Below, one piece after another: positions 1 to 64,000 of a DNA stretch of 64,000 nucleotides. A program made the position numbers and the translations under genes. The stretch is from IMG/VR virus record IMGVR_UViG_3300023171_000009, positions 9,113-73,112 of that record; one strand, given 5' to 3'. Each line of letters opens with the position of its first letter. The first letter of the stretch is position 1. The notes beneath the pieces were generated by a model. That model was given only the letters and a program-made list of their open reading frames with translations, had not been told where the DNA came from and did no database searches. This DNA comes from a virus.

Positions 1-252
1 CATTAACGGATCGAGAAGTATGTCCGTCCCTTGCAGCACTTTTTTCAGTCTAGCAACGCGTTTCCATTCAAAAGAATCATCGTCCCATTTATGTAGTATA
101 GTTTCTTTACCATCGTCGGCATAGTAAGTTATCACGGAATCACTATCATGTCCCGTTGAGGCTAAGGCTATGTCTTCACGGTTAAAAGGCCCGTTTATAG
201 CACCTAAACAGTTTCCGTCCTTATCTCTTTGTTCTACTACATACGCACTCAT
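1..252 (-). CDS. Hypothetical protein, 3'-truncated by window edge
   Basis: Hand-translated MSAYVVEQRDKDGNC..., open to position 1. Confidence 0.7.
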   Translation of the reverse strand, partial: MSAYVVEQRDKDGNCLGAINGPFNREDIALASTGHDSDSVITYYADDGKETILHKWDDDSFEWKRVARLKKVLQGTDILLDPLM

Positions 253-307
253 AATTGAAATAATTGCAACTCAATCACTATAGCCAGCCATTTATAATAT
301 CAAGGGC

Positions 308-3175
308 TTATCCTCTTGAAACACTCTTTCTTCTTTCTGCTTTTTGCCGTCCGGTTTTGCTGTCCACTTTTTCTTTTTCAGTCCAGCTTACTCTCTGTCC
401 TAGTAAAACGGTATAAACTCCACAAATTGCATCCGCAACGTCCTTGGATGTAACTGGACCGCTTGACGGATGATCTATCTTACTAGGCTTCTTCTTGAAA
501 TCCGGAACTAACGCTAGCAACTCTTTAAATCCAATTTCATTGACTGGACAAGCCACACGTTTTTGATGAAGGGCGGATCTTAGTGCATCATAAGTTACCA
601 AATCTTCAACACTTATTTTATCGGTTTTAAAACCTTTACTGACAAGTATCTGCCTGGTGTCCACAGACTGGAAATTATCCATAGTTACAATCTGGATAGG
701 TATTTTCAAAACGTCTCTCAGATAATAAACCCAATGTCTTATGATATCGATATTAATTTGCCCGGACTTAGGTGGTTGAACGGCTAATGCAAAATCATAA
801 ACGACATACGGAAAGGACTCTTCCACAAGCTTTAAATTTCCATCAGAATCAATAGTTGATGATTGTATAGGAACAACATCAAGGACGAATCCGCATGCTA
901 TGCCTACCCGATCTTGTGATAAAGCCAAATCGATATGTAAAGCTCTTGGACATTCAGGCCATGGAGTGGCGTAATCATCAGTTACTTCCGGCATTCCATC
1001 ATCAAATAAAGTTACAGTTTGTTTCCATGGAGAAATCATTCCTAGGGCTTTCCAAGCTTTAGCCATATTCCAAACGTCTTCACGATCTTTAAAGTAGACG
1101 TTAGAACTTCTAGCGCTTCTTCCGCCAAAATCGCGAAGCGCCCCCTCCGGGTCTGTTATAAAATGTTGTTTATATCTTACAGGAACTTCCATTATCTCAG
1201 CTCCTTTTCTAGGAGTTTCATCTGTGGAAAGTATACGCGTCATCGCCCTTTCATCCCCTACTTGGACTTTGAATTTTTGCTCTGTTTCCAATGTGGAGTC
1301 AGGATAAACTTCCCAATGCGCCTTCTCCCAAATAAATACCTTATGAGTGTCCTCAGTATTATCAGCAGCTAATACTTCTTTTTTTCTAACTTCTGTAAAG
1401 TCTCCCGCATGTCCTTTGGAAGACACCATGCAAAACCTTCCTATATCGGAATCAGGGAAACGGCTTGCTCTACGGCGTATAAGCTTTTTATAAACTTCTT
1501 TAGCTTGGTCAAATTCCCCCGTCTCCTCTTTGGACCTTTTAGACTTCTCAACAAAAGTCATGAAATTTAACTCATCGACAATTGCCGATATAACGTCTTC
1601 ACCTAAAAATTTATCAGCACTTGCGGCACCATACATAATCATAAGATTATGAGGAAACAGCATCATTTCTTCTTTGCGACGATTATATGGGAATTGTTCT
1701 TTAAAGTAAGGGCAGCGTTTTATGATGTTTTTTAGCTTTCCGTAAGTTACGCGCTTAGCCAATGAATCTGTTTTATTCAAACATAAAACCATAACGGGAG
1801 AACCAGGAAGCATTCCTAGGTAGAGTTGAGGTTGTTTGAAAGTAGATAGGTTATATAGATCGTAAAGAGTAACAATTTGTGCTAGGGTCGTTTTTCCGCA
1901 GTTCCCTGTTATAAATATATTTCCCTCACGTCTTAACACTAGTAATCCGGTGTTTACCCTGAAACAATATTTAAAGCCATCTGTAGATGGAACTCTTAAT
2001 ATATCTGACTTAGGAGTTGCAGCCATACTAGTTAGTGCATTCTTAGCCTTATGCACTATGTAATCTGTCTTACCGTCATCGCGAAGGTAACCACGCAATG
2101 AGGCTCTTTGCCCTAAAGTCGAAAAAGCATATTGTATAAAATCAGCCGAATCTTTATTTCGAGTATAAAAGGTTTGATCGGTTACAGAACCATCCCATCT
2201 TAAGCATTCATCACATATAATAACTAATTGCTCAGAAGAAGCTTGCCAGAAAGTTTTAAACGATTTTACTCTTAAAGGAGCTTCGAAATAAAATTTAACG
2301 TAACCCTCCGCTCCTTTATGCTCTTCCCAAGGGATGCCCGAGTCTTTCAATAGTATTCTTGCTCTATGTATCTTGTCTGTGCGTTTTATGTTTACAGTGC
2401 ATGCGTGACTCATCCTAGAAAAAGAACCATCTGCGATCACCATAACCATAACTCTTAAATCTTCATCGGACAATTCTAGCCCTATGTAATCAGGCACTTT
2501 AAATGTAGTCTGAAAGGAGCCTCTGAATCCGTTAGTAGAAGCGTTGTGCATTAGGGCTACTTCCTTTGCTGACTTAAATAGCCAATTCTTTTTTGCCTTA
2601 TAATAAACACGATGATCGTCGCATAGCATTTGGTCTATGCCATACTTAGTCTTAAAATGCCACATTTCAGCACAAGGCAATTTTATGTATTCTTTAGGAA
2701 TAACATAGTTTATCTCTTGTGTTACCGGGTCATATTCTGCAACCCTCTCTCCAGCATAGCTAGATATTTTTCTCCATCCATCAGGAGTTAAATATTCAGT
2801 CTTACTATCTACACAGCCGATCCCGCCCATTAACAGCGCCTCCATGTATCCACCGTCAGCAATACTTACAGCGGCCTCTAATACTTTTGCAAATACGCCT
2901 TGCTGTGGCGTAGTTTTATTTGACTTATCGGTTACAACGTCAAGCCCTAAAAAATCCTTGTCCCGGACAAACTGTTCCATTGAAACAGGGCGATGGCTTC
3001 TCCCGATAACACTAGCAAAATTCCCCTTCGCTTTTTTTAAATCATCTATGAAATCTGTAAACGTGGGTATGCTAAAATTAGGATTAGCTAATACAAGTTC
3101 TGATATTGCTTGATTAAGTATATCAGCAGGAGCGTTTGCTATAGCTAGTAATTGAGATTCCGTAAGGACTGCCAT
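308..3175 (-). CDS. terL: Terminase large subunit (intein-containing)
   Basis: Walker A GGIG/CGKTT split by intein, Walker B IVDE, C-terminal RNase H-like nuclease (HIDLA, MDNFQS, KDVADA). Start moved to ATG 3175; the track's TTG start lies inside the 14-bp site. Confidence 0.92.
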   Translation of the reverse strand: MAVLTESQLLAIANAPADILNQAISELVLANPNFSIPTFTDFIDDLKKAKGNFASVIGRSHRPVSMEQFVRDKDFLGLDVVTDKSNKTTPQQGVFAKVLEAAVSIADGGYMEALLMGGIGCVDSKTEYLTPDGWRKISSYAGERVAEYDPVTQEINYVIPKEYIKLPCAEMWHFKTKYGIDQMLCDDHRVYYKAKKNWLFKSAKEVALMHNASTNGFRGSFQTTFKVPDYIGLELSDEDLRVMVMVIADGSFSRMSHACTVNIKRTDKIHRARILLKDSGIPWEEHKGAEGYVKFYFEAPLRVKSFKTFWQASSEQLVIICDECLRWDGSVTDQTFYTRNKDSADFIQYAFSTLGQRASLRGYLRDDGKTDYIVHKAKNALTSMAATPKSDILRVPSTDGFKYCFRVNTGLLVLRREGNIFITGNCGKTTLAQIVTLYDLYNLSTFKQPQLYLGMLPGSPVMVLCLNKTDSLAKRVTYGKLKNIIKRCPYFKEQFPYNRRKEEMMLFPHNLMIMYGAASADKFLGEDVISAIVDELNFMTFVEKSKRSKEETGEFDQAKEVYKKLIRRRASRFPDSDIGRFCMVSSKGHAGDFTEVRKKEVLAADNTEDTHKVFIWEKAHWEVYPDSTLETEQKFKVQVGDERAMTRILSTDETPRKGAEIMEVPVRYKQHFITDPEGALRDFGGRSARSSNVYFKDREDVWNMAKAWKALGMISPWKQTVTLFDDGMPEVTDDYATPWPECPRALHIDLALSQDRVGIACGFVLDVVPIQSSTIDSDGNLKLVEESFPYVVYDFALAVQPPKSGQINIDIIRHWVYYLRDVLKIPIQIVTMDNFQSVDTRQILVSKGFKTDKISVEDLVTYDALRSALHQKRVACPVNEIGFKELLALVPDFKKKPSKIDHPSSGPVTSKDVADAICGVYTVLLGQRVSWTEKEKVDSKTGRQKAERRKSVSRG
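1901..2815 (-). mobile_element. Intein with LAGLIDADG-type endonuclease, 305 aa
   Basis: Begins CVDSKTEYLTPDGW, ends GNIFITGN followed by extein Cys; internal VIADGSF and LRWDGSV blocks. Confidence 0.9.
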
Positions 3176-3191
3176 AAAATGAAATCGTTGC

Positions 3192-3229
3192 AAAAAAGAA
3201 ACCGGAGTTAGGAAAACCCCAACTCCGGC
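3192..3229 (-). terminator. Rho-independent terminator upstream of terL
   Basis: CCGGAGTT/AACTCCGG stem followed by U-tract on minus strand. Confidence 0.8.
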
Positions 3230-3290
3230 TTGATTGAATTAAAAGACAGCCAATCCACCAAGAAAACCCTATCTTTTATTCAACTGTGAT

Positions 3291-3318
3291 AGTATAACTA
3301 TATAATGGCAGTTGTCAA
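3291..3318 (-). promoter_or_regulatory. sigma70-like promoter TTGACA-N16-TATACT
   Basis: Near-consensus hexamers. Confidence 0.75.
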
Positions 3319-3320
3319 TT

Positions 3321-3539
3321 TTAAGTATCTACAGAGATATGTAACCAAGCGGAAGGCGGGCTTTCTAAGCCTAGCTTTTCTTGTAAATCCTCCAAAAAGT
3401 CTTCATCCTCATTTTCAGAAGTGGAAGACGCTACATCGACACCATGCACGTTGTCGTATCCATCAAATCCAACAATAGGCAAGTCGTCAGGTAAGTCTTT
3501 GATGATTTCTTTTAGTTCTTTAATAGTGGTGATATTCAT
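3321..3539 (-). CDS. Hypothetical protein
   Basis: ORF with A/C-rich leader. Confidence 0.7.
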   Translation of the reverse strand: MNITTIKELKEIIKDLPDDLPIVGFDGYDNVHGVDVASSTSENEDEDFLEDLQEKLGLESPPSAWLHISVDT

Positions 3540-3565
3540 TTTATTTTGGGTTGATTGAAAAGGAA

Positions 3566-3669
3566 TCCTGCCCTTGTCTGCTCCACTCTAACGATAAAGA
3601 ATAAGTGAAGTAATAATTACTAAACAGTAGTAATTAAACAAACAGCATCACGTCGTGACAAGGACAGGA
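3566..3669 (-). ncRNA. Candidate structured intergenic RNA (multibranch)
   Basis: 13-bp closing stem TCCTGTCCTTGTC/GACAAGGGCAGGA (mismatch is G-U on minus strand); internal AATTACTA/TAGTAATT hairpin. Confidence 0.45.
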
Positions 3670-3675
3670 AATTGG

Positions 3676-3936
3676 TTATGAAATGCGAGTGAACCCCATA
3701 CTGGATAAGGCTTCGCGCTGTGTCTCAATTGGGTAATATAGATCAATCCTCAAAGAAACAAAAAGGTCAAAAATCGTTGAAAATTCGTCTAAAGGTATAA
3801 TTACTTTATCGACAATCCATATATGGACTTTATCTTGGACGTTTAAACGAAATTTAAACTTTTTATCAAGCTCCCAATGTTCTGGTGTAGGCTGTCCCGG
3901 AACTTCAAGATTTAAGTATATTCTATGTTTTATCAT
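3676..3936 (-). CDS. Hypothetical protein
   Basis: ORF in packed array. Confidence 0.65.
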   Translation of the reverse strand: MIKHRIYLNLEVPGQPTPEHWELDKKFKFRLNVQDKVHIWIVDKVIIPLDEFSTIFDLFVSLRIDLYYPIETQREALSSMGFTRIS

Positions 3937-3960
3937 TGTTAATATATCTATCTTTGCGTG

Positions 3961-4257
3961 TTAACTCTCCCAAAGATACTCTAAACGCTCTCTAAAGAGC
4001 CTCATATCCTCAGGAGAAACGCTTTGTTCCAAAGGTAATTCAGCCTCATTTACTTTAGTCACGGTTGTTCGTGCTATGATCCGTATTTCTTCAGGAAACT
4101 TAACAATAGAATTATGCCCTTGTGGCCGGGTAGAATTCCACAACGCGCCTTCTAAATGATCTGAGGGATTACCCATATCCACCCATTCTTCTTGAGTCCT
4201 GAATTTTCGGATTGTCTTTCCTTGTATAACAAATTGTGTTTTAGTTGTTTCACTCAT
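3961..4257 (-). CDS. Hypothetical protein
   Basis: ORF in packed array. Confidence 0.65.
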   Translation of the reverse strand: MSETTKTQFVIQGKTIRKFRTQEEWVDMGNPSDHLEGALWNSTRPQGHNSIVKFPEEIRIIARTTVTKVNEAELPLEQSVSPEDMRLFRERLEYLWES

Positions 4258-4678
4258 AAAAATGATTTGTTATGTTTACCGAATTTGATGCGGAAGGGCG
4301 GATATCCATCGGGTTTTCCGTATACACCTTTAGCTTACAATTTCCATATACGGTTAAAATGATTTCAGACTCACCTTTATGGACAGATACCGCGCCTTTA
4401 CCTTCCGTATTTTCTGTCTTCAGCACGATAGCCGCACTATCAGGAATAAACAAAGGGTTGGCTCCCTCAGCACCTATTTCACCCACCATAAACTTTCGCG
4501 GGGATAAAGATCCTTTATCCATTGAAACAAGGATATCGGTTCCAAGGTTGTTATTGCGTTCATGAAGCTGTAGTTTTTGCTTCAAATCGTTAATTTCAGA
4601 CTCCAAAGTTTGGATCTGCTCCACTCCCTCTTGAGTTAGACGGCTATACCATTTTGAATTTTTCCAGTCCGTTCTCAT
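4250..4678 (-). CDS. Hypothetical protein
   Basis: Coupled ORF. Confidence 0.65.
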   Translation of the reverse strand: MRTDWKNSKWYSRLTQEGVEQIQTLESEINDLKQKLQLHERNNNLGTDILVSMDKGSLSPRKFMVGEIGAEGANPLFIPDSAAIVLKTENTEGKGAVSVHKGESEIILTVYGNCKLKVYTENPMDIRPSASNSVNITNHFYE

Positions 4679-4679
4679 G

Positions 4680-4925
4680 TTATCTAATATTTTTGCCTAA
4701 ACTTCCGCAATTTGAATCCGAATCGACTTCTAAATACTTGATAAAGAAGTTCAGAAATTCATGCCCTAAATCACTTAAGATTTTGCCTGTTGCTTTACAG
4801 GAACCGCACCAACTCCAATCTTTTTGTTCTCTGCTCTTTCCAAGAAAAAACCCTCCCTTACCTTGGCATACAGGGCATTCTGTCTCTAAATGATCTAAAT
4901 TAAGTTGTTTTTTTGCATCACTCAT
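4680..4925 (-). CDS. Small zinc-finger protein (CXXCXGXG type)
   Basis: CPVCQGKG...CGSCKATG; start refined to MSDAKKQ. Confidence 0.65.
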   Translation of the reverse strand: MSDAKKQLNLDHLETECPVCQGKGGFFLGKSREQKDWSWCGSCKATGKILSDLGHEFLNFFIKYLEVDSDSNCGSLGKNIR

Positions 4926-4962
4926 AAAATTATACTTCGTTGTCTTTTTCCCACTCTTCAGT

Positions 4963-5139
4963 TTATTTGAAAGTTGGACCATCGAAAGTTACGCCGCAAT
5001 ATGGGCAAAACTTTGGTGGTTCAATTTCATAATGCCGCACATAAAAATTATTTTTACATATCGGGCAACTAATGGCACTAACATCAAACTTCCGGCCTGT
5101 GGAGCTTGTGTACTCGAATTTTTCCGGCTCCCCGTCCAT
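4963..5139 (-). CDS. 58-aa zinc-ribbon protein (not in ORF track)
   Basis: Hand translation MDGEPEKFEYTSSTGRKFDVSAISCPICKNNFYVRHYEIEPPKFCPYCGVTFDGPTFK. Confidence 0.75.
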   Translation of the reverse strand: MDGEPEKFEYTSSTGRKFDVSAISCPICKNNFYVRHYEIEPPKFCPYCGVTFDGPTFK

Positions 5140-5163
5140 GGTCTAAAGTATTTAAAAATTGTT

Positions 5164-5248
5164 TGGCTGGCATGACAGGACTTGAACCTGCATAGCAATT
5201 AAGCTGACTTACGTTTAGTCTGGAATACCAATTCTCCTTCACATGCCA
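5164..5248 (-). tRNA. tRNA-like gene with long variable arm and non-canonical anticodon loop
   Basis: 7-bp acceptor TGGCATG/CATGCCA, G73, encoded CCA, T-arm GCAGG-TTCAAGT-CCTGT, D-loop AATTGGTA, variable arm AGC-TTAATT-GCT; anticodon arm GACT-AAACGTA-AGTC. Confidence 0.75.
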
Positions 5249-5257
5249 AAAATTGTG

Positions 5258-5655
5258 CCACCCGCCTTTACTAAACTATATAGAACGTTCCACCGACTAT
5301 ATTGTTATTAAGTTTATTTTAAAGGCGGGTGGTCTTTGTCTCTTCTTTCATATACCATTCAATGTCTGTGATCCGCCACAGTGCTATTTTAAGGTAAGCT
5401 ACATAGTGCTTGAAATTTTTCAGGCCAATTGTTATAAGTTGCGCGGCTTCCTTTACCGCAATGCTTTTTGCTTTCTAGGTTGGCCAGTGGTCGGGCTTCG
5501 CCCCGCTGCTATAAGAATGTCAACTACATAGTGCTTGAACGGTTAAGGGTTAAAAGCTACAAATATCTAAGTTTTTTCATAAGGGCTGTGTTCGTGCTAC
5601 GCCACGATGCTATGAGTAACTACATTGGTTTAGAAGTTTAACCTTCTGGTTGAGG
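5258..5655 (-). ncRNA. Candidate ~400 nt structured non-coding leader RNA with three repeated hairpin units
   Basis: No credible ORF; three ATGTAGYT...ATAGCA-stem-GCGNAK-stem units with different but pairing stems; 13-bp inverted repeat at 5258-5332. Confidence 0.6.
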
Positions 5656-5660
5656 TTTAA

Positions 5661-5688
5661 AATGTATCCAAAAATGAGTTAAAGGCAA
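5661..5688 (-). promoter_or_regulatory. Promoter TTGCCT-N16-TACATT driving the ncRNA/tRNA region
   Basis: Hexamers; 14-bp site 8 nt upstream of -35. Confidence 0.65.
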
Positions 5689-5728
5689 CTACTATTTTGC
5701 AACGATTTCAAAAAGTCTCCTTAAATTC

Positions 5729-6103
5729 CTAAAAAAGATGCCTTACAGAACCATTTCTCACAAGTGCTTGTGCGAAGGTTAATCCGCCTCCATGGTCGTT
5801 TTTAATAACGCTGCAAGGGCCGTAGAGGCTCCATCCCTGCCTCATAAGAGAGGAAACTTTCTCGCTAAGCGGGGCGGAAAAATTACCAACTACCATAGTG
5901 TATTCAGGTAACATAGGCGGGGCGTCTTTTAATGGGTGCGGAGAGGCTTTCGCTTTACCGACCATTAGCTTTAATACCACGTCTACAAACTCTACAATAT
6001 CCTCTTTAGTGTGCGTGTATTTACGGTCCCTAAGTTCTTGAAATACAATCAAAAGATCCTCCGCTTCTTGATCCGTTAGGTTATTTAATCCTGGAGTGTC
6101 CAT
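5729..6103 (-). CDS. DUF1737-like domain protein
   Basis: C-terminal ...VSSLMRQGWSLYGP...FAQALVR resembles DUF1737. Confidence 0.55.
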   Translation of the reverse strand: MDTPGLNNLTDQEAEDLLIVFQELRDRKYTHTKEDIVEFVDVVLKLMVGKAKASPHPLKDAPPMLPEYTMVVGNFSAPLSEKVSSLMRQGWSLYGPCSVIKNDHGGGLTFAQALVRNGSVRHLF

Positions 6104-6127
6104 GTTTTTATTAGGTTAGGTTGTTGA

Positions 6128-6469
6128 TTACTCTGATAAACCGCATTTTTCATCAATTATTTGGAAGCTTCTCTTAAGGTGCTCTATAATTAAAGGCGAT
6201 ATCAATTTAAAGACGTGATAATCGACCGCTGTTTTAAAAATAGAATTAATTTCTTCATAAAACCGTTTATTCTCTTCCTCTATCTCTCTATAAAGGACGC
6301 CTTTTATCTCTTTCTTGTGCTCGTTAATCTTTAACTCTTTAAGATTAGGAATAACACAAACTTCATGGCCTTGCACAACAGAAGATGCATAGATTGTTGT
6401 TTGGGTAGTGATCATTACTCCATCTGGACCACATGGAGTAGTGTTTGTCTGATAAACAAGCTTTTGCAT
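6128..6469 (-). CDS. Hypothetical protein
   Basis: ORF in packed array. Confidence 0.65.
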   Translation of the reverse strand: MQKLVYQTNTTPCGPDGVMITTQTTIYASSVVQGHEVCVIPNLKELKINEHKKEIKGVLYREIEEENKRFYEEINSIFKTAVDYHVFKLISPLIIEHLKRSFQIIDEKCGLSE

Positions 6470-6471
6470 AA

Positions 6472-6678
6472 TTAAGATACTTGATAGTTTTTAGGATTGC
6501 GTGTTTGATTCGTCATATGAAGATCGTAAAAGAAATTAAAGTTATTTAAAAATATTACACTATCAAGGCTATAACGAAGGTCTATAAGTGAAGTATGTAG
6601 ACTAACGCTGCCGAAAAGCATAACGTTATAAGTCCAGACAGTAAAAGGGCGGGGATTTTCGCACGCAATTTTTTTCAT
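6472..6678 (-). CDS. Hypothetical protein (paralog of next)
   Basis: CENPRPFTVWTYNVMLFG. Confidence 0.65.
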   Translation of the reverse strand: MKKIACENPRPFTVWTYNVMLFGSVSLHTSLIDLRYSLDSVIFLNNFNFFYDLHMTNQTRNPKNYQVS

Positions 6679-6992
6679 GTTATGTCATATTCTACTGGTT
6701 TTGTGTTGCCCGCGTAAGTATTGGCGATTACACCAAGGTTCAATATGTAATCCTGATTACTAAGAAATCGATAATCACACATTGTGCGTATTATACTTTC
6801 AGGCCCTCCAAACTTTAGAACTCCGTAAGCCCATAAAGTAAAAGGAACTGGATTCTCGCAAAGCAAAGATGGACGTTCTTTTAATCCTTTACAGTCTGAA
6901 CATTCTTTTTGCAGGATTCCGCCTCTATTGCTCATCACAAAATAATGACCGCGACCAGCGCAAAAGCTACAAAATACACCTATAGTTTTCAT
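6675..6992 (-). CDS. Zn-finger hypothetical protein (paralog of previous)
   Basis: CSFC..CSDC plus CENPVPFTLWAYGVLKFG. Confidence 0.65.
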   Translation of the reverse strand: MKTIGVFCSFCAGRGHYFVMSNRGGILQKECSDCKGLKERPSLLCENPVPFTLWAYGVLKFGGPESIIRTMCDYRFLSNQDYILNLGVIANTYAGNTKPVEYDIT

Positions 6993-6995
6993 GTT

Positions 6996-7367
6996 TTAAA
7001 TACTCCTGTTAAGCGCGGCTTGGATTGCGTAAGGAGGGAGCATCCCGATTTGAATGCATCCCTTGATGTCTTCAGTTGCACCGATATAAAACATTGCACG
7101 AACTATGCGTTTGATCACGTCAGTAATGTCTTTCTGCAAAACATCGATTCTACGGGAGTCGCCATCGAAATAGAGAGTAGAGATACAGGCTTTCTTTTCA
7201 AGGGCGGTTAAATGCTGAAGTTCTCCAAACATTCTTTCAATGCGAGCCTCATCGATTTTAAGAGCCTTGGCTTGATCCTGTTTCATTTCGATTGCGTTCA
7301 TGTTTCGAAAGTAAGCAGATTTTTTAGAAGCACAACCCCTTTTTGCAATTATTTCACTTTTTGGCAA
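6996..7367 (-). CDS. Hypothetical protein
   Basis: ORF in packed array. Confidence 0.65.
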   Translation of the reverse strand: MPKSEIIAKRGCASKKSAYFRNMNAIEMKQDQAKALKIDEARIERMFGELQHLTALEKKACISTLYFDGDSRRIDVLQKDITDVIKRIVRAMFYIGATEDIKGCIQIGMLPPYAIQAALNRSI

Positions 7368-7368
7368 T

Positions 7369-7548
7369 TTAACCCCGTCTACTGGAGTAATACCAGACGA
7401 TATTACCTATGATTAACAACATCGCGCCTCCAATCACATACCAAAATAACATATTAAACCATTTTTTTCGGGAAATGTTTGGTTTATACAAATCAATGTA
7501 ACCACACACGATACACAGAACGAAAACTAAGAAGGAGAGTAATTTCAT
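7369..7548 (-). CDS. Small membrane protein
   Basis: Two hydrophobic segments. Confidence 0.6.
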   Translation of the reverse strand: MKLLSFLVFVLCIVCGYIDLYKPNISRKKWFNMLFWYVIGGAMLLIIGNIVWYYSSRRG

Positions 7549-7787
7549 CGTATTCCTTGAGTTGAAGCCACACAATCTTCAGTTAAATGTGGAGACGGCG
7601 GAAAAGGTATCCCCACTCTTGATAACAAGAAGGTTACTTCTTTTATCCAAGAATCGCGGTCCACGGCTTCAACAAAATAACATTGTCGCTTTTCTCCATC
7701 CACCCCGAATGTTACGTATCCTTTAAAAGTATCACTTTCCTTGGACCACAGCCCTAGTATTTTCCAACGTTGATACAAGAATTTCAT
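7545..7787 (-). CDS. Hypothetical protein
   Basis: ATGA-coupled. Confidence 0.6.
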   Translation of the reverse strand: MKFLYQRWKILGLWSKESDTFKGYVTFGVDGEKRQCYFVEAVDRDSWIKEVTFLLSRVGIPFPPSPHLTEDCVASTQGIR

Positions 7788-7951
7788 GAAAAGAATAGTT
7801 GTTTCACCCCTCCTGCTAACATCCAACCTGCAAGAATAAAAAGAGCGCTGGAAAGTAAAAATCCATACTCCTCTTCGCCTTTTTGCCTAAATCGATCCTT
7901 CAGACATCTAGCAACCAAAATTAATACAATAGAAGCTAAAATAAATCTCAT
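7784..7951 (-). CDS. 55-aa membrane protein (not in ORF track)
   Basis: MRFILASIVLILVARC...ALFILAGWMLAGG; ATGA-coupled on both sides. Confidence 0.6.
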   Translation of the reverse strand: MRFILASIVLILVARCLKDRFRQKGEEEYGFLLSSALFILAGWMLAGGVKQLFFS

Positions 7952-8427
7952 GATGTTAATAAAGGGCAGGTTGTTAACTCGGGAATTATAGTTCCCTTGA
8001 GTGGTGGATATGAGATAAAATAAATAAATTTATTGGTGATTGGGATTTTACTTGATTTAATCAGCAGTCTCAACAATTCAAACCCGAAATCAAAATTTCC
8101 CCAATTCGCGGCAAACCATTGAGACAAGGACGGGTTAGGGCTTACGCTGTATCCGGGTAGATCAAATCTAGCTCCATAATTTTGATAAGCGTCAATGCCT
8201 GATAGCCTGTAAACATGACCGAGAGCTTTAAACAGATATCCGGTTAAGTAATCAATCTCAGTTTGGCTGTGCTCAGCTATGTATTTTGCAACAATTTCAC
8301 TTTCTGGCCCTTTAGAAAGCTTTGGGTGATAGTCTTTAACCAAGCCCGTGATCGGAGGCTTGAACTGTGGCCGGGGTTCCGGTCTTAAAATAACTTTCGA
8401 CGGTGGTTTTTTTATCTGGAATTTCAT
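7948..8427 (-). CDS. Hypothetical protein
   Basis: Start MKFQIKK. Confidence 0.6.
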   Translation of the reverse strand: MKFQIKKPPSKVILRPEPRPQFKPPITGLVKDYHPKLSKGPESEIVAKYIAEHSQTEIDYLTGYLFKALGHVYRLSGIDAYQNYGARFDLPGYSVSPNPSLSQWFAANWGNFDFGFELLRLLIKSSKIPITNKFIYFISYPPLKGTIIPELTTCPLLTS

Positions 8428-8851
8428 TAGGGAATAATTCTTGTATCTTAGCATTTATTTTTAGAAGACAATTAGCCCATCCCCAATGGTAATTGTCTTG
8501 AAAACCATGAATAGGATCTGCGATTGGAGCAAGAACCATTTCTTCAAAAAACTCCGTAAATTGCCTAACACCTTTTTGATTAGAAACTCCTTTATCTGGA
8601 ATTTCATTGATCAAATTAAACAGTTCGTCTTTGTATTCGCGTAAAGCTTGAATTTGTTCTTCTTTAGAAAGCGCTCCTTTACCTAGATCATAGGCATCAA
8701 TAAACACTTCATGGTCATCCGGCAGTTGAACCGCAAGCATTACTTTTTGCGAAGAACTGAACTTAGTATCCGTGCCCTCATTACAGATACGCATACTGAT
8801 AACGTAATTTACGTTGATGTCTCTTCCGTTTTTAAGTCTGATTAATTTCAT
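8336..8851 (-). CDS. Hypothetical protein
   Basis: Start MKLIRLKNG. Confidence 0.65.
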   Translation of the reverse strand: MKLIRLKNGRDINVNYVISMRICNEGTDTKFSSSQKVMLAVQLPDDHEVFIDAYDLGKGALSKEEQIQALREYKDELFNLINEIPDKGVSNQKGVRQFTEFFEEMVLAPIADPIHGFQDNYHWGWANCLLKINAKIQELFPNEIPDKKTTVESYFKTGTPATVQASDHGLG

Positions 8852-8884
8852 ATTAAATATATTGTAATTATTAGCGCTCATGCT

Positions 8885-9268
8885 TTAAAGAAGTCCAGTC
8901 TTAATAAACGTATCAGCGGATTCAGGTTCGAAACTATGAACGCCAAACATAAAACCATGTGCATAATATCCATTATGGCAATTGAATAAGTGTAAGAAAA
9001 GTTCTTTATCTTCGAATACTAGCCTAAATATAGCTATCCCTCCTTCATCAAGACCAGGTGCATCTGCTAATTTTTTAAAGTAAGTGGTATCAAAACACCA
9101 GCCATCAAATTCCAAGGTCTTTAACCCATTAAACTCCGGCTCTACAGCTTCTTTGTATGAAATAAACCAATCCGCGTATTCACAACAATCTTGGCCTAAA
9201 TCATACCCAACAAAAACATTGTTATCGTCAACAAAGTTTATCTTTTGGCCTGTTTCAAATATTTTCAT
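8885..9268 (-). CDS. Hypothetical phage protein
   Basis: QDCCE and HNGYY motifs typical of a widespread small phage family. Confidence 0.7.
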   Translation of the reverse strand: MKIFETGQKINFVDDNNVFVGYDLGQDCCEYADWFISYKEAVEPEFNGLKTLEFDGWCFDTTYFKKLADAPGLDEGGIAIFRLVFEDKELFLHLFNCHNGYYAHGFMFGVHSFEPESADTFIKTGLL

Positions 9269-9279
9269 TTTAAATTGAT

Positions 9280-9603
9280 TTAATAAGCTTTAAAGGTTTG
9301 AGCTTCTTGATACCAGCTATATCCTCCGCCAATTTTCATTGGTCCGCGAGGGCAGCGTAAAGTTGGTTGTTTGTGATCTGCGTAAGCCCTTCCGCATTGC
9401 CTACATTTTTTGCTTAATTGAATTGTCGAACCATACTCACCCCGTCTATTATCGTAATGGTTTAGGGCGTTTATGATTTTATTAGCTGCAAGGGCGGTTT
9501 TACATGCAGCAAGAACTTCCCCGGACTCCTTTATCACAAATTCGTGATGCCCTGTAGTAGGGTTTATTTCATGCCAGTGGGAATATTTAGGAGGTTTAGG
9601 CAT
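9280..9603 (-). CDS. Hypothetical protein
   Basis: ORF, CXXC. Confidence 0.6.
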   Translation of the reverse strand: MPKPPKYSHWHEINPTTGHHEFVIKESGEVLAACKTALAANKIINALNHYDNRRGEYGSTIQLSKKCRQCGRAYADHKQPTLRCPRGPMKIGGGYSWYQEAQTFKAY

Positions 9604-9607
9604 AAAG

Positions 9608-10141
9608 TTATTCTGTAGGGAATTCTATAGCTATTCCTGATTCAAGGACGGTGATTTTCTTGGAAATCCATTGTAAGGTGCTGTCAGCCCAAGAAACTGT
9701 TAGGTTATATTTCCTTGGGTATATTAGGAAATCGTCATTAGGGGTTGCGCACCAAGTATAATCCTTACCCGGTCCCGACAATATCTTTTTTAGCGCTTCG
9801 CTGGCCGAAATATACAGGCAAAGACGCACTCCTTGCCGTTCAAACCGCCGTGCATGGGAGTCAAATGCGTCAAAAGCTGCTTTAAAGGCTCCCTGTCCTC
9901 TTGAGATCGCGTAGACTCTTTTGAACTCTTTACCTTGTTCGATATAAGGCTCAAGTATAGTAGGCGTTCGGGCCACTGCTCCTTTACAAGAAGCGAATGC
10001 TTGATTCAATGAACTTTTTGTTTCACCCGTATGCGGTCTGACTAATACGGAGCGCGCTTGACGTAATGGGCCGGGTTCAAAGTTTGCAATAATTTCATTT
10101 TCTTTTTCAGGTTCAATTTTGATGCCGCGTTTAAGTTTCAT
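9608..10141 (-). CDS. Hypothetical protein
   Basis: Start MKLKRG (or 10159). Confidence 0.65.
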   Translation of the reverse strand: MKLKRGIKIEPEKENEIIANFEPGPLRQARSVLVRPHTGETKSSLNQAFASCKGAVARTPTILEPYIEQGKEFKRVYAISRGQGAFKAAFDAFDSHARRFERQGVRLCLYISASEALKKILSGPGKDYTWCATPNDDFLIYPRKYNLTVSWADSTLQWISKKITVLESGIAIEFPTE

Positions 10142-10303
10142 GATAAGGACGGTAAGCATATTATGGATACTATTCCAACTCCTGCCAAGATACAAAGGAT
10201 GGAGCCTCCTAAAGATTTAAAAAACCCTAACCCGCATAGGAGCATAAAAATAAACTCCATAAATCCACCTAGTGCTAGGGCAATTAAAATCGTGTTTTGC
10301 ATA

Positions 10304-10660
10304 TTATTTAAGTAATTTGGTTTCTAACCCAAATGTCATTAATCCTAATTCAATTAATCTTTTTTTATCTCGATTTCTTTTTACCTGTGCTTTATATTTT
10401 TCAGGATTTCTTTTTTTCCAGGCGATGACACTCTCTTGCACTTTTTTAGAGTTATTTCTAACCCAATCACGGCGTGTCTTTTTAAACTGTTCAAGATTAT
10501 TAATACGCCATTTAGCTGCTTGCCTTCTAGTATAGCCAGATACTACTAGAGACTTTTGATACTCTTTTACCTTTTCCTTATTCGCTAACTTCCATGCTTT
10601 AGAGGCCGCTTTAGCTTTTTCTTTTTGACTATTTGACATACGTGAATATGGCGTCGGCAT
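10304..10660 (-). CDS. Basic helical-repeat protein
   Basis: W(K/R)xxN(K/P)EKxK repeats as found N-terminal to phage HNH nucleases; no nuclease motif seen. Confidence 0.55.
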   Translation of the reverse strand: MPTPYSRMSNSQKEKAKAASKAWKLANKEKVKEYQKSLVVSGYTRRQAAKWRINNLEQFKKTRRDWVRNNSKKVQESVIAWKKRNPEKYKAQVKRNRDKKRLIELGLMTFGLETKLLK

Positions 10661-10665
10661 ATCGA

Positions 10666-11244
10666 TTACTTTTTAAAAGCGTGCTCCCATATTGCTACTG
10701 CAACTTGCATTTCTCTGTGTGTCATAGTAAAAGAAATCCCCATTAAAGCTTTTTGAAAATTATCTTTATTAACAATGTCGCCTTTAAATTGATTAAATTT
10801 GGCAGGACGACTATTTAAGTATTTCTTCTGGTCTATAGGTGTCCTTAGATTATTGCCATCAAAAACCTGAATTACCTCTTTGTATGTTAAAGTTTTCGGA
10901 TCGACTTTAACAGTTTCTAAAGTATCAGGATTAACGAAATCAACACCTTTAGATATAACTTGCTGTTGTATAGTTATAGGCGCGTCTCGTAAACGATAAG
11001 CCCACAAAGATGTTTCCATCAGTAACTCAGGAAGCATTCGATTTTCGCCTATTTTAACCAAACTAGAAATTAAAGTCTTCGGAAGACCAGAACGTTCAAT
11101 CAACTCTTCTTGCGATACTCCCTTATTAATTATAGAAACTGTCAACTTTCCAGCCTCCATTAAATTCCGAGAAGCTGAAGAAAGTAAAGTTTTTAATTGA
11201 TCAATATCGGAAATACAAGACGGGCGTAAATTAGAGATTTTCAT
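10666..11244 (-). CDS. Hypothetical protein, possible HTH DNA-binding
   Basis: GVSQEELIERSGLPKTLISSLVKIG; own promoter at 11264-11291. Confidence 0.6.
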   Translation of the reverse strand: MKISNLRPSCISDIDQLKTLLSSASRNLMEAGKLTVSIINKGVSQEELIERSGLPKTLISSLVKIGENRMLPELLMETSLWAYRLRDAPITIQQQVISKGVDFVNPDTLETVKVDPKTLTYKEVIQVFDGNNLRTPIDQKKYLNSRPAKFNQFKGDIVNKDNFQKALMGISFTMTHREMQVAVAIWEHAFKK

Positions 11245-11334
11245 ATCTTGGAAGGATTTTATTAAGGTATCCAGTTTAATCTGAAACGCAAGCGGTATTA
11301 GTTAAGTTTCTTTACTAGCTTGTCCCTAGGCGAT

Positions 11335-11586
11335 TTATTTTGCACAAAAGATAGGAGCCATCGAATAGCTGCCCATGGGTTTAATGTATTCACAAGAACC
11401 GTCGTTCATTACGTAGATTTTACAGCGTTTTTCCTCGCGGTTAATAAGGACGGTTGCCATAGACTTGGTGCGGCTAAGAACCTTGCACTCAAAGATAGTA
11501 TCGTAATCGCAGGCACTACGGGCGGTAAGAGTCTGGCCTGCTTTTACGGTAGGGGCGTTTTCTTTGAGGATTGTTTTTGTTTTCAT
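11335..11586 (-). CDS. Hypothetical protein
   Basis: ORF. Confidence 0.7.
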   Translation of the reverse strand: MKTKTILKENAPTVKAGQTLTARSACDYDTIFECKVLSRTKSMATVLINREEKRCKIYVMNDGSCEYIKPMGSYSMAPIFCAK

Positions 11587-11660
11587 TGTGGTGTTTTCTG
11601 TTTAACTCGGTTTTTTAAGCTCCGCAAACCCTTTTTTCGAAATTTTGCAACTATTTCAAA

Positions 11661-11966
11661 TCAATACCCCATTTCGCGTTCCTCTTTTTCAGAAACGTAA
11701 CAATCTTTACAGTAGCCTGACCGATAAATTTTGTTATACCGGGTAGGAGAACATCCGCAACCCTTGCAACGGTAATGGACAAAAGGTTTCTTTTCTTGAG
11801 GAGCGGCACTGGCGGAATTAACGATGTCACGGGCTTGATCCGCCTTGGAAACATCAACCATCCAACATTTTTGATCGGGATTCCATTTCGCCCCAAGCTC
11901 CTTAAGCTTGTCCTTTACGGGGAAGGTATTGCCTACGATTGCAACTTTAGAAGAATTAGCAGTCAT
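11661..11966 (-). CDS. DUF5710-like domain plus Zn-finger protein
   Basis: VKDKLKELGAKWNPDQKCW; CKGC..CKDC; start refined to MTANSS. Confidence 0.65.
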   Translation of the reverse strand: MTANSSKVAIVGNTFPVKDKLKELGAKWNPDQKCWMVDVSKADQARDIVNSASAAPQEKKPFVHYRCKGCGCSPTRYNKIYRSGYCKDCYVSEKEEREMGY

Positions 11967-12008
11967 TTTGTTTGGAAGGATTGAAATTAGCCATTTGGAT
12001 GTGTTTCG

Positions 12009-12036
12009 ATCATTCCACAGTTTTTTGCCTGTGCAA
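12009..12036 (-). promoter_or_regulatory. Promoter TTGCAC-N16-AATGAT
   Basis: Hexamers with A/T-rich UP region. Confidence 0.6.
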
Positions 12037-12076
12037 GCCCTTTTTTCGTAAATTTTCAAAAAAGTGAAATCGTTGC

Positions 12077-12110
12077 AAAAAAGAACCGGATTCCGATCAA
12101 GGAATCCGGC
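12077..12110 (-). terminator. Rho-independent terminator
   Basis: CCGGATTCC/GGAATCCGG stem plus U-tract. Confidence 0.85.
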
Positions 12111-12127
12111 TAAAATCAACAGGCTTA

Positions 12128-12403
12128 TTATTTTTTCTCCCTATCTTCCGGGAAAGGCTCCAGTAAATCTTGATAGTGAACAGTTTGCTTTATCGGATCG
12201 TTTTTATACCTCCACTCTCGTTCACGCTGCATTGCTTTCTTCTCAGCTAAGTCGATAACGGCTAAATCCTGTTCAAGAAGCGTTATCTTGTCCTCTTTCT
12301 CAGAAACTTCCGCTTTTAGCGAATGCACGCTCTTTGAAAAGTTACTAACGCGCAAAGACTGAACAAACGCGACAAAGCCTAAAAAAATTACTACGTATTT
12401 CAT
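12128..12403 (-). CDS. N-terminally anchored coiled-coil protein (possible i-spanin-like)
   Basis: TM at N-terminus, heptads; directly downstream of lysin candidate. Confidence 0.45.
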   Translation of the reverse strand: MKYVVIFLGFVAFVQSLRVSNFSKSVHSLKAEVSEKEDKITLLEQDLAVIDLAEKKAMQREREWRYKNDPIKQTVHYQDLLEPFPEDREKK

Positions 12404-12407
12404 GGCA

Positions 12408-13088
12408 TTAATTGATTGGTCCGTTGATAAGTTTGACTGGACAAATTTTTTGCTTTAACTTATCCATCCATTTATAAACAGTTGCCAACATAAAATCGTT
12501 ATACTGGCTAGGCGGTATGGTTTGGCACCCCCACGAACTTGTGCCGCTATTACCTCCACGATGATAGTTGATAGCACCATAGATTTCCTCAACGTAGCGG
12601 GCATTTTTTGCGCCGGGTTTTCCATTATCGCGGATTATAGGAAAATGCCCGTAGTTCTCAATACCGTATTTTTCGGCCTGCTCCTCGTCCGGTTGACGTA
12701 ATGCTTGATAAGCTCCCTTGTGAAGTCCTCTTATAAAGTAGTGAACACCTTGATCAAGCATAGCGTAAGGTTTTCCAAGGGCAGCGTTCCACCCGATAAT
12801 GCTAGGGTCTGTATTAGCATTGAATGCGTGAATCCCTTCAGGAGTTATAACAAAAGCGGCATCGTCGTAATCCCCGACATCATTCACCCTTGGTTTCCCT
12901 ATAGTGTCGGCATAATAAGCCCTAACATTCAGAATACAAAGTTTATATTGATCCGGAATAGCCGGAACTGACTTTACATACGTAAATGCAGAGCCGTCTT
13001 TTGGAGTTTTATACTCCGATCTAGCTAGCTTTAAAATAAGGCTTTCGGGAGCCTGCGGGCGCGAACGTGGGATTTGTCCTGACATACT
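12408..13088 (-). CDS. Putative endolysin, L,D-transpeptidase (YkuD)-like catalytic fold
   Basis: INYHRGGNSGTSSWGCQTI resembles the H-x-S-x-GC catalytic motif. Confidence 0.6.
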   Translation of the reverse strand, partial: SMSGQIPRSRPQAPESLILKLARSEYKTPKDGSAFTYVKSVPAIPDQYKLCILNVRAYYADTIGKPRVNDVGDYDDAAFVITPEGIHAFNANTDPSIIGWNAALGKPYAMLDQGVHYFIRGLHKGAYQALRQPDEEQAEKYGIENYGHFPIIRDNGKPGAKNARYVEEIYGAINYHRGGNSGTSSWGCQTIPPSQYNDFMLATVYKWMDKLKQKICPVKLINGPIN

Positions 13089-13593
13089 ATTTTTTAGGTA
13101 AAGGTCTAGCCACAATTGGCCGTGATTTAGGGTATTTCGAAAACTCTAAACACTTTGGATCAATAGGGCCAGTAGTTGATTTAACAAATTGAAATACCGG
13201 CGGTAACTGAGGTTCTCCTAGAGCATACGGCTCTGTCGTTACAGAATGTTTTTCAGCGCTAACAAAAATAAAATTCGAAGTATATTCGGTTCTAAGCCAA
13301 GAACTTCCCCTGCAAATTCCAATAACAAACCTACTCCACGCTTCTTGTGCAGTCCTTCCGCGTTCCCCCATTAAAGTGTGCGTGACGTGCTTAGGGATTG
13401 GCGTTTGTCCGCCGTCTCCAAACATTTTTGGGTTATAAACTTTAGCACTGAGTCGCCATCTATAAACAACGTTAGTAGCTACGTCGGTAAATGGATTTTC
13501 AGGAATAACGCTCCCTTCAAGGGCGGGTATTTCTCTTGGTAAAGAAACAGGCACAACCTCCTTAGCTTTGGAAATAATTCTTTTTAGTTTCAT
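13087..13593 (-). CDS. Hypothetical protein
   Basis: ORF. Confidence 0.65.
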   Translation of the reverse strand: MKLKRIISKAKEVVPVSLPREIPALEGSVIPENPFTDVATNVVYRWRLSAKVYNPKMFGDGGQTPIPKHVTHTLMGERGRTAQEAWSRFVIGICRGSSWLRTEYTSNFIFVSAEKHSVTTEPYALGEPQLPPVFQFVKSTTGPIDPKCLEFSKYPKSRPIVARPLPKK

Positions 13594-13859
13594 AGACTAA
13601 TTCTATAGGAGGGTTGAGAAGATATCAAGGCATCACCACAAGATGCTAAATCTGTTTGCTTACAAGCTGGAATACCATCGATCCTGTAAGAGGGAGAATT
13701 ACCAACCATTAAAGCGGCGTCATGCGGTGAATCTCCGTGAGGCGTAACAGGGTCGGCAAGTCTAACAACCGGTAAACCATTAACCCGATAGTTAAATTGC
13801 GTGGAGATAACCGGACCACCAGCTAAATCACCAAGAACTCCTATAGGAAAAGAAATCAT
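13590..13859 (-). CDS. PAAR-motif spike tip protein
   Basis: NGLPVVRLADPVTPHG...IDGIPACKQTDLASCG. Confidence 0.85.
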   Translation of the reverse strand: MISFPIGVLGDLAGGPVISTQFNYRVNGLPVVRLADPVTPHGDSPHDAALMVGNSPSYRIDGIPACKQTDLASCGDALISSQPSYRISL

Positions 13860-14146
13860 GAAAGTTTTCTAACTCTTATTTTAGCTCCCCTGCCATCGCG
13901 GCTAAAGTATAAAACTTGATTATTATCAAAGGTCAATTTTAAATCGTCCGCAGTTCCTTCAATGCCAATAAGCTTGTTATTTATTAATTGTTCTGCTTCA
14001 ATAGGGCCTATCAAGGAGCGTGGTTCTAGCTTTATGGTGGTGGATCTTTCTTTCTTACCCCGTGGGAAAAAGCTATCCGTTAAAGAGGGTTCTACCCCGT
14101 CTTTAGCGGTCAATCGCCGTAAGGTTCTAGCTAGATTCTCCTGCAT
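13856..14146 (-). CDS. Hypothetical protein
   Basis: Coupled ORF. Confidence 0.6.
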   Translation of the reverse strand: MQENLARTLRRLTAKDGVEPSLTDSFFPRGKKERSTTIKLEPRSLIGPIEAEQLINNKLIGIEGTADDLKLTFDNNQVLYFSRDGRGAKIRVRKLS

Positions 14147-14447
14147 CTTCTTTTTTTTCAGAATTTTCCTCTTTCTCCTTTTTAAGTTCGATAAGAGCGG
14201 TCCGGGCGTCTACCAGCAAACGTATATAATCATCCATGTATTGCTCAGGTATGAAAAACCGGTTTTTATAACTGCCGAAAATTTCGCTTAAACGAATACC
14301 TATGCCTGCATTTTGCTGAACAACATCCACATAATATTTACGATTTTCGGTAAACATTTTGCTTTCGTGCAAAACTACGCTTCCGGGGTTAAGAGGAGCG
14401 CGGCGCGTCCCGTTAACAAAAATTCTAGGAGTTGGTTGTTCAGGCAT
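14127..14447 (-). CDS. PUR-like (PurA/DUF3276) ssDNA/RNA-binding protein
   Basis: RKYYVDVVQQNAGIGIRLSE...RFFIPEQYMDDY. Confidence 0.6.
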   Translation of the reverse strand: MPEQPTPRIFVNGTRRAPLNPGSVVLHESKMFTENRKYYVDVVQQNAGIGIRLSEIFGSYKNRFFIPEQYMDDYIRLLVDARTALIELKKEKEENSEKKEDAGESS

Positions 14448-14481
14448 ATTCAATAAGTTAAAAGTGAAATCGTTGCAAATT

Positions 14482-15069
14482 TTAGACTGACGACATTTGC
14501 CTAGTCTTATCTCGTTTTTGCACGCTGCCTTTCCAAATTGATTCAATTAAATCCACCGCAGAAACTCCAAAAAGGATCATAGCGAGTTCTTCAAGTTGTA
14601 TAAACAAAGCGATTATATTATCAGCCGAAAGATCATCAAAGCAAACTCCTTCATTTACCGTATCTGTGTATAACTGAATAATAAGGCTAGCAACTTCCGC
14701 GTAATTAATTTCAGCAGCTACAATTCGATTCAAATGCTCTGTTCGGTCTTGAGGAATAGCCCAAACACCAAAAATAAAATCCTCCTCAGTTAAATCATTA
14801 AATGTAAATTGCTGATTCTTCCACGCTACCGATATAAGATAGATACCAATATCAGCAATAGCGTCACGGGCTTCAGTAACATATTTTTCGAATACTTCAA
14901 AACCACGTATCCCCTGTTGAAATTTGAGTAAGCAATGAGCCAACTCTCCTAGCTCTTCAATCATACCTAACGCGGGTCGTTTAGCTTCTTGATGGCCAAA
15001 AGACTCAAGCTCCCATTTTTTATGCTCAGCGGCTATACGGGAAAGGATTTCAACTTTATTAGTAATCAT
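14482..15069 (-). CDS. MazG-like NTP pyrophosphohydrolase
   Basis: MIEELGELAH...EARDAIADIGIYL. Confidence 0.75.
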   Translation of the reverse strand: MITNKVEILSRIAAEHKKWELESFGHQEAKRPALGMIEELGELAHCLLKFQQGIRGFEVFEKYVTEARDAIADIGIYLISVAWKNQQFTFNDLTEEDFIFGVWAIPQDRTEHLNRIVAAEINYAEVASLIIQLYTDTVNEGVCFDDLSADNIIALFIQLEELAMILFGVSAVDLIESIWKGSVQKRDKTRQMSSV

Positions 15070-15090
15070 AGTTAATCAAAGGGTATACGT

Positions 15091-15118
15091 ATATTAGTAT
15101 ACGAATAGTTAAAGTCAA
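15091..15118 (-). promoter_or_regulatory. Promoter TTGACT-N16-TAATAT
   Basis: Hexamers. Confidence 0.65.
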
Positions 15119-16431
15119 TGCTTTAGTCTATATAGAGATAAATATCTGGGAGTATAATTTACAGTATCCCAATGAGTATAAGTTAAACAGTCCTCTATCT
15201 TATCAGCACGCAAGGAGAGGTTATACGGTGGAAGATCAAGATTTTGTTCGCGATATCCGTAATTATCTAATGACTCTCCCCATGTCGGACTTGAACGGTT
15301 TTCCTTGCGTTCGCAATAGTTAGTAATGATTAAATAATCTGCCTTACTGTTCAGAATATTTTGCAGCAATTTCAAAGTTGATTCATCGGACAAATGCTGT
15401 GTGCATTCGCGACAAAGTATTAAGCTTGTTGCGGTAAAAGGTAAAATAGGCTCGTTTACTATATCCTTAACACAAAAAAAATGCTCAACTTTACTAACTA
15501 CTTTTATATCTTTAAGATTATTAAGCTCGATTATTTCAGGAACTATATCCATTCCAAAATAGGTCGCAACATCCATTGTAACAAAATGCGATTCCATCCA
15601 AGTAAAAAGTCCACAAGGAGCGTCTATCAAAGTATCTACATAATATTCTCTTATTTTATCACGTATGAATCTAGCGTCTTTGACGGTGTTTTCATGTAAA
15701 GAACCCGGTCCGCTGGGATGCTCATTTCCCCATTTTCTTTCAAAGTAAGTCCGGGTAAAATTTGCCTTTAAATCGGCTTCTGGAGTAACGTTAGGGTTTG
15801 TAACTTCAGGTTTCTTCCATCGCGCCTTCCATTCATGAACTGCATAACTGTCTTCATGTGGCGGGCAAACATCTTCATTCCAAGAATACGGATAGAAATA
15901 ACGCTTAGGTAAAATGTTAACGTCTCCTATTTCACCAATTAGACAAACGTTATCATTCCATTGCCCATACATTTCTTTCCACAATGTAGATACAAGGACA
16001 GGGCCTGCTACATTGCAGTATCCGGATTTTACTAACTCAACAAGGTCATACCGTTGCAGCCTTCTATTTAGTTCAATAAAGAATGGATGGTCGGGCGGCG
16101 AAGCCATCGCACCATTAGCGATTGTGGTAAACCCTTCGACGCAAACCCAAGCTTTTCCTAGCAAATCATCAAGAGGCTTGCAGAGAGTAAAATCTATATC
16201 CAAATAAATACCGCCATGTTTTATAAGCGCTTGAACTCTTGAAACATCTGCTAGGGTCGCCCACGCTTCCAGCTTAATTAATTCCTCTTTCTGCGGATGC
16301 GTGACGTTTAATAGATTCAGCCAATTTAACTTCCATCCTGGTATAAACTCCATCCATTGGGTAGGGTTAGATGGAAGTTCTTCCGGGCCGTCCCAAAAAT
16401 AATGCAAGATTTTAGGTATCATATTATTCAT
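15115..16431 (-). CDS. Fusion of DXD glycosyltransferase (GT32/OCH1-like) and SAM-dependent methyltransferase-like domain
   Basis: IPKILHYFW, GGIYLDID, AGP; C-half SGPGS, IDAPCG, GMDIV, ILCRECTQHL. Confidence 0.8.
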   Translation of the reverse strand: MNNMIPKILHYFWDGPEELPSNPTQWMEFIPGWKLNWLNLLNVTHPQKEELIKLEAWATLADVSRVQALIKHGGIYLDIDFTLCKPLDDLLGKAWVCVEGFTTIANGAMASPPDHPFFIELNRRLQRYDLVELVKSGYCNVAGPVLVSTLWKEMYGQWNDNVCLIGEIGDVNILPKRYFYPYSWNEDVCPPHEDSYAVHEWKARWKKPEVTNPNVTPEADLKANFTRTYFERKWGNEHPSGPGSLHENTVKDARFIRDKIREYYVDTLIDAPCGLFTWMESHFVTMDVATYFGMDIVPEIIELNNLKDIKVVSKVEHFFCVKDIVNEPILPFTATSLILCRECTQHLSDESTLKLLQNILNSKADYLIITNYCERKENRSSPTWGESLDNYGYREQNLDLPPYNLSLRADKIEDCLTYTHWDTVNYTPRYLSLYRLKH

Positions 16432-17071
16432 TGATTATGCTAGGAGAGCCTGACTGACCAGCGTAAGCGGTAAATGTGTTAAACCCGAACACACTAGGCT
16501 TAACAGAACCGGAACGCATAACATGATCTGAACACATAATTACAGGCACGTTGTTATTAATAACAAACATAGCGCCTTTGCGACTAATCGCGTAACAGGC
16601 AGTTCCATAGCTGGTTAAATACGCATGGAATACTTCATCCTGCATATTTTTAAAATCTTCGCCAATAGGGCTTTCTAAATGAAGTTTAGGTTCTGCGGGC
16701 TGACCTGCAAACATATGCTCAAAATTAACCCAATGCCATCTAGGGCACGCCTTTTTAACTAAACCAATTGCACGCTCAAAAGCGCAACTAGGCTTATTAA
16801 ACGTAACGTCATCTTCACAACATAAAGCAAATGAAGCTTTGGTTTTAAGAAACGCCAGCAACATTAGTATATGACCACTGGCGCAACACACTTGGCCTGG
16901 ACTCATCCAATCTGTAGTTGAAGGCATGGTCTTTTTCAACCAGTCCGGATCATTCTTATTGGGACTAGTTATAAGAATCGGTGCTCTATCAAAGGTATCT
17001 GTTATTCTTTTAACAGCGGAATCCCTCCTATCCCCGGCACCTTCACAATTTAAAAGATAGATAGGGAACAT
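16424..17071 (-). CDS. Glycosyltransferase family 25-like
   Basis: IYLLN..DRR, CCASGH, CEDD, YGTACYAISRKGA. Confidence 0.8.
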   Translation of the reverse strand: MFPIYLLNCEGAGDRRDSAVKRITDTFDRAPILITSPNKNDPDWLKKTMPSTTDWMSPGQVCCASGHILMLLAFLKTKASFALCCEDDVTFNKPSCAFERAIGLVKKACPRWHWVNFEHMFAGQPAEPKLHLESPIGEDFKNMQDEVFHAYLTSYGTACYAISRKGAMFVINNNVPVIMCSDHVMRSGSVKPSVFGFNTFTAYAGQSGSPSIINE

Positions 17072-17352
17072 TACAAGGCGAGTTCTGGCTGTTTGTCTGA
17101 CTTAGTGATGTTAAGATAAACCACATATCCTAATCTAGCATATACCCCTTCTGGTAAAGGCTCACCAGCTTTTAAAAGAGCTAACCCTTCAATATGATCC
17201 TCTCTTTGCATTGCAGGATGATCTTCCGGATTACTGGAATGTGCTATAATCATCGGTGATTTTGGTGCATCGACAATAATTTTAAGATCGGAAATATCCG
17301 CACCATGTTCCTTACATAATTCTTCAAGGGCGGTTGTGAATGGGGTGTTCAT
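17071..17352 (-). CDS. Hypothetical protein
   Basis: Coupled ORF. Confidence 0.6.
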   Translation of the reverse strand: MNTPFTTALEELCKEHGADISDLKIIVDAPKSPMIIAHSSNPEDHPAMQREDHIEGLALLKAGEPLPEGVYARLGYVVYLNITKSDKQPELAL

Positions 17353-17356
17353 GGAG

Positions 17357-17704
17357 TTAAGAAAAGAGAATTACAACGGCGACGGCTATACCAATAAAGG
17401 TTAAAAAAGAAAAAATTATAAATAAAGTATGTTTCAAGACCTGAAGGTTTTCTATCCTTTTTTGTTCGTCTACAATTTGTCGTTCCACGTAAGCCGCAGC
17501 ATCCATTAGCTCTTGCTGGTGGTGATTCAACCAATCAAGACGGGAAAGGTCTTTCCTATCAAGACCTACTCCGTATTTTTTCAACCCTGCTTGACTTCGG
17601 GACAAAAATTTCTCCCTAACACGTTCGATAATAGGATCTAGCGTATAACCATTTCTGGATATAGGGTTAGGCTGGGGCGGTGGGTTATCGTTAGGAAAAA
17701 TCAT
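17357..17704 (-). CDS. Helical phage protein, possible all-alpha dNTP pyrophosphatase-like
   Basis: GLKKYGVGLDRKDL..DWLNHHQQELMDAAAY. Confidence 0.55.
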   Translation of the reverse strand: MIFPNDNPPPQPNPISRNGYTLDPIIERVREKFLSRSQAGLKKYGVGLDRKDLSRLDWLNHHQQELMDAAAYVERQIVDEQKRIENLQVLKHTLFIIFSFLTFIGIAVAVVILFS

Positions 17705-18129
17705 AGAACTGTATCGTCTAAAGGTTCAAGTATTTCAACCTTCTTAGGCATACGCACTAACAATCCGTTGAAATTAGAATCCCTGACAAAGCCGTTTCGA
17801 TTATACCAGCTAATCAAATCACGATAGCTAAGCGGAGAATCAGGGTAAGGAGAGGGCACCACAAACGCCACACTTTGAGATTTATCCATGTGTGCTAGAA
17901 ATTCTTCTAACAAAGCAGTCCCATAACCGCGCCCTCTATATTTATCAGGGACGTTTATACGGGAAATCCAAAAACCAGACATCACAATAGACGGCAGGCT
18001 TTCGCTACTTAGATTTGCTTTATGAGCATCAAGAACCGCAGCAAACGGAGGCAGCTTCATAAAAACTGCCACATATTCTTCTCTCGCTATAGCGGTAACG
18101 CTAAATGGTTTATTGGTGTCTGCGCTCAT
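17701..18129 (-). CDS. GNAT-family acetyltransferase
   Basis: INVPDKYRGRGYGTALL; WYNRNGF. Confidence 0.85.
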   Translation of the reverse strand: MSADTNKPFSVTAIAREEYVAVFMKLPPFAAVLDAHKANLSSESLPSIVMSGFWISRINVPDKYRGRGYGTALLEEFLAHMDKSQSVAFVVPSPYPDSPLSYRDLISWYNRNGFVRDSNFNGLLVRMPKKVEILEPLDDTVL

Positions 18130-18167
18130 TGAGTATACTAAACTGAATATCGATAGTTGCAAACGCG

Positions 18168-18548
18168 TTATGTGTTTTGCTGCAACGATTTCACTTTTTT
18201 ATTATACTTAGTTTCTGGTATTGGACAAGGCGTTAATTCAGGATATTTGCCTGATTCTTGAAGCTCTTTAATCCTTGAATACCTGCGGTCTTTTCCACCT
18301 GTTTTTATAGCACTTTCTAAGCTCGCGGCATCACCTCTGCTAGCGCAATATTTAATAAAGACAAGCTCAACCGGTCGCCTGCTACGCGTATACATCGCGG
18401 GTGATTTAGTTCCGGGCTCTCCATTATGTTCATCAACACGACGTTCAATATCCAATGTCATACCTGTATAAATTGAACCATCTGCGCAACGTAACATGTA
18501 AACACAATATCGACCTTCTTCTTTTTTACTGAATTTGAATTTTCCCAT
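18168..18548 (-). CDS. GIY-YIG nuclease
   Basis: YCVYMLRCADGSIYTGMT.DIERRVDEHN. Confidence 0.9.
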   Translation of the reverse strand: MGKFKFSKKEEGRYCVYMLRCADGSIYTGMTLDIERRVDEHNGEPGTKSPAMYTRSRRPVELVFIKYCASRGDAASLESAIKTGGKDRRYSRIKELQESGKYPELTPCPIPETKYNKKVKSLQQNT

Positions 18549-18933
18549 ATTTGTTATCGTATTCTTCTTTTAACTCTATCCAATATTTAGCGGCAAACTT
18601 TGCCTCTCCTTTTACAATCTTATCCTTAGTCGTAGAAAGCACAACACTTAACATATCAGATAAACGGCGTGCTTCTGTTAAGGTGCCTGTGGCCACTATC
18701 CAAAGAACGTCAAATTTCTTAAACCTAGCTCTCCTTTTTCCTGAGATTAACGAACTTCTGTTATGCTTTGGCCATACGTATCCGTGACTATGCTCCTTTA
18801 TACGTTGTTGTATCATATCGGTTACTCCAACATGATAAAAACATACGGTTTCCTCAGTGTATTTAGCTTTACGAAATTCACGCAAGATATAAATGCACGG
18901 AACAGGTATCACTTCTTTTCGTTCTGCCAGCAT
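18526..18933 (-). CDS. GIY-YIG-like protein
   Basis: CIYIL...YHVGVTDMIQQRIKEH. Confidence 0.6.
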   Translation of the reverse strand: MLAERKEVIPVPCIYILREFRKAKYTEETVCFYHVGVTDMIQQRIKEHSHGYVWPKHNRSSLISGKRRARFKKFDVLWIVATGTLTEARRLSDMLSVVLSTTKDKIVKGEAKFAAKYWIELKEEYDNKYGKIQIQ

Positions 18934-18934
18934 A

Positions 18935-19150
18935 TTAACGTTTGATTTTATAACATGGTTTTTTACAGCCGTGATTATAAGATCCGATATGATTAGGGTC
19001 AGTTATGCAAGGAGGCTTTGGCTCCGGTTTCTTTTTATCACCTATAACCCATAAAGAGGCTTTAATTAGAACTGCTATTAATACACCCATGCCTATGAAA
19101 ATAGCAGGAGTATCTAAATCAACCATTGATAAAATTTGCAACGATTTCAT
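18935..19150 (-). CDS. Small membrane protein
   Basis: One TM; start codon overlaps a 14-bp site. Confidence 0.6.
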   Translation of the reverse strand: MKSLQILSMVDLDTPAIFIGMGVLIAVLIKASLWVIGDKKKPEPKPPCITDPNHIGSYNHGCKKPCYKIKR

Positions 19151-19162
19151 AATTTAGTAAGA

Positions 19163-19456
19163 CTAAGGAGTCAATTTAAAATCGTTATAGCCGATTTTTA
19201 TTATACTAACTTCAGATACTTTTTTCCATTTAGCCTCGTCTCCAGAAACTAAAAAAATTTCAAGACCTAGCGATTTCTTAGAATAGACTTTTACACATTT
19301 TATATCCTTAAAGTTATCAGGAACAGCCCTATTAGGGTTTACGGATACCAAAGTTGTATTATTGGGAAGTTCATCGACCTTGTAAGCATAACAACGTCTA
19401 AAAACTTCAGCCGGGGTTTCTACTGGCACTTTCTCACTGTTTTTACGCTTACTCAT
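19163..19456 (-). CDS. Hypothetical protein
   Basis: ORF. Confidence 0.6.
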   Translation of the reverse strand: MSKRKNSEKVPVETPAEVFRRCYAYKVDELPNNTTLVSVNPNRAVPDNFKDIKCVKVYSKKSLGLEIFLVSGDEAKWKKVSEVSIIKIGYNDFKLTP

Positions 19457-19676
19457 AGTATTCTAAAATCTCCAAATTTAATTTTATAATGCGTATCCGA
19501 CCTTTCCTAGTTTCACGGCATCTTGCGGCAGTTTGTCTAGCCTCGGATAAAGACCTAGCAATATACCCATAATCATAAAACTCTCTCAAAGTTGAATGTT
19601 CATGCTCTACTAAATATCTCGTTTTAAACGATAAACTAGGTATACACTTATGCTTCAACCATTTAAATAGTTTCAT
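19449..19676 (-). CDS. Hypothetical protein
   Basis: ORF. Confidence 0.6.
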   Translation of the reverse strand: MKLFKWLKHKCIPSLSFKTRYLVEHEHSTLREFYDYGYIARSLSEARQTAARCRETRKGRIRIIKLNLEILEYYE

Positions 19677-19933
19677 AATCTTAACGGAAACAAGAAATTA
19701 GGAAGCCGTTGTTCGTTAATGTAAACAGAATCAGTAAATCGATTTAATACTATCGTGTTAGACGCCGCTATATATTCAACAGTAAGCACTGGTATTTCTT
19801 TCCATCCCCAAGGGGAGCGATAATATACAGTCTCTCCCGTGCCCAGCGTCCGTAACCTATCCATGTCGTGAGCATGAAGTAACTTCCCATGCTCTCCTTC
19901 CTTTGGAACGTAAGATAAAGATTCTCTATCCAT
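19673..19933 (-). CDS. Hypothetical protein
   Basis: ORF. Confidence 0.6.
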   Translation of the reverse strand: MDRESLSYVPKEGEHGKLLHAHDMDRLRTLGTGETVYYRSPWGWKEIPVLTVEYIAASNTIVLNRFTDSVYINEQRLPNFLFPLRL

Positions 19934-19934
19934 G

Positions 19935-20606
19935 CTACTTTATCTTTTGTGTTACTTTAGCGCCGTTAGACGTTTTGACTTTTAGGCGAACATTGTCGTA
20001 AACCGTGTCTACGATAACGGCGGTTACCCCTCCACTGCAATTAAACGCCGTATCCACGTTTACAAACTTGTTTCCTTTGATGGATTTAGTTTTGATGTTA
20101 TCAAACTTAGTGTCTGTTTTTTGAATACGAATTCCTGTTATACCGCCGGACACCGTATTACCTTCAAACACCAACCCACGGGCATCATTACACTGGAAAC
20201 TCTTATCACTCGCGCCAAACGCCCGGCAATCTTTGATAGTAAAATCTTCACTATCGTCAACTACATTGCTAAGACAATCCTCTCCTGTCTCAAGGAAGGT
20301 GAGGTTAAAGAAAGTGCATCCTTTTTCGCGTGCTACAATCCCGCCCGGTATCGCTCTAACACTACCATTTTTAAGAGTAAATCCGGGTATGCGTGTCCGC
20401 AAAGGAATTGCATCTTCATCCTGTTTATTCTTTGGCTTGGGAAGTTTACTCCCCGAAATCTGACAGCCTTGAAGATCGACTACAGTTCCTGAAATCTTAA
20501 CAGGCTTACCCTTAAACGCTTCAATAACGTCCGCCATAGTCCGCCAAGTATTATTTTTCTGTGTTAGAAACAGGGTGGCTTTAGGTTTGATTTTGGGTGT
20601 AGTCAT
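19935..20606 (-). CDS. Pectate lyase family 3-like beta-helix protein
   Basis: GEDCLS...GASDKSFQCND resembles PL3 (C)EDA...ADKxxQxN. Confidence 0.7.
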   Translation of the reverse strand: MTTPKIKPKATLFLTQKNNTWRTMADVIEAFKGKPVKISGTVVDLQGCQISGSKLPKPKNKQDEDAIPLRTRIPGFTLKNGSVRAIPGGIVAREKGCTFFNLTFLETGEDCLSNVVDDSEDFTIKDCRAFGASDKSFQCNDARGLVFEGNTVSGGITGIRIQKTDTKFDNIKTKSIKGNKFVNVDTAFNCSGGVTAVIVDTVYDNVRLKVKTSNGAKVTQKIK

Positions 20607-20782
20607 TTGATTTAGATTGTTCAAGTAGTCTAGCCTGTTTTGCCTCCTCTTGCAACTGTTGCATACGCTGCGTTCTAAGAGGGTTTAGCTTTTTCATAAC
20701 TATTTCCTCCGAAACACAAGTTCCAGGTCTGTGGCTGTTTCTACAGCGAATGCAGTATATTACCATAATAAATGCAACGATT

Positions 20783-21076
20783 TCAATTTACTTTTGCTAG
20801 AATATCCCCCTCAGATACTATTAAACACTCCTCCCCGGATACTGTGGTTTTAGTGCCTGCCCCTTTGTTATAAAGAACGCGGTCACCTGTCTTAACAAAG
20901 AAATCAATACGAGTCCCGTCAGTGGCAAAATCGCCAAGTCCAGTTTCAACCACAATGGCGTAATCAGACTTTTCTTTGCAGCTTTCAGGAAAAATAATTC
21001 CTCCCTTACTAACTGTTTCAGCCGGAAAAGGCTTAATTAAAACTCGTTGTCCTAATGGTATAATTTTGTCAATCAT
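20783..21076 (-). CDS. groES: Co-chaperonin GroES
   Basis: PLGQRVLIK, SKGGIIFP, VKTGDRVLY, EGDILAKV. Confidence 0.95.
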   Translation of the reverse strand: MIDKIIPLGQRVLIKPFPAETVSKGGIIFPESCKEKSDYAIVVETGLGDFATDGTRIDFFVKTGDRVLYNKGAGTKTTVSGEECLIVSEGDILAKVN

Positions 21077-21297
21077 ATAAAAATATGTCCTTCTGGAAAA
21101 TTGTTTAACTCAGGTCGTTTTTTAAACAACCAACCTTCGATTGTTAAATGTAATCTAACGTCACCTTTGGCGTCTTGCGCAAACTTCTTTGTATATGTTA
21201 TTTGAGATTTTGGAATCCAAACACCGTCACCTGTATTCTTTGGCCTAATGTATAACGCTTTATCTGAAGAGCGAATTAGGTATGCTGATATTTTCAT
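21073..21297 (-). CDS. Hypothetical phage protein
   Basis: SDKALYI...VWIPKSQI. Confidence 0.7.
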   Translation of the reverse strand: MKISAYLIRSSDKALYIRPKNTGDGVWIPKSQITYTKKFAQDAKGDVRLHLTIEGWLFKKRPELNNFPEGHIFI

Positions 21298-21298
21298 A

Positions 21299-21502
21299 CT
21301 ATGCGTATAAATATAAAGCTTGGCATATTGGACATCTTTTATCCAAAGGAGGGTCTATCATTCCTCTTTTTTTAGTAGACACAGCCCCGCATTTTGCGGT
21401 CTTGCTTTCCACAAATACACCATCAACAAAAACTCTATCAAAAGCGTGGTATAGATCATCGAATTCTTGAGTGTTTTCTACAGGCTTACGAAGTGTTTTC
21501 AT
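21299..21502 (-). CDS. Hypothetical protein
   Basis: ORF. Confidence 0.6.
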   Translation of the reverse strand: MKTLRKPVENTQEFDDLYHAFDRVFVDGVFVESKTAKCGAVSTKKRGMIDPPLDKRCPICQALYLYA

Positions 21503-21503
21503 A

Positions 21504-21788
21504 TCAATTCTTAGGTAGAATAGCTTTTAAAGTTTCTATGCTGTAATCAGTAGCGTCTACTCCGTTAACTAAGACTTTAATTTCAACTAGTCCGGAATCA
21601 ACAGCGTTCGATAAAGTTTTCCATTCATCATACCTAAAACTAAGGTTTTTATGGGTTTTCTTTAGTCTTGAAACAAGGGCGGCATCTTCGCACTTGCTTG
21701 CGGCATCTGCGCTAAGATACGTATGTTTAGCACTTTCACTTTTGCTCCAATGAAGCGCTAGCTTCAACAAATCTTGCAACGATTTCAC
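21504..21788 (-). CDS. Hypothetical protein
   Basis: GTG start overlaps a 14-bp site. Confidence 0.6.
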   Translation of the reverse strand: MKSLQDLLKLALHWSKSESAKHTYLSADAASKCEDAALVSRLKKTHKNLSFRYDEWKTLSNAVDSGLVEIKVLVNGVDATDYSIETLKAILPKN

Positions 21789-22000
21789 TTTTTAGCAAAG
21801 TCTTCCGGCTTCAATTTCACATAATTAGTAAAATCGATACCGTAGTAATTCTTACGCCGCATATCCAAGTCAGCTTTGATTCCTGATTTCTTTTTGCGGC
21901 TTCTTTTCTTTGCAATCGTGATTTGAGGGCAGATGTAAATTGAAGCCTTGGGAGTTTTAGGCTCAATGTGGATATTAAACGGTTTTTTACAAGTAGTCAT
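21785..22000 (-). CDS. Hypothetical basic protein
   Basis: ORF. Confidence 0.6.
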   Translation of the reverse strand: MTTCKKPFNIHIEPKTPKASIYICPQITIAKKRSRKKKSGIKADLDMRRKNYYGIDFTNYVKLKPEDFAKK

Positions 22001-22015
22001 ATGGTGGATTTAAAT

Positions 22016-22053
22016 GGCCTGCCCCTAAGTGGGTAAAGTTTAAGGGCAGGCCG
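22016..22053. terminator. GC-rich hairpin, possible terminator or processing site
   Basis: GGCCTGCCC/GGGCAGGCC stem, weak U-tract. Confidence 0.45.
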
Positions 22054-22093
22054 GGTTTGTCTATCGGTGTTTTTCTTTGGTGCGGAGAGGGTG

Positions 22094-22387
22094 TTATTTA
22101 ACCAGTGACAAATCATCAAGGATCTTGTCAAAAGCATTGTCAGGAAGCCCTTCCTGGCTGCCGGACAAACGACGACAAAGTTCTTCAGCCTTCTTTTGTG
22201 TTTCCTTTGGCAAGGATTGCGTCAGCTTGAAAAAAGCCTTCATCGTCTTTTCTTTGGATGTTAGCCCTACCGTTCCTTCCTTTGGATCGCCTCCTTCAGC
22301 AGGACGGGCGGGGGTTACAATGACTTCTGGTGTAGCTTCCGGATTTTGTGGATCGGGAAGAGTAGTTGTATTAGTTGCTTCACTCAT
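22094..22387 (-). CDS. Hypothetical protein
   Basis: ORF. Confidence 0.7.
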   Translation of the reverse strand: MSEATNTTTLPDPQNPEATPEVIVTPARPAEGGDPKEGTVGLTSKEKTMKAFFKLTQSLPKETQKKAEELCRRLSGSQEGLPDNAFDKILDDLSLVK

Positions 22388-22433
22388 AGAATGTTAGTAT
22401 AGCAGATTATTTTAATATGACAAGGACGGCTGT

Positions 22434-22718
22434 TTACTTACGTGTTTCTTTTTTAGGTTCTGTTGGTTTGATGGCTTCCGCAAACGCTTGATATAAGGCG
22501 TAAGGTGAGTAATCCGTGCCGATAACCTGACCACCTTCCAATAAGATACTCGTTTCATAAAGATTATCGACACTCTTTGGATTACTGACGAAGCCAATAA
22601 TTCGCTTTGCATCCACTATGTGAACATCCTGAAGATCGTGTTTTTTAGGGTCGATCTTGAATTCAGCCACATTAATAATGATAGGCTCTTTTGGTATTAG
22701 GTATAGTGCTAGAAACAT
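22434..22718 (-). CDS. Hypothetical protein
   Basis: ORF. Confidence 0.65.
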   Translation of the reverse strand: MFLALYLIPKEPIIINVAEFKIDPKKHDLQDVHIVDAKRIIGFVSNPKSVDNLYETSILLEGGQVIGTDYSPYALYQAFAEAIKPTEPKKETRK

Positions 22719-22774
22719 AGTGAAATCGTTGCAAAGTTTGAACTATACGTCGCTAAGTAAAAAGCCGTGGTAAA

Positions 22775-23056
22775 TTACTTATAGTAAGTATATTTGCTAA
22801 AATAGTCTAAATTGATTGTTATAGCCCTTGCGGCTGCCAATTTAAGCTCATAGGCTTTAAAATCGTAGTCCTTTATTGAGAATTCACGAATTGGGTCAAG
22901 TATTTTTCCTGTATCGACTAATTCTCTAAGTCGCTCTTTAGTAACAAACCAAATCCTAGATTTATCAAATTGTTCAAGAAGACGTGTAGTGCTTAATGAA
23001 AAGTGATCTGGATATCCTTTATGACAAGGGCGGTCGCTAAAACTTACTTCTTTCAT
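22775..23056 (-). CDS. Hypothetical protein
   Basis: ORF. Confidence 0.6.
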   Translation of the reverse strand: MKEVSFSDRPCHKGYPDHFSLSTTRLLEQFDKSRIWFVTKERLRELVDTGKILDPIREFSIKDYDFKAYELKLAAARAITINLDYFSKYTYYK

Positions 23057-23168
23057 GGCTTATAGACTTCAATTCCGTCCCTTGTGAAGTAATAACCAAC
23101 TTGCGGACCTTTTTTATACCTGCGTGCCGTTAGGTTCAGGACTTTTTTCAAAATTAGAATTAGGTATT

Positions 23169-23678
23169 TCATGTAGTTAGTTCTATGTGGTTTGGATAGT
23201 AGTAAACGGTGTTAAAGCGCTCTATTTTTTGTATCTCACAATTAGACACTAGGATTTCCAATCCTTTAAAAACTTTAGCCTGTGCATTAATAATGCCCGT
23301 AGTGTAACTGATTATTTTTTGAGCTACGTCCAAGTGTGTGATACCTCTTGGAGAATTAGCAACCACGTAAAAACACAAGCCATCTAAACTAACCATGCGT
23401 TCCGATAACCCACTAAAAAAGTCTTCTATTTCATAACTGGCTAAAAAAGACGCGTCACTATTTATTTTCAAGCTGCGCTCTGGAGTATGTCCGGACGGTT
23501 TCTTTACGTTAGGACGGCACTTTTTAGCTGCCGATTTGGCTTCTTTAAGCTGTTCCTCTATTCTAGCTAATCCTGTCAGGTAATCAGCTTTTTGAGTTTT
23601 ATTTTTCCATTTAATGACAACACCAGTTGTGTTTTTCAAAATGGCTTTTGCTTGTCGTTCCGAAAGTTCGATTTGCAT
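23169..23678 (-). CDS. Hypothetical protein
   Basis: ORF. Confidence 0.65.
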   Translation of the reverse strand: MQIELSERQAKAILKNTTGVVIKWKNKTQKADYLTGLARIEEQLKEAKSAAKKCRPNVKKPSGHTPERSLKINSDASFLASYEIEDFFSGLSERMVSLDGLCFYVVANSPRGITHLDVAQKIISYTTGIINAQAKVFKGLEILVSNCEIQKIERFNTVYYYPNHIELTT

Positions 23679-23679
23679 T

Positions 23680-23955
23680 TTAGTTGGAAGATTGTTTGAG
23701 AGTTAATTCAACCGCTACCGCTAAATTTATCATTCTTGCCGCGTCGGGCTGCGTAAGCTTTTTAGAAGCTTCTTCACTATCGTTCACCAATATAGCGTAT
23801 TCAATAAAGCTTAATCCAGAAACTTTTACACCCTCATAAAAACTAGAGGATAACGACTGAACTGCGTCAGCCCATTTTTCACGGCCTAAAGTATCTATGG
23901 TATATTGCCTACACTCTAACAATTTAGCATGGATCATATTTTGAAAAAGTTGCAA
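23680..23955 (-). CDS. Hypothetical protein
   Basis: ORF. Confidence 0.6.
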   Translation of the reverse strand: MQLFQNMIHAKLLECRQYTIDTLGREKWADAVQSLSSSFYEGVKVSGLSFIEYAILVNDSEEASKKLTQPDAARMINLAVAVELTLKQSSN

Positions 23956-23956
23956 A

Positions 23957-24244
23957 TTAGAGTCTGAACCTTTTTATCGTTCTATTTTCTTCTTTCTCCT
24001 TACGTTTAAGAAGCTTAGCGCGGGCTTCAGCTATCATTTGTTTACGTTTTTCCAGTGGATCAATTTTCTCTTTTAAAGGGCCGTTACTTTCTTTTAACGA
24101 AGCTATCGGAACTTTCCATCCGTTAAATAATACAACTATTTCAATAGTTTTTCCTTCATTATCAATATCAAGGAAGGAGCGTTTGACGGGATATCTTCCC
24201 CCCGCAAAAGTAACAATATCTCCTTCTGAATACTTAGTTTTCAC
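23957..24244 (-). CDS. Hypothetical protein
   Basis: ORF. Confidence 0.65.
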   Translation of the reverse strand: MKTKYSEGDIVTFAGGRYPVKRSFLDIDNEGKTIEIVVLFNGWKVPIASLKESNGPLKEKIDPLEKRKQMIAEARAKLLKRKEKEENRTIKRFRL

Positions 24245-24705
24245 AAACTCTTGAACTTTGCTTGATAGTTAGGAGTCCCCGGAACTGTTGCTTGAGCCGC
24301 AAAAACAGGGCCTAAATTATTCTCTACCGCACTAATAGAAGTTGTGAAAACTCCGGAATCATAAAGTTTTTTTAACGATAGTCCGGATACTTGTAGCAAC
24401 CGCTCAATGTCGATAATCTGACGGCTAGAGTTTTCATAAGTCACCAAGACTTTCTTTTTCTGCCCGTCTACCATTCCAGAAACTTCAAATGTATCTATGC
24501 CATTTTCAGACATAAACTCACTCACCATAGCCCGTTGTTTGTTATAGGCGTTTAAAGCCCGAGATTGAAGAATCCTGTTATTTTCTCCTTCCAACGCGGC
24601 TTTTACAATGTTTTCCGGTATTGCTTTTTTACTAGCAGCTTTTTTTGCAATCGTTGCAACTGCCTTTAAAGGCTGACTTTTAACAGCAGGTCTATGAATT
24701 TTCAT
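24241..24705 (-). CDS. Hypothetical protein
   Basis: ORF; promoter TTGACA-N16-TAAATT at 24715-24742. Confidence 0.7.
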   Translation of the reverse strand: MKIHRPAVKSQPLKAVATIAKKAASKKAIPENIVKAALEGENNRILQSRALNAYNKQRAMVSEFMSENGIDTFEVSGMVDGQKKKVLVTYENSSRQIIDIERLLQVSGLSLKKLYDSGVFTTSISAVENNLGPVFAAQATVPGTPNYQAKFKSL

Positions 24706-24742
24706 TGGTAAAGAAATTTAACTGGTTTACTTAAATTGTCAA

Positions 24743-25039
24743 TCAATCAAGTGTGCGGAAGTCAGTTATTTTTCCGGCTTTGATTCCCCGTAGTAACATT
24801 TCATCCCAAGACATCGTTTTAAGATGTCTTAACTGTTCGGATTCTTCAAGTGAAGACAGATACTCGAAAAGCTCATCGCGAGCTTGTGACGCGTGTTCGG
24901 CTAGTTTTTTGACAAAGTGTAAAAAAGCGGCTTTTTTTGCACCTTCAGTGATCTTACTGGTAGAGGGGGCGCATAAAATAGGCTCTACCCGCAAGGTTGA
25001 TTGCTCTGGCCCATTTTTTTTGTTAATTTTTAATTTCAT
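24743..25039 (-). CDS. Hypothetical protein
   Basis: ORF. Confidence 0.6.
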   Translation of the reverse strand: MKLKINKKNGPEQSTLRVEPILCAPSTSKITEGAKKAAFLHFVKKLAEHASQARDELFEYLSSLEESEQLRHLKTMSWDEMLLRGIKAGKITDFRTLD

Positions 25040-25042
25040 AAA

Positions 25043-25276
25043 TTAATTATACCTTGTCTTATCAGATATGCGATTCCATCGGGCAAAAGTCCTACAATGT
25101 GCTTTCCAGCGCCTGTTACGCTTAGCGGATCTAGGTGGATGGTCGCTGCCTGTGTGACACCATGTCCAATTTCTATTATGGCAAATAGCTTTTGCCCTAG
25201 CTAAAGCAGCGGATGCTTTACCTACTTCGCGGTGAAACTTCATGTAATTAAAATTATCAAAGGTATCTATACTCAT
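25043..25276 (-). CDS. Hypothetical protein
   Basis: ORF; promoter TTGCGT-N16-CATTGT at 25316-25343. Confidence 0.65.
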   Translation of the reverse strand: MSIDTFDNFNYMKFHREVGKASAALARAKAICHNRNWTWCHTGSDHPPRSAKRNRRWKAHCRTFARWNRISDKTRYN

Positions 25277-25389
25277 TTTGTTTGGAAGGATTGCGGTTTT
25301 CCTCTCAGTGTAAACACAATGGACGTAAAAAATAGGAACGCAAGTGATTTTTCTTCAATTTCTTTAAAAAAATGAAATCATTGCAACTT

Positions 25390-26130
25390 TTATTCCGGCT
25401 CCACGTCAATTGTTCGCCCCGTAGCTTGTCGTGACCGGTTTTCTTGAATTTGCTGAACCCTGTCCCCGATTGACGCAAGCATTTCAAGTGTTGCGTTTTG
25501 ATCATTCATCCTATTCATGACTAAAGAATTAGGTTTAACCTCGTTAATCGATTCGATTTCTTTAGGGGTTAGTCCGTAAAGCACCATTTTTTTGTCGAAA
25601 AGGTCTAAAAGATTTTTTGCAACAAGCTGCCTTATTTTTGCCTCTCCTCTTGTATTTAGCTTGCTAAAGTCATCATATAACATAGTTTCAAGGAACGACA
25701 ACTTTCCAAGCATTAACCCACGTGCTTGTTTAACGTTAGAGACTCCCCCCGCAACCTCCATGCGTAGCATACATTCGGCTAACAAAGATTTAGCCTCTGT
25801 ATTAGATAATCCGTATACGAAAGATATTTCAGCAGTAGAAGTTACTCCTTGCATTGCTAATAAATCGATACCTTGAATCAATTGTTCTTTTTTGGTTGCG
25901 GGATCGTCGCTAAAGTCTGTTAAAGCTTTAACAAGGGTTTTTCTATCAGACAAACAAACTTCTGTTGTAGTTGCCTGATATATATCCATTCCGGGGAGGT
26001 TAGCCTCATTCTCAAGGACGGGGAATTCTGGAATTTGTCCAGGCTCGGGCGGACCTATAGGAACATTAGCCGGAACTTGCCTAATAACTGTTGCGGCCCT
26101 GCGAATGGAGTTGCGGCGAGTAAGCTTCAT
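25390..26130 (-). CDS. HTH-containing protein, possible terminase small subunit
   Basis: Central HTH-like GVTSTAEISFVYGLS, helical body, C-terminal TIDVEPE; identity is inference. Confidence 0.4.
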   Translation of the reverse strand: MKLTRRNSIRRAATVIRQVPANVPIGPPEPGQIPEFPVLENEANLPGMDIYQATTTEVCLSDRKTLVKALTDFSDDPATKKEQLIQGIDLLAMQGVTSTAEISFVYGLSNTEAKSLLAECMLRMEVAGGVSNVKQARGLMLGKLSFLETMLYDDFSKLNTRGEAKIRQLVAKNLLDLFDKKMVLYGLTPKEIESINEVKPNSLVMNRMNDQNATLEMLASIGDRVQQIQENRSRQATGRTIDVEPE

Positions 26131-26148
26131 AAAGTGAAATCGTTGCAC

Positions 26149-26184
26149 AAAAACCGCCGCCTCCAATCACGGAAAGCGGCGGTT
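26149..26184 (-). terminator. Rho-independent terminator
   Basis: AACCGCCGC/GCGGCGGTT stem plus U-tract. Confidence 0.8.
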
Positions 26185-26215
26185 AATGAGTTAGGGGTAA
26201 CTTTTAAACTACCGC

Positions 26216-27430
26216 TTATTTTGCTTTTGCAGCCACTTTTTTAGCGGCTCCGGGGCGGGTAGCAGTAGCAGCCTTAGCTACAGGCTTGGTTCCGGCTTCA
26301 GAAGAACTAACAGCCAAGAAGGTATCAACAATTTTGAGCCAGATTTTACCATCCTTGTTAGGGGTTTCATCGGTAATACCTTCCTGTTCCTTCACCAAAG
26401 CAACAGCGCGGTTGACTAGCGCCTCTTCATCCGGCCCCATGGCAAAAAAGCTGAACTTTGTGCGAGCTTCGCGCGGTGAGTTTGTCGCGGTAGCGGCAGC
26501 TTCCCCATCCTCGGTTTCTTCCGCCACGCTGATATATTCCTTTTCCCGGATTTCGTCCTGAATATCGGCAACAGTATGCTTGGTATTTTTGGAGAATTCC
26601 ACCAAAGGAGCGATGTAATCTGTTAGCTCCTTGACCTTCATTCCCTTACTAGCAAGCACAACGCGGGCAAGTTCCTTAGCTTTTGGCCAACCAAGAGATA
26701 GGATTTCAGGGAACGCCTTAAGCAGAGGCTTAAGGTTCTGGACGATTTGCACCCAATACTGCGCGGTCCGGTATTTGATCCCAAGTTCTTGATCCACGAA
26801 AGCGGCGAATCCGCCTTTTTCGGCATACAGGGGAGCGCCGTTTTCGTCCAGAATAGAAGTATAGGATTTGTTAGCTTTGATAGCGACAAGAGCTAAACCG
26901 ATATCAAAATAGGTTTCGTTGGAACGATCCGCCAGCACGCGAACGGCTGCGATAATGTCGCCGCCCTGCTCGCTAATCAGGCCGTCAAGAGTCGGGGACA
27001 AAACAAGAGCTTTCCCTTTTCCCTTGACCTTTCCTTTTCCCTTGCCTTTAGCCTTGGCTTTAGGTGTAGTAGTGGCTTCTCCTTCAGCGGCTTCCTCCGA
27101 CGCTTCAACTTCGCCAGCGCCTTCTTCATCTTCCTCAGACGCGTAAGTTTCATTGAGGTAAGCTTGCTGCTCTTCGTTAGGCTCGACAAGCTCGTCGTGA
27201 CTAGCACAACCGATGCGGGCACCATCTTCGTTATCCTCAAGAGCGGAAACGTCGTAAAACTGAACGCCGTCAATTTCGTCAGAAAGTCCTGTAATAGTAA
27301 CATATTCGCCAGCCTTAAGAGGCTCCGGAATCTCGCCCTCCAGAACCATCACGTCGTCGACTTCATAGAGCACGATTTCAGGTTCTGATTTTTTTGGTGC
27401 GGGACGGGACGGGGTTTTTTTAGCAGCCAT
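26216..27430 (-). CDS. 404-aa acidic/basic DNA-binding-like protein, monocistronic
   Basis: Own promoter (27497-27524) and terminator; FAAFVDQELGIKYRTAQYWVQI helical DNA-binding-like segment; Lys/Ala-rich termini. Confidence 0.6.
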   Translation of the reverse strand: MAAKKTPSRPAPKKSEPEIVLYEVDDVMVLEGEIPEPLKAGEYVTITGLSDEIDGVQFYDVSALEDNEDGARIGCASHDELVEPNEEQQAYLNETYASEEDEEGAGEVEASEEAAEGEATTTPKAKAKGKGKGKVKGKGKALVLSPTLDGLISEQGGDIIAAVRVLADRSNETYFDIGLALVAIKANKSYTSILDENGAPLYAEKGGFAAFVDQELGIKYRTAQYWVQIVQNLKPLLKAFPEILSLGWPKAKELARVVLASKGMKVKELTDYIAPLVEFSKNTKHTVADIQDEIREKEYISVAEETEDGEAAATATNSPREARTKFSFFAMGPDEEALVNRAVALVKEQEGITDETPNKDGKIWLKIVDTFLAVSSSEAGTKPVAKAATATRPGAAKKVAAKAK

Positions 27431-27593
27431 GATGTTTTTGATTTGGGTTGGTTAGTTTATGTTATTGAATTTTAGCGCCTTTTCTGGCGACGGATTAGAT
27501 TACTTTATTCAAGGAGGATTGCAAGTCGTTTTATTCCCAAAGGTGAAATCATTGCAATATGTTAAATGTTATAAATAGGGTATTGACATATAC

Positions 27594-27752
27594 CTATCTG
27601 ACAATAATCGACTTTGTAAAATGCCCGCGAATTCTCAATAAATACGCGTCCGCGTTAAAGGGTATCCGTCGCCATTTACCTTTCAGCTTCCCATATTGAC
27701 AAAAATATAGATTTAGTTTCCTTACCGGTTTGGGCTTAAGTCTAATTTTCAT
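27594..27752 (-). CDS. 52-aa basic protein (not in ORF track)
   Basis: MKIRLKPKPVRKLNLYFCQYGK... Confidence 0.45.
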   Translation of the reverse strand: MKIRLKPKPVRKLNLYFCQYGKLKGKWRRIPFNADAYLLRIRGHFTKSIIVR

Positions 27753-27786
27753 GTAAATCGGACAAATCCGCCAGATTTGAAATAAA

Positions 27787-28392
27787 TCAAGTCGATTTTT
27801 GCAACGATTTCACTTTTTTGGGTTTATTTGGCTTTATCAGGCAATTTTTTACAGTTTCTATCTGAAAAAGTTGAAATTTTGGCGTCAAGCCTGCGGATAA
27901 CATGCTCCAAACTCTTGTCATTTGTGCCAAAATAAATGCATCCGCTAAATCATTGTCCTCCGTGTCATACCCAAACCAGTGTTTTACGTTTAACATAACC
28001 TCATCTTTATCCGCGTTTCCTATTCCTACAAAACTTTTGACGGCAGTAGGGGGAGCCTCAAAGTAATTACCTAGCTTTTCGTATAACTCCATTCGAACAA
28101 TCCCACCGATTTCAGCCATTTGCAGCTTTCTGGAGCCTAACGCTCTAATAGCGTAACCTTCAACTCCAGCATAATTAATTCCCGGTAACATTTCTCTCAC
28201 TGCATCGCGAATATATTGCCACCTTAAAGTGCCTTCCAGCCTATTTTTACCTTTACCCGGAATAACCACACGTTCAGTTATTTTAGGGCTTTTGCTTGAT
28301 AAATCCGTGCTAGGAACTTCTAAGACTATTAGGCCAGTGCGGTTCAAGGAAAGGTCAATCCCCAAATATTTGATAGGTTTGGAAAGCTTCAT
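27787..28392 (-). CDS. ruvC: RuvC-like Holliday junction resolvase
   Basis: YLGIDLS, VEGY, DNDLADAF. Confidence 0.85.
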   Translation of the reverse strand: MKLSKPIKYLGIDLSLNRTGLIVLEVPSTDLSSKSPKITERVVIPGKGKNRLEGTLRWQYIRDAVREMLPGINYAGVEGYAIRALGSRKLQMAEIGGIVRMELYEKLGNYFEAPPTAVKSFVGIGNADKDEVMLNVKHWFGYDTEDNDLADAFILAQMTRVWSMLSAGLTPKFQLFQIETVKNCLIKPNKPKKVKSLQKST

Positions 28393-29252
28393 GGCGGTAA
28401 AGTGAAACATCCTTGGCATTGATCGCAACCTTTTGCACGGGACGACTCGTTAGTATTACAAATTCTTGTTGGAAGTTTAGAAGTATCAAAAACGGATGCA
28501 GCCTGTCGTTTTAAAGAATCAGCCAAGGTGCGATAAATTGAGTCTTTACTTAAATCCAATTCAAAATATTTATACGGAGAATTGAACCTGTATTCTTTCC
28601 TTGCATAAATATTCAAACCATAATCAGCCACGGGAAAAGGCAATTTATCATCAGGTAATAATACTCCATAAAGTGCTAATTGCGTAGCATGACTACCTAT
28701 CGCCTTTTTTAAAGATGAAAATCCTTTATTAGTCTTGTTGCCTGAATCACTATCAGTAATTGATTTAATCTCAATTGGAACAATGATCCCGTTTTCTACG
28801 ATGGCAAAATCCATGCTTCCTGTTATTCTCCATGTCCAGTTTTCAATAACATATTCTGAATAATTGTTGAATGGAGTATCACAACACGCGGAAATCATTC
28901 CGGGTTTATAAACGTTATCGTAGTAACTTTTGCCACATCGGCAACGCCATCGACCAAAACAATTTTCAGGGCCGTAGCCGTCTATCAAGGAGCGTCTAAT
29001 GTGTCGTTCAACTTCACGGCCAATTGCCCATACTAGCCTGTCCGCGCCAGTGGGTTTCCATGTTCTAGCTCCATGTTGCAGGTATTTTAGAGATAGAGCA
29101 TAAGCGCGGGCGCACCAGTCAACTAATGTGCTAACATGGACAAGGTCAGGGTTAGTGCGTATTTCCTCCGGAGCCGAATCTTGCGCCCACAAAACATTAC
29201 CAATATCGCGCCTTAGATTTAAAGCGTTTTCTAGGTTAGACGATAAGCTCAT
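28389..29252 (-). CDS. PD-(D/E)XK exonuclease, Cas4/AddB-like
   Basis: GSMDF, IEIKS, QLALY, Cys pattern WCAR...RIC...CDQC. Confidence 0.75.
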   Translation of the reverse strand: MSLSSNLENALNLRRDIGNVLWAQDSAPEEIRTNPDLVHVSTLVDWCARAYALSLKYLQHGARTWKPTGADRLVWAIGREVERHIRRSLIDGYGPENCFGRWRCRCGKSYYDNVYKPGMISACCDTPFNNYSEYVIENWTWRITGSMDFAIVENGIIVPIEIKSITDSDSGNKTNKGFSSLKKAIGSHATQLALYGVLLPDDKLPFPVADYGLNIYARKEYRFNSPYKYFELDLSKDSIYRTLADSLKRQAASVFDTSKLPTRICNTNESSRAKGCDQCQGCFTLPP

Positions 29253-29607
29253 TTAATTTTTGCAATAGTTGCAGTAAATCTTCTACAGGGATTACAGCAA
29301 ATCCGCTCTCTATTGTTCCGCGTTCATTTAAAAACTCCACTATTAAAGCGGGAATTTCACTGGCACTTGCGGCGGCAGTTTGAATTTTATACAAAGTTTC
29401 ACGGGTGACGCTAAAAGACTTCAAAGAAGTTGCTTTGCATTCAAGCCTATATATACCATTCTTTCTAACATCGCCTTTCTCTTGCTTAGCTCCGGAAGCT
29501 TTAGTGGTTCTGGCTCCTAGTTTCTTTGCAAGGGAGGATTCTTGTTTGTTAGAATGTTTATAGGCTACTCCCTGTTTTATCAAAGTATGCCTAGGACGTT
29601 TTAACAT
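29236..29607 (-). CDS. Hjc-like PD-(D/E)XK resolvase
   Basis: QESSLAK, SGA..KGDV, LECKAT. Confidence 0.7.
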   Translation of the reverse strand: MLKRPRHTLIKQGVAYKHSNKQESSLAKKLGARTTKASGAKQEKGDVRKNGIYRLECKATSLKSFSVTRETLYKIQTAAASASEIPALIVEFLNERGTIESGFAVIPVEDLLQLLQKLNELIV

Positions 29608-30787
29608 GTCTTACGGGTAACTTAAATTTAGGCTTAGCAGGACTTGCCGCAGGTTTGGCGGCATGTGTTGAAGCGGTGGTTTTTAGTGGTGCCAGTTTTT
29701 TAGCGCCTCCTAGATAATTATCGATAGGAAACGGCGTCATTCCTTTTATTTCCCTGAACTTAGCAAGAGTAGCCTGCCGCATGTAGAGATTGAATTCTTT
29801 GTCAGTTTGCAACAAAGAGGACACTTCAGCGCCGGTTCTAAAATGATAGTCAAACATAGGAACATACAGCTTAGGTGCTCGCCCTTCCATAATGCCCATT
29901 TGTGCCGCATAATTACGGATTTGATCGAACTCCACAACCGTTCCATAACCGTATTTATTCTGAGGATCAGTTACCATTTCAAAAGCACCCTCTTTAAGGC
30001 CGGACGATCCTTTGCTCTTCCAGATTTTAAATCCACCTTCATAGGCGTCATTTTTATCAGTTATTTTTCCGTTCTCCATGTTAATCTTTTTAGCGAATAA
30101 CTCTACCTTAGTTTGATGGAAGAAATTGCTAAGCACTCCACCGGGCAAAACACGATTATCCATTTTAGGATTTTGAACTTGTTTATACCGCCATTGATTA
30201 GTGCTAAGGACGGTTAGTTTATTGCCGATTTTAGCGCGTTCAAGCATGTATATACGCATCTTAGTGCAAAGCCGCGTAATCTGGTTAGCCATGTAAGCGT
30301 AATTTGCCCCATCTTCCGCAGACTTTTCCACAATATCAGAATGCACAATACCAGATAGCGGATCAACAATAATTAATGAGATTTCTTCAGTATGCGCAGC
30401 TACATCAGCTAAATCCACCGCTGCCTGCCCACTTGGTGCTTGCAGCAGTTCAACCTTTGTCATGTCCGCCCCTTGTGCCGCTGCCCATTCTTGCTGGATA
30501 CCCATAGGGTCAAGGTCAATCCAAGCAACCCGCTTATTTGGGTATTTTTTTTGGAATTCTCCAATTACCCGATAGCAATTAGTAGTCTTCCCCACGCTTT
30601 CCCAGCCTAAAAACATGTTAGCAGTTGACTCACATATTCCACCACAAAGAGCCAAATCCAACATAAATATGCCAGTAGGAATAATAGTAAAAGGTTCAAG
30701 AGTGCTGGCGGTCCTCATTGTCTTTTCCCCATACGCTGCGCTAACTTGCTGGCGCGTATCAGTCAATTTTTGCATTTCAAAAGCCAT
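29591..30787 (-). CDS. recA: RecA-like recombinase
   Basis: PTGIFMLDLAL.GG, GWESVGKTT, IIVDPL, NQWR, PGG. Confidence 0.92.
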   Translation of the reverse strand: MAFEMQKLTDTRQQVSAAYGEKTMRTASTLEPFTIIPTGIFMLDLALCGGICESTANMFLGWESVGKTTNCYRVIGEFQKKYPNKRVAWIDLDPMGIQQEWAAAQGADMTKVELLQAPSGQAAVDLADVAAHTEEISLIIVDPLSGIVHSDIVEKSAEDGANYAYMANQITRLCTKMRIYMLERAKIGNKLTVLSTNQWRYKQVQNPKMDNRVLPGGVLSNFFHQTKVELFAKKINMENGKITDKNDAYEGGFKIWKSKGSSGLKEGAFEMVTDPQNKYGYGTVVEFDQIRNYAAQMGIMEGRAPKLYVPMFDYHFRTGAEVSSLLQTDKEFNLYMRQATLAKFREIKGMTPFPIDNYLGGAKKLAPLKTTASTHAAKPAASPAKPKFKLPVRHVKTS

Positions 30788-30788
30788 A

Positions 30789-31121
30789 TTAGTTTCCGCA
30801 GATTAAGTTAAAGTTTTGGCGTGTTATTGACATTTCATCAATTAAATATTGCTGCCCTTCAGCGCTCGCTTGTTGTATAGCGGCAGAACGAGCATCCACA
30901 GAATTTTCACAAGGGATGTGGACGCTTACATTTACTTTTATTGAGTAAAAATCACCCATGTTTTGAGTCGCGCCTATAGAAAGTGTTACTCCGGAGTCCA
31001 ATTCGCTTTGTTCAACTCCTGCTTTTTTTGCAACGATTTCATTATCCTTCTCGGCTATTACCTTTCCATGGCTGTGAATAGAACTTCCTACTGAGATAGC
31101 TTTTACCTTGGCTAACTTCAT
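30789..31121 (-). CDS. Hypothetical protein
   Basis: ORF in replication block. Confidence 0.7.
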   Translation of the reverse strand: MKLAKVKAISVGSSIHSHGKVIAEKDNEIVAKKAGVEQSELDSGVTLSIGATQNMGDFYSIKVNVSVHIPCENSVDARSAAIQQASAEGQQYLIDEMSITRQNFNLICGN

Positions 31122-31669
31122 AAGATAACACCTTTCTCTAAATCAAGTTTTCTAGCTATTTTAAGATGATAATTAATTAGAGATTTGAGTCTATCCTTCG
31201 TGATGGCAGTCCAACGTTGGCGCTGTCCAAAATCGTAATAATCGATAAAAGTTTCTTGAATAGCTAGACACTCTCTAACTGTTAAAAATTGAGTCCTTAC
31301 ATAGTAGCCATCAAGACGCATTGTGTTTGATGGCCTACGTCGTTTCCACCATATGTCAAAAAATTTAACCTTTCCAACCATTTCCGAGATTCTAAGGGTG
31401 GAATACCACATAGTGTGCTTATTATTGAACGTTCTCAGAGATAATCCCCTAACTGGCAAATACGTAAATTTACATAATGGATTTTCTCCAAATGGATACC
31501 CAAAAGTGTTAATGCACATATCTTCCACTTCAGCCAAGCTAACGAGTGGCGTTTTGTGTATAACTTTAACTTTTGGCTTCCATTCACGCCGCTGGCCTCT
31601 TCTGCAATTGATAGGATTGATTAAGGTTGTAAGACACATAAGAGTTTCAAAGGTTTGCCACAGTAACAC
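31118..31669 (-). CDS. Hypothetical protein
   Basis: ORF; start uncertain. Confidence 0.55.
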   Translation of the reverse strand: MLLWQTFETLMCLTTLINPINCRRGQRREWKPKVKVIHKTPLVSLAEVEDMCINTFGYPFGENPLCKFTYLPVRGLSLRTFNNKHTMWYSTLRISEMVGKVKFFDIWWKRRRPSNTMRLDGYYVRTQFLTVRECLAIQETFIDYYDFGQRQRWTAITKDRLKSLINYHLKIARKLDLEKGVIL

Positions 31670-32966
31670 CCTTTATCTGTTCGCACAAGGAGAGTCGTTT
31701 AGTTGAAATAGCTCTTAAAAATGGTATAGCGGTATCGATAGGCGTAATCCAAATAGGGTCTAATTTATCAGGGAATAAGCGTCTAACCCGCCCTAACTCC
31801 TGTTCCGGTTCTGAACTTGGGGTTAAATCTATACCTGCGTTAAGCCGTGGTATATTCTTAGCTCTGCGAAAGGTTCCCCTTGTTGCTAGTATTACCCTTG
31901 CTTCAGTTTCAATAAATTGTTTTTCTTTATCGGTAAGTTTTGCTTTATACACAAAACAAGTAATACCCATTGCAGTCAACAAATCTCTCAAAGTCTCAAG
32001 TTGAGATATCCGGTCAGAGACTCCTAAAACATGGCGTCCGCGATTTATCATCCATCTTAAATAACCGGCTATCCAGTGGTTTCTAGCACCGTCAGTAGCA
32101 ACAGCCGTGATAACTTTACCTAAACTATAAGATCGTTGAATATGTAGCGGGTATTTACCAGTATACACAATAGGCTTAACGGTCAACGGCATTACATCCT
32201 GACCGCTAACTACAAAATCACTTCCAAATTGATTGATGAATAAACCTTGGCAACCGTCTTTACGTTTCCAAGTAGCGGACAAGGCGAGCTTGTATTTTGC
32301 GGGGAATAATCCTATCGCTTTACTAAAACTTCTTGCCCCTAGAACGTCGCACTCATCAAACGAAATAAAACCAAAAGCATTGTAAAATTCTCTAGGATAC
32401 CTCCTTTGAACTAACGAATGCACCATCGCAATTGAGATAGGCTTATTGTATTCACATTTATCAGATTGGATTATCCCGATGTGATCTTCAGCCAATCCAA
32501 GATGTTTTGTTATCTCAAGTTTCCACTGCCTTATAAGACTATCTTCTGGAACTACTATCAAAGTTCTAAGCTTCAAGGAGGACGCTATTTTAAGCGCCGA
32601 CACGGTTTTTCCACTCCCGGTTTGAGCATTACCAAAAGCGACACCTTTAGTCTTGAGCCTTGAAAATAGGCCGTCAAAAAACTGTTGCTGTGCTTCGTCG
32701 CGTGCAACGATTTCACTTTTTGCTAGCTGGGGAATTACAGGCCCTTTATAGCGTAAATCTAACGAATTCTCGTTTTGGAAATACTCTTGCGACCACGCTA
32801 TAGGCAAGAAAATGTGAGTTCCAGAAATCCGATACCCTAAAATAGAGTCTGGCTCTTTTTTAGAAAAAGATTTAGGCGTATATGTATGAATTCGCTTTAT
32901 CCTAGCAAGCTCGCTTTTTTCAATCTCAAATAAAGGCTTGGATGCCCATGAGCGAAGTGTATACAT
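31647..32966 (-). CDS. Superfamily 2 helicase
   Basis: AQTGSGKT, DECD, SAT..R.DG, QELGRVRR. Confidence 0.88.
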   Translation of the reverse strand: MYTLRSWASKPLFEIEKSELARIKRIHTYTPKSFSKKEPDSILGYRISGTHIFLPIAWSQEYFQNENSLDLRYKGPVIPQLAKSEIVARDEAQQQFFDGLFSRLKTKGVAFGNAQTGSGKTVSALKIASSLKLRTLIVVPEDSLIRQWKLEITKHLGLAEDHIGIIQSDKCEYNKPISIAMVHSLVQRRYPREFYNAFGFISFDECDVLGARSFSKAIGLFPAKYKLALSATWKRKDGCQGLFINQFGSDFVVSGQDVMPLTVKPIVYTGKYPLHIQRSYSLGKVITAVATDGARNHWIAGYLRWMINRGRHVLGVSDRISQLETLRDLLTAMGITCFVYKAKLTDKEKQFIETEARVILATRGTFRRAKNIPRLNAGIDLTPSSEPEQELGRVRRLFPDKLDPIWITPIDTAIPFLRAISTKRLSLCEQIKGVTVANL

Positions 32967-32982
32967 ATACGCCTAATTGTTA

Positions 32983-34119
32983 TCAACCAAAAGCTTCGGG
33001 TTTGCCTACGCTTCTAGGCGCGGGCCTAGTAACGAGTGCGGGCCTTGATGTTGACGGTATAGCTGTTGGTTTAGCGGTGGTCGGAGCCGTTTTAGGCTGT
33101 GGCCTGCCCGGCATACTAGCAGGAGGCCTAGAAGTGGGAGGCTTAGGTGGGGTTTTTTCAAGGCCGGGGATTTCTTCACCGTCTGCCGGAGCCTCTTGAT
33201 TTTCGTAAGCGGCCCATTGTTCTTGAGCGCTCTGACGGCTTCCAGCAACTTTCCCTCTACCCTCTTCCGCCTTACTGAAAACTTCTTCGATATTAGGTTC
33301 ACCGAATATGCTAGCATAGTCCATAGGCCACATATGTTCACCCTCTTCAATGTAGACTTTCCCTTCCTCATTTTTGACTTCAGGGTTGTTAGCCCATCCT
33401 TCGATATCCTCTTCAGTGGCGAAAGTGTAAGAAACTGGCTCACCGGTTTCAGGATCGGCAAAATCAATCGGAAATCCAGTGCGAAAACTTTTTTCTGAAG
33501 AACTTCGTTCCATCATCAAAGTCATTCCCCGCAACGTTTTACCGCGCTTTACCGCCATAGCCTCTTTTTTAAGAAGCTCAGTAGCTAAGTCTCCACTAAC
33601 AGGCAGCAACGTATGCCGGTATGCATGTTTTACTTTCTGCCCTTCCTTACCAGTTTCATACTCTTGGAAAGCTAGGATTGTGAGAAAATTAACAAGTTGC
33701 CCTTTCTTTCCTAACTCACGGCATTTAGGGCAAGGGCCGATGCCCATATCCATGAAACACCATGAATAATTACCCCATTTTCCATCCTCACCGGGCTCGT
33801 TGTGCTCGCGCCGATAAAAACTGGTAGGGCCATTAAGACTTTCGTCCAGTATAACGATAAAACAGGAGTTTGCAGGCTCTAGCCAAAAACGGTATTTGGC
33901 TTTCCGTTGCGGAGAATTTCTTTCTTCCGCCTCTTTCTTCCTACGGGCATTATCCGCTGCTAGTGCGTCAGCGTAAGACATTTGATTTCCCATAGGAGGA
34001 CGCGGGCTAACGCTAGCAGTATTCGGCCTCGACGACGGGACTGGTCTTGCGGCGGGTCGTTGTCCGGGCAGCGGTCGGGCTGTCGGAGCGGTTGTTTTTG
34101 GGAGTGGTCTTGATGGCAT
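32983..34119 (-). CDS. ssDNA-binding/annealing-type protein with Pro/Arg-rich disordered ends
   Basis: RFWL, Zn site (CFMD..CPKC), acidic central part; position in replication block. Confidence 0.55.
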   Translation of the reverse strand: MPSRPLPKTTAPTARPLPGQRPAARPVPSSRPNTASVSPRPPMGNQMSYADALAADNARRKKEAEERNSPQRKAKYRFWLEPANSCFIVILDESLNGPTSFYRREHNEPGEDGKWGNYSWCFMDMGIGPCPKCRELGKKGQLVNFLTILAFQEYETGKEGQKVKHAYRHTLLPVSGDLATELLKKEAMAVKRGKTLRGMTLMMERSSSEKSFRTGFPIDFADPETGEPVSYTFATEEDIEGWANNPEVKNEEGKVYIEEGEHMWPMDYASIFGEPNIEEVFSKAEEGRGKVAGSRQSAQEQWAAYENQEAPADGEEIPGLEKTPPKPPTSRPPASMPGRPQPKTAPTTAKPTAIPSTSRPALVTRPAPRSVGKPEAFG

Positions 34120-34549
34120 TTGATTTAGTGGTTTTTTGTTTTTTAGTTTTTACTTTTTTAGCAAGTCTTTTGCATAATTGGCCGATTTTTCGGCCGGGCC
34201 AGTCTAACATTCTATCATAATTAAGTGGATTTTTGGGAGCCTTAACTGGAAAAAATATAGCACAAAGAAAGGCATAAACTATACCTGCTTCCCTCATTGG
34301 AAAGCCTTGAATAACAAGTTTTAAAGCGTTTCTAGGCGGGTTATTATAGTCAAAGATAAAACTTCCAGCTTGGGCATAAGAGCCTTTAGCTTCAAGGTTT
34401 ACAAGTATTTGTGTTGATTTTTGGTTAGTAAAAAAAGAGAGGGGTGTTAAGTATAAGTTTCGATTATCTTGTTTTAGTAGAGGGAATATTATTCCCTTGT
34501 TGTGTTTTAGTTTGTTTCTAAAATCGGAATACCGATCAAATGCTATCAT
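34013..34549 (-). CDS. Hypothetical protein
   Basis: ORF; promoter TTGACC-N16-TATAGT at 34559-34586. Confidence 0.55.
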   Translation of the reverse strand: MIAFDRYSDFRNKLKHNKGIIFPLLKQDNRNLYLTPLSFFTNQKSTQILVNLEAKGSYAQAGSFIFDYNNPPRNALKLVIQGFPMREAGIVYAFLCAIFFPVKAPKNPLNYDRMLDWPGRKIGQLCKRLAKKVKTKKQKTTKSNAIKTTPKNNRSDSPTAARTTTRRKTSPVVEAEYC

Positions 34550-34594
34550 AGCAAAGTTACTATAGGTAGGGTTGGTAATAGGTCAAGGGCAGCT

Positions 34595-35638
34595 TTAGTT
34601 TGCCATTATCGAATGTTCCATCATTTGTGAAATCGTTGCAGATTCTAACTGGTCGGGATCGGTCAAAGGTTCATTGCTTTCCGCATTAACCGGCCATGGT
34701 GGAATAAATAATGGATGTCCTTTTAACAGGTCGACTACGCCTTTTACCCGCCTTCCTGATTCAGTGGTATACCCATTGATACCTTTCTTTCCGGCTTCAT
34801 CGTTATCATAAAATGCATAAACAGGTAAACCCCAATCAACTAAAGTTTCAGCCTGCCACTGACTTAGCCGGGCTCCAAGAGTGGCTATAGGATGGCCAAA
34901 TCTATCGGCCCCGACTTCATACATTGAAGCATATGCAAAAAGACCTTCCACCAACAAGATAGGCTTTTTAGTTTCAGAAGGTATCAAGTCAGCGCCTAAA
35001 AGATTGAATTCTTTATGAAGTCCTAGCATGTCCTGAATCTTAACTTTGCTGTCATGACGAATTGAGCGACCACTAAAACCAAATAATTCACCTTTCCGAT
35101 TCTTAACAGGAAACATTATTCTTTTGTGGCTGATAACATCCTGCCCCAATGTTCCAGAATAACATAAGCCTAACATTGTGGCCGTCGATTCGGAAATAAG
35201 TCTCTCCTTCAAATATTGCCTAGCTTCAGGAACTTCCCAAGCCGGTTTATACATTCCTTTTATTTGTCCGGGAGATATAGGCTCTGGCCTTTCTACCTGA
35301 GTAAATTCGCCAAACTCAAAGTTTTGAACAACTTCAGATTCCGCAAGCATTATATCATGAACTAAAGAAATATAGTCAAGTCGACGATACCCCCCTAACA
35401 TAGTGGCAAGGTCAACTATGCTGCCTGAGCGACCACACACGTAACAATTAAAACCTGAACGCTTTTTATTATCAGCTTTTACATGAAATTTATTACCTTG
35501 TGCCCTTAAATCCCCTTTTGATTTGTGTCCTCCAAATGGAGCAAAAGGGCATTTACCATACATCCAACCGTCATCGCGGGGAGCACCTATTTGTATTTCA
35601 AGGAGAGCTAAAATTGGCCTTAATTTTGATATATGCAT
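34595..35638 (-). CDS. dnaG: DNA primase (Zn-finger plus TOPRIM)
   Basis: CPF..H..CYVCG; LVEG; YDNDEAG. Confidence 0.88.
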   Translation of the reverse strand: MHISKLRPILALLEIQIGAPRDDGWMYGKCPFAPFGGHKSKGDLRAQGNKFHVKADNKKRSGFNCYVCGRSGSIVDLATMLGGYRRLDYISLVHDIMLAESEVVQNFEFGEFTQVERPEPISPGQIKGMYKPAWEVPEARQYLKERLISESTATMLGLCYSGTLGQDVISHKRIMFPVKNRKGELFGFSGRSIRHDSKVKIQDMLGLHKEFNLLGADLIPSETKKPILLVEGLFAYASMYEVGADRFGHPIATLGARLSQWQAETLVDWGLPVYAFYDNDEAGKKGINGYTTESGRRVKGVVDLLKGHPLFIPPWPVNAESNEPLTDPDQLESATISQMMEHSIMAN

Positions 35639-35655
35639 AAGTGAAATCGTTGCAA

Positions 35656-38529
35656 TTAATCACCAGAAGTAAACCAACATGGCTTTTGTGCTACTATGTC
35701 TTTCCTCTTAACTAGGTCTTTTAAATTATAACCCATTTCTATATCCGCGACAATCGGCAAAGGAGGGGTGATACCAAACCATTCTTGAAAAGGTATATTC
35801 TCCAGATACCATCTTGCAGCGGAGGCGTAATGTTCCGCTTTACTTATAATAACTTCAAAAATGATAGCGTCATGAATTGGTGCTAAAACACACGCTTCCT
35901 CTTTAGGGGCATCACGATCAAATCTGATAGCTCCCATCAAACAAATATCACTAGAAAAACCCTGAACCGTGCTGTTAATAGCTTGTCTTTCCGCCTCCTG
36001 ACGAATCATCTTATCGTAAGAACGTATATTAGGAAGATGCCGTATACGCCCGTGCAAAGAACGAACGTATCCTGTCTGATTAACAAATTCCCGCTTTTTC
36101 TTATGCCAATTTACTAATCCTTTATAAAGATCGAAATAGGCATCATAGCTTTCTTTAGCTTGTTCGTCTGTAAATTCCACATGGTAAGTAGTTTTAGCAT
36201 ATGTTTTGAATTTCTTCCACCACATCCCGAATAAATATCCGAAATTAACGGCTTTAGCTCCTTGTCGTTTTTCATCTTGAATATCTTCTGCCATTAATAA
36301 AAAAGCTTCTACACTTACGTGCATTGTTCTGGCAGCCGTTGCTTGATGCAAATCTTTACCTTCATTATACAACCGCAGCATAGTTTTTTCTCTAGCTTCC
36401 CAAGCCGCAACTCTCAATTCAGCCTGAGATAAGTCTACAGATATTAAAATTCTACCCGGCCTAGCTACATAAATAGCCCGATATGCTTTAGCAAGCTTTC
36501 CATGTTTAGGAACATTTTGTCCATTAGGGTTTGCACTAGCAACACGGCCTGTCACAGTCCTATGTAAAAAATAACTAGCATGAACGCACCCATCAGGAGC
36601 AATATACTTCCAAATACCTTTGGCATCTTTTTTATCGACACCTACTTCTAAAATTTCAGAATTAACATCTTCTTCTTCAGTATTATATCCTTCACAACCT
36701 GCTAGCGTCAGCATGGTTTTAAACTTATTGTATGCGATATAATCAGCGACCCAAGGAACATCTTCGAAATAAGGCAAATGTTCCTTAGCAGAAGTCATAG
36801 GAACTTTTTGATCATCAGGAAGCTTTCGAGTTCCTTTTGTAAACATTACCGGTGTAAGTCTTAATCCTTTTTCGTGAGTAAATAAAATATCTCTAACAAA
36901 ATCATGTCTGGTAAACGATAACCCTTTTTTAGGTTTCTTTTCGTCCCACCATTTGTTTCTGATTTCAGGATCTATACTTCCTATCAATTTGTCATATTTA
37001 TTTTTACCCTCTTTTTCGGTAATTCGAGTGAAATCACGAATCTTTTCTTTATCAATCAACATGCCGCGTTTCTCCATCCCATAGAACATTCTAAGGGCAG
37101 GCATTTGAATTCTCTTATAACAATTCCAATGCCTATCATCTTTACTGCAAAGCCCTACCAAATAGTTAGTCATTCTCAAGCTGGCGTCACTATCCGCAGC
37201 CGAATAAAAAAGCATGTCGTCCGGATTTTCTCTAGGCATTTCTGCATAGTTTGCTTTTTCTTCAAACGCGTCTGAATACCCACTAAGTGCGGGAACGTAA
37301 AGGCGAGCACCTGTTGCCAAATCTTTTGATAACGTGTTTTCATCCCTGACAAACATTAGCTGCATGGAATCATGCATCCAATTTTCTAAGTTAGGCCGGA
37401 CTCCTACATTTTCCATTACGTGCCAGTCATAAGCTAGGTTATGGCCTGTGAATTGATATTTATCGCTTTCAAGGACGCTCTTAACCGCTGCCAGATTTTT
37501 TGCTGCTTCCTGTTCTGATACCGTCCAATAATCGTATTGTCCTTTTGGTATAGTCTTTCTTGTTTCAAATTGTTTCCAGCTTTGAATGGGGATAACGTAG
37601 GACTCCCCTTTCTTCCAGCTTATTTGAAAGATGAAAGGTTTACTTCCAGCCCACCATGAATTACTTCCGCCGTCATTGTAAGTTTCAGTATCGAACGCAA
37701 TAGCAACAGGCTTATCTTTTTGCAACTTTTTCAATAACTCTTCACCGGAGATATATTGATAGTTTACATCTTGAATTGCTAATTCTGCCGCTTTTAAATC
37801 ATATTCATACTGCCGCAAACGGCATACCATATCAAAATCCACCCTAAAGGATTCCTCAAAGCCAGGCTGTCTAAAGACTTGGGCCGGGGATACCATAGGA
37901 ATGCAAGGCAGATTGAATTCTTCCAAGTGCCTAATCTGTCCGCGAACCTTTGTTATCTTTAGGGGTTTGTTGAACGTCTGTTTTGTGGCGTGTAAACCTA
38001 GCGTCAAGACCGCTCGTGGTAATCCTCCTTCGGATTCCATAATCCTGTGAAAGTCATGTAAGAAACCGTCGCGGTTATCCTTTAGCCACTTGGTTTCTCT
38101 TGAGTCGCTTCCTGTCATTTCTTCCGGTATTGGCGGACAGGGGGAGACAAACCTAAAAATGCTTGTGGGTAAGTTTTTATCGTTAGCGGTGTTTAAGAAT
38201 AAAGATTTGGATTTCTTACCTAGTCCCAAATTCTTTGCGTAAACTTCATGGCTTGGAATATCACAAACTACAATAATATATTCGCCCTTTGCGGCCTCTG
38301 TAAACTCGCGTTCGTCTAACTCTGAGCGCGTTATAACAACATCAGCGGCAACATCAACATCCTTTTTTTCTTTAGCTCTCGCCCCATAAGCTTTGCTTGA
38401 GGCTGCTAGTATTGCGGCTAACCCTCTAGGTTTTTGTGCAACGATTTCACTTTCCGGAGTCTTAACAGCAGGAATAACTGGTTCTGGCTTACGTAATTTT
38501 AGTTTCATGTTAGGTAATTTTAGTTTCAT
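35656..38529 (-). CDS. polA: Family A DNA polymerase with N-terminal UDG-like and 3'-5' exonuclease domains
   Basis: FDTET, GHNLAYD, YSAADSD; TGRVAS, DLSQAELR, RQGAKAVNFG, IHDA. Confidence 0.93.
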   Translation of the reverse strand: MKLKLPNMKLKLRKPEPVIPAVKTPESEIVAQKPRGLAAILAASSKAYGARAKEKKDVDVAADVVITRSELDEREFTEAAKGEYIIVVCDIPSHEVYAKNLGLGKKSKSLFLNTANDKNLPTSIFRFVSPCPPIPEEMTGSDSRETKWLKDNRDGFLHDFHRIMESEGGLPRAVLTLGLHATKQTFNKPLKITKVRGQIRHLEEFNLPCIPMVSPAQVFRQPGFEESFRVDFDMVCRLRQYEYDLKAAELAIQDVNYQYISGEELLKKLQKDKPVAIAFDTETYNDGGSNSWWAGSKPFIFQISWKKGESYVIPIQSWKQFETRKTIPKGQYDYWTVSEQEAAKNLAAVKSVLESDKYQFTGHNLAYDWHVMENVGVRPNLENWMHDSMQLMFVRDENTLSKDLATGARLYVPALSGYSDAFEEKANYAEMPRENPDDMLFYSAADSDASLRMTNYLVGLCSKDDRHWNCYKRIQMPALRMFYGMEKRGMLIDKEKIRDFTRITEKEGKNKYDKLIGSIDPEIRNKWWDEKKPKKGLSFTRHDFVRDILFTHEKGLRLTPVMFTKGTRKLPDDQKVPMTSAKEHLPYFEDVPWVADYIAYNKFKTMLTLAGCEGYNTEEEDVNSEILEVGVDKKDAKGIWKYIAPDGCVHASYFLHRTVTGRVASANPNGQNVPKHGKLAKAYRAIYVARPGRILISVDLSQAELRVAAWEAREKTMLRLYNEGKDLHQATAARTMHVSVEAFLLMAEDIQDEKRQGAKAVNFGYLFGMWWKKFKTYAKTTYHVEFTDEQAKESYDAYFDLYKGLVNWHKKKREFVNQTGYVRSLHGRIRHLPNIRSYDKMIRQEAERQAINSTVQGFSSDICLMGAIRFDRDAPKEEACVLAPIHDAIIFEVIISKAEHYASAARWYLENIPFQEWFGITPPLPIVADIEMGYNLKDLVKRKDIVAQKPCWFTSGD

Positions 38530-38530
38530 G

Positions 38531-39931
38531 TTAGCGCATATAATCAGTTACTTCTTCGTCTGAATCATTGTCGTCCGAACCCATGATTGTTTCAATTGGG
38601 AACTCGCTAAAGTCCATGGTATCAAAATCCATACTAACAGCAAATCTTTCTGCCGCACCGTCGCGGGTTTTCATAGGGTCGATAATCCTATGACTTAACT
38701 GATAAGGGGAAGGAGCGTATAACATCGCGGCTACAATATCAGCGTCTTTACCTACTGCATCCGTTCCCGCGATTGAACTTAAATCTGCCCGATGCTTCTT
38801 TCCTTGTGAGGAGTTTTTTTCAGTTCGATTTAGTTGATAGGTTACAAAACCCGGAAGCTTTCTATCAAGCAATAATCCTTTAATTTCTCTAACTACTTGT
38901 TCCTGCATATCGGCTTGCTGTTGCCTGTTAGTTATTCCGCTTGCTTTAACCAAGTAAGCAGCATCAATAAATAAAGCGTCAGGGCCAAAATTAGCACAAC
39001 TACGTTCAAGATCAGGAATAGTCTGATTAAACGAGCCGGATATAACATCGGTATCAGGGCCGCGAGCTATTTGTTCAGCAACTGCGTATAATCGACGCTC
39101 ACCATGCGTGGAAACCTCGCCTTTCTTGATCAAAGAATGATTTATCCCTGCCTTACGTCCAAGCCATCTTCTAACAAGTTGCTTGCCCGGCATTTCGTTT
39201 GAACAAACAACGCAACGCAATCCAGCGGCATGACAGGCTAAGAAAGCTTCAGATAGTAAAATTGTTTTACCAACTCCGGGACGGCCAACATAGGCAGTTA
39301 ATTCTCCAGGCATAATGCCTCCTGTAGCCATGTCTAAAGACTCATAGCCCGTAGGAACACCGATTAATCCGACAGTTCTTCTAGCAAGTTGAAAGTCAAC
39401 TAATACTTCCTGAGCAAGAGTTGAAAAGGTATCCGTTCTTTGATTGCGGGTTACCGCAAGCATATCAGAAAGTTGTTTTCTAACAATAGCAAGGAGGGTT
39501 GCTTGATCTGCTTTACCGGCTAATGCCTTAATAAGTAGCTTTTGGTTTTCTTGGATAGCAACGTGCGTTTCCCGCTCCGCAATTCTATTAATGAAATAAT
39601 CCGCTGTTTCGTTAGATACTACATCTAAAGCATGCCCGCTTGATCGTGCGGTGTCTGGCTCCGGCAATCTGCCGTATTGTCTTAAGTGCGCTTTAGAAAA
39701 TTCGTAAAGAGCTATCTCTTGTTCATGTAAATGCCGTGTTTCTATGTTCTGAAAGGTGGGAATGTCGTTACCTTGCAAAACTACTTTCAACAGCTTTAAC
39801 CCAAGGTCAGGGTTGAATTGTGGTTTCTCTGCTACCAATAAGGATTGTGCCGGTCTTGCGCGTGGCGCTGAATTTTCTTCTGAGGGGGCGGGTTTCGCCG
39901 TGCTTGTAAGCAATTTTGATAGTGCGGACAT
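38531..39931 (-). CDS. dnaB: DnaB-like replicative helicase
   Basis: GVPTGY, GRPGVGKT, SNEM, FIDAAY, QLNR. Confidence 0.92.
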   Translation of the reverse strand: MSALSKLLTSTAKPAPSEENSAPRARPAQSLLVAEKPQFNPDLGLKLLKVVLQGNDIPTFQNIETRHLHEQEIALYEFSKAHLRQYGRLPEPDTARSSGHALDVVSNETADYFINRIAERETHVAIQENQKLLIKALAGKADQATLLAIVRKQLSDMLAVTRNQRTDTFSTLAQEVLVDFQLARRTVGLIGVPTGYESLDMATGGIMPGELTAYVGRPGVGKTILLSEAFLACHAAGLRCVVCSNEMPGKQLVRRWLGRKAGINHSLIKKGEVSTHGERRLYAVAEQIARGPDTDVISGSFNQTIPDLERSCANFGPDALFIDAAYLVKASGITNRQQQADMQEQVVREIKGLLLDRKLPGFVTYQLNRTEKNSSQGKKHRADLSSIAGTDAVGKDADIVAAMLYAPSPYQLSHRIIDPMKTRDGAAERFAVSMDFDTMDFSEFPIETIMGSDDNDSDEEVTDYMR

Positions 39932-39932
39932 A

Positions 39933-40478
39933 TTATTGCAACGATTTCACTACTTCAACATTGCTAGTATAGAAAGACCGGAAATCCTTAGAAAACCAAG
40001 GTAGCGTTTCATCAGTAGTCCGAATTATAACCGTTTTATCGTATTGATTGATCATCATTCTAACAAAAGATTCTATTTTATGTGTCTGCCCTTGAGTATA
40101 GGGCGAGGCTTTACCTGTTTCAGCGCTGCAAAAAGAAAGCAACGTTAGTATCTCACAATTGTAGATTGGAGATAGTTTTTCAGCGTCATTATTTTCCAAA
40201 TAATGGAGCATCATGGCCGTTTCTACGGCAAATAAGTCTTTTCTCAATAGAGCCAATGCCGCAGAAAACACTAAGGCTCCGATATCATTAGGGCCTTCAA
40301 TTATCAGATTAGTTTCATCTGCAATTATCTGATTAATCCTATCATATGGTTTAAGCATACTAGGAAAATCTTTAGAAATTCTGAAGTCCGCATATCTTGC
40401 CCCTACTCCACAACTGAGCAAGACATTTCTAATCTGAACAGGAGTCATTGCCATAACGCTAATTACTAAAATTATCAA
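39933..40478 (-). CDS. Degenerate DnaC/IstB-like helicase loader
   Basis: GVGARYADF N-terminus and position between initiator and DnaB; Walker motifs eroded. Confidence 0.5.
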   Translation of the reverse strand: MIILVISVMAMTPVQIRNVLLSCGVGARYADFRISKDFPSMLKPYDRINQIIADETNLIIEGPNDIGALVFSAALALLRKDLFAVETAMMLHYLENNDAEKLSPIYNCEILTLLSFCSAETGKASPYTQGQTHKIESFVRMMINQYDKTVIIRTTDETLPWFSKDFRSFYTSNVEVVKSLQ

Positions 40479-41925
40479 ATATAGGTATTTGCTGGAATAT
40501 TATATTTCCCTCATCATCATACTCTGTCGGAGGCAAATCTTCAGCTAGTTTTTCCAACAATTGCCGCTCTTGTTCCCGACGTTCTTTGTAGGTTACAAGG
40601 GGACTGACGGGGTTGTAAAATTCTTGGACGTTGGTTTTCCGTTCCTCTTTTCTAACGGCTTTGGCGTCTCTCGGGCTAAGTTTACCCGTGGCTTCAAACC
40701 GCCGCATTCTCAGCGCGTCACGCTTATCTTTAACCACTTCGCGGTATTCTTCCGCCTTCTCCTTCACGATAGCGCTTCTATTTTTGTAGTCACGGAAGCC
40801 TGTAAAGCATTGCACAAATAGCCCCAGCGAGGGTTGCACCGCTTGATGCAATTTCATGGAAGATGTTATTTGCGCCCATTGGGTTATGGAATCCGTGATC
40901 AATTCCAGAAAGTCTTCAATGGTTCCGCCTCCGGCTTTCCATTTTGTTATTAGGCATTTCATCTGCCCTCTTTGTTTTTTGCCCCATGCCATGACGGGAG
41001 AAAGCCGCGCTCCATTTTGAGCCGTGACATATTCCTTTTCAAGTGACTGCCACAATTGCGCGGCTTGTTCGTAGTCGCTCAATTCTTTTTGCGGTCGGGC
41101 GGTCGGAATTTTCCCATACTCAAACTGGTATTTGCTAGGGGGCGCGGAACATTCCTCCTTATCTTCAAGGGTTTCAATCACCGGGGTAATTATCCTTCTA
41201 TTCAAGGGCAGCTTAAATCTTCTCCTTGCCGGAATCGCGGCGCTTGCGTCGCAGTTCTTATTTAAATTATCTTCTCCTTTATAAACATCCTCTTTATACA
41301 GGTCGATCTTCGGCCCACTAACAGACTGAACTTCGGCCCCTTCGTTTAAGCTAGAGGGTTGATCGTCGTCCCTTCCAGTAATACGAAATACACGCTCTTT
41401 GTTGGATTTTTCATGTTGTTCATCCCACAGCGTTTCATATTTCAAATCCTCGGGATTATATTGTTTTTTAGCGCGGGCTCTTTTAAGCATATCGTTGTAA
41501 AGAAAATTGTGATTAGGTTCAAAACTGTGAGTCAGCCGTCCTGTATATTTGCTGCGCTTCCAACTTATGAATAACAACTTGTTCCCCTTGTTGTCATAAG
41601 TTGAGTCTAGTTCTTTTATTTTAAGCTTAATTGTGGATAAGGCATACGGTAAGCCGTAGTTAGCCTTTACTCCATCTTTGCTGGTAACGCCGTCTAATAG
41701 ATGACGCATAGGGATTACTTCAGAATCTTTTCCGTAACCCCATACCCTGTTTAAAATGGCTCTAAGAACTGCGCATAAAGTGGAGTCCCGGCAATTTTCT
41801 GTAAATGCCTCCATGCACTTATCCCGCTTCCTCATATACTCACCCGGAGTAACGGGCTTTAAATTTTCAAGACGGGTGGTTGACTTTTTATAAGGTTCTT
41901 GTATGATACACATAATATATAGCAT
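40459..41925 (-). CDS. Putative replication initiator (N-terminal winged HTH)
   Basis: VLRAILNRVWGYGKDSEVIPMRHLLDG; synteny with loader and helicase. Confidence 0.55.
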   Translation of the reverse strand: MLYIMCIIQEPYKKSTTRLENLKPVTPGEYMRKRDKCMEAFTENCRDSTLCAVLRAILNRVWGYGKDSEVIPMRHLLDGVTSKDGVKANYGLPYALSTIKLKIKELDSTYDNKGNKLLFISWKRSKYTGRLTHSFEPNHNFLYNDMLKRARAKKQYNPEDLKYETLWDEQHEKSNKERVFRITGRDDDQPSSLNEGAEVQSVSGPKIDLYKEDVYKGEDNLNKNCDASAAIPARRRFKLPLNRRIITPVIETLEDKEECSAPPSKYQFEYGKIPTARPQKELSDYEQAAQLWQSLEKEYVTAQNGARLSPVMAWGKKQRGQMKCLITKWKAGGGTIEDFLELITDSITQWAQITSSMKLHQAVQPSLGLFVQCFTGFRDYKNRSAIVKEKAEEYREVVKDKRDALRMRRFEATGKLSPRDAKAVRKEERKTNVQEFYNPVSPLVTYKERREQERQLLEKLAEDLPPTEYDDEGNIIFQQIPIFDNFSN

Positions 41926-41957
41926 GGATTAGGAGCGTTAACTCCTGATTTAAATTT

Positions 41958-41996
41958 AGCCCGCTTGGAACTGGTAATTCCTCGCGGGCTTTTTAT
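41958..41996. terminator. Possibly bidirectional terminator
   Basis: AGCCCGC/GCGGGCT stem, T-tract on +. Confidence 0.55.
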
Positions 41997-42025
41997 TGGT
42001 TAGTTTTAATTTGAAATAGTTGCAA

Positions 42026-42337
42026 TTATTTTGAATTGAATAGCTCCTTAATTGCTTCAATTCTATGTGTGTATCTTACTGCCAAAACAGAATTCAAGGA
42101 GCCTTCTGGAGCGTCTTTGCTAATTCTGGTAAACTCTTGGTCTAACAATAATAAATCCCTTTCAAGTTCGCGAATTGCTTTTGCGTATCGGTCAGAAGAT
42201 ACACTTCCTCCGGCTGATATCACTAAAATTAAAACAAAGACTAGCCATCCCCATCCCGCAATATGGTTTATAGCCATCAAGGTAATTCCTGCCACTAAAG
42301 ACAACGATATCAATAACTGTGCATGTATAACTCTCAT
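42026..42337 (-). CDS. Membrane protein
   Basis: Two TM segments plus coiled coil. Confidence 0.65.
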   Translation of the reverse strand: MRVIHAQLLISLSLVAGITLMAINHIAGWGWLVFVLILVISAGGSVSSDRYAKAIRELERDLLLLDQEFTRISKDAPEGSLNSVLAVRYTHRIEAIKELFNSK

Positions 42338-42338
42338 A

Positions 42339-42614
42339 TTATGAAATCGTTGCAGATTTAGAACTAGAATTCTTAGAGGTTTCAATAAAGAAACAGCCGT
42401 CGTATATAGGCAAAGTCCGGTTGGGAGGAACAGCGATGATAAATATAAAAGGGCCTTCGTATTTTCTAAGTAATTTACGTTTATAGATTATATCCATAAC
42501 GCCAATATCATTCGTTACCTCAAATGTAGAGTTAGGAGGCACTATCCTCCCATCAAGTGCTTGTGCTACCGTAGTTTTACCTGACCCCTGTGGTCCATAT
42601 ATGATAGTGTGCAT
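42339..42614 (-). CDS. Small P-loop protein
   Basis: YGPQGSGKTT. Confidence 0.7.
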   Translation of the reverse strand: MHTIIYGPQGSGKTTVAQALDGRIVPPNSTFEVTNDIGVMDIIYKRKLLRKYEGPFIFIIAVPPNRTLPIYDGCFFIETSKNSSSKSATIS

Positions 42615-42630
42615 ATCTTTATATCTAGCA

Positions 42631-42774
42631 ATGAATAAAATTCCGCCTCCTTGGTAACTAAGTTACTAGGCTACACAAAAGGCTCAATGGCTAACAAAAC
42701 AACCTTTTACCTGCTACACAGATCGATTTTAGAAGAATCGACGGCAGGCACCAAAGAAGCGGAATTTTATTCAT
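42631..42774 (-). ncRNA. Fold-back structured RNA, 25-bp closing stem
   Basis: ATGAATAAAATTCCGC perfect 16-bp inverted repeat, extending to 25 bp with two G-U pairs on the minus strand; three internal hairpins; promoter TTGCAA-N16-TATTAT at 42815-42842. Confidence 0.6.
42691..42774 (-). CDS. 27-aa hydrophobic peptide
   Basis: MNKIPLLWCLPSILLKSICVAGKRLFC after an A/C-rich leader. Confidence 0.4.
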   Translation of the reverse strand: MNKIPLLWCLPSILLKSICVAGKRLFC

Positions 42775-42843
42775 AAACTGTTTGTTGTTTTGTTATTATG
42801 TAACCTAGTTCAGTATAATAACCTAACTGTTTAAGATTGCAAG

Positions 42844-43062
42844 TTAAAGTTTTTCAGGCGAAAAAGTGATAGTAGGGACTTCAAAACTTTGTGGAGGGCA
42901 TATTGAAACGCCTTTAATTCCATTAGTAGTAGTAATTAATACGCACCAATCTTCAGGATGCTCACTTAAAGCATTTTTTAGTTCCTTTGATAAATGGGGC
43001 AGTTCCAACGTTTGTTTAACTGTTAGAGTTATACGATTTAAAGGTAATAAATCTGTTTTCAT
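42844..43062 (-). CDS. Hypothetical protein
   Basis: Start MKTDLLP. Confidence 0.55.
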   Translation of the reverse strand: MKTDLLPLNRITLTVKQTLELPHLSKELKNALSEHPEDWCVLITTTNGIKGVSICPPQSFEVPTITFSPEKL

Positions 43063-43066
43063 GAAG

Positions 43067-43366
43067 TTAAACCTTCCTTGCCTTAATCTCATCTTCTGAT
43101 AGCTCTTCGATACCTGCGTTTTCTGTAGTTGCGCTATCGATTTGTTTTTCAAGATCATCCAATTTAACATGGACCGCTAGCCTATCTTTTCGACTATTTT
43201 CTAATGTTATCATCATGAGCATAGATGTTAAAACGCTGATTCCATAATCGAAAACATCAAAATTCACAAAAGGCATGATTATGCACCACAACAAAAATAT
43301 ACTAAATGAAGCAGGACGGCTTAGCGCTTTTTCAAACGCGTCCGCTACCTTTGAAAAGTGGGACAT
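43067..43366 (-). CDS. Low-affinity iron permease (Fet4)-like membrane protein
   Basis: Two TMs then RKDRLAVHVKLDDL...GIEELSEDE. Confidence 0.65.
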   Translation of the reverse strand: MSHFSKVADAFEKALSRPASFSIFLLWCIIMPFVNFDVFDYGISVLTSMLMMITLENSRKDRLAVHVKLDDLEKQIDSATTENAGIEELSEDEIKARKV

Positions 43367-43613
43367 AACTATTGATGTGTGAAGTTCTATCAACGTTTAG
43401 GTATCCAGCATCTTCTAACTCTTTAATTGCTTTAGTTAGGGTAGGACGTGAGGAATTTGCATTCTTTGCAAGGGACGACAAAGATTCTTGAACCGGGGAC
43501 ATACTGCCATCGTATTGATTGCAGATATAAGACAACAATTTAAAAGCACTTGGTTGAACTTTCGTTATAACCAATCGCAAAAATAAATCAGTAGGGGTAT
43601 TAAGATTACTCAT
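43332..43613 (-). CDS. Winged HTH protein
   Basis: SLSSLAKNANSSRPTLTKAIKELEDAGYLNV. Confidence 0.85.
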   Translation of the reverse strand: MSNLNTPTDLFLRLVITKVQPSAFKLLSYICNQYDGSMSPVQESLSSLAKNANSSRPTLTKAIKELEDAGYLNVDRTSHINSYVPLFKGSGRV

Positions 43614-43615
43614 GA

Positions 43616-43987
43616 TTAATATTCCTCGTATCCATCCCGGTTGCGCAAAAATGGAATTATAACATTCTCAAAATCAACGGCGTCTTCGTAGGATTCAAAT
43701 CCGGCTTTAAAGTCATCCACTATTTTGATACTTTGATAAATTTTCCAGATTTTATCAGAGACTTCCGATATGTTCCACCAGCTTTCTATTTCTTTTAAAT
43801 GCCAGTAACAAACATATTTCGCGGCTTTCACCATGTAAATAACAAAACGCCTTGAATCACAACGAAATTCAATAACGCTGGTGCGCTCCATCTTGACCGT
43901 CCCTTCCATGGTAGGTAATAATGTATGATCAAGGGCAGCTATTTTGCCCGTGGGAAAGATTGTTATTTCTAGTGGAACGGACATATT
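43616..43987 (-). CDS. Hypothetical protein
   Basis: ORF. Confidence 0.6.
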   Translation of the reverse strand, partial: NMSVPLEITIFPTGKIAALDHTLLPTMEGTVKMERTSVIEFRCDSRRFVIYMVKAAKYVCYWHLKEIESWWNISEVSDKIWKIYQSIKIVDDFKAGFESYEDAVDFENVIIPFLRNRDGYEEY

Positions 43988-44180
43988 TTTTATACGCTTT
44001 ACTATGAATTTCTGCAACCTTCCTAGCGGACGTTAGCTTGTTAAATACGCCTAAAGGTATATGATTTCCAGTAGGACGACAAGATAGAGTAAATTCTTTA
44101 GCCTGGTGACTGATTACATAAGGTCCGGATATGGAAAGCTGGCATACATTTTCGGTAGCAGGAATGTTAGTCCATTTCAT
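43929..44180 (-). CDS. Hypothetical protein (paralog of 45238-45441)
   Basis: MKWTNIPAT. Confidence 0.6.
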   Translation of the reverse strand: MKWTNIPATENVCQLSISGPYVISHQAKEFTLSCRPTGNHIPLGVFNKLTSARKVAEIHSKAYKKYVRSTRNNNLSHGQNSCP

Positions 44181-44331
44181 ATATCAATATTTATGGATCA
44201 TTAGTAACCAAACCGGAGTCTTAAATTTAGCCTCCAAAGATTTTAAATACTCCATAGGATCTTCGTTAATAACAACAGTGCAAGGATTGATTATATCAGT
44301 CTGGTATGTGATTAGGTATTTCATTTTGCAA

Positions 44332-44586
44332 CTATTTCAAAAATTCAAGCCTTACTGATATTACAAAATAGTCAGTATCTGAAAAGTCTTTCGTTTCAGG
44401 CTCTCCTTTCAAATTGTATATACAGCCCGATATGTCTATTTGAGTTGAGCCACAGCCCTTAAGATCACCTTTAACCGTAATAGGGGTTTCATACGTAACT
44501 TTAACAGGAAGACTAGCACCTAAAGGATGGGGCTTAGCCGCTTCGTATAATTCGTCTAAAAGATTTTGTAAGGTAAGGAAGTTCAT
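44332..44586 (-). CDS. Hypothetical protein
   Basis: ORF. Confidence 0.6.
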   Translation of the reverse strand: MNFLTLQNLLDELYEAAKPHPLGASLPVKVTYETPITVKGDLKGCGSTQIDISGCIYNLKGEPETKDFSDTDYFVISVRLEFLK

Positions 44587-44587
44587 A

Positions 44588-44773
44588 TTATTTAGCTTTG
44601 TTAGTTACTTTTGCGGCTGGTTTATTAAAGCCAGCTTGCTCTTTTCTCTTAAGCTTTCCTTTCAGAGCATCTTCAAAAGGCTTTGTATCGCTGGCGCACT
44701 TGTTGTCTTTATAGCCCTGAGCTTCTATGACAACGGCTCCGTTAGGTTTGATAGTAATTTCGATTGCTTCCAT
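44588..44773 (-). CDS. DUF2997-like protein
   Basis: IEITIKPNGAVVIEAQGYKDNKCASDTKPFEDAL. Confidence 0.75.
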   Translation of the reverse strand: MEAIEITIKPNGAVVIEAQGYKDNKCASDTKPFEDALKGKLKRKEQAGFNKPAAKVTNKAK

Positions 44774-44776
44774 AAA

Positions 44777-45241
44777 TTAACGTTTTGGGGCATGGCAAAG
44801 AATTTTAATTTCACCATTGGATTTTCTAACCGGCGCTCCTTCCAAAGTATAACCACGGTCTTTAATTACTTTCATTTGAAGCGCGTAATTATATTCAACT
44901 GTCAAAGCTCTAAAATGATCACTCTTTACCTTAGAATCAAAACCATCATATAGCTTGTTTCCAAGGACGGATGAAACGTATCCGCAAAAATCATCGAATA
45001 CAGGGATAAACTTACCGTCCTTCTTTATAAATCCTATGTCATATGGGCAGTCTTTCAGCTTTAACACTAAGTCTGCCGGTGTTCCGTATTTATCCATAAA
45101 CTGGTCAGGGTAATACATACGGGGAACCGCGTTTTCTTCCAGTTCACACTCAACGCCTTGTTTTTTAAGACTATCAACAGCCTGTCTTAGCACGGCTTCG
45201 CTAGTAAATGGAACATCTTCGCAAGTGGTAGTATGACTCAT
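44777..45241 (-). CDS. DUF1257 (Ycf35)-like protein
   Basis: MSHTTT...LRQAV...DIGF...FDDF...GY. Confidence 0.7.
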   Translation of the reverse strand: MSHTTTCEDVPFTSEAVLRQAVDSLKKQGVECELEENAVPRMYYPDQFMDKYGTPADLVLKLKDCPYDIGFIKKDGKFIPVFDDFCGYVSSVLGNKLYDGFDSKVKSDHFRALTVEYNYALQMKVIKDRGYTLEGAPVRKSNGEIKILCHAPKR

Positions 45242-45441
45242 GATTTAGTTGTTTGTTTACTATGCTTGACGGCAGCGTCCATAGCATCGTAAGAACTGTT
45301 GTAACTATCTATAGGGATAAAAAATCCACCTTCGTCTCTATAGGTTAGGTGATATTTTTTGTTAAAATACGCTATTTTATACGGCTCGCATCGTAATAAA
45401 GGCGGAGAGTATTTTGTTGCTGGTATATTTACCCATTTCAT
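45238..45441 (-). CDS. Hypothetical protein (paralog of 43929-44180)
   Basis: MKWVNIPAT. Confidence 0.6.
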   Translation of the reverse strand: MKWVNIPATKYSPPLLRCEPYKIAYFNKKYHLTYRDEGGFFIPIDSYNSSYDAMDAAVKHSKQTTKS

Positions 45442-45442
45442 A

Positions 45443-46081
45443 TTAGCGCCTTCCTATTTTGATAACTGGTTTTGCAATGATTACTTGATTAGTATTTTTA
45501 GCGTTAGCAATAGTAGTAATAGCGGTCATTTCCACATCACGAATAGACTCTTTTTCTGGCTCCAATATATGCTCATCGAACGCTTTTGCAACCATTCCGG
45601 AATCCGCAAATTGTATAAAATGACGGGGAATGACTACTCCGGCGGCAGCAACTTGATCAACGGTTAGAACATCGTAATTACCGCGTATGTAAGCGAATAG
45701 ATTCAAGGAACGGTCTTGCGCGGTTAGCTTGAGTCTACGCTCTCTCAAAGCCGCTTTATCGCGGATTTGAATATACATACTAGCCATTACTTCAATATTA
45801 CCTTTTATGGATCTTTTAGCAAAGAACTTGATAATCTGCCCCTCCGGTATCATAAAACGGGCACTAGTCCATTCACCGCAAAGAGTTTTAAGCCCTCTAA
45901 AAGCCGGTCCTTTTTCAGCGTTACTTCTACTAATATTGCCGTGCTTATATTGCGCAGCCATATCAAGAATAGTCTCTTTTAAGCCGATGTCCTCAGACTT
46001 AGGGCACCAATAAGCTTGTAGAGAGGCGGTTTTGCCGTCGTAATTTTCGCTTCCTGTTAGTATATCGATTGGTAGTCTCAT
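45443..46081 (-). CDS. Hypothetical protein in AAA module
   Basis: Coupled to ATPase. Confidence 0.7.
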   Translation of the reverse strand: MRLPIDILTGSENYDGKTASLQAYWCPKSEDIGLKETILDMAAQYKHGNISRSNAEKGPAFRGLKTLCGEWTSARFMIPEGQIIKFFAKRSIKGNIEVMASMYIQIRDKAALRERRLKLTAQDRSLNLFAYIRGNYDVLTVDQVAAAGVVIPRHFIQFADSGMVAKAFDEHILEPEKESIRDVEMTAITTIANAKNTNQVIIAKPVIKIGRR

Positions 46082-47700
46082 CGTTTAGTGATTGTTGGAC
46101 GTGCTAACGGTCTAGATGGCGGTAAAGGTCTAGGCTTTGCTGCAACGATTTCATTTTTATCCTCTTTTAAGGTAGAGGCATTCACCGCATGCATATCGCC
46201 CCATTTACGCATGGCTTCAAATCGTTCTTTGTGTGAATTGCTTATAGGATTAATAGCTTTAGCGTGCTGTAACAATAGGTCAGAAGTAGGCAGTTTACCA
46301 TTGTTAAGGCAAAAAGTGATAGTATCAACCACGCATTTTTCAATCTCAGCACCAATAAAGCCAGTAGTGGCTAGATCAAATGCATTCATGGGCACACTAG
46401 GCGCAGTATATCCCCGTTTTTTAAGGTGGATTTTAAGGATGTCCCATCGGTCTTGAACATTAGGAATATCCACAAAAAACTTTTCATCAAGACGCCCTGG
46501 CCGTAAAAGCTCAATGGGAATTTGAGTTACATCATTTGCGGTCAAAACGAAAAACGCGCCTTCGTTCATTTCTTGCATGTTAAATAACAATTGCTGAAGG
46601 ACGCGGCTAGATGCTCCACTGTCCCCGTTAGCGCCAGAAGATAAACCTGCCTTATCGATTTCATCAATCCATATAATGCATTGACCTAATGCTTTCAATG
46701 TTTTGAAAGTAGCTGTGGTTTTAGCTTCTGATTCCCCTACTATCCCGCCAAAACACATGCCGACATCAAACCTAATCAAGGGCAGGCTTAGCTTAGCTGC
46801 GATGGCTTTTGCGATAAGGCTTTTACCGTTTCCAGGCGGTCCCACTACTAGGACACCCTTCATAGGGTCGGCTCCTTTGGCAATAGCTGCGGATTCTAGT
46901 CTGATTTTATTGAAGTCTAGCCACTGTTTTAAGCCGTGTAAACCGCCTACTGTATCCATGTTAACTGGCGGGTAAAGTTCCAAAGTTTCAGATTTTCGAA
47001 TGATTTCCTCCTTGGACTGAAGAACATCACTAACTAAAATTCCTATATCCGTTGACGTGATAGCGTCGATATTTTTAGCGGCAGCACGCGAAAAGGCTTT
47101 CTCTGCTTCAAATTGTGTCATTCCAGCGCCAGAATGCGAAAGTGCAACGATTTCACTTGAGGGTAAATCACGAGATTGCCCTATCTTATCAAGCGCTATT
47201 TGGGCCATAGCGGCAACATCGGGTAACTCCAAATCAATGATTGTTATCTCCGGCTCAATCTCTACTGGAATTTTACAGGCTTCCGGGATTACAAAAACCA
47301 ACGTATGCCCGGTTGATGGGAATATATGGCAGTATTCGCTAATTATCGCCTGAGCGGTAGGCGAGTCAAAATGCGGATGCGGATGCGTCATTACTGCAAT
47401 TGCATTATCCGCAAACTTTTCCACAGCCAGCAAAGCAGCTATAAACCCATTATCTGGCTCATAATCTGTATACTTCTCCCAAACACTTATCAAAACGCCA
47501 TGGGCATCTGGTTTACCGTATTTCAACACCTCCCATCCCTTAGCTGCATCCCAGCGGTAAAACGGTTGTGGCTTTTGTTCTCCATTAGCTGCAAACGCTT
47601 GAAGCAAGTTTTGAGTTCTGCGAGCCTCCCTTGTCCGGGTAGCAATAACACCCACTCTAGCGATACGGGATAAGTTGAATTCAGATAAGTAATCAGACAT
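46078..47700 (-). CDS. AAA+ ATPase, Ycf46-like
   Basis: GPPGNGKS, WIDEIDK, TAN, LLRPGRLD; degenerate N-terminal AAA domain. Confidence 0.9.
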   Translation of the reverse strand: MSDYLSEFNLSRIARVGVIATRTREARRTQNLLQAFAANGEQKPQPFYRWDAAKGWEVLKYGKPDAHGVLISVWEKYTDYEPDNGFIAALLAVEKFADNAIAVMTHPHPHFDSPTAQAIISEYCHIFPSTGHTLVFVIPEACKIPVEIEPEITIIDLELPDVAAMAQIALDKIGQSRDLPSSEIVALSHSGAGMTQFEAEKAFSRAAAKNIDAITSTDIGILVSDVLQSKEEIIRKSETLELYPPVNMDTVGGLHGLKQWLDFNKIRLESAAIAKGADPMKGVLVVGPPGNGKSLIAKAIAAKLSLPLIRFDVGMCFGGIVGESEAKTTATFKTLKALGQCIIWIDEIDKAGLSSGANGDSGASSRVLQQLLFNMQEMNEGAFFVLTANDVTQIPIELLRPGRLDEKFFVDIPNVQDRWDILKIHLKKRGYTAPSVPMNAFDLATTGFIGAEIEKCVVDTITFCLNNGKLPTSDLLLQHAKAINPISNSHKERFEAMRKWGDMHAVNASTLKEDKNEIVAAKPRPLPPSRPLARPTITKR

Positions 47701-47726
47701 AGGTTAAGTTTCTTTACCAGTATAGC

Positions 47727-48152
47727 CTAAACACTAGAACTTGCAACAGGAACCATATTTAAAAGTTTATTTAACTTATTGAGTGACGTTAACGTAGATT
47801 TTAAATCAAGTATAGCACGCTCTAATGCCTCTTCAGTCACATTGTAATTATATGCCAACGAGACTCCACCCTCGGTTACGCACTTTACCCGCTCCTGCCC
47901 CCCCTCCCCCTCTTGGCCTAATAATCCAAAATGCCCCCCTAATCCATTTTCTCTATAGTATAGAACATTCGATCTAAAAGGCCCATTAGGCTCTGTGCCA
48001 GCCAATAGTTTGCCTGTTTTAGTAAAATAAAGGCAGAAGACGCCACATCCTTCATACAAAAAATATACTTTGTTTTTAACAACTCGAATATTTTTAATAC
48101 TTTCGATGGGGAAACCTGCTACTTTTGCTATTTGTTCAACTGTAAAGTTCAT
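47727..48152 (-). CDS. Hypothetical protein
   Basis: ORF. Confidence 0.65.
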   Translation of the reverse strand: MNFTVEQIAKVAGFPIESIKNIRVVKNKVYFLYEGCGVFCLYFTKTGKLLAGTEPNGPFRSNVLYYRENGLGGHFGLLGQEGEGGQERVKCVTEGGVSLAYNYNVTEEALERAILDLKSTLTSLNKLNKLLNMVPVASSSV

Positions 48153-48199
48153 ATGATGTTATTTTATTTATTTTATTTATTTTAATTTACCCTTCAATC

Positions 48200-48364
48200 T
48201 TACATTCCACGGGTAATTTTTTTAACAAGACCGCATTTATAACGATATACAAGGGCGGACCGGCCATTGTTCAACTTTACCATAAAAGCTTCAATGTCGC
48301 GAACCATACCTTTTGAAAGGATTGGGTAAGTTTGGCCGGAAGTTGTAGTGATTGTTTCGTTCAT
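48200..48364 (-). CDS. Small early protein, leaderless
   Basis: ATG 6 nt after -10 (48371-48376); starts MNET. Confidence 0.65.
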   Translation of the reverse strand: MNETITTTSGQTYPILSKGMVRDIEAFMVKLNNGRSALVYRYKCGLVKKITRGM

Positions 48365-48426
48365 GCGTGGATGATGGACCATAAAAAAGATTCTGCAAGC
48401 TGTTTTCTTCAGATTTTGCAATTATT

Positions 48427-48720
48427 TCACTTTTTACAGTCTCCTTTTTCATGATGACTTACAGTCGTAAACCATATTTGCCCTCCGCAGTTGGTGCAAT
48501 AGTCAACAGGAAAAAGAGGCGTTTCACCCGGATAACAAACAATTAGCTGCCCCGCTGTTTTGTTTTTATTTTTCTTCCGATTAAAATCTATTGATGTTGT
48601 TAAAGGTTCGGAAATTCTTATTCCATTAGGCATTTCATAAAGGTTACGAACAAAGCCAAATCCGTTTCCAATTCCTACAATTTGCTTTTCAGCAATCAAT
48701 TTCATTTCACTAGTGGTCAT
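48427..48720 (-). CDS. Hypothetical protein
   Basis: ORF, CXXC. Confidence 0.6.
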   Translation of the reverse strand: MTTSEMKLIAEKQIVGIGNGFGFVRNLYEMPNGIRISEPLTTSIDFNRKKNKNKTAGQLIVCYPGETPLFPVDYCTNCGGQIWFTTVSHHEKGDCKK

Positions 48721-48721
48721 A

Positions 48722-48922
48722 TCAATCTTTAAATTTAATACAAATTATCCGTTTTCCTGCTAATGCTAGATCGCGAGCAGCTTTAATTCCCTTACGGGTA
48801 ATTACAGAGTAAGAAATGTTTTCATAATCGAAACTAACACAACCTGTATAGCTATCCACTATCGCTTTAGCTTTTTTTATAATTTCAGGAGTAAGGACTG
48901 GCAGAAGAGCGGTTTCGTTCAT
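48722..48922 (-). CDS. Small early protein, leaderless
   Basis: ATG 6 nt after -10 (48929-48934); starts MNET. Confidence 0.65.
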   Translation of the reverse strand: MNETALLPVLTPEIIKKAKAIVDSYTGCVSFDYENISYSVITRKGIKAARDLALAGKRIICIKFKD

Positions 48923-48978
48923 GGGAGGACAATGGACCATAAAAAAGCATTCGCAAGCCTTTTTTCGAAATTTTGCAA

Positions 48979-49221
48979 TTATTTCAATTTTTCTAAAATA
49001 TCATTGTTTGAATCTGTAGAAGGGTAGACTCTTCCGCTTTTGTGCCAACGATCACGGATAGGGGTTTCTTCTCCCGTATCATAAAAACCGCATCGGTCAC
49101 AGCCTCCACCTTGTTGGATATGAGTAATCACAACCGTTTCTCCGCAGCGAGTCCGATATTTACCCGGCCCATCAATAATAACTGGAAGCGTAACAGAATA
49201 GTAATGAGGGAGAATTTTCAT
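48979..49221 (-). CDS. Hypothetical protein
   Basis: ORF; promoter at 49262-49289. Confidence 0.65.
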   Translation of the reverse strand: MKILPHYYSVTLPVIIDGPGKYRTRCGETVVITHIQQGGGCDRCGFYDTGEETPIRDRWHKSGRVYPSTDSNNDILEKLK

Positions 49222-49372
49222 TTTTGGAAGGATTGGGTTACCGCTTGTTTGCGATGTGGTGACAATGGGCGATAAAAAACACTATGCAAGCGATTTTTCG
49301 TCAAAAAAACAAAATCCCCGGAATTCTTTAAGAAAACCGAGGATTTCATTAAGTTTAGTTTTTGCAACGATT

Positions 49373-49603
49373 TCAAGCTTGTGTCAAAAGCCCAATTTTA
49401 TAGTTAAGCGTATCTATTTCTTTTTTAGCTTCTTGCAATAAATCTTCTAAAACCAAGCGTTTCGCAAGTTCGCGCAATGCTTGAGCTTTAAAAGTGTCAG
49501 GTATTGTAGGAAGCTGCGAATGCCCCTTTCTAGGGTATCCATAGTCTGTCAACATTGAACGCTCTTTAGCGACTTCATTGGACCACATATTCCAATTTTT
49601 CAT
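49373..49603 (-). CDS. Hypothetical protein
   Basis: ORF; start uncertain. Confidence 0.55.
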   Translation of the reverse strand: MKNWNMWSNEVAKERSMLTDYGYPRKGHSQLPTIPDTFKAQALRELAKRLVLEDLLQEAKKEIDTLNYKIGLLTQA

Positions 49604-49644
49604 AAAACAGCGCCGGTTTTTAAAGGACCGGTAACCTTTTAATT

Positions 49645-49959
49645 TTATCGAATTGACGCTGGAAAGTAAATGTAAGGCGTTACGCTCCATTTTTCCCAAA
49701 CGATTTCACCATCCGCGTTTTCATCTATTCCTACGTAAGCCACGGTTTTAAGGAGTTTGGCGGGGCGGGTTCCTTTACCTAAACCCGCACCACAATAAAG
49801 AGTATGGGTTGCACCACGCTCTTCGCTCCACTCACAAGGAGCGCTAGTGTAAAACTCATGGCTATTTTTAAATTCCGTGTCCTTTACAATTAACAAATCG
49901 CGGGTTTTGACATTAGGGATGGCGGCTACTAAGGCTTTGTTGGCTTCGATTGCGTTCAT
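49645..49959 (-). CDS. Small early protein, leaderless
   Basis: ATG 6 nt after -10 (49966-49971); MNAIEANK. Confidence 0.65.
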   Translation of the reverse strand: MNAIEANKALVAAIPNVKTRDLLIVKDTEFKNSHEFYTSAPCEWSEERGATHTLYCGAGLGKGTRPAKLLKTVAYVGIDENADGEIVWEKWSVTPYIYFPASIR

Positions 49960-50011
49960 GCCTTGACAATGACACACGAAGAACGCTGCGCAACCTATTT
50001 TTGCAACGATT

Positions 50012-50437
50012 TCACTTTTTCGGTTTTTTACGGGCAAAAAAGAAGCCGATAACCAATAATCCGATCAAAATCATAATATCAGGCTCCGGAATAGCGCACG
50101 TTCCTGGAACAGGAACCGTAGAAACACTTATAAATTGCGGTCCCTCATACCCTAAAACCACGGATTGCACTGGCACGAAGGGCGAATCAAATCGGATACT
50201 CGTTACGCTTGGCGTATAATTTCGTGTTCCCATGTATTGATACCCGTTAGAAATCGTTCCTACGTTCGGCATCCCTTGGATTGGCCCGTCAGAAAGACTT
50301 GAAAAAGAAGAAACATAAGCTTCCAGAAATACAATCTCCGTTCCCGCAGGAAACATGTAATCGTAAGTGTAAGTATCACCGTTTAAGAAGGCGGAACCTG
50401 TAACGGTATCGAATTGCAGAGTAAGTATAGTGTCCAT
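50012..50437 (-). CDS. Protein with PEP-CTERM-like C-terminal sorting signal
   Basis: IPEP + hydrophobic helix (DIMILIGLLVIGFFFA) + RKKPKK. Confidence 0.75.
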   Translation of the reverse strand: MDTILTLQFDTVTGSAFLNGDTYTYDYMFPAGTEIVFLEAYVSSFSSLSDGPIQGMPNVGTISNGYQYMGTRNYTPSVTSIRFDSPFVPVQSVVLGYEGPQFISVSTVPVPGTCAIPEPDIMILIGLLVIGFFFARKKPKK

Positions 50438-50481
50438 AGGGTTATATAGTATAGGCTAGATTATAAGTTTTTCAATGCACG

Positions 50482-50514
50482 AAAAAACCCGGACTCCATG
50501 ACAGAATCCGGGTT
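50482..50514 (-). terminator. Rho-independent terminator ending the late operon
   Basis: AACCCGGA/TCCGGGTT stem plus U-tract. Confidence 0.8.
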
Positions 50515-50535
50515 AAAGTGAAATCGTTGCAGAAT

Positions 50536-50964
50536 TTATGCCGCCGTTGACTTTGCCTGTTCGGCAATAGCTTTGATCAACTCGGAATAAGGAACTTTCA
50601 CACGATTTTGATCGTAAGCCACGCTAATCGCCGCGCCTAGCAAAATCCAATGCTCCTTGTCCCCAGCAATGGACAAAACAAGCTTGTTAATATCGGCTCC
50701 CGTGGTGCTTTCATCGGTGGCTACAAGGAGCGTATCCGCTACTTGGGTAATCACGGCAGCTTTTGCGGCGCGATCTTCAGGAGATTTTGCCTTGCTGAGA
50801 ACTTTAGTAACAGCCAGCGAAGTTGCGGTTTGTGCTAAAAACGTATAATCCGCAGGGTTTTTGGTGCCGTCCGGGTTGGTAGTTTGACACGCCGTGAAAA
50901 ACGGCATGATGGCAAAGACCAGAAGCAGGCAAAGCAGATTTTGAAGCATTTTAGGGAATTTCAT
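50536..50964 (-). CDS. Lipoprotein
   Basis: Signal with lipobox FTA-C. Confidence 0.7.
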   Translation of the reverse strand: MKFPKMLQNLLCLLLVFAIMPFFTACQTTNPDGTKNPADYTFLAQTATSLAVTKVLSKAKSPEDRAAKAAVITQVADTLLVATDESTTGADINKLVLSIAGDKEHWILLGAAISVAYDQNRVKVPYSELIKAIAEQAKSTAA

Positions 50965-51019
50965 AGGTTGTTTTAGGTTAGGTTTTGCAATAGTTGCAAT
51001 TTTTTAACGAGGCTGAACC

Positions 51020-51415
51020 CTACTCCTTTTTAAGCTCCGGATCAACTGGAATAATCACATCTGAATTAGCTTCCGCCGTTTGTTTGATAGTATCAGCAGC
51101 TTCGTTAGTGTCAGGACCGGCAAAACCATCCTCATCAAGCGGCTGCGTAGCGATAGGTGTTTGATTGATAGTTTTTTGCAATTCCTTAACCCCCGCTCTG
51201 TTCTGAGAGCCTACCCAATCCGCTATAATAGCCCATGCAGTTGCGCCGAAAAACGCGGCCCATCCTAAAATAGTTTCTTGTGGAATGTTTAAATTCAGCG
51301 CAATTACAGCTTTAGTTAATGCAATAGTAGCTAAACTAATAAGAGCCTTCAAAACAAGGCCTTTTGCCCCCATCAGAGAAGTAATGAGGATTGTTTTAAT
51401 TGGTTTTGGGTTCAT
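51020..51415 (-). CDS. Holin-like membrane protein
   Basis: Two TMs; C-terminal LDEDGFAGPDT resembling a peptidoglycan-binding fragment. Confidence 0.5.
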   Translation of the reverse strand: MNPKPIKTILITSLMGAKGLVLKALISLATIALTKAVIALNLNIPQETILGWAAFFGATAWAIIADWVGSQNRAGVKELQKTINQTPIATQPLDEDGFAGPDTNEAADTIKQTAEANSDVIIPVDPELKKE

Positions 51416-51440
51416 GTCTACGATTTTATATGTTATTTTA

Positions 51441-52196
51441 TCACTGTCCTAACGGTTTATTCTGCGAAATATCTGGAAAATAGTTAATAGGCGGGAGCGT
51501 TTGCTCAAAAACCTTAGCCCAAAGTAATCCAGTCATTTGAGAATTATGCGCCCTTGTTAAATTAAGGACTTGAGATTGTGCTCTAAATTGCGTTTCAACT
51601 TCTTTAAGCTTTTCTCCTACTGACGTTTTCAATACTGCCAGTTCATGGGCTTGATTGTTATATTCTGATTTCAACTCTGCTATGTCACGGCCTTTATCGC
51701 CTCTATCAACTTCAGAAGCCGTAGCTTTCTGGTTCAAGGAGGCTAGAATTCCGGACGCATTAAATAAGTCCTGAGCATTTCTACTAACGGTTGAATCAAG
51801 TCTTGAAATATCAGCACGTAAAGGGATTCCATAACTATCAACGTAGCTTCTAACGGTAGAGACGCCCCAAGTCATTAACCCACCAGCCACTAAACCAAGG
51901 ACGGCTATTCCTGTTTGAATCGTAAACTTTTTGTTATCGTCCTGCCCTTTAGTTTTGGAATTTATAGTTTGCGCCAAGCTTTCATGACTTTGGTGAATTG
52001 CTTTTTCCAGATTTTCCTGATTGCTTCGCTGGATTCTGGAAAGATTCTCCATCCCTTCCTTAGTATTAGCGGCTAAATCAGCTAAATTTTTAGCAAACGT
52101 ATTCTGTTGGAGTTCCAGTAAAACTAACCGCTCTCCTAATGCGTAATTACTTACTCTTTTTTCAGTAGTGGTTGGACTATCCGATTCATTAGACAT
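51441..52196 (-). CDS. Single-pass membrane coiled-coil protein
   Basis: TM GIAVLGLVAGGLMTWGV flanked by heptads. Confidence 0.6.
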   Translation of the reverse strand: MSNESDSPTTTEKRVSNYALGERLVLLELQQNTFAKNLADLAANTKEGMENLSRIQRSNQENLEKAIHQSHESLAQTINSKTKGQDDNKKFTIQTGIAVLGLVAGGLMTWGVSTVRSYVDSYGIPLRADISRLDSTVSRNAQDLFNASGILASLNQKATASEVDRGDKGRDIAELKSEYNNQAHELAVLKTSVGEKLKEVETQFRAQSQVLNLTRAHNSQMTGLLWAKVFEQTLPPINYFPDISQNKPLGQ

Positions 52197-52210
52197 AATA
52201 ATCTTAAAGT

Positions 52211-53383
52211 TTATAAAGTTTTTCGCTTTGCCTTGTTATCCGCTTTTATGATAGCCTTGTTAGTGGCTTTGAGTTGTTTTCTCATCGCGGCAGCCGCTTC
52301 ATTAGCGGCCTTTCGTTCAGCTTCTGTAGCGTTTTCTCCTAACCCATTAACTTGGACAGCAGGCTTATCACACTCTGCTGAAGTCACGTATCCTCCGGTT
52401 TTATCAAAAGAATGAGTTACACTCTTTAAATGCCAGTATGACGGCATCTTAATGCCCGTTTCCACATCATAAAACCCTTCGGTTTTTATCATCGTCTCTG
52501 CCTTAAGCTTAGGGTTTCCTCTATAAAGAGAAAACTCAAAAGAATGCCCCTCTACTTCCAGCATCGAAGCCCGTCCCGCCGCTGCCGCGTTTGCCAACTC
52601 TTCTGTAGCATACACCCCCGGTAAGGCTAGTCTAGCATTTTCTTTGCGATCTGCTTCGCCTGAATCAGTTCTAACAACTTTTACGGCATATGAATATTTG
52701 CCAGTATCTTTATTATATACATTAGCCACTACTGCCCCGTAATTACTTGTGCTCTGATTTAACCAACTCCAACTAGAACAAGCGTCTTCTTTTACGGTAT
52801 CTGATAGTGCTTGGATAGTTCCGACTTTTGCAAATAATAAAGTTTTACCACTAACTTTAAAGCTGGCACCATAACGTAACCCAAGGGCAGTTAAGAACGA
52901 TTGATCGGACTCGTTGCGTTGAATCATCGAACTTGCAATAATACCATAAAATTCAGGATCAATTATGGGCGTCATTTCGTTGCGCTGAGCAACGTGTTCA
53001 ACAATATCAGCTAATGATTGATTATCGTAAGTAGTGTTATGAGTTTCTTTCCACATTCCTCCGGTAGCCAAAGCGTGAAAATGAAAAGCAACCTCTCTTC
53101 CTCCGGATTTACTTTTTTGAACGCTGGACTCATCAAAGATAAAATCGCCCATGTTAACCATGCCTTCGTATTTAGGCATGTTGGACGCTTCCTGATAGCC
53201 TAAAAATAACGTAGCTTTGGCTCCTCTTTTGGGGATTTGAATAGCGGGAACGGCATCCAATCTAACAACTAACCTATCGTTGTTAAAGCCATAAGTATCT
53301 TGTAAAGTTAACCCTATGAAGCGATCCTGTAAACGGTCTGTATAGTCAATTCCGTTTATGTAAAATATGTATCCGGGTTTCAT
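52211..53383 (-). CDS. P2 gpD-like (late control D) baseplate hub protein
   Basis: DRLVVRLD, QRNESDQSFLTALGLRYGA; position after gpU. Confidence 0.85.
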   Translation of the reverse strand: MKPGYIFYINGIDYTDRLQDRFIGLTLQDTYGFNNDRLVVRLDAVPAIQIPKRGAKATLFLGYQEASNMPKYEGMVNMGDFIFDESSVQKSKSGGREVAFHFHALATGGMWKETHNTTYDNQSLADIVEHVAQRNEMTPIIDPEFYGIIASSMIQRNESDQSFLTALGLRYGASFKVSGKTLLFAKVGTIQALSDTVKEDACSSWSWLNQSTSNYGAVVANVYNKDTGKYSYAVKVVRTDSGEADRKENARLALPGVYATEELANAAAAGRASMLEVEGHSFEFSLYRGNPKLKAETMIKTEGFYDVETGIKMPSYWHLKSVTHSFDKTGGYVTSAECDKPAVQVNGLGENATEAERKAANEAAAAMRKQLKATNKAIIKADNKAKRKTL

Positions 53384-53892
53384 TTAAAGAATTCTGTTAA
53401 CCCACCAACAAAAGATTTTATTTGCGACTGCCATTGCGAAATGTCAAAAGCGCCGCTTGAAACTATACCATCACCACCAATAACATCAGTAGTGTAATGC
53501 AATAAATCTATGGAATAGGAACTTGTTTGATGATCGCCATTCCTTAGAAAGTCTTCTTGTTCATCAGATATATCAAGAATAGCAAATAAGCCATAAGAAA
53601 CGCCACTACCATCAACTAATGGAAAAGGCACTCCTTGTTTCTGAAGTGCAACGATTTCATTTATTTGGTTTAGCCCCGCAGCTTGAAGACCATATGCTGC
53701 TCCTAACGCGCTAAAGGTAACACCCGTAAGGCTGATAGAATGATTCTTAAATCCTGTAAACTGTAAAGGATCTTCGCTGCCAATGCGAGACATAGCAACC
53801 CATGAAGCTGAATTCTTGATAGACTTTTTAAGCAAGGGCCGCATCTTTGCCGTAAAGGTTACCCCTCCTAACGTGTATAATATTTCGTCCAT
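53380..53892 (-). CDS. P2 gpU-like tail protein
   Basis: RIGSEDPLQFTG, PFPLVDGSGVSYG; start refined to MDEIL. Confidence 0.85.
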   Translation of the reverse strand: MDEILYTLGGVTFTAKMRPLLKKSIKNSASWVAMSRIGSEDPLQFTGFKNHSISLTGVTFSALGAAYGLQAAGLNQINEIVALQKQGVPFPLVDGSGVSYGLFAILDISDEQEDFLRNGDHQTSSYSIDLLHYTTDVIGGDGIVSSGAFDISQWQSQIKSFVGGLTEFFK

Positions 53893-53893
53893 T

Positions 53894-56446
53894 TTAGTAA
53901 GGGCTAGTAGCGTTATCTTGACCCGTCCGGGCAGCATGGTCAGAGTCGGCTTGTTGCTCCGTATTCTTCTCATCAAGTTTTGCCTTAATGGCTGTAGCCA
54001 AGGCTTCCGCATTATCAAGCGGAACTCCAGTTATCGTAATACTAACGTCTCTGATAGCTTGTAACTGTTTCTTCTCAGAACTAGTCATCGCTGAAGGCTG
54101 CTTAGCCTCAAGTCGTTTTTGATCATCAATCAATCTAGCATTGGCATCCGCTGCTTGTTTTAACGCGTCTTGATCACCTGCCTTAAATTTAGTAGCATAA
54201 TCGATAATGCCTAGTTTACTTTCAAGAGCGGCCTTTTCGGAGTCCATCCTAGAAATTGCTCCTTTGACTTGATCAAGTTGCGAGGGAGCGTTTTCATATA
54301 TTTTTGCATCCAAACTTCTAGGAGCTAGCCAGCTTTTATCAGCGGTCGCCGCATTATATTTATCAACGTATCCTTGCTGTGTTGCCTGCTGTTGAAGCAT
54401 TAATGGCTTCTTCGCTTCAATATCAGCAATTGATTTTCGGATTTCATCCTTAACATAAGGATTATCTACTAGCTTTTTATAAGCAGCATTCCTATCTTCA
54501 GGGTTAGCAGAACGTGTATTAGATAGTTCGTTAGCTAAATTATCGAATTTACTACCTTTAAGAAGCCCAGCACCACCATCAAGGGCAGCGTTGCTCTTTT
54601 CCTTCATCCCGTTAGCTATACCTTCACCAATTAAACTGCCGACTCCATATCCTATAGATACTAACGCCGCACCGCCAAGTAAAGTTGCGAAAGGTCCACC
54701 GGCAGCAAAGAACCCTCCTACTTTAGAGGATACTCCACTGTTAATTCCAGTTCCAAGAGCGGTGCCCGCCGCTTGACCGGCTGCGGGGGCAATACCAGTC
54801 ATATAACGTAGAGCATTACTAAAACCGCTTAACGCTAGTTGACCTGTTTGAAAAAGTTTAACTGCCGGGCCGACGGCTAAGTTTAACGCGGTTATTGCAG
54901 CCACATACTTGATTGTTGTGGAAACCGCCTGCGGATTTTGCGCGATAAATTGGCTTACAGAATTAACAAAAGGTCTGATATCCGCTACTATATCTTTAAT
55001 AGCCGGGGCAAGAGTTGTTCCAACCTCAGTTGCTAGGTTTAAAACTGAAATCGTTGCAGTTTTTAATTGCTCCTGCGTAGTGCGCAAAGTCCTTTCAAAG
55101 TCTCTATTGAATTCGCCCGCGCTGTTTGTAGCAGCTTTGAATGCCGCATCAAACTTATCCATGTTGTTCATTGCAGCCATCAGTCCATTTCGGAACTGAG
55201 TGTCTGTGGCGATTCGGCTAACATTCTCAATCTTCCCTTGCGTAAGTTCTCTAGTTTTATCGATAAACGACTTAATAACGTTCCCACCTTGCGCTCTAAC
55301 TTCCTGCAAATAGCCGGGCAAATCAAATCCTAGTTTTTCTTCATATGCTTTAGATACTTCAGGAGAATCAATATGCCCTCTAAGATTTTCAAAGTTAGTA
55401 TAAGCTGTTGCGGAGTCAGGAGCACCTACCCGGATAGCTTGCATCAAAGAAGCTAAATACTTAGCACCTTCAACACCTTGAACTCCAAATTCCTTCATAT
55501 TAGCGGACATACCGCCAAAGCTTGCAGCAAAATCTTTAGCTTCATACTGACCAACTTTACCAGCCGCTGCTAGCACATCAAGAAAATTACCAATCTGTTC
55601 AGGCTTAATGGCCAGATTCGACATTGCCGCTGCATTGGTAGTCGCGATATCTTGAATTTGAATACCGTAAGCTGTCGCGGCTTTCCCACTATCCTCTAAA
55701 GCACCAAGACCTTCACGCAAAGGATTTAAACCAGCGCTAACGTATACTTCAAGGGCGGATTGAAGCTCTTTAGTCGTCTGATTTGTTCTCTCTCTACCAG
55801 ACATTTCCTTAATCTGGCGTGCCATGTTATCACGGTCCTTGTCGCTCAGGTTACCAGTGTTAGCTATAAGCTGATTACGGTAATCGAAACCGGAGCTTTG
55901 TAATACACTTCCGGCAATACCGGAACCAATAGCGGCGGAACCAATCGGGAAGCTAGCAGAATTCCCCCTATTCGCTAGATACCCGCCAAGTCCACTTCCG
56001 CCGCTATTGTTCCCACCGGTAGCAACTCCGTTTCCAACCCTACCGGAATTACGGATAGCCTCACGGCTAGCTGTTCTGTTGGCAGATTGGAGAGCACGTT
56101 CTCTGGCGGCAATAGAAGCCGCTACTTTCCTTTGTGCTATAGATTCTTGTTCGGCTAGCCCTATGGCTCGCCTAGTGGTTGCCATTTCTCTATTTCTGGC
56201 AGCATATAAAGCGTCAGTCCGTTTTAGACTAACGCCTAAAGTTCTCCCTAATGTAGCTAATGATTTGTTTAATGACGTGGTAGAAGCTGCCGCAACTGTA
56301 GTAAGTTTTTCAAAACTTGTTAAATTTTTAAGGACGGCTGAAAGTCCCTTGTCTAAACTAGCAATCCGCGAATCAAGAGTCTTGAACGCGGAAAGTAGCT
56401 TAGGATCAAGGGAAGCTCCAATCTCAATGGAAATAGCTTCACTCAT
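53894..56446 (-). CDS. Tail tape measure protein
   Basis: 850 aa Ala/Gly-rich helical protein with phage minor-tail core, after chaperone. Confidence 0.92.
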   Translation of the reverse strand: MSEAISIEIGASLDPKLLSAFKTLDSRIASLDKGLSAVLKNLTSFEKLTTVAAASTTSLNKSLATLGRTLGVSLKRTDALYAARNREMATTRRAIGLAEQESIAQRKVAASIAARERALQSANRTASREAIRNSGRVGNGVATGGNNSGGSGLGGYLANRGNSASFPIGSAAIGSGIAGSVLQSSGFDYRNQLIANTGNLSDKDRDNMARQIKEMSGRERTNQTTKELQSALEVYVSAGLNPLREGLGALEDSGKAATAYGIQIQDIATTNAAAMSNLAIKPEQIGNFLDVLAAAGKVGQYEAKDFAASFGGMSANMKEFGVQGVEGAKYLASLMQAIRVGAPDSATAYTNFENLRGHIDSPEVSKAYEEKLGFDLPGYLQEVRAQGGNVIKSFIDKTRELTQGKIENVSRIATDTQFRNGLMAAMNNMDKFDAAFKAATNSAGEFNRDFERTLRTTQEQLKTATISVLNLATEVGTTLAPAIKDIVADIRPFVNSVSQFIAQNPQAVSTTIKYVAAITALNLAVGPAVKLFQTGQLALSGFSNALRYMTGIAPAAGQAAGTALGTGINSGVSSKVGGFFAAGGPFATLLGGAALVSIGYGVGSLIGEGIANGMKEKSNAALDGGAGLLKGSKFDNLANELSNTRSANPEDRNAAYKKLVDNPYVKDEIRKSIADIEAKKPLMLQQQATQQGYVDKYNAATADKSWLAPRSLDAKIYENAPSQLDQVKGAISRMDSEKAALESKLGIIDYATKFKAGDQDALKQAADANARLIDDQKRLEAKQPSAMTSSEKKQLQAIRDVSITITGVPLDNAEALATAIKAKLDEKNTEQQADSDHAARTGQDNATSPY

Positions 56447-56927
56447 AGAGTCGGTTTAGAAATTTCTCTATATGTTTTTATCCACTCTAATATTTCATCT
56501 TCAGTTTGTTCCATGAAATAAGAAACAGGAGTGCAAAGACCGATTGCAACCATTGCAATTTCCCTGCGTAACCTACTTAAAGAACTGAACCTACAAATTC
56601 GAAAAAACGGTTTTCAAGAGTGTGTGAGTCCTTCCATGACAGAGTATAATACGCATCCCTAGTAATTGAAATATCTTTTCCAAGCGTCGGATGTTTAACG
56701 CTGGCGCAAAGCAAAATACCTTCCATCACTACCAAAGCAGCCGGGGCGTTAGAGCCTGCATTTGCAAGGGCAGTAAACCGGTCCTTGGCTTTAGGCTTGC
56801 GGATATACAGCTTGGTATATTCTCTTTTGTCTAGGGTTAGAGGTTCTGTAAGTTCAAATTCCAGAACATCGGATATAATCGGGCTTTCAGATTCTGAAGT
56901 CTCCGGAGTAGGGGTGTCTTTCTTCAT
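56443..56927 (-). CDS. Extended chaperone gpE+E' via -1 frameshift at T TTT TTC (56601-56607)
   Basis: -1 frame open to a TGA overlapping the tape-measure ATG; extension ...TPVSYFMEQTEDEILEWIK. Confidence 0.8.
56577..56927 (-). CDS. Tail assembly chaperone (P2 gpE-like)
   Basis: LTEPLTLD..EYTKLYIRKPKAKD; position between tube and tape measure. Confidence 0.85.
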   Translation of the reverse strand: MKKDTPTPETSESESPIISDVLEFELTEPLTLDKREYTKLYIRKPKAKDRFTALANAGSNAPAALVVMEGILLCASVKHPTLGKDISITRDAYYTLSWKDSHTLENRFFEFVGSVL

Positions 56928-56952
56928 GGATTGGGGTTTTAGTTAATAGAAA

Positions 56953-57459
56953 TCAGTGGCCTAGCGCTTCACGCATTCCGGCAGCAAGATCGACGCCACC
57001 CATAATATATTTTCCGTTGATTACGTCGATATCACAAGCCGCTTGTCCGTCAATTTCCAGCGCGTAGTGCGTGGGAGACATAGAGAACATTAGGGTATAC
57101 TCACCGTCTCCCGGTTTGTGCTCCATACCCGTTGCCCCTAGCACCATGCCCGTTGCATAAGCCACAACAGTCTGTTCCGATCCGTCAAGCCCTCTAGCGT
57201 ATCCTCGGAAAGTAAACTGAGTCTGCCCTTTTCCGATAGTGCCAACAAGGGCGGCATTATACTCAACTACTCCGAAAGAAAGAGTTAGTTTTTCACCGCC
57301 GATAACAATATCGGAAGCATTCCACATGCCTCCTCCGGAATGCTCCTTAGTGCGTAGGCTTAGGTCAGGAAGTTTAACATCAACGTGAGACGCGGCTAGT
57401 CCTACGCCGTCAATATACACATCCGAATTTTGAAGAATTCTAGGCGTTTTGTTACTCAT
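56953..57459 (-). CDS. Major tail tube protein (P2 FII-like)
   Basis: VKLPDL, GGGM, FTFRG, IDVIN.KY..GGVD. Confidence 0.9.
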   Translation of the reverse strand: MSNKTPRILQNSDVYIDGVGLAASHVDVKLPDLSLRTKEHSGGGMWNASDIVIGGEKLTLSFGVVEYNAALVGTIGKGQTQFTFRGYARGLDGSEQTVVAYATGMVLGATGMEHKPGDGEYTLMFSMSPTHYALEIDGQAACDIDVINGKYIMGGVDLAAGMREALGH

Positions 57460-57499
57460 GAAAATAGATAGTTTAAAGTTAGTTGCAACGATTTCACTT

Positions 57500-59179
57500 T
57501 TAGTTTACCGCAATATTCTTAACGAAGTCCGTCAAGTAATCACGGGTAATGTGGCTGGTGAATGTGATATCCGTCATTAAAGGAATCGGGTTAATACGGA
57601 AACTGAAAGCGATCTTGCCTTGTGCAACTCGCTCAGGGCTGTTAAGGCTAGGATCAATCCAGATATCAGGCCGTTTGTCAGGGGAAGGATTAGGGACAAG
57701 AACCCCGTCAGCTTCCAGAAGCCGGAAAAGCGTGCGGCACTGTTGCATGATTTGACGGGCGCGCTCCTTGGTAAACGGTTTATCAAGTGCCTCACGGTTA
57801 GCTTGAACGATACCGATATTAACCGCATCTGCAATTCGCAGCATAGAAAGAACCTCGCCGTTAGGCTGCCAAACGCCATGCGCTTTGAAATATCCAGCTT
57901 CCGCCACAATAACCACGCCACCGCGCTCATTGATATAATCGGATTCTGTTCCGGCAGTGATAAGCGAATGTGTAACTGGTTTAGTCACAGAAAGCACGCC
58001 TTCCAACTTGTTATTGGAGAAGGTTTCGTGGAATCCTTTACGTGCATCAACCCCAGCCTGACAACCTGCAATACGTGCGTCTGCGGGTTGATCAACAATA
58101 GTGCCGTCAGGGCCAAGAACCTTAACGTTAGGCCATGCAAGGACGCCTACGCGGCTATCTGGACTTCCGTAATGTGTGCAATCTGTCGCAAATTCCACGT
58201 AGTTTCTGGAATCTTCCGTTGCGGCAATAACGCGTCCTCCAAGAATCTTAGCCGCTGCCTCCATAGCATTAATAACCGGACTCGCTAAGTTAGTATCAGT
58301 CGCCGCACGGGCAGTTAACCGTGGGCAGATAATAAGCTTTGGAGAGACGTTAAGGAGGGCTTCAATCGATTCAGCCAATTTAAGACCGGTCTTAACCCCG
58401 TCAGAGTTAATCTGTCCAACCACATTGGAGATTACATCATTGATAGTCCAAGCGGTAGAAGTGTCAGGGTAAGAATAAGTAATCGAACCCATTTCCATTT
58501 CTGGAAGCATACGACTTCCCGCACGTAGAGTAAGCGTCCCCGCTAACGCGTCGTAAATGTAGTCCGTAGTTGCGGACCATGTAGCCTCAAAGGTTATGTT
58601 GATAGTAGCACCCAAGGGGACGGAAGCGTCTGTAACAGTCAGAAGTCCGGTAGTGGCATTGTAAGTATGCGTTGCAACTCCACTTGGAATTTTATTAACA
58701 ACTACGCTGGTTAAGTTTTTAGGAAGCGTTAGCGTTTTTGTGCCAGTGCTGGGAAGCTGGCGCTGAATGGAGCCGAAATTAACAAGAGTCAGCGGAGTAT
58801 CTGCCGTGTGTTGAGTCTTCGTAAGTTGAAGAACGCCGCGACGATCAAACTTAATGTTAAGATCGGTTTGGTTTTTAAATACACCAGTGGCAGGCAAGAC
58901 GTTAATTACGGCAACCGTAGCGTTAGACTGGTCATAAATGCCTTGCAAAGCTTCGGGAATAGTAATGCCAGCGGCTTTGTGCCACGGCTCCCATTTACCA
59001 AAAGTTTTGATAGCATCAGCAGGATTACCCACAATAAGATATGGGGAATTGATAGGACCAATAGGCGCGGTCCCTACAAGAAGAATAACCCCCAAGGCGG
59101 GTATTTTAATAGGAGGCACTTGATCCTGCTCAATGAATAAGCGTAGACCATGATGGAATGGGACAATAGAAACGGCCAT
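57500..59179 (-). CDS. Tail sheath protein
   Basis: FHHG, LVGTAP, SPKLIICP, SNNKLEGV, NSPERVAQGK. Confidence 0.92.
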   Translation of the reverse strand: MAVSIVPFHHGLRLFIEQDQVPPIKIPALGVILLVGTAPIGPINSPYLIVGNPADAIKTFGKWEPWHKAAGITIPEALQGIYDQSNATVAVINVLPATGVFKNQTDLNIKFDRRGVLQLTKTQHTADTPLTLVNFGSIQRQLPSTGTKTLTLPKNLTSVVVNKIPSGVATHTYNATTGLLTVTDASVPLGATINITFEATWSATTDYIYDALAGTLTLRAGSRMLPEMEMGSITYSYPDTSTAWTINDVISNVVGQINSDGVKTGLKLAESIEALLNVSPKLIICPRLTARAATDTNLASPVINAMEAAAKILGGRVIAATEDSRNYVEFATDCTHYGSPDSRVGVLAWPNVKVLGPDGTIVDQPADARIAGCQAGVDARKGFHETFSNNKLEGVLSVTKPVTHSLITAGTESDYINERGGVVIVAEAGYFKAHGVWQPNGEVLSMLRIADAVNIGIVQANREALDKPFTKERARQIMQQCRTLFRLLEADGVLVPNPSPDKRPDIWIDPSLNSPERVAQGKIAFSFRINPIPLMTDITFTSHITRDYLTDFVKNIAVN

Positions 59180-59213
59180 AAGATTAATGTATAAGAAGTT
59201 TTGATTATAAGTT

Positions 59214-59513
59214 TCACTTTAGCGGATACACCCGCCCTTGCTGAGAGTAGTAATTCATAGCGCCGGAAATCACCTGCTTACCTACATATATTCCTATTCC
59301 CCCTAAGATATCTCCTACCACTTGCGCTTTACTTTCCTTCTTCAGCCTAACTAATGGAATATTACCACTTGTTTGAACCGACGCAAGCTCTTTTTCCCTA
59401 ACTTTTAAGGTTTCAACGCCGTTCTTATCATATAGGCTAGCAATAGGTGAATTATCAGAACTTGCACAACCTATGTGGAGAAGTGAAATCGTTGCAATAA
59501 ATAAAGCTTTCAT
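59214..59513 (-). CDS. Lipoprotein
   Basis: MKALFIATISLLHIG-C. Confidence 0.65.
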   Translation of the reverse strand: MKALFIATISLLHIGCASSDNSPIASLYDKNGVETLKVREKELASVQTSGNIPLVRLKKESKAQVVGDILGGIGIYVGKQVISGAMNYYSQQGRVYPLK

Positions 59514-59514
59514 A

Positions 59515-60942
59515 CTAGGTAGTCGTTACGGACCATCCTTTACCAGTCGCTACAGTAGTAGAAGCTCCGGCACCGGGGTTACCTTTAACGTTGATGTTTT
59601 TAGTATCGCCTGTAGGAGAAGCCCCAACCGCATTATACAAAGCCAATATTGTTGCAGATTGCAAAGCGTTATCATTTAGTTTCAAGGACGACACAAGCCC
59701 TGTGTTAGCCTCGGGGAAATTAGTAATAGTTTTGAAAGAACCGCACCCATAAAGCTCCAATCGTGTAATACTTCTTAGGTCACTTCCATCAAACGCCTGT
59801 AACGTTGTTATATTTCCTCCCACTAATTCCGCTAAGCTAAATAATCCGGAACCGCCAAAGAATATCAAATGCGTTGAGGATATGTTTAGCGCTGTTAGGG
59901 CAGGCATCCCCGCGCCGCTGAAGAAAACTAGACTAGGCGTATTTTGTAGTTCCAACAAGCCAAGACGATTAAATCCCGCTCCGCTAAAGGTCACTAGCTG
60001 CGTATTCGTGGCAGTCAAAATAAGAAGACTGGAAAGACCCGTCCCTTCCAAAACAGTAATGAGCGTGTTAGACAGATTCAGATTGATTAGCTTTTTCAAG
60101 TTAGAAAGATCAACAGAAGTAATAGGGTTAGTTGATAGATTTAAGGTAGTTAAATCGTCAAAGCCCGTTCCTTTAAATGAAGTTAAGCTATTAGAAGATG
60201 CGTTAAGGGTAGTCAGTCCTTTAGCATTAAATCCGGATATGCCGGTAACAACCATTCCCGGAATTTGCAAATTTGTAATCACCCCCGCCGCAGCCCATAC
60301 ACGAATTATCTTTACGCTGCTACTGGTGGTCGTCTTGCTAGCGTCAGTATTACTTGTATGCTGCGTGATTGTATTATCCCACCATTGAACACAGTAAGCG
60401 CCAAGATTCGTAAGACAGCGGAACAGAACGCTTCCGGTATCTTTGGTGGTAGTAAACTCAATATAACTTCGGACAGGAGGCTTAGAAGTTATAAATCGGT
60501 TTAAAGAACTAGCTGTTAACTCTATACTCTCCATGTATTTTTCAAGAGTGATAGGAGCACCAATTCCATCGATTAAAACGGCAGTCCCGCCACTAAATCC
60601 GGGTTTGATGGAAACCAAGCCCTCTAAAGCCGCATTAACCAAAGTAGTGCGGTATTTCGCTGATAAATTTACAGGAATATTAATAACCTTAACATCTTCT
60701 TCCCGTGTAAGGTTAACGATCTTTTCGTTATAAGACAAGGGCAGCGTTAAGGTGTCCGTTCCATCGGAAACTCTCTGTTCATCTTTTAGCAAAGATGCCG
60801 GAGCCTGTTTATCAATTCCTCCTTGTGCTATGTGTAACATGTCCCCCGGATTTACTACTGTAGCGACGGGAAAAGAAATAATTTGGTTAGGTCCGGGCAT
60901 AAAAAGAGTTTTAAAAAAGTTAACTAAAGGGGGTAAGTTCAT
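59515..60942 (-). CDS. Leucine-rich-repeat protein in tail locus
   Basis: About ten ~21-aa LRRs (LTTLNLSTNPITSVDLSNLKK...); start at 60942 or 60900. Confidence 0.85.
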   Translation of the reverse strand: MNLPPLVNFFKTLFMPGPNQIISFPVATVVNPGDMLHIAQGGIDKQAPASLLKDEQRVSDGTDTLTLPLSYNEKIVNLTREEDVKVINIPVNLSAKYRTTLVNAALEGLVSIKPGFSGGTAVLIDGIGAPITLEKYMESIELTASSLNRFITSKPPVRSYIEFTTTKDTGSVLFRCLTNLGAYCVQWWDNTITQHTSNTDASKTTTSSSVKIIRVWAAAGVITNLQIPGMVVTGISGFNAKGLTTLNASSNSLTSFKGTGFDDLTTLNLSTNPITSVDLSNLKKLINLNLSNTLITVLEGTGLSSLLILTATNTQLVTFSGAGFNRLGLLELQNTPSLVFFSGAGMPALTALNISSTHLIFFGGSGLFSLAELVGGNITTLQAFDGSDLRSITRLELYGCGSFKTITNFPEANTGLVSSLKLNDNALQSATILALYNAVGASPTGDTKNINVKGNPGAGASTTVATGKGWSVTTT

Positions 60943-61054
60943 AAAAACAATATAACGGATAGAACGAAATATTGCAACGATTTCACATATCAAATCTTAG
61001 ATAGATATTGCCGACGGTCAGGCCTCTGGTGACGGACTCGGGATGCTCATGGTG

Positions 61055-62431
61055 TTAGAACGGCACCGGGATTTCCGCCCGGACTTTGACGGCCCGCGCG
61101 GCATACCCGGCGTCGGAGTAGTGGACGCCGTCGGTCCATGCGGCGGCGTTGTTAGGCGTCCAGACCGGCCCCACCATGGTGTATCCCAGGAAGGGGTCGG
61201 CACCCAAATCCACAAGATAATGCACCCTGCCTCCGCTCACTGCATTGGCTCTTAGGTAGGCGTTAAAGGCGTCTAACTCAGCCGCTTGTGCGTTAGTGCG
61301 GCTTAGTGCTGAGACGGTATATGCCACGCGCTTGCCAGTTCCTGTGCCGATGTTAGCGGCAATGGCTGCGTCCCAATATTGCTCCCAGCGCGCAATCATT
61401 GTCGCCGCAGTCGCTCCTGCGGTGTCGTCATTTACGGCAGCTAGAAAAAATAGCCAGTCGGCGGGGCCAAGACCATCCCATGCGGCAACTCGGCTCGCGT
61501 AGCACTCATCTATCCGTCTCCCGCTTTGTCGGTAGACGCGGGGCCGCCAGTTGGCGGCAACATTCATCCGGGTCAGTTCGTTTTTAAGCAAGGTGTCACC
61601 CTGCCCAAACATGGTGCTGTCCCCATGGTGGGTGACCCGACCAACAATGCTCCCCGTTGGCAGGTAAACTACGCCGTAGGTGGTCTGCGCATAAGTCAGG
61701 GCGGCGGTGATTTCCGGGGCAGTCAGCACCCGATCCCAGATTATTGTCTCAATATGCGGATTGCTGAAGGTTTGGGGCAGTTCAATATCTGTCCGGACTA
61801 CGGCGGCACACGCGGAAAATGTTGCCGTATTCGCCACGTCGTTCACGTAAATGTTCAGCGCGGAGGCCCCGAAGGTTACCAGAATGGCGAATGGCCTGCC
61901 TCCGCTCGGGACTTTGAGGGCTGATGATTTGAGCGTCACGCCATCAAACACCGTCACCACCCCGGTTCCGCCGTAAAGAGACACGCTGACAGCCCCTCCG
62001 CCTGCCCGGAAAATCTGGGTCGATGAAGCGGCTCCATTCTCTTGGTTGATCCGGCCAATCAACAAGAGCGTCTGATTTCGCTGGTCGAAGTTCCTTGTTA
62101 GAAGCAACGAGTTGGCGTGAAAAGCATTCACCTCGTTCGAGGAAAGCACCTCACCGTCTGTTGCATTCCAGGTTGGTCCGAAGCCGCTAATGGAAAGCGG
62201 GGTGCCTGCGTGCTGATCAGGCCACAGGTTCACTGTAGCCAGATTAGCGGCCCCTGTCAGGCTTGACGCCTTAAACACGCTGGTCATGCCGGGAACCGTC
62301 GCCGACAGGGCGGACGATGCCGAAAACCGGGTCTGCGCCAGCGCGGGGGATGCCAGCGTGAGCCCTGGACCTTGCGCGGCGGCAGGCAGCATAGCGCCCA
62401 GCAACGCCATAATGATTCGGAGAATATTCAT
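61055..62431 (-). CDS. Secreted-type protein with beta-rich N-domain and SGNH/GDSL hydrolase domain
   Basis: Signal MNILRIIMALLGAMLPAAAQ; GDS, AAVND, DGVH. Confidence 0.8.
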   Translation of the reverse strand: MNILRIIMALLGAMLPAAAQGPGLTLASPALAQTRFSASSALSATVPGMTSVFKASSLTGAANLATVNLWPDQHAGTPLSISGFGPTWNATDGEVLSSNEVNAFHANSLLLTRNFDQRNQTLLLIGRINQENGAASSTQIFRAGGGAVSVSLYGGTGVVTVFDGVTLKSSALKVPSGGRPFAILVTFGASALNIYVNDVANTATFSACAAVVRTDIELPQTFSNPHIETIIWDRVLTAPEITAALTYAQTTYGVVYLPTGSIVGRVTHHGDSTMFGQGDTLLKNELTRMNVAANWRPRVYRQSGRRIDECYASRVAAWDGLGPADWLFFLAAVNDDTAGATAATMIARWEQYWDAAIAANIGTGTGKRVAYTVSALSRTNAQAAELDAFNAYLRANAVSGGRVHYLVDLGADPFLGYTMVGPVWTPNNAAAWTDGVHYSDAGYAARAVKVRAEIPVPF

Positions 62432-62436
62432 GGCGG

Positions 62437-63348
62437 TTAGGGCTCGATGGCTGAGTAAACCCGGCAGGCTGCGTCCGTTGTTCCGAGCGGGACGATGGTG
62501 ATGGTGGCGGTCTTCCCCGCCGCAAGGCTGACTGGCAGGGCAGAGCCTTGAGGCTTCCAGGCCGGCCATGTGAGAGTGAAGGTCGATACCCCGCCCGTGA
62601 GGTAAAGAGTTAGCGGCTTTCCTGACGCCAGATTATTCGTCGTAAACGTGGTGTTGCCCGCCAAAGTATAGGTTTTCCCCGGATCGCCCGCGAAATCCAA
62701 TACTGTCCCGCCGGTCAGCGCTGAAATTGTATACGTATTATTCCCGATGGTTGTTCCCGCGATGGTGCCGCCCGTGATCGCAACGGCGGCGGCGGATTGG
62801 GTGGCTATGGTGCCGGTCCCGGCGGCGGCGCGGAGGGCGGCGGCATCAGCCAGCGCCAGCACGGCGCGACCGTAACTGGTGGTGGATAGCGCCGCGATGG
62901 CGGTTAAGTCGGAATCAAGCGGCTGGGACGCGGCAATAGCGGCGGCCTGCGCGGCTGCTATTGCCGTGGCCTGCGCGGTGCTGACCGGCTTATTCGCGTC
63001 AGTGGTGGCGTCCAGTATGCCTAATTTCGTGAAGTCCGCAGGAGCTAAAAGACCAGCATTTGTTCCTGTAGCCAAGGACAGCGTAACTCCTGTTCCGTTA
63101 GAATTGGCCATTACGTAATTCGTAGGTGAAGCCGTGCCTGTCAGGTTAGAGGCAGTTAGCGTCCTCATTTCCGTAGGCGTTATCTGCCTCGCCCTTGCAC
63201 CAGAAGCCTGACTGGCATCATAAACGGAAAAGTAATCCGCTGTTAGATCAAGGGCGGATGCTGTTGTTACAGGAGCCGGATAAATAGGCTCATCGGATTT
63301 TGCAATCGTTGCAAAAAGAAGTGTGAGTAGGAATAGTGTGTATTTCAT
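62437..63348 (-). CDS. Tail-fibre-like protein with N-terminal signal peptide
   Basis: DANKPVSTAQ, QPLDSDLTAIAAL, GTIATQ..AVAITGG fibre motifs; MKYTLFLLTLLFATIA. Confidence 0.7.
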   Translation of the reverse strand: MKYTLFLLTLLFATIAKSDEPIYPAPVTTASALDLTADYFSVYDASQASGARARQITPTEMRTLTASNLTGTASPTNYVMANSNGTGVTLSLATGTNAGLLAPADFTKLGILDATTDANKPVSTAQATAIAAAQAAAIAASQPLDSDLTAIAALSTTSYGRAVLALADAAALRAAAGTGTIATQSAAAVAITGGTIAGTTIGNNTYTISALTGGTVLDFAGDPGKTYTLAGNTTFTTNNLASGKPLTLYLTGGVSTFTLTWPAWKPQGSALPVSLAAGKTATITIVPLGTTDAACRVYSAIEP

Positions 63349-63377
63349 TGTATGGTAAAAAGGTGTTAGTTTATTTA

Positions 63378-64000
63378 TCAGTTTATAGTGGCATTACCGC
63401 CGTCAATGAGCGCTCTTTGCCCATCAATAGTTCCATAACTTACAGTCGGAGGAGTTGTGGATTTTGTGCGGATCGTTACTTTGCCAATACTTATGTTATC
63501 ACTAGTGTGTCCGACTTTTGGGACAAGCGAGATTGAGTTGCTAAATGAAGAAGAAACTGTCTGTGTATATGCTATGGACCTACTAAACGATAAAATCTCC
63601 ATTCGTTTAGCCTGCGGATAATAGCGTATTCCTACGTCTTGGGTTGTAGGTTGATCAATTTGAATAGGCGTAACCGTTTGGCTCAAATAAGCATTAGCTT
63701 GCCTAACTACAGCATTAAGATTATAGCTGGTAGAACTGGCACAAAGTCCAGCAATAGCTTCTGTTCCTACAGAAGCGGTAGCGGCATTAGCAAAGCCTAT
63801 AGTAAATGAACCTCCCTTGATGGTGACTCCTTCACAGTAGATTTCAACCATTGAATAATCCGCCAAATTAAGCGGAGTAGTTCCCTGAAGTTCGAATCTA
63901 CGTCCGCTTTGATTGCCTGCGGAAGTAATACCGTTAGTCGAATTAAAACTATAAGTTACAGGACCGGTTGTAAAAGCTTGCGTAAGAAACGAAGGAAGGG
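63378..64000 (-). CDS. Beta-rich tail-associated protein, 5' part outside window
   Basis: Frame of the track ORF stays open to the window edge (LPSFLTQAFTTGPV...). Confidence 0.65.
   Translation of the reverse strand, partial: LPSFLTQAFTTGPVTYSFNSTNGITSAGNQSGRRFELQGTTPLNLADYSMVEIYCEGVTIKGGSFTIGFANAATASVGTEAIAGLCASSTSYNLNAVVRQANAYLSQTVTPIQIDQPTTQDVGIRYYPQAKRMEILSFSRSIAYTQTVSSSFSNSISLVPKVGHTSDNISIGKVTIRTKSTTPPTVSYGTIDGQRALIDGGNATIN

Follow-up and report, generated by a model that had tools for sequence, protein, structure and literature searches.

The 229-nt gap at 42615-42843 of the window encodes, on the minus strand, a predicted two-state RNA whose structure, in our folding computations, is real, strand-specific, and far beyond chance. 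A 25-bp helix at the 5' end of the transcript (helix L, state A) is predicted to form first and to give way to a 26-bp helix (P1, state B); both helices, their statistical significance, the order of their formation, and the gene-like context of a start codon that makes up the first 3 nt of P1 were established in silico. Since both states control the region where translation of a 27-codon reading frame would begin, we favour, at a probability of about 0.4, the reading of a self-locking leader that gates this small frame at the head of a promoter-to-hairpin cassette, in the manner of a type I toxin mRNA.

Genomic setting

The window is the whole stretch of DNA analysed here, 64,000 nt long (bases 9113-73112 of an IMG/VR virus record that has 98,476 bp and is estimated to be 89% complete). 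All its long ORFs are on the minus strand, and the gap accordingly has same-strand genes on both sides. The neighbourhood is a replication module comprising a winged-helix protein of 93 aa (initiator- or DnaD-like), proteins of 488 and 181 aa, DnaB, PolA, and a DnaG-type primase; the counterpart of the 488-aa protein in phage RcMenchie is annotated as helix-turn-helix DNA binding. The element lies two genes past the winged-helix initiator-like gene and ahead of the initiator-like, DnaB, and PolA genes. Directly upstream is an ORFan gene of 72 aa (42844-43062, minus strand; the public gene call likewise gives 72 aa). Judged from the gene map of the replication region, the phage looks lytic. At the end of the record, outside the window, the last 126 nt (genome 98351-98476) duplicate bases 22-147, which makes it probable that the genome behind this 'linear' record is closed or terminally redundant.

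Promoter and leader

The promoter TTGCAA-N16-TATTAT that a first-pass annotation had proposed is present on the minus strand as a sigma-70-like site at 42842-42815 (-35 at 42842-42837, -10 at 42820-42815), starting 1 nt past the TAA stop (42846-42844) of the 72-aa gene. From its 9/12 match to the consensus, a transcript start at about 42810-42808 is predicted. Promoter-like matches are frequent here, amounting to 10 in 1.7 kb against 5.5±2.5 in shuffles; the candidate is intergenic, and its -35 and spacing are common to an intergenic promoter-like site at 47746. The leader that follows (42809-42775, minus strand) is A/C-rich, as had been claimed, and G-poor, and so resembles the real starts of this phage; its nucleotides 42808-42784 form the 5' strand of helix L. 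In the phage as a whole, G is scarce (3-10%) at most positions from -13 to -1 before the starts and Shine-Dalgarno-like motifs are rarer than background: Shine-Dalgarno sites are not used by this phage. In contrast, the genes of two cultured relatives, RHph_I4 and JP1, have Shine-Dalgarno-like sequences upstream in the gaps that were read. At several promoter-like sites of the phage (e.g., 22423, 34586, 50475, and 13628) the -10 box ends only 6-9 nt ahead of an ATG, and these short distances suggest leaderless mRNAs.

A strand-specific closing helix

An inverted repeat with arms of 25 nt (42631-42655 and 42750-42774; 92% complementary) brackets the interior of the element. The long-range stem of 25 bp with 16 perfect pairs, starting at the ATG, that had been noticed earlier is thus present, and in the fold it extends to 26 bp. 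This closing helix, P1, joins a 5' arm of 26 nt (42774-42749, minus strand), found by both repeat search and folding, to a 3' arm of 26 nt (42656-42631) that ends 16 nt before the ATG of the next gene, which encodes a P-loop protein; it contains the 16 perfect pairs and three G.U pairs, and has a mean pair probability of 0.95. Both 'mismatches' of the repeat, as had also been remarked, pair as G-U solely on the transcribed strand (U42758.G42647 and U42755.G42650) and would be C-A on the plus strand; the third G.U lies at 42749/42656. The 3' arm holds a perfect AAGGAGG motif (42652-42646, minus strand) that arises from two of the U.G pairs and is sequestered within P1. An in-frame AUU follows after 4 nt and the P-loop ATG after 33 nt; elsewhere, the genome avoids motifs of this kind.

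As minus-strand RNA, the 181 nt at 42620-42800 fold to -56.5 kcal/mol (z -6.4), a value that none of 200 shuffles equalled. The plus-strand RNA of the same stretch reaches -48.1 kcal/mol (z -4.4), 8 kcal/mol short of the minus strand, because the G.U pairs of the latter would be C-A mismatches on the former. There are nine G.U pairs in total, seven in state B and two in helix L, and every one favours the minus strand; selection has therefore acted on the RNA of the sense strand or, with lower likelihood, on this strand in the form of single-stranded DNA; single-stranded DNA folds are significant too (z -5.5 for the minus and -3.7 for the plus strand). On the scale of the genome, there are two perfect 16-mer inverted-repeat seeds with a spacing of 40-400 nt, against none in 30 dinucleotide shuffles, and seven 14-mer seeds, against 0.17 in shuffles. 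A coarse genome-wide energy scan missed the element, as no 160-nt window framed the fold.

The genome's only other perfect 16-bp long-range inverted repeat, UUAGGCGUAUAUGUAU / AUACAUAUACGCCUAA, lies at 32872-32976 (minus strand; span 105 nt). Its 5' arm begins 7 nt past the stop of a 378-aa gene and holds the AUG (32966) of a 439-aa ResIII/DEAD helicase gene, while its 3' arm falls within the coding region of the helicase. The arrangement has the look of translational coupling mediated by RNA structure, or else of a further processing site.

Within P1, three hairpins had been reported, of which two are solid and one is weak. P2 (42748-42710, minus strand) consists of a 5-bp helix, an asymmetric internal loop with the first UGUGUAGC, a 7-bp helix, and the 7-nt loop CUUCUAA; its pair probabilities are 0.82 and 0.93, and it is found in state A as well as in state B. 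P3 (42709-42676), specific to state B, has 9 bp and a 16-nt loop (p 0.69). P4, with its 5' side within 42669-42658, has a probability of 0.37. The two interior motifs also noted earlier are there: TGTGTAGC occurs exactly twice in the window, both times within the element. A repeated 8-mer inside 144 nt is not rare alone, and the second copy is part of a helix L partner; no statistic backs the suggested link of these motifs to the TGTAGY units at 5.4-5.6 kb. A tRNA-like 3' end, GCAGGTTCAAGTCCTGTCATGCCAGCCA, with a 5' TGGCATG partner (about 5166-5250, minus strand), for which ARAGORN makes no call, lies downstream of three repeats of an ATGTAGY...AGCA-hairpin unit (about 5365-5625).

Several more familiar identities for the element were considered and rejected. 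It is not an intrinsic terminator or attenuator: P1 ends in 12 A-U pairs and then UGCUAGAUAUAAAG, with no U-tract. A tRNA-like RNA was discarded; the CUUCUAA loop of P2 is anticodon-loop-like, but a T-arm is missing and ARAGORN detects no tRNA. An insertion of the MITE or terminal-inverted-repeat kind was dismissed too, as the flanks (...CAGTTT and TGCTAG...) differ, no target duplication is seen, and the element is present in a single copy.

A competing helix at the transcript 5' end

In a repeat search, 12 nt of the leader (42795-42784) proved perfectly complementary to the loop of P3 (42703-42692). They belong to helix L, in which 42808-42784 pair over 25 bp with 42703-42692 and, P2 remaining intact inside, with 42678-42666; the latter partner overlaps both P4, on its 5' side, and the second UGUGUAGC. 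We modelled the co-transcriptional order by folding transcripts from 42808 to successive 3' ends. Helix L is the minimum-energy fold in every prefix ending at 42690-42650, and P1 takes over once its 3' arm is present. The prefix energy is 20.7 kcal/mol lower with helix L; none of 300 leader shuffles that preserve composition gains as much, and among 147 other gene leaders of this phage a single one does. In the full RNA, state B has -58.2 kcal/mol versus -45.5 kcal/mol with state A enforced. The helix begins at 42808-42809, the start expected 5-7 nt past TATTAT, and upstream read-through transcripts have the same predicted folding behaviour.

The strands follow one another in the order L5', P1 5', L3', P1 3', which is a pseudoknot topology. 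Interleaved in this way with linkers of 9 nt, the full helices of 25 and 26 bp should be unable to coexist, so that in the model the start region of the small frame is partly covered at every stage: helix L covers positions -10 to -34 and leaves the AUG itself in an open loop, and P1 then takes in the AUG.

The 27-codon reading frame

The frame MNKIPLLWCLPSILLKSICVAGKRLFC (42774-42691, minus strand, with its stop UAG at 42693-42691) has the sequence and position given in the first-pass annotation; its last codons overlap the helix L partner. Scored with a weight matrix of the phage's real starts, its start context reaches 5.81, which is above 80% of the genes and is attained by just 0.42% of 1683 other ATGs. 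The start is, as had been claimed, buried: the predicted probability of being unpaired over the AUG and the next 12 nt is 0.02, below that of all 147 called genes (mean 0.51, minimum 0.10). The peptide has a GRAVY of 1.06 and a Kyte-Doolittle 19-residue maximum of 1.76, which passes a hydropathy threshold, with Pro5, Pro11, and Lys16 falling within its only hydrophobic stretch.

Its codon usage resembles that of non-coding sequence. The codon log-likelihood is -0.15 per codon versus 0.30±0.11 for genes, the same as in off-frame ORFs and lower than in 98.9% of real 26-codon segments, and an open frame of 27 codons is not rare at 38% GC. The start-context score mostly rewards A-rich, G-poor sequence and, since helix L too needs an A/C-rich leader to pair with the G/U-rich interior, it is not independent evidence. 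The peptide has no match in Pfam at E<=10.

The downstream cassette

The gene that follows the element (42614-42339, minus strand) encodes a minimal P-loop NTPase or kinase-like ORFan of 91 aa, which found only itself among 5.8 billion proteins. Its structure-based look-alikes are small kinases (CobU, the APS-kinase/Zeta type, and the N-domain of RapZ), which serve as leads only. Next comes an ORFan of 103 aa, or 119 aa from a TTG start (42337-42026), with a hydrophobic N-terminal half that may be read as about two membrane helices. A GC-rich hairpin with an A/U-rich tail (41990-41958; z -4.6) fails the strict U-tract rule and is a possible terminator closing the cassette. Taken together, the promoter, the leader, the two ORFan genes, and the hairpin look like an accessory cassette of the moron type. 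A 14-bp site, TGAAATCGTTGCAA, is found in about 75 copies (<=2 mismatches), in both orientations, across the 98 kb, in genes and at gene borders; two of these copies (42342-42355 and 42012-42025) flank the 119-aa gene, after which the GC-rich hairpin follows.

In a strict scan, the stretch from 42631 to the P-loop ATG (42614) is free of terminators, as are both strands near the element. The element had also been proposed as a riboregulator of the P-loop gene. The fold gives no backing to this: the predicted accessibility of the P-loop start is 0.53 with the element and 0.51 without it, and we rejected control of P-loop translation by occlusion. With that start unchanged, the start of the 27-codon frame is the only initiation region that both helices control.

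Homologue searches and cultured relatives

Searches for relatives of the element itself were empty. Rfam gave no match at gathering thresholds over the whole window, and at E<=10 over 42550-42900 its sole match was a chance lncRNA (E 3.1) outside the element; no tRNA was called by ARAGORN. A blastn search of the locus against 50,697 phage records found no match. In IMG/VR, the 16-mer arm retrieved chance matches of a single arm only, the pattern of P2 plus motif nothing related, and the pattern of both arms nothing at all; the latter had 15 matches each in GTDB (596 Gb of reference genomes) and in the JGI metagenomes, none of them a real copy but unrelated repeats, mostly from Campylobacter MAGs, without internal similarity. 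Nor does the 98-kb genome hold a second copy or a complementary locus. No convincing homologue was found for the three neighbour proteins, two of which were compared with 5.8 billion proteins and the third with 1.84 billion cluster representatives; two weak partial matches of the 119-aa protein were judged not homologous. The 488-aa protein has one match, 38% identical, on a 1.9-kb contig.

PolA leads to cultured relatives at 33-36% identity: Rhizobium phages RHph_I4, P11VFA, and L338C; Agrobacterium phage JP1; the Rhodobacter RcMenchie group; and Aeromonas phage HJ05. A gene order is common to four relatives, namely an AAA-ATPase, a gene of about 210-240 aa, a pair of small genes (DUF1257 and DUF2997 in the annotation of RHph_I4), variable small genes, a gene of about 180 aa, DnaB, and PolA. 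The position of the 488-aa gene is taken by a gene of about 460-485 aa in RHph_I4, RcMenchie, and HJ05, and is absent in JP1. Relative to these four, the block from the winged-helix to the 119-aa gene, including the element, is an insertion.

A single-sequence covariance model of the element found no match in the four syntenic cultured relatives. The gaps in their variable regions have unrelated folds of a similar style, with closing stems of 8 to 27 bp enclosing two to four hairpins: RcMenchie 3000-3165 has a closing stem of 10 + 17 bp (gap z -4.8), and JP1 6245-6403 (gap z -5.7) and RHph_I4 7884-7996 (gap z -3.9) have long closing stems and multibranch interiors. The structured gaps of these three phages contain no comparable small ORF and have no Rfam match, and diverged copies of the folds were not found, each being confined to its own phage or to near-identical clones. 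By analogy, such folds weakly favour a non-coding role. Positional homology with the RHph_I4 element was rejected, the equivalent gap in the window (44018-44331) being coding and unstructured (z +1.6).

Two of these gaps have features of their own. The unannotated 166-nt fold of RcMenchie (-70 kcal/mol) is identical in RcDurkin and RcTiptonus and 99.5% identical in RcKickapoo, and a promoter-like site, TTGACC (2962)...TAGGTT, has its predicted start at about the first base of the closing stem; this fold of a cultured phage may be a stable non-coding RNA. The 159-nt gap of JP1 is closed by GUAUAUAC/GUAUAUAC, its 3' arm abuts the ATG of the next gene, and it contains, as read, several GTGACA/TGTCAC repeats followed by an AT-rich block; it appears operator- or origin-like as much as RNA-like.

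Competing explanations

Nearly as likely as the self-locking leader is a non-coding element acting in cis on an early polycistronic transcript, in which P1 would serve as an RNase III site, or as a barrier to 3' exonucleases and an insulator, that sets mRNA half-lives and parts the P-loop cassette from the genes upstream of it; the 27-codon frame would be fortuitous, and helix L would just time the availability of P1 or protect the 5' end. RNase III sites call for a duplex of at least 20 bp in a transcribed intercistronic region, and P1 offers 26 bp with 16 perfect pairs in the 229-nt gap, with no terminator on either side. The non-coding-like codon usage of the frame points in the same direction, as do the similarly built long-stem multibranch folds of the syntenic cultured relatives, which lack small ORFs, although these folds have neither sequence nor covariance-model similarity to the element. 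A plain processing site, however, needs no alternative helix of 25 bp at the transcript 5' end, nor a start context from the top quintile that coincides exactly with the first base of the duplex. That a stable small RNA is released from the transcript to act in trans is improbable. P1 would then be a protective terminal helix (6S-like, Y-RNA-like, or that of a decoy), and its target, a protein or an RNA, would be bound by the single-stranded UGUGUAGC or by the loop motifs. The closed four-way-junction architecture with its own predicted promoter would suit such an RNA, and so would the presence of P2, with its U-turn-type 7-nt loop, in both states and the promoter-like site at the first base of the closing stem in the RcMenchie analogue; but there is no Rfam family even at E<=10, no 3' terminator, no complementary target elsewhere in the phage, and no homologue in the collections searched.

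We give little credence to a feature acting at the level of DNA, be it an origin of replication, a site of single-strand initiation, a palindrome bound by a protein, or an insertion of the MITE type with terminal inverted repeats. The location in a replication module and the significant single-stranded DNA folds speak for it, together with the repeats and AT-rich block of the JP1 analogue. Against this, all G.U (G.T) pairs favour one strand, an interleaved second helix would be senseless for a cruciform, there are no iterons and no target-site duplication, and the element is single in the genome and has no real copy in the databases searched. Least probable of all is a canonical type I toxin-antitoxin locus, with a toxic membrane peptide whose mRNA is neutralised by an antisense RNA of the phage. 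The hydrophobic 27-aa ORF, its buried start, and the fold that is metastable and then locked are what such a locus would have, and weak promoter-like matches do occur on the plus strand (42576-42605 and 42770-42819). These matches are, however, at chance frequency, and the consensus scans for an antisense RNA found neither a plus-strand terminator nor a second, complementary locus; the peptide matches no toxin family, the mRNA is without its own 3' end, and the module lies in the replication region of what looks like a lytic phage.

Proposed mechanism and significance

In the self-locking leader, the gap would be the 5' leader of a small cassette with its own promoter and leader, followed by the P-loop ORFan, the membrane-type ORFan, and the GC hairpin. 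During transcription, the 5' end (42808-42784) would first form helix L with 42703-42692 and 42678-42666, covering the A/C-rich landing zone of the ribosome ahead of the small frame. Once transcribed, the final 26 nt (42656-42631) would pair with 42774-42749 in the more stable P1, which would bury the AUG together with the first eight codons; the interior would refold to P2, P3, and P4. Translation of the peptide would then need a trigger: the 3' arm of P1 might be removed or cleaved, RNase III might cut the 26-bp duplex, or a 30S subunit on standby on the free leader might invade the 12 A-U pairs at the base of P1. Translation of the frame, the role of the peptide, and the trigger are what we infer from the fold.

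If the frame is real, a self-locking mRNA in the style of type I toxins would operate without an antisense partner in an apparently lytic phage that is independent of Shine-Dalgarno sites, and the gating of a membrane peptide during infection would depend solely on processing and on the order of RNA folding. A bolder version, which we regard as rather doubtful, is an antitoxin-free phage 'RNA timer', in which a lock on the nascent 5' end and then a 26-bp lock on the start codon silence a micropeptide until processing or invasion; such a device would be a post-transcriptional clock, complete in itself, for a membrane-active peptide with a role in lysis timing, superinfection exclusion, or abortive killing. 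If the element is a processing site instead, it would show how an uncultured phage group partitions its early transcripts. In either reading, it heads a wholly ORFan cassette. The helices are long, clean, and separable by mutation, and the switch is therefore directly testable in vitro.

Comparison with known systems

A long duplex in an intercistronic gap is the layout of the early RNase III sites of T7 and of the lambda N-leader site. The element resembles these T7 R sites and the lambda N leader in placing such a duplex in the gap of a polycistronic early transcript, directly before a gene start; it differs in its four-way-junction interior, where those have a simple bulged hairpin, in the competing 25-bp helix, and in the gene-like start on the first base of the duplex. 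The gaps of RcMenchie, JP1, and RHph_I4 occupy the same syntenic variable region as the element, with the DUF2997 gene on one side and the initiator, DnaB, and PolA genes on the other, whereas those gaps have no ATG-started small hydrophobic ORF and no sequence or covariance-model similarity to it.

The first-pass annotation had spoken of a type I toxin-like architecture. The architecture stands as far as the buried AUG, the gene-like context, and the additional early helix are concerned; the antitoxin, the separate 3' end, and the toxin-family match are unsupported. Sequestration of the initiation region by folding (P1, pair probability 0.95) and a metastable co-transcriptional structure (helix L) are both found in prediction. 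The transcript is no discrete mRNA with a 3' end of its own, there being no terminator before the P-loop gene, and neither a described toxin family nor conservation of the peptide emerged from the Pfam and locus searches. Since antitoxin RNA, own 3' end, and homology are all wanting, the element cannot be counted among the type I toxin-antitoxin systems.

For tisB/istR-1 of E. coli, translation is explained by a ribosome standby model. In dinQ/agrB and tisB/istR-1 alike, 5' processing activates the mRNA and a trans-encoded sRNA represses it; here, P1 would stay closed if the 5' leader were removed, and no sRNA was detected. The likeness to both lies in a peptide of about 27-29 aa, in an unstructured upstream segment that could be a ribosome standby site, and in mutually exclusive helices that set whether the start opens; such mutually exclusive structures are described for the dinQ mRNA of E. 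coli (PMC5066626). Metastable structures are likewise described for the mRNA of the aapA3 toxin of Helicobacter pylori, paired with IsoA3 (PMC6733600). Unlike aapA3/IsoA3 and hok/Sok, the element locks an AUG and a leader without a Shine-Dalgarno site, its P1 does not join the 5' and 3' ends of the mRNA but lies in a transcript that runs into two genes, and neither an antisense RNA nor sequence homology was found. Not a demonstrated member of the class, the leader may nevertheless work like a type I toxin mRNA: as in aapA3/IsoA3 and hok/Sok, a small hydrophobic ORF has its initiation region covered by a predicted long-range pairing that would leave the transcript inert, an earlier metastable structure covers part of that region, and loss of the 3' part would change the fold.
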